A stretch of DNA of 24,000 bases from Methanosarcinales archaeon. Its GTDB lineage: Archaea; Halobacteriota; Methanosarcinia; Methanosarcinales; Methanocomedenaceae. Under the pieces are notes generated by a model. That model saw only the letters and a program-made list of their open reading frames with translations. It had not been told where the DNA came from and searched no databases. Of this stretch, positions 1 to 24,000 are shown piece by piece. Within the stretch, counting starts at the first letter, position 1. Each line of letters opens with the position of its first letter. Made by a program: the position numbers and the translations under genes. The DNA lies in assembly GCA_014859725.1 (NCBI GenBank), contig JACUTQ010000001.1:17619-41618 (forward strand), in the 5' to 3' direction.

Positions 1-345
1 GATTTCATCTATCTTAAGAGTTCCATAAATGACTTTTTTGATTTTATCAACAACTCTTCCTCCCTCCCTTATTTTGATAACTTGTCCATAGTCAACACAT
101 GTCTCTGCATAATACTCAGGAATAGTATTTGTATAGTCATCATGTCCATCAGAAAATATTTCAATTTTCTTATCTGGAAAAGGTAATTGTACCCTATCAA
201 AAACTTTTTCAAATAATTTTTCACATGTTTTTTTTGTTCGTTTCCCAATCTCATAAGCAACGATGAGATATGACCCTCTCGTCATGAAAGTGAATATCCA
301 TGCATCACCTTCGATATCTGAATTAGGGCTTCCGGGCTCAACGTT
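1..345 (-). CDS. IS1-family transposase, catalytic remainder in the -1 frame (3' end beyond window start)
   Basis: My own translation of the -1 frame from the A7C run gives NVEPGSPNSDIEGDAWIFTFMTRGSYLIVAYEIGKRTKKTCEKLFEKVFDRVQLPFPDKKIEIFSDGHDDYTNTIPEYYAETCVDYGQVIKIREGGRVVDKIKKVIYGTLKIDEI. It is open to position 1. This frame is not in the supplied ORF track because it is truncated. Confidence 0.7.
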
Positions 346-761
346 TTTTTGTTTTTTTTTACGAATGTCCACATTTCGTCAACCTCAAATTGTCCAAGTT
401 TTACATCATGAAGAAGAATAGAATTTACTAGTTCAGCATGCAAGGCAAGATCTTCAATTAGATTTCCTATTGTATCCCTATGGTGGCCTGTTATTCGTTC
501 AATCGATCTGATGCCATTTTTCTCTACAAGGTGTTTGCAGATGTTGATTATCTCGGGTTTCGAAAGATGTTTATGATATAATGGAGTTCCCTTAGTCTCC
601 ATGAAAAAGGTCTTGCAGTGATGACAATAATATCTTTGATGACCTGTGCTGTACTTACCACGTTTGATTATATCTTTACCTTCTTCTTTTAGATAATACG
701 TGCATTTCTCATTCTGGCATATTACTTTGATTTCTCCACGGGGTCGAGCCATATTTATCAC
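282..761 (-). CDS. IS1-family transposase, N-terminal reading frame (zinc ribbon + HTH + first DDE aspartate)
   Basis: 159-aa ORF. The motif STGHQRYYCHHCKTFF closely parallels the E. coli IS1 InsA motif (AGHQRYLCSHC). DEMWTFVKKNKK lies at the frame break. The ORF ends 60 nt after the A9-C-A7-C run at 343-360. Confidence 0.8.
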   Translation of the reverse strand: MINMARPRGEIKVICQNEKCTYYLKEEGKDIIKRGKYSTGHQRYYCHHCKTFFMETKGTPLYHKHLSKPEIINICKHLVEKNGIRSIERITGHHRDTIGNLIEDLALHAELVNSILLHDVKLGQFEVDEMWTFVKKNKKTLSPEALIQISKVMHGYSLS

Positions 762-909
762 AAATATAGTATATGATTTTATATTATATTAAGTATCGTA
801 ATTAAGGACACTACCTGAAACTCAGGGTATAACAGATCATATTTGGTCGTAGAAGGAATTATTGATGCTTAAAGCAGGGGGTATCAATTATATATTAGGA
901 CATTACCGA

Positions 910-1965
910 TTATTTAGTGAACACAATATTTTTCACATCATGCAAAACAATATGGCATTTTTTGCATTCAGGATATAAATCATGGATTAACTTTTGATGC
1001 GGCAACCCATGGCAGGATTCGCATGTGGGTAAGTAACCATGTTTTGGATGGCAGTAAATACAATTCAGATCGTCATGTTTCGTATTGCTTGAACGTAACT
1101 CGGAATCAATAGCTTCATGACAAATTGCACAATCATTTCTTGTAATACTTGAGGGGATATTGATAACAGCCGGATCATGAGCAGGATGACATCCAAGACA
1201 TTCGCTATTTGTCATATCTGAAGCATGAGGGATATGACAATCCATGCATTCGGGGATCTGCTCATGGACGGGGTGACATTCTGAGCAACCTAAGGCTGTA
1301 TGTTTTGTGTTCCCCTGCTCCAGTACATCACTCACCACTTCATGACAGACAGCACAGTTTTCACCGGCAATACTTTCAGGGTAATCGATTTCCTGGGGCA
1401 TATGTGCCGGATGGCAGTTCAGGCATTCACTATATGCCATCCCCCTGGCGTGCGGCGCATGACAGTTGGTGCATACCTCGATCTGTCCATGGGTCTGGTG
1501 ACAGTAATTACATCTCAGATCAGCATGTCTACCCGGATTATCAAAGAACTCCTCAATTTGCCCGGGATGACAGAGGGAACAGGAGCTTTCTAAGTCTAGG
1601 CTTATTGTGATACTCATAGGAGCATGTTTATCATGACATTCCCTGCAATCTTGAAGCTGTGTGCCGTGGACAAGTTCATGGCAATCAGTACATTTTGGCT
1701 TTAGACCGTGCCGGATATGACAGAGGGTACAACCTTTATCGTGTCCCCTGCCTTCCTGTGATATGGAAGTGAACGCCTTGATATGGCATTCTCCACAGGT
1801 TTCATCGGAAACACTCAAATACTCAATAATCGGAGCGGCTGCCGCCGGAGGTGTTGCTTCTATTGGCATTAGTTCGGGTTCCTGGGGTGTGGATAAACAC
1901 CCGGACCCGATAATAATGAACAGTACAATGGCTACTCCAAACAATGCCTTCTTCATCATAATCAT
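910..1965 (-). CDS. 16-haem c-type cytochrome, predicted lipoprotein
   Basis: 16 CxxCH motifs by manual count, and every Cys after the lipobox sits in one. The internal ATG at 1965 gives MIMMKKALFGVAIVLFIIIGSGC, i.e. a signal peptide with a lipobox-like GSGC. About 9 motifs have the form CxxCHxxH. The track ORF extends to an ATG at 2046, but that would overlap the upstream gene by 47 nt and add a non-signal 27-aa leader. Confidence 0.9.
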   Translation of the reverse strand: MIMMKKALFGVAIVLFIIIGSGCLSTPQEPELMPIEATPPAAAAPIIEYLSVSDETCGECHIKAFTSISQEGRGHDKGCTLCHIRHGLKPKCTDCHELVHGTQLQDCRECHDKHAPMSITISLDLESSCSLCHPGQIEEFFDNPGRHADLRCNYCHQTHGQIEVCTNCHAPHARGMAYSECLNCHPAHMPQEIDYPESIAGENCAVCHEVVSDVLEQGNTKHTALGCSECHPVHEQIPECMDCHIPHASDMTNSECLGCHPAHDPAVINIPSSITRNDCAICHEAIDSELRSSNTKHDDLNCIYCHPKHGYLPTCESCHGLPHQKLIHDLYPECKKCHIVLHDVKNIVFTK

Positions 1966-1999
1966 TGTATTACCTTTACAAGTGAATGCTTTAAATAAT

Positions 2000-4900
2000 T
2001 CATTTCTTATAACGAATCCCTTTCTTGAATATCTTTTGCTCACCATCTTTCATCTTCACAATGAATTCATCAGTTTTACCGCCATTTATATTCAGGTATA
2101 ACCTGGTTTTTTCATCGTTAAGTTCCAGAGTAAGATCATTTACATCAGTGGATACTTTTATGATCTTGCCGTCATCGATTTTTTCGATGTTGGCTGTTTT
2201 TGCCCAATCAATACCATAATTCTGTTCCAATTGTTCTAGGAGTTTTTCGCTATCGATTCCTGGAACTTCATTAAAGTTAAACAAATATCCACTCTTCCTT
2301 AGCAGAAGCATCAAACCAGCAAGACCTGCCCCGGTACCAATTACTATTAAAGTTATCGGCATAGATTCCTGTTCAGCTTCGGTTGGTATTTGTATCGAGA
2401 AAACGGCTTCATTCACAGGACCCCATTTATTGTCACGTTCCATTGCACGAATATATATGGTATGGTCACCTAGTTCAAGTCCGGTGGTATCAATGGTAAA
2501 TTCAACCTCTTCCACCTGCTCGTCGAATGTTCCATCCAGGGGCATAAGCTGCGTACCTGTACCTGGCGGACCTTCAACATCTATGAAATATTCTATTGTT
2601 TTCACTTTCATCTTCCAGCTGGACATGGCAGCAGCATTCACTGTCACTGTCTCCCCGAATGTGACGACCTCTGAAGACATATTGATCGAGACAATATAGG
2701 GTATGTCAGGTTCGAAAATATTGATCACATGGAGTCCGGGATAATCTGCTGCATGACACCGGTTGCAATCTTCAATCTGGCCGTGATTCTCGTCACTTAG
2801 ATCCACTGCACCATAGGTTGGCAATTCCATATATGTATGGCAATCCTGACACTGCCTGGGATACAGGTAATCAGCAGGATGCCGCTCAGGGTCAACTCCT
2901 TCTCCGTGGCAGGCCCAGCAAGCCTTATTGATATCATCGGTAAGGTTGACCTTGCTTGTTGCATTGGCATTGAGCTGGCTATGTCCGCCTAATCGGCTCT
3001 GTATCGCATCTACTGATGATATCCCAAACCCATTACTTACATCATGACATTTTACACAGTCGGACCCTCCATCCTTACCTTCGTTCAATGTTGGTACATG
3101 GAATGTATCAGGAGATCCACCTATGGAAAAGTTATCGTTAATATGGAGCTGACTGGTGTTATACCCTCCCACCTTCTCATCATCATCAATATCTGCTTCC
3201 ATAAGCCTGTCTGAAAAAACCCTGACCTCAGTAAGGCTCACAATGTCGGTATCAAATCCATGAAATACACTATCTACTTTAGCTGTTAAGATGACAAAAT
3301 CATCGATGTTATGATTTTCAGATGAAAGGTCATACTCAAATTCAATAATTTCTCCTACTCCGTATACACTATCCTCGATCACACTGCCGTCTTTGACCAG
3401 GGTTATATATGCTTGTTTACCATTAATATCCACTTCATTAGCTGTTAATATATAGTTCCCGTCAACATCCAGGGTCTGGTTATAACCTTCTATTAGCATA
3501 AGTTTTCTTGGCATAAGGGTCACCTTATCTTCGGTGTCCTCGTCTGAGAAGTCCAGTAATTTCTCCAGATAATATATGCGGTCTTCATCCTCATCCAGTA
3601 CAAGATATTTCTTCTTGTCAACAGTGTAGTCATCCATATGGCAGGCCCAGCAGGCAGGGTCTTTATCTTCGGGATGAATGCGTTTCCATGATCTTCCTTC
3701 CACCTTTACCAGGCCTATCTGCTCACCCCTGAATACCGCAGTAAAATTCAATTCAAGCACTACCAGGTCATATTCCATATCACCGTCCGGATTAATGAAA
3801 TCACCTTCATAGGTGAAGTTATTATCGGCAGATACCACTATTTCCTCAAGTATTGTATCATTGTGGTATAATCGCAGGAAAGCATTGTCACCATTAATAC
3901 CGATATCTTCAAATACAAGGAAGTACCGGTTGCCAAGGTGCCATTTATCGCCGACTAACAGTGTTATTTCCAGTTCTTCATCTGAAAGCCTGGATATGTT
4001 CGTCGTTGGATCAGGTGCATTACCCCATTCTTCTGCATTGTCCTCATCAAGGTGGCAGTAGATACAGCTTGTTGTATTTATCAGATCATCAGTGGAACCG
4101 TAATGGGATACCAGTGATGTGCTGGAAGGTATAATGTCATCATTGTTGCTCATTATACTGTTTAAGTGGCATGCTATACAGTCAACTGACGTACTTATAT
4201 TTTCGTCAATCTCATCAACATATCTGAAATGCTCGTATATCATTGGTTCATTGAAGATAGATTGATTAATGTTGTGGCAGTCCTTGTCAGCACAGTTTCT
4301 GGGATTATTATAATTAAGTGGATGACCACTTTCAAGCTGAGCTGCATCTGATCCATCACCATCGCCGTGACATGCCCAGCAGCGCACGTTATCTGAACTT
4401 CTATTTTCACTCAGTTCATTGGTAGCAGCTCTGTTAAGGTCATAGTGTATTGCATCTGATTTGTTCATAGCCTGAACGTCAATTTGGAATTCTGCTGGTA
4501 CGGATCCGCCTATATCATGACATTCTACACAATATTTTCCGCCACCTGCCGCTACTTTATGCACGAATTCAGTGGTTGTTGCGGTTGTGGAGAGTAGACT
4601 GCCATGACAACCTTTGCAAACGACATCGTTGTAGTTACTACTATTGATTGATGAGTGATTGTACCAGCCCTGACCTGTACCATCCCATGATGTACTGTTG
4701 TTTGTATTGTTGTTGAATATAGTCGGTGGAACCGGGGATCGTTTCGTGCCATTGTAGTAGGATGAACTGGAATTGTGACAGATAGAACACCAGTAACTAT
4801 TGCTGCTGACATCGAGACTGACATTGCGATCATTATCACCCTTTACACTGTCTATAAAACCTAATGCACTGGTATTGTGTTTGGTATCATTGTGGCAGAA

Positions 4901-7900
4901 CTCACAGGCTCCGTTGCTGTCATTCCAGTAGTTAGTCTCATTCCACCTGCTGCCGCTTGTGGGAGCTTCGCTGTGGCTGAATCCGTAATTCTCGTCAGGT
5001 ACTTTTGGTATTGTTACATTAATGTTAGTATCAACTGCACCTGATGAATGGCAGGTGTAACAGTCAACCGCACTGCTATTCGACGTGTTGTACGTGTCGT
5101 CCTGCTGCAGGTACTTGACGCCATGTATATCACGGGCTTCGGACAGGTGACATTCACTGCAGTTTAATGTGTTGTTGTGCCTGGCTTTAGGCGTGGTAAA
5201 TGACATATAGGTGCTGTAATTGGTAGAGTCATGACAGGAAAGACAGATAGCACTGTCTTCAGTACCATTGATCATCAGGTCGGGTTTTGTAAGACTGGCG
5301 TTATGCATCCAGCCGCCATTATGACAGGTCGCGTTTGTACAGTTCGGAGTGGAATCATATCGGCTGTGTCCGGATATGTTTGCATTGAAAGTTTTGTTAG
5401 TCATGATGCTGTCAATACCGAATTCGTTGCCTCCGTTCTGGTGACAGTAACTGCAGTTCACCCCTCCGGCCCAGATACGGAGATCGCTGGAGTCACCCAC
5501 AACACTTCGTTTCTTACCGTAGTGCGAGACCAGCGAATACCAGCCGGTACTGTTTATACCCTGGATCGGTGGAAGATTGGAAGTGACTTTCATCCCGGTG
5601 AGGTTATGGCAGTTCCTGCATGAGGTGAGATTATCTGAAGTATTACCTGCTTTGAGCTTGCTGGCCTGTGCAAAGTGCTGCACTACATCAGGGGCCCAGA
5701 CTAACACCGAGGCATTTACTGAACTGGATACGCCCACCATGTGGCATTCATCGCAGGTGAATGGATTGGGACCTGGCAAATTGTTATCTGAAGTCCTGAC
5801 CCGGTCAGCATGGTCGGTATAATTGCCTGGAGCGTTTGAATCGTTCATGTGGCAGAGCCAGCAGATCTTGTTGACATCTGAAGTGTTTGATGAATAGGGA
5901 TTGGATATTGCGGCATAGGTTCTGACATTGGAATGGATTGAAAAGGTACTGTTCAGGGCAGTGACATTGATACGGGGTGCAACATCGCTGGATATATCAT
6001 GGCACCAGGTACAGTTGGCACCGAAGGTACCTTCCGCCACCCGGTGCGGGAATTCTTTGGTGGTCTTTTCAACCAGTAATGAACCGTGACAGGGTCCGCA
6101 TGCATTGTCGTTATAAGAGATCAGGGAATGGTTATAATAATCAAGGGAGACACCCTGCCAGTTGGTACCATTGGTGATTTCGGGGGCTATACCTACCAGG
6201 CTGAAAGCGGCAATCATGGAATCGTAATTGGAATCGCCTTTGTAGTGGCAGCCCGAACACCAGGTGTCATCACCTATTGAAATGTTCTTGACATTACCGC
6301 TACTGATACTTGTGATACGGCCGAGAGCTGAAACAGAGTGTTTTGTGTCGTTGTGGCAGTATTCACAGGCTTCATTGGTATTGTTCCAGTATGAACCCAA
6401 AGTGACATTGGCCCACCTCAATCCATTATTAACCTGGCTGTGTGTGAAGTTGAAATCGGTCTGCATCGGTACCTTAGGACGGTCGGTTGCCGTGATGTTG
6501 GTGCTGAGGTTATTGGAAGCGTGGCAGTCCTGGCAGTTGACGGCAGAGATGTTGAAAGTACTGTACGTGTCGTCCTGCTGCAGGTACTTGACGCCATGTA
6601 TGTCACGGGCTTCGTACAGGTGACATTCGGTGCAGTTCAGTGTATCGTTGTGTCTATTTTTTAAACCTGTTATGGATGTGTATGTAGTATAATTACCTGG
6701 ACCGTGACAGTTCAGACAAACCTGACTGCTGGGCTCACCACCCGTATAATTAGTAGTTAGATCTGGTTTATCGAGACTTTCGCTATGCATCCATCCCTCG
6801 TTATGACAGTTTACAGATGTACAGTCAGGCGTCGTACTATTATAATGCAGACTGTGATTATTGATAGAACTATTTAATTCCGGATTTGACATGGCTACAT
6901 CAAAAGAAGTACTCTCGTTTTGGTGGCAGTAACTACAATTTACACTCTCGTTGGTACCGGTCCTAAGATTACCAGCACCGATACTGCGCTTCCTGCCGTA
7001 GTGGGCTATCAGGTAACTGGCATTGCTCTGATCCTCGGGGTCCGTGCCAGAAGGAATCGTGACATCAAGTTTCATCTCGCTCAGGTTGTGACAGATCTCG
7101 CAGGAACTGAGATTATCTGAAGTATTACCTGCTGTGAGCTTGCTGGCCTGTGCAAAGTGCTGCACTACATCAGGGGCCCGGACTAACACCGAGGCATTTA
7201 CTGAAGTGGATACGCCCACCAAGTGGCATTCATCACAGGTATAGACGGGGATGCCATTGAAATCGCCCAATCTGTCAGCATGGGCTTTCTTGTTTATTTT
7301 GTCTGTATACTGACTGTTGTTCATGTGGCAAGCCCAACATATCTTGTTGGTATCGTTTACATCATCTACGTCGGTTATGCTGTCATAGGTGCTGATATTC
7401 TGGTGTACAGAGAGTGAATTGTTCACTATACTGAAGTTGACCTTTGGGGATTGTTTACTTATGTCATGACAGCCGATACAGTCAGGACCCCCTGCCGGTT
7501 GTACATCGTGCCCGTGCCCACGGGAAAGTGGAAGTGCTAGTCCTGAGAACGGTTCAATGTTGCCCTTATGGCATGTATCCAGACACCGGGTGTTGTTTCC
7601 TTCGGCAACGAAAGAAGCATGAGCGTGGATTGTGGGACCCTCACTTGCACCAGTGAGAGAGTGGCATTTCGTGCAGTCCGGATTTGAGTTCCATGTGTGA
7701 ACCCCAAAACGATCTGTGATGTTTATTTTTAACGGGCCTGCAGTATAATCTATGGTAAAAATGACATTGGTGTGACACACGAGGCAACCAGTCTGATTCG
7801 TGGGCCTACTGCTTGTCGCATTCCATGTCATAGTCCTGTGAACGTTGTCATTTAGCATCATATCGCCATCTAAAACCACATTTAAATAGTTTTTTGGCAA

Positions 7901-9355
7901 ATTGAGCATTGGAAGCTGCTTTTTATGAAATTTTAATGAGGCAGAGAAATGGCAGTAATAGCATTTAATTCTTGTAACTTCGTGCGCACTTGGATATAAA
8001 CCAGTTACGTCATAAAGATTATGACATACGTTTGGACCGCACCCGCCATCTGCCTTCTCTTCATTAACAATTTTTGAATGACAATTGATGCAAACCTGAT
8101 TAGGATATGCCACTCTTGACAGGTTAGATGCTCCAGCCCATCCATCACCTGTGTTTGGGTTTGCATGTCTGGCATACATATCCCCACCGAAATCCGGACC
8201 TGGTGGATCAGTTCCAAAGCCAGTGCGGGTCGTTAACGTGTCCAGTTTGTGCGTCATATTCGAACCATACGGCGCTAGAGTGATATTGTCGTCCATCATG
8301 GCATAACCACCCGAAGCGTTTTCATATCCCTCCTGGATCTCAGCTGCGGTTTTTGTGTGGCATTCAGTGCACAGGGGCGATAACGTATTGCTATTACTGG
8401 ATGTGTTGTCAGTGCTATGGATCGTTGTTTTGACATTATAGGAACCTGTGTACAGTTTGGTTCCTGTGTATGTCAGGGTGTTATTGTTGTGACACTGAAG
8501 GCAGGACAATACCGGGAATTTATGTAATGTTGTATCCATTTCATCATGGCAGTTCTCACATCCTCCGGTCTCATTCCTATCAAGAGACTCATCGTGGATA
8601 CGCCCACCTGCATGGCAGCTCTGATTTGTGCAATTGATTACACTGCTGTGATTTTCCATGGGATCATTGGTGACAGAAAAATTAATGGAACTAAAAGCAA
8701 CTGAAGTGTTGTGGCAGTACATACAGTAGGCAGAAGTGTTGTTCAAGACAACAAGGTCATCTCTCTTTTTGCCGTAATGGGAAGACAATGATAATTTTGT
8801 GTAGTTGGTATCAGGTTCTGAATAATCAGCACGCTTCATCTCGGTCTGGTTATGACACTCAATACAGGATTCAGTTGCATTTGCAGCGGTAGTTACCGCC
8901 GCAATATTATCGCCGGATTTGAAATGTTCCTTTACCACTGGTGCGCTGCTGACATTTTCGTATGCAACCGTTCCGTTATGGCATTCGTAGCAATTGTAAG
9001 GATTTTTCTGCCTGTCAGGATGTGAATCAGGTTTGCTACCGTCACTCTGGTGGCAGCCCCAGCATATACTGTTGTTGGCATTGCCTTCACCGGCAGCAAT
9101 AGCATTCATGTTGTTGTTTAACTCGGCATGAATGTTATCGGACTGGTTCATGGCTGATACCGATACATTATATGATGATGTCTCATTTGCAACATCATGA
9201 CACCCTATACAATCAGGGCCACCCTCTGCTGCCGCACTGCCCGAAATCGAATATAGTAATAAAAATAAAATTAATATGATTATAAGATTATACTTGAACT
9301 TGGGACAAGACAACAAGTCAGCAAATTTTCGGTATGTTTTTGGCTTCATAATCAT
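2000..9355 (-). CDS. Giant (2,451 aa) multihaem c-type cytochrome with S-layer-like domain pair, Ig-like domain, C-terminal TM anchor and cytoplasmic tail
   Basis: Uninterrupted 7,356-nt ORF with an N-terminal signal-like segment (KPKTYRK + LIIILILFLLLYSISGSAAA). Manual count gives 43 CxxCH + 5 Cx4CH + 1 Cx3CH, and the only Cys outside these motifs is in the signal region. There are about 108 N-x-S/T sequons. TM helix is MPITLIVIGTGAGLAGLMLLL followed by RK. Confidence 0.95.
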   Translation of the reverse strand: MIMKPKTYRKFADLLSCPKFKYNLIIILILFLLLYSISGSAAAEGGPDCIGCHDVANETSSYNVSVSAMNQSDNIHAELNNNMNAIAAGEGNANNSICWGCHQSDGSKPDSHPDRQKNPYNCYECHNGTVAYENVSSAPVVKEHFKSGDNIAAVTTAANATESCIECHNQTEMKRADYSEPDTNYTKLSLSSHYGKKRDDLVVLNNTSAYCMYCHNTSVAFSSINFSVTNDPMENHSSVINCTNQSCHAGGRIHDESLDRNETGGCENCHDEMDTTLHKFPVLSCLQCHNNNTLTYTGTKLYTGSYNVKTTIHSTDNTSSNSNTLSPLCTECHTKTAAEIQEGYENASGGYAMMDDNITLAPYGSNMTHKLDTLTTRTGFGTDPPGPDFGGDMYARHANPNTGDGWAGASNLSRVAYPNQVCINCHSKIVNEEKADGGCGPNVCHNLYDVTGLYPSAHEVTRIKCYYCHFSASLKFHKKQLPMLNLPKNYLNVVLDGDMMLNDNVHRTMTWNATSSRPTNQTGCLVCHTNVIFTIDYTAGPLKINITDRFGVHTWNSNPDCTKCHSLTGASEGPTIHAHASFVAEGNNTRCLDTCHKGNIEPFSGLALPLSRGHGHDVQPAGGPDCIGCHDISKQSPKVNFSIVNNSLSVHQNISTYDSITDVDDVNDTNKICWACHMNNSQYTDKINKKAHADRLGDFNGIPVYTCDECHLVGVSTSVNASVLVRAPDVVQHFAQASKLTAGNTSDNLSSCEICHNLSEMKLDVTIPSGTDPEDQSNASYLIAHYGRKRSIGAGNLRTGTNESVNCSYCHQNESTSFDVAMSNPELNSSINNHSLHYNSTTPDCTSVNCHNEGWMHSESLDKPDLTTNYTGGEPSSQVCLNCHGPGNYTTYTSITGLKNRHNDTLNCTECHLYEARDIHGVKYLQQDDTYSTFNISAVNCQDCHASNNLSTNITATDRPKVPMQTDFNFTHSQVNNGLRWANVTLGSYWNNTNEACEYCHNDTKHSVSALGRITSISSGNVKNISIGDDTWCSGCHYKGDSNYDSMIAAFSLVGIAPEITNGTNWQGVSLDYYNHSLISYNDNACGPCHGSLLVEKTTKEFPHRVAEGTFGANCTWCHDISSDVAPRINVTALNSTFSIHSNVRTYAAISNPYSSNTSDVNKICWLCHMNDSNAPGNYTDHADRVRTSDNNLPGPNPFTCDECHMVGVSSSVNASVLVWAPDVVQHFAQASKLKAGNTSDNLTSCRNCHNLTGMKVTSNLPPIQGINSTGWYSLVSHYGKKRSVVGDSSDLRIWAGGVNCSYCHQNGGNEFGIDSIMTNKTFNANISGHSRYDSTPNCTNATCHNGGWMHNASLTKPDLMINGTEDSAICLSCHDSTNYSTYMSFTTPKARHNNTLNCSECHLSEARDIHGVKYLQQDDTYNTSNSSAVDCYTCHSSGAVDTNINVTIPKVPDENYGFSHSEAPTSGSRWNETNYWNDSNGACEFCHNDTKHNTSALGFIDSVKGDNDRNVSLDVSSNSYWCSICHNSSSSYYNGTKRSPVPPTIFNNNTNNSTSWDGTGQGWYNHSSINSSNYNDVVCKGCHGSLLSTTATTTEFVHKVAAGGGKYCVECHDIGGSVPAEFQIDVQAMNKSDAIHYDLNRAATNELSENRSSDNVRCWACHGDGDGSDAAQLESGHPLNYNNPRNCADKDCHNINQSIFNEPMIYEHFRYVDEIDENISTSVDCIACHLNSIMSNNDDIIPSSTSLVSHYGSTDDLINTTSCIYCHLDEDNAEEWGNAPDPTTNISRLSDEELEITLLVGDKWHLGNRYFLVFEDIGINGDNAFLRLYHNDTILEEIVVSADNNFTYEGDFINPDGDMEYDLVVLELNFTAVFRGEQIGLVKVEGRSWKRIHPEDKDPACWACHMDDYTVDKKKYLVLDEDEDRIYYLEKLLDFSDEDTEDKVTLMPRKLMLIEGYNQTLDVDGNYILTANEVDINGKQAYITLVKDGSVIEDSVYGVGEIIEFEYDLSSENHNIDDFVILTAKVDSVFHGFDTDIVSLTEVRVFSDRLMEADIDDDEKVGGYNTSQLHINDNFSIGGSPDTFHVPTLNEGKDGGSDCVKCHDVSNGFGISSVDAIQSRLGGHSQLNANATSKVNLTDDINKACWACHGEGVDPERHPADYLYPRQCQDCHTYMELPTYGAVDLSDENHGQIEDCNRCHAADYPGLHVINIFEPDIPYIVSINMSSEVVTFGETVTVNAAAMSSWKMKVKTIEYFIDVEGPPGTGTQLMPLDGTFDEQVEEVEFTIDTTGLELGDHTIYIRAMERDNKWGPVNEAVFSIQIPTEAEQESMPITLIVIGTGAGLAGLMLLLRKSGYLFNFNEVPGIDSEKLLEQLEQNYGIDWAKTANIEKIDDGKIIKVSTDVNDLTLELNDEKTRLYLNINGGKTDEFIVKMKDGEQKIFKKGIRYKK
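2003..2362 (-). other. C-terminal TM helix (2300-2362) + RK + 97-aa predicted cytoplasmic tail of unknown fold (2003-2293)
   Basis: A 21-residue hydrophobic stretch is followed by RK (positive-inside). The tail is SGYLFNFNEVPGIDSEKLLEQLEQNYGIDWAKTANIEKIDDGKIIKVSTDVNDLTLELNDEKTRLYLNINGGKTDEFIVKMKDGEQKIFKKGIRYKK. It has no Cys or His and no plausible internal start codon (its only Met is 14 residues from the C-terminus), so it is part of the same polypeptide. Confidence 0.7.
3215..3990 (-). other. Pair of ~100-aa beta-rich domains resembling the Methanosarcina S-layer duplication domain (DUF1608/TIGR01567-like), separated by an acidic linker carrying one CWACH haem site (3638-3652)
   Basis: Domain 1 is EITLLVGDKWHLGNRYFLVFEDIGINGDNAFLRLYHNDTILEEIVV...VKVEG. 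Domain 2 is LMLIEGYNQTLDVDGNYILTANEVDINGKQAYITLVKDGSVIEDSVYG...EVRVFS. The pattern 'G-x-x-Y-x-L ... D-(I/V)-(N/D)-G-x-x-A-(F/Y)-(L/I)-x-L-x-(K/H)-(D/N)-G/D' recurs in both. This is a recognition call from memory and no HMM was run. Confidence 0.6.
4532..6013 (-). repeat. Intragenic tandem module copy C (12 haem motifs, ~494 aa). Boundaries approximate.
   Basis: Starts at GANCTWCHDISS. The next module begins at KYCVECHDIGGS, 1,482 nt downstream. Copy C shares islands of about 96% nucleotide identity with copy B (5631-5740 vs 7113-7222; 5091-5155 vs 6564-6628). Confidence 0.85.
6014..7495 (-). repeat. Intragenic tandem module copy B (12 haem motifs, ~489 aa). Boundaries approximate.
   Basis: Starts at AGGPDCIGCHDISK. 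It is collinear with copy C motif for motif. The first-Cys to first-Cys distance to copy C is 1,467 nt. Confidence 0.85.
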
Positions 9356-9577
9356 TAATCTCAGTAAATCAATTTAAAATATATATACATGTCCATTTTC
9401 AAAGATCGTTACAATTCGTGATGGTGAAATTTAATAAGTTGATTTTTCCCTTAATCTAACTGTTGGAATATATTAGAGCTGTCCTGTGATATCCACTTTA
9501 AGCTATGAAAATATATTTATTGTCCATAAAGATAATTAACTACTTATAGATAACGATTAATTCAGAATATAACTTTT
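9356..9577. promoter_or_regulatory. Divergent AT-rich intergenic region between the giant cytochrome gene and elp3. TATA-like boxes are present.
   Basis: tttaaaatatatatac at 9374-9388 lies 19-33 nt upstream of the minus-strand ATG at 9355, which implies a very short or absent leader. aaaatatatttat at 9508-9520 lies upstream of elp3. There is no transcript evidence. Confidence 0.3.
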
Positions 9578-11179
9578 ATGCTAAATGATATTCAATCAGC
9601 TTGCAGGGAACTTATCCGGTTGATACTCAATAATGAAATTCAAAACGAACTGGAACTTAATAAAATTAAAAAAAAGATCAGTGCCAAATACCGTTTGAAG
9701 AGTCTCCCAGGCAATTCTGAGATTTTAGAACTTGTCCAGCCTCATGAATATGGTAAGGTAATTGGAATTTTGCAAAAAAAACCTGTCAGGACCATTTCAG
9801 GAGTTGCGGTAATAGCTGTTATGACCTCCCCTGCCCCCTGTCCCCATGGGATTTGCCTGCCCTGTCCTGGCGGAGTTGATTCCGAATATAATTCGCCACA
9901 GAGCTATATGGGGCATGAACCTGCTACCATGAGGGCAATACAATATGATTATAATCCATACACCCAGGTGGCTAACAGACTTACTCAGCTAAAAAAGATC
10001 GGACATCAGGTGGATAAAGCAGAACTTATCATAATGGGCGGGAGTTTCACTGCCAGGAATATTTGCTATCAGGAATGGTTTGTCAGACGATGTCTGGAAG
10101 CAATGAATTATTTTGAGGTAAGTTCAGATAGCAATACATTCAGGTACATAGAGGATGTCCAGGCAGAAAATGAGACAAGTCCTGTGCGCAATGTGGGGAT
10201 GACCTTTGAGACCAGACCTGACTGGGCAGGGCCCCGGGAGGTTGACATGATGCTGAAACTCGGAGGGACCAAAGTGGAACTGGGAGTCCAGAGTCTTTAT
10301 GATTTTGTCCTTGAGAAAATCGAGCGCAGGCATACAATCCATGATACAGAGCAGGCAAATAAGATTTTAAGGGATTCCGGTTTCAAGGTGGGCTTCCATA
10401 TGATGCCGGGCCTCCCGGGTTCATCTGTTGATATGGATCTGCGCATGTTCAAACATTTATTTGATGATGAGAGGTTCAAGCCGGATTATTTGAAGATCTA
10501 TCCAACGCTAATTACGAAGGGCACTGGTTTACATAAACTATGGAAGTCAGGTAAATACGAAGCTCTGGAACTTGAAGATGCAGTTGAACTGATCGCCGGG
10601 ATAAAAGCTGTCCTGCCAAAATGGGTTCGGCTGCAGCGTGTCCAGCGAGATATCCCTGCCTGGCAGATCGAAGCAGGGGTAACTAAAAGCAATATAAGAC
10701 AGTTGGCAGGGATCCGGCTTGCCCGGCAAAAAAAAAAATGCCAGTGTATCCGCTGTCGCGAAGCAGGCCATTTATCTCTCAAGGGTATTGAACCTGACAA
10801 TATCCGGATGAGGTCTGAGTCTTATCAGGCCTGCGAAGGCGAAGAACATTTCATCTCATTTGAGGATCCTGAACAAGATGTACTGGTTGGTTTTATCAGG
10901 CTAAGATATCCTGGTAGACCCCATAGGCCGGAATTGATAAATGCAGCCCTTATAAGAGAACTGCATGTCTACGGGCCCCTGGTAAGTGTGGGTCAAAAAG
11001 CCAGGGAAAAAGAATGGCAACATAGGGGTTATGGTGAAGAGCTGCTTAAGGAAGCGGAGGAGAGGGCAAAAAATGCTGGTTTTGGTAAACTGTCCGTTAT
11101 CAGTGGAATAGGTGTCAGGCCGTACTACGAACGATTAGGGTTTGTGCGGGATGGAGCATATATGTCAAAATTATTCTAA
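9578..11179 (+). CDS. elp3: Elp3-type radical-SAM/GNAT tRNA U34 carboxymethyl-modification enzyme
   Basis: 533 aa. It has the Elp3-style cluster motif CPHGICLPCPGG (Cx4Cx2C), a radical-SAM core, and a C-terminal GNAT segment (HRGYGEELLKEAEERAKNAGF...YYERLGF). Confidence 0.9.
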   Translation: MLNDIQSACRELIRLILNNEIQNELELNKIKKKISAKYRLKSLPGNSEILELVQPHEYGKVIGILQKKPVRTISGVAVIAVMTSPAPCPHGICLPCPGGVDSEYNSPQSYMGHEPATMRAIQYDYNPYTQVANRLTQLKKIGHQVDKAELIIMGGSFTARNICYQEWFVRRCLEAMNYFEVSSDSNTFRYIEDVQAENETSPVRNVGMTFETRPDWAGPREVDMMLKLGGTKVELGVQSLYDFVLEKIERRHTIHDTEQANKILRDSGFKVGFHMMPGLPGSSVDMDLRMFKHLFDDERFKPDYLKIYPTLITKGTGLHKLWKSGKYEALELEDAVELIAGIKAVLPKWVRLQRVQRDIPAWQIEAGVTKSNIRQLAGIRLARQKKKCQCIRCREAGHLSLKGIEPDNIRMRSESYQACEGEEHFISFEDPEQDVLVGFIRLRYPGRPHRPELINAALIRELHVYGPLVSVGQKAREKEWQHRGYGEELLKEAEERAKNAGFGKLSVISGIGVRPYYERLGFVRDGAYMSKLF

Positions 11180-11180
11180 G

Positions 11181-11195
11181 TAAAAAAAATTAAAA
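11181..11195 (-). terminator. Oligo-T tract immediately 3' of tRNA-Ser (archaeal-type terminator)
   Basis: The minus strand reads ttttaattttttttac directly after the discriminator base. Confidence 0.5.
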
Positions 11196-11280
11196 CGCTG
11201 AGGAGGAGATTCGAACTCCTGTGGCGCAGTGCACCACCGGTTTTCAAGACCGGCGCCGTAGTCCGCTTGGCTACCTCAGC
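11196..11280 (-). tRNA. tRNA-Ser (anticodon UGA), class II with long variable arm, no encoded CCA
   Basis: The minus-strand sequence is GCTGAGGTAGCCAAGCGGACTACGGCGCCGGTCTTGAAAACCGGTGGTGCACTGCGCCACAGGAGTTCGAATCTCCTCCTCAGCG. It has a 7-bp acceptor stem (GCTGAGG/CCTCAGC), an anticodon stem CCGGT/ACCGG with loop CTTGAAA, and a T arm AGGAG-TTCGAAT-CTCCT. Confidence 0.93.
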
Positions 11281-11304
11281 ACGTAAATTAATATTAGAGA
11301 GGAT

Positions 11305-12009
11305 TCACTCCTCTCCGGATTCAATTGGTTCTTCAGATTGCATTTTTAGCATTTCTTCAGTATATACCTCTATGAACCTGACTTCTGTTATATCAGTATA
11401 TTTTATTATTTCAAGCGCCATCTGGCCCTTTGAGACTATCCAGCTCTGGGAATAATTAAACTCGATAGGAACATTAACAGAGGCCACTGTACCTTCTATC
11501 TCAATATCCAATTCATGGCCGGTATACAATGTACCAAGACCTACTGCTTTGTTCTTTGTACCTTCGATAACTTCTAATAGCTTATAATCATAGGTAACGG
11601 TCTGACCTGCCATAAGGGAGTTGAAATCTATCCTTACATGACGACCCATTACCTTTGTGACTGTGCCATAACTTCCATCTATCTGGATCTGCATACCAAC
11701 CTGGGGGGTCTGCTTAAATTTTTTTGTGGGAATGTCTCTTAATTTTTTAGGATCCCGATGCCCAAAACCCAACTCCGGAGGAACAGATACCGTTCCTTCA
11801 TACCCTGCTTCATGTTGCTTTATATCTTCTTCAAGACCCGGTATTGTCTGGTTAGCACCTATAATTATTACGTCTCCGCCGTATCTTCCATTCTGGTTGA
11901 AGATACCATGAACTCTGGCAAGTTCTTCATTGGTTGTATCAAAAACCTTGCCATCCTCCAATTTACCAGTATATGTTACCTTAATAAAATCTCCGTCTTT
12001 GATTGTCAT
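11305..12009 (-). CDS. Long-type archaeal FKBP peptidyl-prolyl cis-trans isomerase (SlyD-like with IF insert and C-terminal domain)
   Basis: The protein starts MTIKDGDFIKVTYTGKLEDGKVFDTT and includes IPGLEEDI, PPELGFGHRDP and RIDFNSLMAGQTVTYDYKLLEV. The ATG at 12009 is preferred over the track start at 12093. Confidence 0.85.
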   Translation of the reverse strand: MTIKDGDFIKVTYTGKLEDGKVFDTTNEELARVHGIFNQNGRYGGDVIIIGANQTIPGLEEDIKQHEAGYEGTVSVPPELGFGHRDPKKLRDIPTKKFKQTPQVGMQIQIDGSYGTVTKVMGRHVRIDFNSLMAGQTVTYDYKLLEVIEGTKNKAVGLGTLYTGHELDIEIEGTVASVNVPIEFNYSQSWIVSKGQMALEIIKYTDITEVRFIEVYTEEMLKMQSEEPIESGEE

Positions 12010-12131
12010 GATGATTACACCGTGGTCATTAATAGCGGCAGGGATAAAAAAAGTTTCCATACAAAGATTTTCTAAATCCCAAATTGAAAACACTTAAATC
12101 AATTATATTCATCATAGCATACTGGATATTT

Positions 12132-13259
12132 ATGGAAGAGATAATGGAAATATATGAGAGAGTGAAAGACCGCATCAGCATTGAGGAGTTTCTGGCAAAA
12201 GTAGATGAAACTGAAAGCTTCATGGGAGGTCTGGCTGACAAAATCACTGCTGCCAGATTGGTAATTCACAATATGGGAGAAACAGATAACCAGATAAAGG
12301 TCAATCAGGTGACGCCCGATATATCAAACGTTACAGTGCTGGGAAAGATCATATCATGTTCTGATGTTCGGACATTTAACAGGGAGGATGGGTCTACGGG
12401 AAATGTTGCCAACCTTACTCTTGCAGATGAGACGGGTAGCATCAGGATAGTTCTATGGGATGAGGCATCAGACCTTGTAAAAGTCGGGGAAATAGTATTT
12501 GGGGATTCAATTAAGGTGTCAGGTTTTGTAAAAGAAGGACGAAATGGCCTTGAGATCAGTGTGGGCAGAGGGGGTATAATTGATAAACTAGCCATTGGTG
12601 AAGAGATAGATGTCAGGAAGGAACCGTATAAAATTGAAGAAATAAAACCTGGAATGAGTGAGATACATCTTTTGGGAAAGATCCTGGATATCTCAAACAT
12701 CAGGACATTCCAGCGTAAGGATGGCTCAAACGGTAATGTCAGGAATATGACAATAGGTGATGCATCCGGTAAGATCAGGATCACATTGTGGGACGATCTG
12801 GTTAATAAAATTGATACGTTTGTGCTTGGAGATGCCATCGAAATATTTGGAGGTTATGCTAAGGAAAATACATTCAATAACCAGGTTGAGGTCAACCTTG
12901 GGAACAATAGTTCTCTTAGAAAAAGCAGTAAAAAGGTTGAATTCAATGAGGTAATCACTCAAATAACTGATATTGAAATTAATGAGTCATACAATATAGT
13001 AGGCAATGTTACCGGACTTGATGAATTAAAAGAATTCCAGAAAAAAGACGGGTCTACGGGTCGCGTGGTGAACATCCATATTTCTGATGACTCTGGCCGG
13101 ATCAGAGTATCATTATGGGGAGAACAGACAGATATCTTACAGGAAATTGACCTGGGGACTAAATTACAAATCAATGACTGTTATGCAAAACCCGGATGGA
13201 ATGACGAGATTGAATTAAGTGTTGGAGAACGTGCCAGAATAATAATATCAGAAAAATGA
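12132..13259 (+). CDS. Replication protein A (single-stranded DNA-binding), three tandem OB folds, no zinc finger
   Basis: Three repeats of the pattern (V/I)xGK(I/V)...(R/K)xFx(R/K)xDGSxGxVxNxx(L/I)xDxxGxIR(I/V)xLW(D/G). The track ORF begins at a TTG (12084), but the ATG at 12132 (MEEIMEIYERV) is more plausible. Confidence 0.8.
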   Translation: MEEIMEIYERVKDRISIEEFLAKVDETESFMGGLADKITAARLVIHNMGETDNQIKVNQVTPDISNVTVLGKIISCSDVRTFNREDGSTGNVANLTLADETGSIRIVLWDEASDLVKVGEIVFGDSIKVSGFVKEGRNGLEISVGRGGIIDKLAIGEEIDVRKEPYKIEEIKPGMSEIHLLGKILDISNIRTFQRKDGSNGNVRNMTIGDASGKIRITLWDDLVNKIDTFVLGDAIEIFGGYAKENTFNNQVEVNLGNNSSLRKSSKKVEFNEVITQITDIEINESYNIVGNVTGLDELKEFQKKDGSTGRVVNIHISDDSGRIRVSLWGEQTDILQEIDLGTKLQINDCYAKPGWNDEIELSVGERARIIISEK

Positions 13260-13260
13260 T

Positions 13261-13596
13261 CTAACGTTTAGAAGCTTTTGATTTTTTGTATTTCTTTTGC
13301 TTCTTCTTTATCATTTTAGTTTTAATATCTGATTCAACTTCAATTATTTCTACTTTTTCCTCACGATAAAACAGCAGGCCCATTACTAATCCTAATACTA
13401 CAATGAAAATAACTCCATAAAATTGGAATTCAGTAAGAGGACTGAACTCTGTATGTTTTAACAGGAACTTGTCTATTAAGTAAATGACGATTGTTGATAT
13501 GAAAGCTATGAGAAGTGATAATTCAAATGCCAGAATTTTCTGTTTCATGCTTCTATCGTGTGTATTGGAATCCATGGACTTTCTCCTGTTTTTCAA
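13261..13596 (-). CDS. Small two-TM membrane protein with Lys-rich C-terminus, hypothetical
   Basis: Two hydrophobic segments (ILAFELSLLIAFISTIVIYLI; FYGVIFIVVLGLVMGLLFY). It starts 3 nt (TTG 13596) or 24 nt (ATG 13575) after the upstream stop, so it is probably co-transcribed. Confidence 0.5.
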   Translation of the reverse strand: MKNRRKSMDSNTHDRSMKQKILAFELSLLIAFISTIVIYLIDKFLLKHTEFSPLTEFQFYGVIFIVVLGLVMGLLFYREEKVEIIEVESDIKTKMIKKKQKKYKKSKASKR

Positions 13597-13598
13597 TT

Positions 13599-14732
13599 TT
13601 AGTTCTTCCTGCGAGCTAATATCTCTTCTGACATGCGCTTTTTTATCTGCATGAACTCCACATCAGACAAGCCCACAACCTCAAGTACACCATCTCGCAA
13701 GAAACAGGACTTTGTAATCTTACAACACCATGCCATACTACCAAAACATGTGCTGTCTCCATATTCCAGAGGAGTGCCCTGTACAAAGTCCAGTTTCAAC
13801 CTGGCAAATTCTTCGGCTGTCATTCCGATCTGTTTAAGCGCACTGTGAACTGCACATGGTTTTACAGGTAAGCAGCAAAAAGCCAGTGCTCTTAAATCCC
13901 CGCCGCCGCAAATGTGTTTTGGTGAATTGTACCAACCCGTATCCATTTGATAACGTGTTATCTGATCTGCTAAAAATCGTATTATATTCGGCTCTTTCAG
14001 GACTGCCCTGGCTACTGACACCATGTCCGCGCCCCTGGAGAATAAAGACTTTGCAGTGGAAATATCCACCACAGAATTATTACCAATAATAAACAATGAT
14101 GTATTATTCCGAATTTTTTTAATAACATTTGCATCTGCACCTCTTAGGCCCATGGCATCAACATGAATTATATCTGCTCCTGCTTCTTCTATTACCTCTG
14201 CTGCTTCCAGGTCGTCTACTACATTGGCCCTTATTTTTACAGATACTACTGCCCCGGTACTTTTTACGGCTTGAACAATCTCACTTAATGTTTCAAGATG
14301 TTCCAGCAGCGACTGCCCCGCCCCAAGTTCCATTATCTCGGACTGGCGGCAGTGGGCATTTATCTCAATACCTGCATTGCATTTTTTAGCGATCCTTGCT
14401 GCATCGACATAAGCATCGATACCAGCTGCCCTGACATTTACCATAACTGAGCAGTTATGGTTGTCTTCTTTCATAGCTTCCAGTTCAGAGGATAAGAATT
14501 CAAATGGTGAGTCGGTTACGAATTCACTGCGGCCCCGCTGGACTTCTCGTTTTGCGGCATCATTGGTCTTATCATCCAGGTTGTACCCTCCAAGAATGAC
14601 CATTCCGGCATGGTCAGTGAATTGTTTGGCAAACCTGCTATCAGTAATTCCTGCCATTGGGGCAAGACAAACAGGATTTTTGGGGGTCAAATATCCGATC
14701 TTAAGATCGAATTGATCTATCATTTCAGTCAA
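13599..14732 (-). CDS. Dus-like FMN/TIM-barrel domain fused to methanogenesis marker domain 9 (8-Cys domain)
   Basis: The N-terminus has LAPMAGITD (dihydrouridine-synthase-like motif). The C-terminal ~100 aa has 8 Cys, including FCCLPVKPC and WCCKITKSC. These resemble the paired [WFY]CCxxKPC signature described for marker domain 9. Confidence 0.7.
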   Translation of the reverse strand: MTEMIDQFDLKIGYLTPKNPVCLAPMAGITDSRFAKQFTDHAGMVILGGYNLDDKTNDAAKREVQRGRSEFVTDSPFEFLSSELEAMKEDNHNCSVMVNVRAAGIDAYVDAARIAKKCNAGIEINAHCRQSEIMELGAGQSLLEHLETLSEIVQAVKSTGAVVSVKIRANVVDDLEAAEVIEEAGADIIHVDAMGLRGADANVIKKIRNNTSLFIIGNNSVVDISTAKSLFSRGADMVSVARAVLKEPNIIRFLADQITRYQMDTGWYNSPKHICGGGDLRALAFCCLPVKPCAVHSALKQIGMTAEEFARLKLDFVQGTPLEYGDSTCFGSMAWCCKITKSCFLRDGVLEVVGLSDVEFMQIKKRMSEEILARRKN

Positions 14733-14824
14733 TATATTTCCTCAAAAGCAAATTATTAATGATAAATGTAATCATCGAGAGTCATTCTGATTGTTTTAAA
14801 CTATAAAAGTTTTACTTTGAAAAT

Positions 14825-15526
14825 TTATGGCGGTAATAAATTTACCATGAAAAGTCCAACCATGATTATCAGTATGAACAGTCCAATATAAACCGGTACA
14901 CTCCAGGCCAGCACTTTACGTCCATCTAATACACTGATGGGCAGCATATTGAATCCGGCCAACAGCATATTGATTATTACTCCCCAACGTCCGATTTCCA
15001 GCATGATTCCTTTATCGGTTAATAGTGGCAGGAAAACAAAAGCCAGAAAGAGATTCATTAAGGGACCGGATGCTGCTACTTTTCCATACTGGCTCCTGGA
15101 CAAGTGTGGTCCGAATATCTGTACAGCACCGGGTGCTGCGAACAGTATTCCTATCTGCCAGGCCATTAAAATAGCAAGAAGAAGCATATTTACACTCATC
15201 CTGAATTCTGCCCACGCACCATACTTTTGGGCTACGAACTTGTGGCCCATTTCATGGGCAATAAAGGAAATGCCTACTGTGACCAGTGATATTACCATAA
15301 GATCAAGAATAAACGGCCCGAATATCTGGCTGAATGAGGGTTGATGGCCTAATTTAATCCAGGCAATAAGAATGGCAAAAGCGTAAGAAATCGCGATCCA
15401 TGCAATGAGCAGGTGCCGCAGTTCAGTACTGCTGGTGTTGAACAGAGCCATCTTTTTGGATTTTACAGTTTGGGAATGGATAAGGTCAATATTCTCAAGA
15501 CGGGTTTGTTCAAATTCAGGCATCAA
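14825..15526 (-). CDS. Site-2-protease-like (peptidase M50 family) integral membrane metalloprotease
   Basis: HEMGH (HExxH) lies in a TM segment, with a downstream NMLPISVLDG (NxxPxxxLDG). Multiple hydrophobic helices are present. Confidence 0.8.
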   Translation of the reverse strand: MMPEFEQTRLENIDLIHSQTVKSKKMALFNTSSTELRHLLIAWIAISYAFAILIAWIKLGHQPSFSQIFGPFILDLMVISLVTVGISFIAHEMGHKFVAQKYGAWAEFRMSVNMLLLAILMAWQIGILFAAPGAVQIFGPHLSRSQYGKVAASGPLMNLFLAFVFLPLLTDKGIMLEIGRWGVIINMLLAGFNMLPISVLDGRKVLAWSVPVYIGLFILIIMVGLFMVNLLPP

Positions 15527-15604
15527 CGAATCTATGATTATACTATGATTAAAACTTATCGAGATTATTGAGATCTATAAATTAATAAGGATGGTTGAGA
15601 ATAT

Positions 15605-16813
15605 TTACAGGAAATCTGTTAACGTCTTCTGGTTCATTCTTCTATCAAGAACCTGGGATATGTGACGCCACCCGTCAATTTTTGTATTAAGGCGCGATGA
15701 CATGTCCACAAGTGCGTCTTCAATAGAATCATAATGCACGGGTGCTGACAACATAGCTTGACGGGCGGCTTCTCTTACCACCCAGACACCCAACGGTGCC
15801 CAGTACTCAGGTCTGATTTCCCGGATTGCGAATACACTTGCACTGTGACGTATCTGGGTTAGATGTTCAAGCACTGGCAGTCGTGCAGCATAATAGCCAC
15901 CACCCAGGTTGGAATATCCTTTCTTACCCTTGAAATCCTCCCGATCTGCTTCCATTGTTGTGCTTCCACCAGACCACACCGCCTTTGGCAGCCATATCTC
16001 GATGAGCTCAAATGCAAATGAACCCGGGAATATCATTATCTCAAAATGGTTTCCGTGCAAGCTTCCACTATAAACCTGAATATCATTTACCTCTGGGAAA
16101 TATCTGATCTCATCCAGGAGCATTTTCCCTATCATGTCATCTGTTGCAGTGATGGACCACCTGGTTGGTACGAGCTTTCTCTCCTTCCCCAACAGCCCTA
16201 TAGAAAGCAGTCTGGTAATCTGGTCCATCGATATGTCAGACCTATATAATTCGTCCACAGCATCCACAGCTTTAGCATCAGTATCATATACTATTTTATC
16301 CACCTGTCTAGGTACAACAGGGTTCTGTGCTATATCCAGTTTTATGACCTCACCAGCCGGACCCATTGGTGAGAGTACACCATCGAAACGCAAATCCAAA
16401 TGGGGAGCTTTGCGAAACCATACTTCTGTATCCACCGGTCTATCGGAAATTGAAAGTTCCTGGCTCTTCTGAAGCATTATATCGGGTGACTTGGCATCCG
16501 TTACTTTGAAGTGCATGTTTGACCTGACCAATGTGGATCGTAGACCAATGATATCACCAATACTCAATTGGTTCCATGAGCTGGGATCATCATAAATATG
16601 TGCTTCTTTTTCAGTAACATCTGGCGGCACTAAAGGACCTGCAGAAACATCCGGATATCCATAACGTCCGATAAACACAGAAGGAGGGGAAGCACCAAAG
16701 ATATTGTTAGAGAGTTTTTGAATATTTCCCAGGTAATTAAACTTCTCAATTATGGGGCACAATGTACGTCCGCATAATCCTTTGCCCTTACAGGATATAC
16801 ACTGTGTTGTCAT
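15605..16813 (-). CDS. nreA: Nre-family archaeal DNA repair protein
   Basis: The N-terminus is CISCKGKGLCGRTLCPI ... GASPPSVFIGRYGYPDVSAGP, which is characteristic of the Nre N-terminal domain. 402 aa. Confidence 0.7.
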   Translation of the reverse strand: MTTQCISCKGKGLCGRTLCPIIEKFNYLGNIQKLSNNIFGASPPSVFIGRYGYPDVSAGPLVPPDVTEKEAHIYDDPSSWNQLSIGDIIGLRSTLVRSNMHFKVTDAKSPDIMLQKSQELSISDRPVDTEVWFRKAPHLDLRFDGVLSPMGPAGEVIKLDIAQNPVVPRQVDKIVYDTDAKAVDAVDELYRSDISMDQITRLLSIGLLGKERKLVPTRWSITATDDMIGKMLLDEIRYFPEVNDIQVYSGSLHGNHFEIMIFPGSFAFELIEIWLPKAVWSGGSTTMEADREDFKGKKGYSNLGGGYYAARLPVLEHLTQIRHSASVFAIREIRPEYWAPLGVWVVREAARQAMLSAPVHYDSIEDALVDMSSRLNTKIDGWRHISQVLDRRMNQKTLTDFL

Positions 16814-16839
16814 TTTATTTATTCAATTAGTAAAAGCAT

Positions 16840-17409
16840 TTATTTGAAACCATATTTTCCAATCAGCGGTACAAATATTACTCCACCTTTTGGCTTCTTA
16901 ATAACACCATTGGTTCTGATAACCAGGTATAATTCCTGAAAATAACCCCCTACAGGTATGACCATCTTGCCTCCTGTTTTCAATTGTTCCACAAGAACAT
17001 CTGGTATTTCTGGTGCCGAACATGCTACAGATATCCTGTCAAATGGTGCCTGATCGGAGAGACCCTGGCTGCCGTCTTCCACGATCATTGTAACATTATC
17101 ATATCCCAATGACAATAGATTTTGTCGGGCAAATTCTGCCAGTTCGGGTATACGTTCGATTGAAAACACATGGCCTTCAGGTCCAACTAATTCGGCAATT
17201 ACCGCTGCATGATAACCACATCCTCCACCAATTTCCAGAACCTTTTGTCCGGATTGGAGGTCCAGATGGTTACACATTAAGCCAACCATATGGGGAGCCG
17301 AAATTGTCTGTCCGTGATCTATGGAAAGGGGATGATCTAAATAAGCATAGCGACGCTCATTTTCATGCACGAACAGGTGTCTGGGCACTTTTTCTATGGC
17401 ATCCAGCAC
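16840..17409 (-). CDS. pcm: Protein-L-isoaspartate O-methyltransferase (start uncertain, see findings)
   Basis: Motifs are VPRHLFV, GQTISAPHMV, VLEIGGGCGYHAAV (SAM motif I) and GGKMVIPVG. The track start is a GTG. The in-frame upstream sequence still looks like the Pcm N-terminal helix. Confidence 0.85.
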   Translation of the reverse strand: MLDAIEKVPRHLFVHENERRYAYLDHPLSIDHGQTISAPHMVGLMCNHLDLQSGQKVLEIGGGCGYHAAVIAELVGPEGHVFSIERIPELAEFARQNLLSLGYDNVTMIVEDGSQGLSDQAPFDRISVACSAPEIPDVLVEQLKTGGKMVIPVGGYFQELYLVIRTNGVIKKPKGGVIFVPLIGKYGFK

Positions 17410-17450
17410 ATGGTCAGATATTTCTGGATGCCGTGATCTGAGACTTTTTA

Positions 17451-18167
17451 TCAGTCTTCTCCTTTCTTCTTCGAAATCCAGGATGCAGACCCCCTAGGCC
17501 TTATGATTGAACCACCTTGCCCGTGAGTTATCTTTCGATACGTTTTTTTCGGGCGGCTCAGAAATTCCACTCGTTCCATAGAATCAGCGAAAATGCGTTT
17601 AATGTATTTTGCCTGGGCAGAATTTCCTTCATCCCTAAGAAATCCACCTACCCTCAACTTAATCTTTTTGATCAAAAACCTTTCTTGCCCTTCTTTCAAG
17701 ATTTCTCCTACATTGAATTCACGATCACCCGGAACTTCTATTTCAATTGATTCAGTCTGCCAGCCTTTGGTAATAGATATCTTGGCAATCACCTTATCAG
17801 TTGAACGGGCCCATACAGTCTCGATGTCATTGGTTATAGCTTCATCAACCCTTTTAATATCAGTTTCAATCGACGTTACTATAACAAAACTGGCTTCTCC
17901 TGTGGATTCGTCTTCCACAACAAATTCATCACCCACTGTTAATGCCTCGTCCGAATAAAGCGTTAATTTCCTGATAAAAGAGGATTCTCCTGAGCTCACT
18001 ACTACCCTTACCTCTTTTTGTCTCTTTTTTTCAATATGATGCGGATGTACTGCATCGCATTGAGTGCATTTTATCAACATGCCGGGTTTTTCTTTAAGTA
18101 TTGAATGAGGCACAGGTTCATCGGGTGAACAATCTGGACACTGTGCCTGGATAATTTCATGTACCAT
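17451..18167 (-). CDS. Archaeal zinc-ribbon protein (COG1326 / HVO_0476-like family), function unknown
   Basis: The N-terminus is CPDCSP...CTQCDAVH (4-Cys ribbon), followed by beta-rich domains. The family assignment is from memory only. Confidence 0.5.
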   Translation of the reverse strand: MVHEIIQAQCPDCSPDEPVPHSILKEKPGMLIKCTQCDAVHPHHIEKKRQKEVRVVVSSGESSFIRKLTLYSDEALTVGDEFVVEDESTGEASFVIVTSIETDIKRVDEAITNDIETVWARSTDKVIAKISITKGWQTESIEIEVPGDREFNVGEILKEGQERFLIKKIKLRVGGFLRDEGNSAQAKYIKRIFADSMERVEFLSRPKKTYRKITHGQGGSIIRPRGSASWISKKKGED

Positions 18168-18360
18168 TGTATTTTCTTACCTCATACGATAATAGTATTA
18201 TTAAATAGTAAATACTTCGATGTAAAAAAAAAACATTTCGCAACTTTTGACTGAATTTAGCATTGGTTATATATAAGTGTTGCATGTTGGTTCCCTATCC
18301 ATGAAAAAACCTTTATTGTAAGTCTTATATTTCATAACCAACCTGGACAGGAGTCACTTC

Positions 18361-19971
18361 ATGCCTATAATCACTTTATATTACAAAGATATCGAATCTC
18401 TTACAGGTATCGATCGAGAGACATTTATTAAACGTGTGCCTATGATAGGAGCCGATATCGAACGTATCGAAGATGACCATATTGACATTGAATTCTTCCC
18501 TGACAGACCTGATCTCTATAGTCCTGAGGGGGTTGCAAGAGCAATGAGAGGTTTTCTTGACATTAAAACCGGCCTTCCTCAGTTTACGGTAAAAAAGTCT
18601 GATATTACAATCACACTGGACGAAGATATAAAGAAAATCCGCCCGATTCTAGGTTGTGCCGTAGTCAGAGGACTTGAATTTGATGATTATAGTATAGAAA
18701 GTCTAATGGGTCTGCAAGAAGACCTTCATTGGGGGCTGGGGCGGGACAGGAAAAAAGTATCTATTGGTGTTCATGACATCAGTAAGGTAAAACCTCCTTT
18801 CAGGTATGTAGCTGCTGATCCTGGTTTTAGTTTTGTACCTCTGGAATTTGATGTACCTATGAGCATGGAAGAGATACTAAAAGGACATCCAAAGGGCACC
18901 AAATACGCTCACCTTATGGATGGATTCGATAAATACCCCCTGATCCTTGATGCAAACAACCAGGTCCTCTCATTCCCACCGATAATAAATGGAGAACTTA
19001 CAAAGGTCAACCATGACACAAGGGATCTTTTTATTGATGTGACCGGCCTGAACAAGAGTGTCTATTCTGCACTCAATATTGTAGTGACATCACTGGCAGA
19101 ACGGGGCGGTTCTATCGAGCAGGTAACAATTAATAACAGTATCGAAGGTACACAGGTAACACCTGATCTGACACCTGATACGTGGCAGCTGGATGTGGAA
19201 GATGTGGAATCCCTCATAGGTATTAAATTATCACCCCAACAGATCGTACAACAGCTCGAACGAATGAGATTTGGGGCTTCGATAGAACAAAATCACATCA
19301 AAGTCCAATCTCCTGCATACAGGGCAGACATCCTTCATACCTGGGACTTGCTGGAAGATATTGCTATTGGATATGGATATGATAATATTACTCCAAAAAT
19401 CCCAAAAACCGTTACTGTAGGGCAGCAGCACCCAATTTCAACAAAAAACAGTGAGATCATCCAGATAATGATAGGGCTTGGGTTTTACCAGGTCATGCCT
19501 TTCACTTTAGTGAGTGAAAAGCTGCATTATGAAAATATGCTTCGAATCCCTGATCTAAAAGCAACTCCGATCAAACACCCAATAACCAAAGACCAGACAA
19601 TGGTAAGAACCACCATCCTTCCTAACCTGATGGAAATTCTTTCCTTAAACCAGCACCGCGAACTTCCTCAGCGTATTTTTGAAGTGGGAGATGTGGTAGT
19701 TGAAGGCTCTACTTTGCAGCATTTAGCAGGAGTTAGCATCCATCCGACCGTCAATTACACAGAGATACGGGCAACTGTTGATGCAGTGATGCGTGAGCGT
19801 GGGATGGAATATTCAATTGAAAGGACAAATGACCCTGCATTTTTAGAAGGCAGGCGAGCAGCTATACTTTCTGAGGGTAAGGAGCTCGGTGTACTGGGTG
19901 AAATGCATCCTGATGTCATTTCCAATTTTGGACTTCAGCAGCCTGCTGTAGGATTTGAGATGGTGGTATGA
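18361..19971 (+). CDS. pheT: Phenylalanine--tRNA ligase beta subunit, archaeal type
   Basis: The protein starts [16 protein letters not shown]...[38 protein letters not shown] and is 536 aa. A GGAG lies 9-12 nt upstream of the ATG. Confidence 0.9.
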
Positions 19972-20552
19972 AAGTCATTGATATTTCAATGACAATCCAT
20001 CCTGAAATGAAGATTTATAATGGAGATGTTGCCCCCAAAATAACAAGACTCTCTAAGATCGAAGATGGGGATTCCTACAATGTTTCTAAAATTACACTGG
20101 GAAGTCATACAGGCACACATGTGGATTCGCCACTGCATTTTTTCTTAAATAAAACTGGAATAGATGAATTACCTTTACAGGGACTGGTAGGTCCGGCTAG
20201 AGTAATAGATATTTCCGGGCTTAAAAGACCAATCGAAGCCCATGAACTTGGAAGTCTGGAAAATGTGAAGATCATATTATTAAAAGGGAGTAAGGCACAT
20301 CTTACCATTGAAGGGGCCCAAGTTCTTATAGAAAATAATGTCAGGACCATTGGCACAGAAGCATTATCAATAGCTGTGAACGAAGTGGAAAACGAAGTTC
20401 ACCGAATACTATTAGGAGCAGAAATAATTATTATTGAAGGACTTGACCTGACAAATGTAAATGAAGGAGATTATTTCCTTGTATGCCTTCCTCTTAAGAT
20501 AGCAGGCTGTGATGGAGCACCAGCCAGAGCTGTATTGATCTCAGATAAATAA
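19968..20552 (+). CDS. Cyclase-family protein (kynurenine-formamidase-like fold)
   Basis: It has the [14 protein letters not shown] motif. Its start overlaps the pheT stop by 4 nt (ATGA). Confidence 0.65.
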
Positions 20553-20571
20553 AATAAGAAGTATCCGGTGT

Positions 20572-21723
20572 TTAGCCGAATACTAATACTGATCTTGTTG
20601 TTCCCAGTACCAATTTGCTGGCATCCGGGATCATATCAAGGGAGACGAAGAACAATCCATATGCACTGTCAAGATGATATTTCGCTAATTCATTACCATC
20701 AAGGTCATACATTCTTAAGTCCCGATCCTCACTGATCACAATATACCTGGAATCTTCAGATATACCCAAGACCCCAACATCGGTCAATGATTTCTGCCAT
20801 TTTACGTTACCATTTTTGTCAAATAATTGGACCATATACACGAACGAGGGGATATTAGCCCTATTAACTGGTTTAGTGAGGATATAATCTCCACTTTCCG
20901 GGATCTCAATTTCGATAGTATCTACAGTTAGTTCCTTCACCCAGTTACTGTTGCCATATTGGTCATAAGAATGGAGCTTATTGTCTTCAGTAAGTGCATA
21001 CATCTTTTCACCGTTCTCAGACATTTTAATATCGATAACACTTGACCCCAGGTCCTTTGAATAAAGGTTTCTCAGATCATTACTTACATAATGTATCTTT
21101 CCTTCATAGGTCCCGATAAATAGATTTTTTCCATTGGCAGTATAATCAAATATCAAATTTTTTGCAGTTGATATTCCCAGATCCCAGTCCCACAATTCAG
21201 AACCTTTCTTATCAATTATTGATACATGTGGTTTTTTCTCGCTCGACTGGATTACATTACCATTTTCCAGTATAGCTATCTGGTGGACTATTCCGGTTGC
21301 ATCATATGATACAAGGCTATCTCCATTGGTATCATATAACCTGACAAAATTCTCATCAGCCACAGCTATGTATTCGCCTGAACTTGATAGTGAAATTAAT
21401 TTTCCGTTTTTCCAATATAGATTAGTTAATATGTTCTTTGTGGGTGTTTTTATTATAGCTTTATGAAGAGAAATTCCTCCATAATAATCTCCATTATCTG
21501 AAATAGTCACATCAAACGCTTTAAATCCAAGTTTATTTGTCCAGGATGGAGCATTTAGCATTTGGACTGGGTCAATTGTGGCTGAAACTGTAGGAGTTTC
21601 AGTCGGTTTTGGAGGGGAAGTCCCTGAAGGAGGGGGAGTTGATACTTCATACTGCTCTGCACATCCAGAAAAGCCAATGACTAAAATCGTTAGAATTATA
21701 CCATAAATAAATAATTTTTTCAT
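20572..21723 (-). CDS. Secreted lipoprotein with Pro/Thr linker and PQQ-like/WD-like beta-propeller repeats
   Basis: The N-terminus is MKKLFIYGIILTILVIGFSGC (signal + lipobox), followed by the linker STPPPSGTSPPKPTETPTVS. The motif (Y/F)DxxG(N/D/S)xxW recurs (YDTNGDSL, IDKKGSELW, YDQYGNSNW, FDKNGNVKW, YDLDGNEL). The ATG at 21723 is preferred over the TTG at 21747. Confidence 0.7.
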   Translation of the reverse strand: MKKLFIYGIILTILVIGFSGCAEQYEVSTPPPSGTSPPKPTETPTVSATIDPVQMLNAPSWTNKLGFKAFDVTISDNGDYYGGISLHKAIIKTPTKNILTNLYWKNGKLISLSSSGEYIAVADENFVRLYDTNGDSLVSYDATGIVHQIAILENGNVIQSSEKKPHVSIIDKKGSELWDWDLGISTAKNLIFDYTANGKNLFIGTYEGKIHYVSNDLRNLYSKDLGSSVIDIKMSENGEKMYALTEDNKLHSYDQYGNSNWVKELTVDTIEIEIPESGDYILTKPVNRANIPSFVYMVQLFDKNGNVKWQKSLTDVGVLGISEDSRYIVISEDRDLRMYDLDGNELAKYHLDSAYGLFFVSLDMIPDASKLVLGTTRSVLVFG

Positions 21724-21959
21724 GACTGCCACCTTATCAAAATACAAGAATATGTACCTCGGTAATATTATTGAACTCTTTAGTTATTATAGTTTACATA
21801 ACATATAATTTATGTGTATCAATTACCAAATATTTTCAAAAAGCTTTACCGTAACCAATATATAGAACCACAAACATGTGGAAAAACCCATAAATTATGA
21901 TTTATTACTGTAAAGTTTAATTACATGGTTTCAATTGAGACCGGCGGAGGAAGCGTTAG

Positions 21960-23687
21960 ATGTTGAAAGTTAAGAACCTGGTAAAGGACTATGATGTAGA
22001 TGATGCTAAGGTTAGAGTACTAAATGGTGTCAGTTTTGAGGTTAATGATGGTGATATATTAGGGATCATGGGACGAAGTGGTGGCGGAAAGACCACACTA
22101 ATGAAGGTGTTAAGAGGCGTTGAGAATTTTGTTGAAGGTGAGATCGAAATTGATGGACTTACCATTACCCCGGATTCTTCATTCCAGGATATTAGAGCAC
22201 TAAAAGATATAACTGCTATACATCTTCAAAGAAATTTTGGTCTCTGGACTGGTTCTGCAATTGAAAACATTATAAGACGTATATATTCTCTTAAAGTAGG
22301 GCAAGAAGCCCTTCCTCATAGGGATCACCCGGATTTTGATGTACTGTATGCCGAGAGTATGGAATATCTCAAACTAGTGGGCCTTGATCATAAGGCCGAA
22401 CATTTCTCATCTGTGCTCAGTGGTGGTGAAAAACAGAGATTATTGATAGCCCGGCAGATTGCTGCCAAACCCAAGCTTTTATTACTGGACGAACCCGCAA
22501 CCATGACCTGTCCCGCAACCAAACAGGAAGTGCTGGACACAATAAAAAAGGTTCATCAGGAAACCGGGATCATGACCATAGTTGTCTCACATCTCCCTGA
22601 GATACATGGTTATCTTGCAGACAAACTAATATTGCTCGAAGACGGTAAGATCGTGGCCCAGGGTGAACCAAAAACCATAATTAAAGAATTCCTTAAGGAC
22701 ATTCGACCCATAGTACCACTTCCTGACATAAAAGAAAAAATTCCTGTTATTAAGGTTGAAAATGTGAGTCAACGGTATTATTTGATACGCCAGGGAGAGG
22801 TACTGGATATTGAAGATATGAGCATTGAATTCAATAAAGGCGAGATCACTGCAATCATAGGACCCAGCGGCGGAGGTAAGACCACATTGCTTCATGCCAT
22901 GGACGGGCTCATTTATCCTGATGAAGGTGAGATAAGCTACCTGGTTGACAATGATTGGGTAGATATCACCATCTATAATCCCAGTCGAATGGAACTTCGC
23001 AGAAGGACCAGTATCATGTACCAGGAATTTGCGCTGTACCCTAATTCACCCATCAAGCATCAACTGGCATATAAACTGGGAGTTAAGGGTATGCACGTTA
23101 TAGAGAATGCCCGTAAAAAGGCAAAGGAATTGAGCATTCCTGATGAAGATCTTGATATTATTTACCGGTTGACAGATATTGGCGGAGAAAAAGCCCAGGA
23201 GCAACTGGAAGAGATGGGATATCAATTGGATATTATCAGCATCCTCTTCCCAAGTAGTACTATGGATGAGGTCAAGAAATATGCAGAACCGATCTTTGAA
23301 GCTATGTGGCTGCCCATATCTGCACTTAACGCAAAACCATACCAGTTAAGTGGTGGAGAAAATGTAAGGGCTGCACTGGCCCTGGCGACTATCACACAAC
23401 CTGAATATCTATTATTGGATGAACCATTCGGAGATCTGGACCCACGTACTTTGCGAGAGGTGGCCAATTCCCTTAAAAGGTTCAATGCACAGTTCAATAC
23501 TACCATTGTTTTCATTAGCCATCACATGGATTTTGTGAATGAACTGGCACATAGAGCTATCATGATCGAAAACGGTAAGATCACTATGGATGATGAACCC
23601 ATGGCCGTCACTAAAAAGCTGATAGAAGTGGGTCATGCCACGTATATGAAGCATGCATTGAAGGATTATTCAATAGTAACAAACTAA
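21960..23687 (+). CDS. atwA: Soluble tandem-ABC ATPase. Best guess is methyl-coenzyme M reductase activation component A2 family.
   Basis: Two ABC cassettes: GRSGGGKTTL / LSGGEKQR / LLLLDEP and GPSGGGKTTL / LSGGENVR / LLLDEPFGDLD. There is no adjacent permease gene. Segments such as IHLQRNFGLW and MYQEFALYP resemble A2 proteins. A GGAGG lies 10-14 nt upstream of the ATG. It lacks the Cys-rich insert I recall in some A2 homologues, so the family call is moderate. Confidence 0.55.
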   Translation: MLKVKNLVKDYDVDDAKVRVLNGVSFEVNDGDILGIMGRSGGGKTTLMKVLRGVENFVEGEIEIDGLTITPDSSFQDIRALKDITAIHLQRNFGLWTGSAIENIIRRIYSLKVGQEALPHRDHPDFDVLYAESMEYLKLVGLDHKAEHFSSVLSGGEKQRLLIARQIAAKPKLLLLDEPATMTCPATKQEVLDTIKKVHQETGIMTIVVSHLPEIHGYLADKLILLEDGKIVAQGEPKTIIKEFLKDIRPIVPLPDIKEKIPVIKVENVSQRYYLIRQGEVLDIEDMSIEFNKGEITAIIGPSGGGKTTLLHAMDGLIYPDEGEISYLVDNDWVDITIYNPSRMELRRRTSIMYQEFALYPNSPIKHQLAYKLGVKGMHVIENARKKAKELSIPDEDLDIIYRLTDIGGEKAQEQLEEMGYQLDIISILFPSSTMDEVKKYAEPIFEAMWLPISALNAKPYQLSGGENVRAALALATITQPEYLLLDEPFGDLDPRTLREVANSLKRFNAQFNTTIVFISHHMDFVNELAHRAIMIENGKITMDDEPMAVTKKLIEVGHATYMKHALKDYSIVTN

Positions 23688-23720
23688 ATTGTGGAAAATT
23701 CAATTCTGGAAATATATTCT

Positions 23721-23746
23721 TGGGTCATTCTGACCCACTATTTTTT
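23721..23746 (+). terminator. Hairpin plus T-run downstream of the tandem-ABC ATPase gene
   Basis: tgggtca-ttc-tgaccca forms a perfect 7-bp stem with a 3-nt loop. It is followed by cta and tttttt. Confidence 0.45.
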
Positions 23747-23775
23747 AATATCTAAATATACATTTAAGAGATAAT

Positions 23776-24000
23776 ATGGATTATCAGGATATTAATCAAA
23801 CAGAATTGAATGAAAAACCCGAATATTTTCCCCCCGATAAGCCAGTTCCGAAAAATTCCCATCGGAAGGAATCGTCTGTAACACGCGGTTTCGTCTATTT
23901 ATTAGCAGTCCTGGTGTTAATGATAATAATAGCAGGAAGTTTGTTAGCTATTTTTGGGGATTCAGGGGGCCTTCCCATGGATTCCAATAAGGTTTCGGTG
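23776..24000 (+). CDS. Hypothetical single-pass membrane protein, partial (continues past window end)
   Basis: My own translation is MDYQDINQTELNEKPEYFPPDKPVPKNSHRKESSVTRGFVYLLAVLVLMIIIAGSLLAIFGDSGG..., open to position 24000. It is not in the ORF track because it is truncated. Confidence 0.5.
   Translation, partial: MDYQDINQTELNEKPEYFPPDKPVPKNSHRKESSVTRGFVYLLAVLVLMIIIAGSLLAIFGDSGGLPMDSNKVSV

What the first reader, a model, noticed from the sequence alone, without database searches (positions are those of the whole stretch)
910..9355. Two-gene multihaem cytochrome module: candidate S-layer-spanning extracellular electron-transfer conduit
Seen in sequence:
- Two same-strand genes are separated by only ~34 nt (stop at 2000, probable ATG at 1965).
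- Both carry N-terminal export signals, and together they hold ~65 haem-binding motifs in 8.4 kb.
- The small protein has a lipobox, so it would sit on the outer face of the membrane.
- The giant has S-layer-like domains, a C-terminal TM helix and ~44 haem motifs N-terminal to the S-layer domains.

Established knowledge: S-layer/multihaem-cytochrome fusions have been reported from ANME-2-type genomes and proposed to carry electrons across the S-layer for direct interspecies electron transfer. To my knowledge none has been characterised structurally or biochemically.

Inference: the path would run lipoprotein cytochrome, then the membrane-proximal 4-haem segment, then the haem in the S-layer linker, then a long external haem array.

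The window contains no membrane quinol/methanophenazine-oxidising module and no cytochrome c maturation genes. An IS1 element sits directly downstream, so the locus may be incomplete or rearranged.
Basis: partly seen in the sequence, partly recalled or inferred. Interest (0 to 1): 0.85.

Follow-up and report, generated by a model that had tools for sequence, protein, structure and literature searches.

The report
ANME S-layer multihaem cytochrome pair
This is a two-gene cytochrome cassette of a methane-oxidising archaeon, a 49-haem surface-layer protein plus a 16-haem lipoprotein partner; it belongs to a class already described from genomes (ANME "MHC-A") that is thought to carry electrons out of the cell but has never been studied biochemically.

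Summary
There are two minus-strand genes, 2000-9355 and 910-1965, separated by 34 nt. They carry 49 + 16 = 65 haem motifs, against fewer than 1 expected by chance.

The giant has a signal peptide, then 44 haems. These are followed by two S-layer (DUF1608) half-domains with one haem between them, four more haems, an Ig-like domain and a TM helix. The small protein has a conserved lipobox.

This is not a new kind of system. The giant is a member of ANME "MHC-A" (Chadwick 2022). It is the ~2,400-aa long form reported for ANME-3 and for one ANME-2a genome (2024 preprint), at 60% identity to the ANME-3 HMMV copy. PheRS-beta places the host near ANME-2a/b, not ANME-3.

What I add:
- The pair is syntenic in 7 other loci. 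In ordinary ANME-2a it is fused into one ORF, where the lipobox Cys is replaced and the signal peptide serves as a second TM helix. This is a gene-fusion argument that the two proteins work together.
- The giant is built from a copy-number-variable ~490-aa, 12-haem module.
- N-glycosylation sequons are 2.7-fold enriched only in the outer array.
- The cytoplasmic tail is one copy of a widespread unannotated domain.

Function as an electron conduit remains inferred.

The parts
2000..9355 (-). Giant multihaem cytochrome gene (2451 aa, 49 haem motifs): ANME MHC-A, long form
   Evidence: ORF; motif count; Pfam MtrC/MtrF II-IV, c7 and S-layer hits. Homologues are 89% (P0001), 59-64% full length (P0004-P0008) and 60% to Ca. 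Methanovorans HMMV, L001.
9230..9355 (-). Signal peptide of the giant (aa 1-42; n-region with K/R, h-region LIIILILFLLLY, c-region SGSAAA)
   Evidence: Hydropathy; conserved in P0001-P0007.
7493..9232 (-). Haem module 1 (aa 42-621, 15 haem motifs)
   Evidence: Self-comparison: aa 45-248 match 622-851 and 1107-1347 at about 31%.
6038..7492 (-). Haem module 2 (aa 622-1106, 12 haem motifs)
   Evidence: 49-54% identical to module 3.
4553..6037 (-). Haem module 3 (aa 1107-1601, 12 haem motifs)
   Evidence: P0002/L010 has 73 haems, that is 24 more haem motifs, consistent with two further 12-haem modules.
4034..4552 (-). Partial module 4 (aa 1602-1774, 5 haem motifs)
   Evidence: Matches the start of modules 1-3 and the tetrahaem segment.
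3695..3988 (-). S-layer (DUF1608) half-domain 1 (aa 1790-1887)
   Evidence: PF07752 48.4 bits alone. Beta-sandwich with pLDDT 70-85. 3U2G is the top hit by fold (E 4.4e-6) and by profile (9e-10).
3638..3652 (-). Single haem motif CWACH (aa 1902-1906) in the linker between the S-layer halves
   Evidence: C128/C131/H132 are invariant in 12/12 aligned homologues. This is a defining trait in PMC9012536.
3161..3481 (-). S-layer (DUF1608) half-domain 2 (aa 1959-2065)
   Evidence: PF07752 49.5 bits alone; beta-sandwich in the model.
2753..3073 (-). Membrane-proximal tetrahaem segment (aa 2095-2201)
   Evidence: Four CxxCH, all invariant. Homologous to module starts, 34% to aa 1605-1730.
2384..2701 (-). 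Ig-like beta-sandwich stalk domain (aa 2219-2324)
   Evidence: AF2 pLDDT about 85. Ig-fold hits in Foldseek. Weak Big_7 hit.
2294..2365 (-). C-terminal transmembrane helix (aa 2331-2354)
   Evidence: Hydropathy 2.26; helix in the model.
2003..2293 (-). 97-aa cytoplasmic tail domain (aa 2355-2451), one copy of a widespread unannotated ~90-aa domain
   Evidence: AF2: 2 helices plus 6 strands, pLDDT 83-89. 1397 representative proteins at E<=1e-3. Carriers include NB-ARC/KAP NTPases, GAF and phage Tail_P2_I proteins. Deleted in L011/L007.
1966..1999 (-). 34-nt spacer with AAGGT Shine-Dalgarno-like motif
   Evidence: Sequence.
910..1965 (-). 16-haem lipoprotein cytochrome gene (351 aa)
   Evidence: 49 homologues. 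Best solved relatives by profile are MtrA (6R2Q chain A) and GSU1996.
1897..1965 (-). Signal peptide and lipobox (MIMMKKALFGVAIVLFIIIGSG|C)
   Evidence: IIGSGC is invariant in the 8 split forms. Fused forms have IIGLGY/ITGFGF at this position.
913..1806 (-). Four tandem ~75-aa tetrahaem repeats of the small cytochrome
   Evidence: Self-comparison at 31-52% identity. All CxxCH and distal His of repeats 2-4 are invariant in 35 sequences.
1..761 (-). IS1-family transposase with a frame change, cut by the window edge (not part of the module)
   Evidence: NF033558 60.9 bits and InsA zinc ribbon. The DDE part continues in another frame to position 1.

Best explanation
The locus is the split form of an ANME 'MHC-A' cassette, in an uncultured Methanosarcinales archaeon related to ANME-2a/b.

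**Shown**
- The giant protein is exported and is anchored by one C-terminal helix.
- Going outward from the membrane it carries, in order:
  - an Ig-like stalk;
  - a tetrahaem segment;
  - two DUF1608 S-layer half-domains with one haem between them;
  - 44 more haems, built from repeats of a ~490-aa, 12-haem module rich in N-glycosylation sequons.
- The downstream gene encodes a 16-haem protein made of four tetrahaem repeats, with a conserved lipobox.
- In ordinary ANME-2a genomes the same two parts form one polypeptide. There the small protein's signal peptide serves as a second TM helix.

**Inferred**
- Electrons come from the membrane pool through a methanophenazine:cytochrome c oxidoreductase or Rnf/MmcA, encoded elsewhere.
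- They then pass to the tetrahaem segment, cross the S-layer plane through the single linker haem, and leave through the glycosylated 44-haem array.
- The final acceptor would be a partner bacterium, a mineral or the conductive matrix.
- The DUF1608 halves would co-assemble with the normal S-layer lattice. They would play the role that the MtrB porin plays in Shewanella.
For: **Family identity**
- Pfam S-layer, MtrC/MtrF II-IV and c7 hits.
- 3U2G is the top hit by fold and by profile.
- 60% full-length identity to the Ca. Methanovorans HMMV copy. 56% over the C-terminal ~900 aa to Methanocomedens S7142MS1.
- The architecture matches Chadwick 2022 Fig 11 and the ~2,400-aa form in the 2024 preprint.

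**Partnership of the two genes**
- The small gene follows the giant in L001, L002, L005, L007, L009, L010 and L011.
- The two are fused in L003, L004 and L008. The C-terminal 12-haem part there is 59% identical to small-protein residues 156-378.
- The lipobox Cys is invariant when the genes are split and is replaced by Y/F when they are fused.

**Topology**
- The outer array has 98 sequons against 35.8 +/- 5.1 expected.
- The small protein has 0 sequons against 1.3 expected, which is not significant on its own. Its homologues carry 0-5.
- The array enrichment is kept in 13 homologues.

**Wire-like nature**
- There are enough His for bis-His ligation, and the candidate distal His are invariant.
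- The best solved relatives by profile are MtrA and GSU1996.

**Selection**
- dN/dS is 0.17-0.43.

**Independent assemblies**
- L011 is collinear with window 2248-9385 at 92% nucleotide identity.
Against: - No experiment on any member shows haem loading, S-layer integration or electron transfer.
- Published transcript data are mixed. Large MHCs were transcribed at low levels in ANME-2c cultures. S-layer MHCs were not expressed in some iron-reducing or syntrophic conditions.
- AF2 models are poor in all haem segments (pLDDT <50), so haem-chain continuity could not be tested.
- The MtrA/GSU1996 profile matches carry high Cys/His bias.
- Which side of the S-layer the N-terminal array occupies is inferred only from sequon density and domain order.
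- Archaeal lipidation of this lipobox is untested.
- No upstream electron donor is encoded in the window.
Confidence: 0.7

Rival explanations
1. The proteins are genuine surface cytochromes, but their main role is not to cross the S-layer. The long glycosylated array could act as an extracellular redox store, a conductive-matrix element or a contact/adhesion structure. Trans-S-layer transfer would then be done by small diffusible cytochromes passing through S-layer pores.
For: - Haem-module copy number varies freely between relatives: 31, 49 and 73 haems.
- The array evolves faster than the core, with dS 0.20 against 0.027 and dN/dS 0.40.
- Small MHCs are far more highly transcribed in ANME.
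- MmcA/Rnf may suffice for EET in Methanosarcina.
Against: - The linker haem and the four membrane-proximal haems are invariant across 12 homologues down to 33% identity. That is hard to explain if only the outer array mattered.
- Fusion to a membrane-side 12/16-haem wire points to a continuous path from the membrane.
Confidence: 0.15
2. The hardware is the same but the direction is reversed. The module takes electrons up from a partner or a cathode, for example for methanogenic or CO2-reducing growth, rather than exporting them.
For: - Bis-His multihaem wires are reversible in principle. This rests on my own knowledge; I did not look it up here.
- The window holds no catabolic genes that fix the host's lifestyle.
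Against: - Every named relative comes from ANME lineages or Methanoperedens.
- The host's PheRS-beta groups with ANME-2 MAGs at 74-78%, against 63-64% for methanogenic Methanosarcinaceae.
Confidence: 0.1
3. The locus is a decaying or mis-assembled remnant. The repeat-rich 7.4-kb ORF would be an assembly chimera, or the module would have been inactivated by nearby insertion sequences.
For: - An IS1 element lies 148 nt downstream.
- There are internal repeats.
- The closest relatives have a 268-bp deletion at the 3' end of the giant gene.
Against: - Both ORFs are intact, with all 65 motifs present.
- Modules 2 and 3 are only about 50% identical, so repeat collapse is unlikely.
- An independent assembly (L011) is collinear over 7.2 kb. 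Four further full-length orthologues of 2423-2466 aa exist.
- dN/dS is below 0.5.
Confidence: 0.03

Closest known systems
ANME MHC-A, long ~2,400-aa form of Ca. Methanovorans (ANME-3) HMMV and Methanocomedens Agg-24214b1 (Chadwick et al. 2022, PMC9012536; preprint 10.1101/2024.05.23.595608)
   Same: - Signal peptide, long haem array, S-layer domain with one haem in its linker, tetrahaem segment and C-terminal TM helix.
- 60% identity over the full length to the HMMV contig (L001).
- 63% identity, rising to 81% in the C-terminal part, to P0002 from JGI sample 3300024214.
- A downstream 16-haem gene is present in all of them.
   Different: - The host is not ANME-3. PheRS-beta is 74-78% identical to ANME-2/Methanocomedens MAGs and 63-64% to Methanosarcinaceae.
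- The passages of those papers that my term searches returned do not describe the split partner gene, the modular repeat structure or the cytoplasmic tail. I did not read the papers in full and could not see the figures.
Standard ANME-2a/2b MHC-A (~1,350 aa, two TM helices), e.g. Methanocomedens sp. S7142MS1
   Same: - The C-terminal ~900 aa are 56% identical, with the same S-layer, linker-haem, tetrahaem, Ig and TM order.
- The C-terminal 12-haem extension is 59% identical to the window's small protein.
   Different: - Here the extension is a separate gene with its own signal peptide and lipobox, and it has 16 haems rather than 12.
- The giant has about 30 more haems through module duplication.
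- The ANME-2a loci carry an extra 8-haem gene upstream that this window lacks.
MtrCAB porin-cytochrome conduit of Shewanella (PDB 6R2Q)
   Same: - The logic is the same: an inner decahaem-type wire hands electrons through the outermost layer to a surface multihaem protein.
- The giant hits the Pfam MtrC/MtrF domain II/IV family at 148 bits.
- The small-protein profile's best solved match is 6R2Q chain A, which is MtrA (E 1.9e-20).
   Different: - There is no beta-barrel porin. S-layer DUF1608 domains are fused to the cytochrome instead.
- The cell has a single membrane.
- There are 65 haems rather than 20.
- The sequence similarity is remote and biased by Cys/His.
Methanosarcina acetivorans S-layer protein MA0829 (PDB 3U2G/3U2H)
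   Same: DUF1608 beta-sandwich fold (Foldseek E 4.4e-6, rmsd 2.1 A over 104 columns; profile E 9e-10). Both also have a C-terminal membrane anchor.
   Different: - MA0829 has no haems and has two complete DUF1608 domains.
- Here there is one DUF1608-equivalent, split by a ~70-aa haem-binding insert.
- TIGR01567 scores below its cut-off.
GSU1996 dodecahaem 'nanowire' cytochrome of Geobacter sulfurreducens (PDB 3OV0)
   Same: Tandem small multihaem units forming a dense haem array. It is the second-best solved match of the small-protein profile (E 2.4e-12).
   Different: - GSU1996 is built of c7-type trihaem units, whereas here the units are tetrahaem.
- Foldseek found no significant fold match for the AF2 model.

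Membership tests
ANME MHC-A (Chadwick et al. 2022) | Very large c-type cytochrome (more than 10, typically 20-80 haem-binding motifs) | tested here: met
   49 motifs in 2451 aa, against 0.15 expected by shuffling.
ANME MHC-A (Chadwick et al. 2022) | S-layer (DUF1608 / PF07752) domain | tested here: met
   PF07752 at 84 bits (cut-off 30). Each half scores 48-49 bits alone. 3U2G is the top fold and profile hit.
ANME MHC-A (Chadwick et al. 2022) | Single haem-binding motif in the linker between the two S-layer subdomains | tested here: met
   CWACH at aa 1902, between domains 1790-1887 and 1959-2065. Invariant in 12/12 homologues.
ANME MHC-A (Chadwick et al. 2022) | C-terminal transmembrane helix | tested here: met
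   aa 2331-2354, Kyte-Doolittle 2.26, helical in the AF2 model. No dedicated TM predictor was available.
ANME MHC-A (Chadwick et al. 2022) | No haem-free N-terminal peptidase-M6-like domain (which defines MHC-B) and no pectin-lyase/beta-helix domain (which defines MHC-C) | tested here: met
   Haems start at aa 49. No PF13229/PF05048 or peptidase hit. No CcmF gene is adjacent.
ANME MHC-A (Chadwick et al. 2022) | Sequence similarity to recognised MHC-A members | tested here: met
   60% to the Ca. Methanovorans HMMV contig and 56% to Methanocomedens S7142MS1 over the C-terminal ~900 aa.
Lipoprotein (lipobox-bearing exported protein) | Signal peptide ending in a lipobox [LIVMFWSTAG]2-[LIVMFYSTAGCQ]-[AGS]-C, Cys at position 15-35, K/R near the N-terminus | tested here: met
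   MIMMKKALFGVAIVLFIIIGSG-C23. IIGSGC is invariant in the 8 split forms and the Cys is lost in the 3 fused forms. The pattern rule is PROSITE PS00013 as I recall it; I checked it by eye, not with a tool.
Lipoprotein (lipobox-bearing exported protein) | Actual lipid modification and signal-peptide cleavage at the Cys | not testable with these tools
   Needs mass spectrometry or labelling. The archaeal machinery is not encoded in the window.
MtrCAB-type porin-cytochrome conduit | Beta-barrel porin (MtrB) sheathing a decahaem MtrA | tested here: not met
   No porin-like ORF is in the window or next to the module in 10 related loci. The host is a single-membrane archaeon. The resemblance is functional, with only remote haem-domain homology.
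S-layer family duplication domain protein (TIGR01567) | Score above the NCBIfam cut-off for the full duplication domain | tested here: not met
   62.3 bits against a cut-off of 121.9. The domain is interrupted by the haem insert. The Pfam model and the fold comparison are met instead.
IS1 family insertion sequence (downstream neighbour) | InsA zinc ribbon plus DDE transposase joined by a frameshift, and terminal inverted repeats | tested here: inconclusive
   NF033558 at 60.9 bits, below the 100 cut-off. The DDE part continues in another frame to the window edge. No inverted repeats can be found because the element is cut off.

The most novel reading that the evidence does not exclude
The giant's 97-aa cytoplasmic tail is one copy of a large, unannotated ~90-aa domain family.

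- The family has 1,397 representative proteins.
- The domain often occurs in 2-11 tandem copies.
- Carriers include NB-ARC/KAP-type STAND NTPases, GAF proteins and a phage-tail-like baseplate protein.

If this domain is a protein-protein adaptor or sensor module, the split-form MHC-A would be physically coupled to a cytoplasmic NTPase or contractile-injection network. That would mean regulated assembly or signalling at the electron conduit, a link that none of the passages I read mentions.
Probability: 0.12. Interest if true: 0.6.

Novelty: new member of a known kind. Interest (0 to 1): 0.4.

Why it matters
S-layer-fused giant cytochromes are the leading candidates for how methane-oxidising archaea pass electrons to sulfate-reducing partners or to minerals. 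That process limits marine methane emission. Yet I found no solved structure of any of them, and the papers I consulted report only transcript evidence.

This locus does not change the concept, but it sharpens it in four ways:
- **Dedicated partner.** The split/fused comparison identifies the 16-haem lipoprotein as the dedicated membrane-side partner of MHC-A. It also gives a small (351-aa), separately expressible target for binding and structural work.
- **Source of length variation.** The module analysis explains the 1,350 / 2,450 / 3,430-aa size series as copy-number variation of one 12-haem unit.
- **Topology prediction.** The sequon gradient makes a testable prediction about which parts lie outside the S-layer.
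- **Lineage.** The long form is present in an ANME-2a/b-related lineage. This fits the published idea that ANME-3 acquired its MHC-A horizontally from such archaea.

Tried and rejected
**Searches that found little or nothing**
- Single-sequence PDB searches for both proteins found nothing. Only profiles gave hits.
- The AF2 model of the small cytochrome (pLDDT 64) gave no significant Foldseek match. Haem regions of both models are below pLDDT 50, so I drew no conclusion about haem-chain geometry.
- The exact giant protein is not in the contig index.
- For the tail domain I searched Pfam, PDB profiles and plasmid and phage collections. I also scanned six carrier proteins against PADLOC. No family or name emerged, and cluster look-ups gave no organism names.
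- A search for terminal inverted repeats of the IS1 found none, because the element is truncated by the window.

**Ideas considered and rejected**
- *The host is ANME-3.* I considered this because the closest named giant is labelled 'Methanosarcinaceae'. PheRS-beta identities argue against it.
- *The 8.6-kb cassette is demonstrably mobile.* The window and L011 share only 827-9385 and have different flanks. But insertion sequences on each side could explain that without cassette transfer, so I do not claim mobility.
- *The tail domain is extracellular.* Tandem repeats suggested this, but 101 of 149 carriers have no TM-like segment and 147 have no haem motif.

- The bacterial promoter/terminator scan was not used, because the host is an archaeon.
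Full report
**1. Observation**

The window has two minus-strand ORFs, 2000..9355 (2451 aa) and 910..2046.

*Spacing and starts*
- The giant ends with TGA at 2002-2000.
- An alignment of eight orthologues shows that the small protein starts at the ATG at 1965-1963.
- That leaves a 34-nt spacer with an AAGGT motif 8 nt upstream of the ATG.
- The mature gene is therefore 910..1965 (351 aa).

*Haem motifs*
- The giant has 43 CxxCH, 1 CxxxCH and 5 CxxxxCH. The small protein has 16 CxxCH.
- Shuffled sequences give means of 0.15 and 0.27, with a maximum of 2.
- The CxxxxCH motifs recur at equivalent positions of the internal repeats (aa 242, 845 and 1339). They are therefore real variant sites rather than noise.

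*Signals and anchor*
- Both proteins have N-terminal hydrophobic signal segments.
- The giant has one further hydrophobic helix at aa 2331-2354.

**2. Anatomy of the giant**

*Repeat structure.* Self-comparison shows a repeat architecture (haem positions):

| Part | Residues | Haems |
|---|---|---|
| Module 1 | 42-621 | 15 |
| Module 2 | 622-1106 | 12 |
| Module 3 | 1107-1601 | 12 |
| Partial module 4 | 1602-1774 | 5 |

Modules 2 and 3 are about 50% identical to each other.

*S-layer region*
- Two beta-sandwich domains follow, at aa 1790-1887 and 1959-2065. Each passes the Pfam S-layer model on its own, at 48.4 and 49.5 bits against a cut-off of 30.
- They are separated by a ~70-aa insert that carries CWACH at aa 1902.

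*Membrane-proximal region*
- Next is a tetrahaem segment (aa 2095-2201), which is itself homologous to the start of the modules.
- Then come an Ig-like domain (aa 2219-2324), the TM helix and a 97-aa tail.

*Structure prediction and comparison*
- I predicted aa 1775-2451 with AlphaFold2, using a 12-sequence alignment.
  - The beta domains, the Ig domain and the tail have pLDDT 70-89.
  - The haem-binding stretches are below 50.
- Foldseek against the PDB puts the Methanosarcina acetivorans S-layer protein MA0829 (3U2G) first, with E 4.4e-6 and rmsd 2.1 A over 104 columns.
- A profile of the alignment finds 3U2G as the only solved relative, at E 9e-10.
- TIGR01567 scores below its cut-off (62 against 122 bits), as expected for a domain interrupted by an insert.

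*Conservation*
- The linker haem and all four membrane-proximal haem motifs are invariant in 12 homologues, down to 33% identity.

**3. The small protein and its link to the giant**

*Composition*
- The small protein consists of four ~75-aa tetrahaem repeats.
- All CxxCH motifs and candidate distal histidines of repeats 2-4 are invariant in 35 sequences.

*Solved relatives*
- A profile search of the PDB gives three leading hits:
  - chain A of 6R2Q at E 1.9e-20. This is the decahaem MtrA of the Shewanella baltica MtrCAB complex; the molecule name in the file is evidently wrong, and that identification rests on my own knowledge.
  - GSU1996 (3OV0) at E 2.4e-12.
  - the 16-haem HmcA (1Z1N).
- These matches carry high Cys/His bias.
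- The AF2 model of the small protein gave no significant fold match.

*Synteny*
- The small gene directly follows the giant in seven other loci:
  - L001 (Ca. Methanovorans HMMV);
  - L002 and L009 (Methanosarcinaceae MAGs);
  - L005 and L007;
  - L010 and L011.
- Nothing else in the neighbourhood is conserved.

*Fusion in ANME-2a*
- In three loci the two parts form one ORF of 1343-1387 aa with 31 haems. These are L003 (Methanocomedens sp. S7142MS1), L004 and L008.
- In that ORF the MHC-A part ends in a TM helix, followed by a 9-residue loop and a second TM helix.
- After that comes a 12-haem domain that is 59% identical to residues 156-378 of the window's small protein.

*The lipobox switch*
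- In the alignment, the second TM helix of the fused forms corresponds to the signal peptide of the split forms.
- All eight split forms have IIGSGC at this position. The three fused forms have IIGLGY or ITGFGF.
- So the Cys is present exactly where a separate protein must be anchored.

**4. Topology clue**

| Region | Sequons observed | Expected from shuffles |
|---|---|---|
| Outer array (aa 46-1774) | 98 | 35.8 +/- 5.1 |
| S-layer to Ig part | 10 | 3.6 |
| Cytoplasmic tail | 0 | about 0.7 |
| Small protein | 0 | 1.3 |

- The zero in the small protein is not significant on its own.
- The array enrichment holds in 13 giant homologues: 3.7-6.4 sequons per 100 aa in the array against 1.4-2.6 in the C-terminal part.
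- The small-protein homologues carry 0-5 sequons.
- This fits an array exposed outside the S-layer and a partner that stays beneath it. It remains inference.

**5. What it is**

- Chadwick et al. 2022 (PMC9012536) define ANME MHC-A by three features: an S-layer domain, a single haem motif in the S-layer linker, and a C-terminal TM helix.
- They propose that MHC-A is the functional analogue of MtrCAB for crossing the S-layer.
- A 2024 preprint (10.1101/2024.05.23.595608) reports that one Ca. Methanovorans (ANME-3) subclade carries an MHC-A of about 2,400 aa. So does a single Methanocomedens genome, Agg-24214b1. This is twice the usual size.
- The window's giant is 60% identical over its full length to the HMMV contig.
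- It is 63% identical, rising to 81% in the C-terminal part, to P0002 (3428 aa, 73 haems). P0002 comes from JGI sample 3300024214, very probably that Methanocomedens genome.
- All defining features tested are met. This is a member of a known class.
- I found no structural or biochemical characterisation. There are no solved relatives beyond 3U2G, and the papers report only transcript evidence.

**6. Host**

The rest of the window encodes archaeal housekeeping genes: Elp3, FKBP26, RPA, Nre, PCMT, PheRS-beta and an AtwA-like ABC ATPase.

PheRS-beta identities:

| Identity | Relatives |
|---|---|
| 93% | a cluster including a 'Methanosarcinales archaeon' and a MAG labelled 'Nanoarchaeia' (probably a mislabel) |
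| 74-78% | ANME-2 cluster and Ca. Methanocomedens MAGs |
| 63-64% | Methanosarcina and other Methanosarcinaceae |
| 61-62% | Methanogaster and Methanoperedens |

- The MAG labelled 'Nanoarchaeia' also holds L007.
- The host is therefore an ANME-2a/b-related lineage, not ANME-3.
- This rests on a single marker gene.

**7. Local history**

*Comparison with the closest relative*
- L011 is the closest relative; L007 is the same population, at 99.7% identity.
- L011 shares window 827-9385 at 92-96% nucleotide identity.
- It lacks window 1980-2247, so its giant ends just after the TM helix (LLRKWKFA*), with a remnant of the tail left behind.
- More distant relatives keep the tail. The difference is therefore a deletion in L011, and the tail is dispensable.

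*Flanks*
- The flanks differ. The window has an IS1-family transposase downstream and Elp3 upstream.
- L011 has an IS66-type gene upstream and a 747-aa HTH protein downstream.

*Selection and mosaic divergence*
- dN/dS between the window and L011 is 0.43 for the giant and 0.17 for the small gene.
- Synonymous divergence is mosaic: 0.20 in the array, 0.027 in the S-layer-to-Ig part and 0.096 in the small gene.
- This suggests recombination or gene conversion.

*Integrity*
- Both genes are intact and under purifying selection.
- An independent assembly is collinear over 7.2 kb, so a chimera is unlikely.

**8. The cytoplasmic tail**

- A phmmer search of the 97-aa tail against 1.84 billion representatives found 1,397 proteins at E<=1e-3 and 723 at E<=1e-10.
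- Identity is 40-58%, and the domain often occurs in 2-11 tandem copies.
- Sampled carriers have NB-ARC/nSTAND3 or KAP NTPase domains, GAF domains or a phage Tail_P2_I domain.
- Of 149 carriers, 101 have no TM-like segment and 147 have no CxxCH motif.
- No Pfam family or solved structure matches the domain, and carrier proteins gave no PADLOC hit beyond their NTPase regions.
- Plasmid and phage collections hold no copy.
- The model shows two helices followed by six strands, with pLDDT 83-89.
- Its role here is unknown. A cytoplasmic adaptor is a guess.

**9. Mechanism and verdict**

*Most likely mechanism* (confidence about 0.7 for function, about 0.95 for family membership)
- Electrons from the membrane pool enter the lipid-anchored 16-haem wire.
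- They pass to the tetrahaem segment, which the Ig-like stalk holds above the membrane.
- They cross the S-layer plane at the single linker haem, while the DUF1608 halves sit in the lattice.
- They then spread along the glycosylated 44-haem array to an external acceptor.

*Shown*
- The domain order, its conservation, the synteny, the fusion and the family membership.

*Inferred*
- Haem loading, lipidation, S-layer insertion, orientation and the direction of electron flow.

*Rivals*
- A matrix or capacitor role.
- Reverse electron flow.
- A defunct locus.

*Verdict*
- The finding is real and correctly interpreted.
- It is a new member of a published class, so I rate interest as moderate (0.4).

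Noticed in passing
window 2003-2293 (-): The giant's 97-aa C-terminal cytoplasmic tail belongs to a large family without a Pfam model. The family has 1,397 representative proteins at 40-58% identity, with up to 11 tandem copies per protein. Carriers include NB-ARC/KAP NTPases, GAF proteins and a Tail_P2_I protein. The consensus is YLFSWDEIPGNDS..L..FLKQ..GIDWVKTAKIEKIDDGKTI.VS...N.L.L.LN.EKT.V.L.IDDGRTDEF.VK.ENGKLNIY.
   Followed up: partly
window 1980-2247 vs L011 8016 / L007 1107: The closest relatives (92-96% nucleotide identity) carry a 268-bp deletion. It removes the tail domain and most of the spacer, leaving a short out-of-frame remnant. The tail is therefore dispensable.
   Followed up: yes
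window 1-761 (-): An IS1-family transposase starts 148 nt downstream of the small gene. Its zinc-ribbon/HTH ORF stops at 282, and the DDE part continues in another frame to the window edge. This is either a programmed frameshift, as in IS1, or a pseudogene. The element is truncated by the window.
   Followed up: partly
window 2000-9355 vs L011: Synonymous divergence is mosaic: 0.20 in the haem array, 0.027 in the S-layer-to-Ig part and 0.096 in the small gene. This suggests recombination or gene conversion within the cassette.
   Followed up: partly
L007 (DATKUV010000212.1) and protein P0108: A public MAG labelled 'Candidatus Nanoarchaeia archaeon' (SMAG_U14116) carries a 95-96% identical copy of this cytochrome pair. 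A PheRS-beta under the same 'Nanoarchaeia' label (P0108) is 93% identical to the window's. The label is probably a taxonomic or binning error for an ANME-2-like Methanosarcinales genome.
   Followed up: no
L003 1384-2673, L004 8461-9747, L008 4136-5305: The fused-type ANME-2a loci carry an extra 8-haem, ~390-430-aa cytochrome immediately upstream of MHC-A. It has a C-terminal haem-free region. The window and the other split-type loci have no counterpart.
   Followed up: no
L009 8869-15279: In one Methanosarcinaceae (ANME-3-like) MAG, CbiX-, nitrogenase-like (Oxidored_nitro), NifH-like and CbiA-type genes lie next to the cytochrome pair. They resemble the coenzyme F430 biosynthesis (cfb) cluster. 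This is probably coincidental synteny.
   Followed up: no
window 21960-23687 (+): A double ABC ATPase has its best NCBIfam hit to methyl-coenzyme M reductase component A2 (AtwA). It scores 300 bits, below the 517-bit cut-off, so it is a paralogue rather than AtwA itself.
   Followed up: no
window 9349-9355 (-): The giant's annotated start (ATG at 9355) is two codons upstream of a second ATG at 9349. The second ATG corresponds to the start of the 89%-identical P0001, so the true start is ambiguous.
   Followed up: no

Follow-up and report, generated by a model that had tools for sequence, protein, structure and literature searches.

The window, by which is meant the whole 24-kb stretch of DNA analysed here, is from a methane-oxidizing (ANME-type) archaeon, an ANME-2/3-like member of the Methanosarcinales. 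Its minus strand carries a gene for a giant multihaem c-type cytochrome followed directly by a conserved partner gene, and the parts of the large protein were delimited by motif counts, profile searches, and hydropathy (Table 1). The remaining neighbours encode Elp3, FKBP-like, RPA-like, PheT, and Nre proteins together with a tandem ABC ATPase that is probably the putative MCR component A2. An origin from a mobile element or a Borg found no support, as neighbours such as Elp3, PheT, and Nre are housekeeping genes. No canonical S-layer gene of the host was found in the window.

Table 1. Features of the cytochrome locus in window coordinates
Feature	Position (nt)	Strand	Basis
Downstream 16-CxxCH cytochrome, lipoprotein-like signal, conserved partner gene	910..1965	-	ORF; Pfam Cytochrom_c3_2 and C7
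Giant multihaem c-type cytochrome gene, ANME MHC-A type	2000..9355	-	ORF list, translation; 2451 aa
Cytoplasmic tail, predicted (aa 2353-2451)	2003..2299	-	Composition: without Cys, His, or sequons
C-terminal transmembrane helix, predicted (aa 2334-2352)	2300..2356	-	Hydropathy peak 2.26
Ig-like spacer domain (aa ~2229-2301), weak assignment	2453..2671	-	PF17957 Big_7, E 0.0035, 18.4 bits, below cutoff of 24.1
Inner tetrahaem unit (aa 2096-2201)	2753..3070	-	CxxCH at 2100, 2146, 2169, 2197
Invariant His2086 (TFHVP), candidate distal haem ligand, module inner face	3098..3100	-	69/69 modules, with P2082; invariant in A1
Second beta-sandwich and C-terminal tail (aa 1950-2085), C-type DUF1608	3101..3508	-	PF07752, 50.9 bits, profile positions 117-220
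Beta-hairpin and acidic stretch (aa 1914-1943)	3527..3616	-	Aligns with last N-type strands and acidic N-to-C linker of DUF1608
Haem loop (aa 1891-1910)	3626..3685	-	Invariant His1894 (nt 3674-3676) and CWACH (aa 1902-1906, nt 3638-3652)
First beta-sandwich (aa 1790-1890)	3686..3988	-	PF07752, 48 bits, profile positions 106-201
Outer haem-rich region (aa 49-1768)	4052..9211	-	38 CxxCH and 6 CX3-4CH; ~490-aa repeats; N-glycosylation sequon-rich
Hydrophobic signal or anchor segment, N-terminal (aa 24-42)	9230..9286	-	Hydropathy peak 2.51

By motif count, the cytochrome contains 43 CxxCH and 6 CX3-4CH sites. The Pfam families matched were MtrC/MtrF_II-IV (148 bits), Cytochrome_C7 (125 bits), and S-layer (84 bits); the cytochrome families exceeded their own cutoffs, and the protein has more than 10 haem-binding motifs. 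The outer region is internally repetitive. A self-BLAST of the whole protein returned the identity hit only, and the repeats, at 50 to 54% identity, emerged when the protein was cut into 250-aa pieces. N-x-S/T sequons in the outer region numbered 98, against 35.8 ± 5.4 in shuffled controls, with a density of 5.6 per 100 aa in the outer part that fell to 2.3, then 1.3, and to 0 in the tail. The initial annotation had placed 4 inner and ~44 outer haem sites on the two sides of an S-layer-like stretch, and this partition was borne out, with 4 CxxCH on the C-terminal side and the remaining canonical and variant sites of the outer region on the other. The inner tetrahaem unit was conserved in 41 to 43 of 43 homologues and was homologous to aa 1605-1730, just outside the module (35% identity, E 1.9e-11). 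The transmembrane helix that would anchor the cytochrome was called by a hydropathy scan rather than by a dedicated predictor, and a helix occurs at the matching position in the relatives L001 and L009. The ANME-3 orthologue also has the tail beyond this helix; L009, at 96% identity, lacks it.

Anatomy and family of the S-layer-like module

The range first annotated as S-layer-like, nt 3215-3990, corresponds to aa ~1790-2047 of the ORF at 2000-9355. The elements described there were present at those positions, but the range stopped short of the end of the second sandwich, whose tail extends to aa 2085 (nt 3101). Two haem-free segments had been said to share a common pattern. They are homologous: the Smith-Waterman score was 81 compared with 33 ± 6.3 for shuffled sequences, none of 1,000 shuffles reached 81, and profile-profile comparison gave a probability of 99.3% (E 4.5e-20, 91 columns). 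Exactly one CxxCH lies between them, as reported.

Assignment to the S-layer domain family was supported. The whole module scored 84.3 bits against PF07752 (cutoff, 30), and each segment alone scored 48 to 51 bits. In two Foldseek searches the only matches at E≤1e-3 were the MA0829 DUF1608 structures 3u2g and 3u2h (1.2e-7 and 1.1e-6, probability 1.0), and the objection that the domains might belong to a different fold family therefore found nothing in the structural comparison. A search of PDB sequences with phmmer matched the second sandwich alone, to residues 115-243 of the 3u2g chain (E 2.6e-4); the first sandwich needed profile methods.

Both segments mapped to profile positions ~101-220 of 259, whereas the canonical proteins P0148 and P0182 cover positions 12-259. 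With hhalign, the first sandwich matched canonical DUF1608 C subdomains with a probability of 99.4% (E 3e-21) and N subdomains with 0.1%, while the second matched C subdomains with 99.8% (E 1e-28 to 8e-30); over both segments the values were 99.4 to 99.8% for the C subdomain and 0.1 to 0.2% for the N subdomain. On these profile comparisons, both sandwiches are assigned to the C-terminal subdomain type of DUF1608, with the N-terminal type absent. A remnant of the N-type subdomain was sought with the connector alone (aa 1886-1956) and with the stretches before and after the module, and all gave probabilities below 1%. Only the extended alignment of the module to the full domain reached the end of the N-type subdomain, over its last ~20 residues.

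The ~60-aa connector between the sandwiches consists of an invariant KRIH...CxxCH, then a hairpin, then an acidic stretch. When the module was aligned with complete canonical DUF1608 by hhalign, the alignment extended through GAKYFVVTN-TSTWRISEKLFDEDDNDD, and the acidic stretch after the haem site aligns with the canonical inter-subdomain linker. The strongly acidic stretch of the initial annotation is present, but its first half (aa 1915-1935) is a confidently predicted beta-hairpin rather than a disordered linker, with AlphaFold2 (AF2) strands at aa 1915-1922 and 1926-1935 (pLDDT ~87-89). Strands of the first sandwich were modelled at pLDDT 70 to 90. The net charge of the module is -44, in line with the negatively charged S-layer of Methanosarcina (PMC5744192).

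Comparison with the MA0829 tile protein (tandem DUF1608; MSTP family) makes both the kinship and its limits apparent. The sandwiches resemble its C subdomain, the acidic linker is shared, and both proteins are strongly acidic. Canonical tile proteins such as P0148 and P0182, however, are haem-free, have the order N1-C1-N2-C2, measure ~650 to 730 aa, and end in PGF-CTERM, whereas the module has the order C sandwich, haem loop with hairpin, C sandwich, and includes no N-type subdomain. Pfam gave no PGF-CTERM match in the 2451-aa cytochrome, which has a single module and no tandem full domain and whose anchor is, by hydropathy, the transmembrane helix. Global superposition on 3u2g was poor (TM 0.32 to 0.38, rmsd 15 to 20 Å), indicating that the sandwich-sandwich arrangement differs from that of MA0829 or is poorly modelled. 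Against the NCBIfam duplication domain TIGR01567 the module scored 65.9, below the cutoff of 121.9. The proposal that the protein is an S-layer subunit mimic therefore holds as domain kinship but not as full mimicry; with the N-type subdomain absent and the score below the TIGR01567 cutoff, all of the tile-protomer contacts cannot be assumed. Furthermore, DUF1608-type domains number 13 to 44 per Methanosarcinales genome (PMC5244752, Table 2), and because they are so numerous in the surface proteins of this order, the domain alone is no proof of residence in the lattice.

Spacing and conservation of the isolated haem site

The linker haem site is separated from its nearest motifs by 138 aa on the upstream side (C1764) and by 198 aa on the downstream side (C2100). 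As the sparse spacing described initially would require, no other gap in the protein is as long, all the rest spanning 19 to 93 aa. Similar distances around the isolated haem were found in MHC-A and MHC-B-like relatives, at ~131 to 137 aa upstream and 183 to 198 aa downstream.

The linker CxxCH was kept in 43/43 close homologues, with C1902, C1905, H1906, and H1894 invariant. Across 69 modules with a median identity of 29%, the only invariant positions were H1894, C1902, C1905, H1906, P2082, and H2086. In each of the 70 multihaem proteins that matched the module over its full length, exactly one CxxCH lay within the module, and the motif was naturally absent from 105 CxxCH-free DUF1608 matches (3 full-length and 102 partial). 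In aa 1720-2230, seven conserved non-motif His residues accompany seven CxxCH motifs, and from this pattern of conservation His1894 and His2086 are likely axial ligands.

Relatives of the cytochrome

The cytochrome is a member of the established ANME MHC-A class and has the ~2400-aa form described for ANME-3 and reported from Methanovorans (bioRxiv 10.1101/2024.05.23.595608). It shares with ANME MHC-A the haem sites starting from the N terminus, an S-layer domain whose connector carries one haem motif, and a transmembrane helix near the C terminus. The orthologue L001 from "Ca. Methanovorans" (ANME-3) HMMV is of nearly the same size (2453 aa, 43 CxxCH) and was 65% identical along the last 730 aa (query residues 1-730); it also has the downstream 16-haem gene. 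Closer matches were public fragments, L009 at 95 to 96% and P0001 at 79%. The 16-haem gene directly follows the MHC gene in L001 to L004, L007, and L009, while in "Ca. Methanocomedens" (ANME-2a; L005 and L006) the MHC-A protein, of ~1370 aa, is fused to this partner via two transmembrane helices.

MHC-B proteins likewise have the S-layer module, with one haem motif standing alone, and a transmembrane helix near the C terminus; L015 (haems at 1178/1309/1492) and L016 were 33 to 34% identical. They differ in that their N-terminal ~480 aa, described as peptidase M6-like, contain no haem site and that CcmF2 is a neighbour. An MHC-B identity was rejected, as haem sites begin already at aa 49, with no haem-free N-terminal region, Pfam gave no peptidase M6-like domain, and no CcmF is encoded in the window. 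MHC-C was rejected for want of a pectin-lyase match in Pfam. A word-indexed search with an 851-aa C-terminal query found 50 proteins; the same kind of search with the 330-aa module alone found nothing, which reflects the sensitivity limit and not absence of relatives.

Proposed electron passage through the S-layer

The module is probably best explained as the S-layer-related part of an ANME MHC-A-type cytochrome that would provide an electron path through the S-layer, a reading drawn from sequence. The cytochrome would be exported and held in the cytoplasmic membrane by its C-terminal helix, with the inner tetrahaem unit and the Ig-like spacer under the S-layer. Homotypic contacts with tile proteins would hold the two sandwiches in or at the lattice, and the sequon-rich N-terminal part with its ~44 haems would lie outside. 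The linker haem may be bis-His ligated, by H1906 and either H1894 or H2086, and electrons from methane oxidation would pass to extracellular acceptors or to a syntrophic partner. Insertion into the lattice with a bridging linker haem, as initially proposed, agrees with the predicted topology and with a haem site that is conserved without exception among the compared modules. It is exactly the hypothesis published for ANME MHC-A/B by Chadwick et al. (2022, PLoS Biol; PMC9012536); that paper already describes the architecture, the in-plane position of the single haem, and the conduit model. Counting against the conduit explanation, MHC-A/B-type genes were transcribed at low levels in ANME-2c cultures (PMC9012536).

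The same authors drew an analogy to MtrCAB (PMC9012536), whose proposed function is alike in that electrons pass through the outermost cell layer via a chain of haems; the haem domains of the present protein match the MtrC/MtrF domain II/IV family PF22113 (148 bits). In MtrCAB and other Gram-negative conduits a beta-barrel porin sheathes a decahaem cytochrome in the outer membrane. The archaeal host has no outer membrane. The present cytochrome would, in contrast, have no porin: the insulating layer is a protein lattice, the crossing element appears fused into the cytochrome itself, and the window contains no gene for a porin-like protein. The resemblance is functional only.

If the module does not cross the lattice, it could be a docking or anchoring device, its sandwiches binding tiles from below or lining a lattice pore while the haem relay runs beside the lattice. 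This is unlikely, despite the poor fit to 3u2g, the lack of an N-type subdomain and of the tandem full-DUF1608 layout, and the lack of the PGF-CTERM found in P0148 and P0182. The module is the only haem-poor stretch of the protein, and its haem site and two flanking His are invariant, as expected for a crossing at this point; moreover, with ~44 haem sites N-terminal to it and the membrane anchor C-terminal, the polypeptide must cross the layer.

A lesser chance still attaches to a generic beta-sandwich spacer that has no specific link to the S-layer and whose CxxCH is one more haem of the wire. The abundance of DUF1608-type domains in Methanosarcinales genomes speaks for it, as do the 990 proteins recovered in the profile search at E≤1e-3, of very varied lengths and repeat numbers. 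The strict order of C sandwich, one haem, hairpin, acidic linker, and C sandwich is nevertheless kept in ANME-2a, -2c, -2d, and -3 at 24 to 30% identity, always between tetrahaem units and always with most of the haems on one side and the membrane anchor on the other, and so strictly conserved a layout argues for a specific positional role. Least probable of all is that the linker CxxCH binds no haem, serving instead as a metal, disulfide, or regulatory site in an insulating break. The two large gaps and the low confidence of the modelled haem loop (pLDDT <50 to 60, AF2) would suit such a site, but both Cys and the His of the motif are invariant, the two extra His fit a count of seven candidate distal ligands for seven motifs, the model places the motif in a short helix as in c-type sites, and 42 further canonical sites are present in this c-type cytochrome, which is predicted to be exported.

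Within the preferred reading of a path through the S-layer, what is added here to the published model is a finer anatomy: both sandwiches are C-type, the haem loop comes with the invariant His1894 and His2086, and the canonical acidic linker is retained. The literature describes the module as a DUF1608 domain with a haem in a flexible linker (PMC9012536). Since the acidic stretch corresponds to the linker between canonical subdomains, the module resembles the C1-N2-C2 part of a tandem-DUF1608 tile. A tentative proposal, more doubtful than the conduit itself, is that it is a remodelled form of this unit, in which N2 has shrunk to its last hairpin plus a bis-His haem loop of ~25 aa and the cytochrome chain has taken the place of N1. 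The sequence-level part of this proposal is well supported by the alignments, while its consequence for the lattice is speculative. If it is true, one cytochrome would take up the space that the two C-type sandwiches fill in a whole tile protomer, and a haem would stand at the place of N2, which would give a concrete, dockable geometry for electron passage across the lattice.

The way in which electrons leave an archaeal cell through an insulating S-layer during anaerobic methane oxidation has a bearing on the marine methane sink and on bioelectrochemistry, and as a clear example of the proposed conduit the protein is biologically important. The finer anatomy singles out residues for mutation and a piece to dock into the MA0829 lattice.

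Anatomy and fold of the S-layer-like module

The two haem-free segments of the giant cytochrome (aa 1790 to 1890 and 1950 to 2085) were found to be related, with a Smith-Waterman score of 81 against 33 ± 6.3 in 1,000 shuffles, none of which reached 81, and with family profiles that matched each other at 99.3% probability (E 4.5e-20). Together with the coordinates, these results confirmed the initial annotation's pair of related segments with a single CxxCH in the linker. The family PF07752 (S-layer protein, DUF1608) scored 84.3 bits for the whole cytochrome (cutoff 30) and 48 and 50.9 bits for the segments singly, and the sole PDB match by sequence was the Methanosarcina acetivorans S-layer tile protein MA0829 (3u2g/3u2h; E 2.6e-4). 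AlphaFold2 models were made of aa 1720 to 2230 (pLDDT 67.6) and aa 1785 to 2095 (pLDDT 75.5, pTM 0.53); either contained two confident beta-sandwiches (pLDDT 70 to 92) and a haem loop of low confidence. Foldseek returned 3u2g and 3u2h alone from the PDB at E≤1e-3 (1.2e-7 and 1.1e-6). The earlier assignment to the S-layer family therefore held against a different fold family. Superposition on 3u2g/3u2h gave low TM-scores of 0.32 to 0.38 (rmsd 15 to 20 Å); therefore, the placement of one sandwich relative to the other is either unlike that in the crystal structure or unreliably modelled.

For comparison with canonical tile proteins, 16 haem-free proteins of ~650 to 730 aa with the layout N1-C1-N2-C2 were taken from the profile search. 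Two of the 16 were scanned, and both matched PF07752 across nearly the full profile and carried PGF-CTERM. Canonical N-type and C-type subdomains showed no significant similarity to each other (profile-profile probability 0.2 to 0.3%). Both cytochrome segments matched the C-type subdomain, the first at 99.4% (E 3e-21) and the second at 99.8% (E 1e-28 to 8e-30), and neither matched the N-type significantly (0.1 to 0.2%). Either segment covered profile positions ~101 to 220 of 259, with Pfam and NCBIfam concordant, and the module scored 65.9 bits with TIGR01567, below its cutoff of 121.9. In an alignment of the whole module with a single complete canonical domain, the second region of similarity began upstream of the sandwich. 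There, KKKYLVLDEDEDRIYYLEKLLDFSDEDTED paired with GAKYFVVTN-TSTWRISEKLFDEDDNDD, a stretch of the canonical domain made up of the last part of the N-type subdomain and the acidic N-to-C linker.

From the subdomain comparisons and this extended alignment, the module order reads as a C-type sandwich, a haem loop (KRIH...CxxCH), a hairpin assigned as a remnant of the N-type subdomain, the canonical acidic linker and a second C-type sandwich. This departs in detail from Chadwick et al. 2022 (PMC9012536), in which the haem motif lies in a flexible linker joining two DUF1608 subdomains. The tandem pair of S-layer domains first proposed is likewise not the literal anatomy, but as the module's two sandwiches are the counterparts of C1 and C2 in a tile protomer, that reading is nearer than it first appears. 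The module carries a net charge of -44; the Methanosarcina S-layer is also negatively charged (PMC5744192).

Haem spacing, conserved histidines and proposed conduction

In total, 43 CxxCH, five CX4CH and one CX3CH motifs were counted in the cytochrome. The CxxCH motifs nearest to C1902 were at C1764, 138 aa upstream, and C2100, 198 aa downstream; these are the two widest CxxCH intervals of the protein, the others spanning 19 to 93 aa. With variant motifs included, 44 haem sites lie N-terminal and 4 C-terminal of the module, in agreement with the earlier estimate of ~44 outer and 4 inner sites. The six variant motifs fall at aa 242, 439, 591, 845, 1339 and 1688, the last almost invariant among homologues. 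Chadwick et al. (PMC9012536) raised the possibility that modified motifs of this kind explain why specialised CcmF paralogues exist.

The linker CxxCH was kept in 43/43 aligned homologues, and the two motifs before it and four after it in 41 to 43 of 43. A search of 1.84 billion representative proteins with the module profile gave 990 matches at E≤1e-3; 191 sequences were examined, drawn from these plus 50 proteins of a prior homologue search. Full-length module matches numbered 73, of which 3 lacked any CxxCH and 70 were multihaem, all 70 with exactly one CxxCH inside the module. Subdomain-only matches numbered 113 (102 without CxxCH, the other 11 mostly truncated cytochromes). Among the 191, the linker haem motif was never found in a protein lacking other haem motifs. 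In 69 modules with a median identity of 29% to the present one, the only invariant residues were H1894, C1902, C1905, H1906, P2082 and H2086. The region aa 1720 to 2230 holds seven CxxCH and seven conserved non-motif histidines. We infer from these sequence patterns that all seven haems would be bis-His ligated, with H1894 and H2086 as probable ligands of the linker haem and one neighbouring haem.

The feature is real, well conserved and biologically important, but both observation and interpretation have been published; what is new is limited to the C - haem loop/hairpin - linker - C anatomy and the two invariant histidines. Architecture, conservation and topology are shown, whereas the mechanism is a proposed one and was put forward by Chadwick et al. 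in 2022 (PMC9012536); PMC5244752 likewise mentions MHC/S-layer fusions. The C terminus would anchor the cytochrome in the membrane, and electrons would enter at the inner tetrahaem unit in the space beneath the S-layer. The two sandwiches would sit in or at the lattice, held by tile-protein contacts, the layer would be crossed via haems 1764, 1902 and 2100, and the ~44-haem outer part would hand electrons to partners or minerals. The literature searched yielded no study that tested the conduit model structurally or biochemically.

Class, relatives and remaining regions of the cytochrome

Haem sites begin at aa 49, the peptidase-like haem-free N terminus and pectin-lyase domain are absent, and no CcmF neighbour occurs among the genes within the window. 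The cytochrome is therefore classified, by sequence, as MHC-A in the scheme of Chadwick et al. 2022. Within this class it is the ~2400-aa form, which has been described in Methanovorans and in a single Methanocomedens genome (10.1101/2024.05.23.595608). With the C-terminal 851 aa as query, 45 proteins were found to pair PF07752 with cytochrome domains; they belong to archaea of the ANME-2 cluster and to Ca. Methanoperedens. When a species-representative genome collection was queried with the C-terminal 732 aa (aa 1720 to 2451), the best matches listed were a 5.4-kb MAG contig (L009; aa 283 to 635 of the query, 95% aa and 96% nt identity), Ca. Methanovorans (ANME-3) HMMV (L001; 65%), Methanosarcinaceae MAGs (L002 to L004; 64%) and Ca. 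Methanocomedens (ANME-2a; L005; 63%). The ANME-3 orthologue is of the same size (2453 aa from stop to stop), likewise has 43 CxxCH, and is followed directly, as here, by a separate gene for a 16-haem cytochrome, whereas in Ca. Methanocomedens a cytochrome of ~1370 aa is fused via two TM helices to the downstream cytochrome. Contigs L009 and L016 (DATKUV010000212.1 and DATKUV010000168.1) belong to one MAG labelled 'Candidatus Nanoarchaeia archaeon SMAG_U14116', and the label or binning is probably wrong for these contigs. This MAG, in which the closest public relative of the locus lies, also encodes an MHC-B-like 2109-aa cytochrome.

The haem-rich part is composed of ~490-aa repeats. A recent internal duplication spans aa 622 to 1600, where an ~11-haem unit occurs in two copies of 50 to 54% identity (aa 622 to 1110 and 1112 to 1600); this probably accounts for an MHC-A double the length of ~1200 aa that is typical. 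The tetrahaem unit at aa 1605 to 1730, outside the module, and the inner unit at aa 2096 to 2201 are 35% identical (E 1.9e-11) and thus homologous, so that the module has like units on both sides. Past the inner unit lie a weakly Ig-like stretch, a TM helix (aa 2334 to 2352) and a tail of 99 aa that contains neither Cys nor His and gave no match in the domain-family scan. Contig L009 lacks 268 nt (at L009:~1107), most of the tail (aa ~2370 to 2451); the predicted cytoplasmic tail is kept in the ANME-3 orthologue. The outer part contained 98 N-x-S/T sequons against 35.8 ± 5.4 in composition-preserving shuffles, and density fell towards the membrane (module 2.3, inner part 1.3, tail 0 per 100 aa). 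Such enrichment suggests that the exposed cytochrome is heavily N-glycosylated, and the gradient would fit an outer part that is exposed and glycosylated and a tail that lies in the cytoplasm.

Neighbouring genes

Coordinates of features in the window
Feature	Position (nt)	Strand	Remarks
ORF	282-761	minus	159 aa
16-CxxCH cytochrome	910-1965	minus	directly downstream of giant cytochrome; lipoprotein-like signal (…IIIGSGC)
Segment absent from L009	1980-2247
Giant multihaem cytochrome	2000-9355	minus	2451 aa; encloses module
Linker motif CWACH	3638-3652		aa 1902-1906, exact
Sequon-enriched outer part	4052-9211	minus	aa 44-1784
Duplicated ~11-haem unit	4555-7490	minus
Variant haem motifs	~8612-8632, 8021-8041, 7568-7585, 6803-6823, 5321-5341, 4274-4294	minus	five CX4CH, one CX3CH
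Predicted lipoprotein	20572-21747	minus	391 aa
Tandem ABC ATPase	21960-23687

The listed start of the 16-CxxCH cytochrome, at 2046, overlaps the giant cytochrome gene; the likely start is Met28 at nt 1965. ANME-3 HMMV and several Methanosarcinaceae MAGs also have this cytochrome as its own gene, whereas in Ca. Methanocomedens the downstream cytochrome carries 12 motifs within the MHC fusion. The other neighbours encode Elp3, RPA-like, Dus-like, Nre, PCMT and PheT proteins and a tandem ABC ATPase, probably MCR component A2; as these are housekeeping genes, the locus is chromosomal. The 159-aa ORF matched an InsA-type zinc ribbon weakly (PF03811, E 3.4e-4; its 20.7 bits fall short of the cutoff, 26.1) and is a possible IS remnant where the cytochrome gene pair ends. 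In nt 1 to 1000, GC content drops to 33.5%. The predicted lipoprotein has beta-propeller (PQQ_2/DUF5711-like) repeats, and its gene adjoins that of the tandem ABC ATPase.
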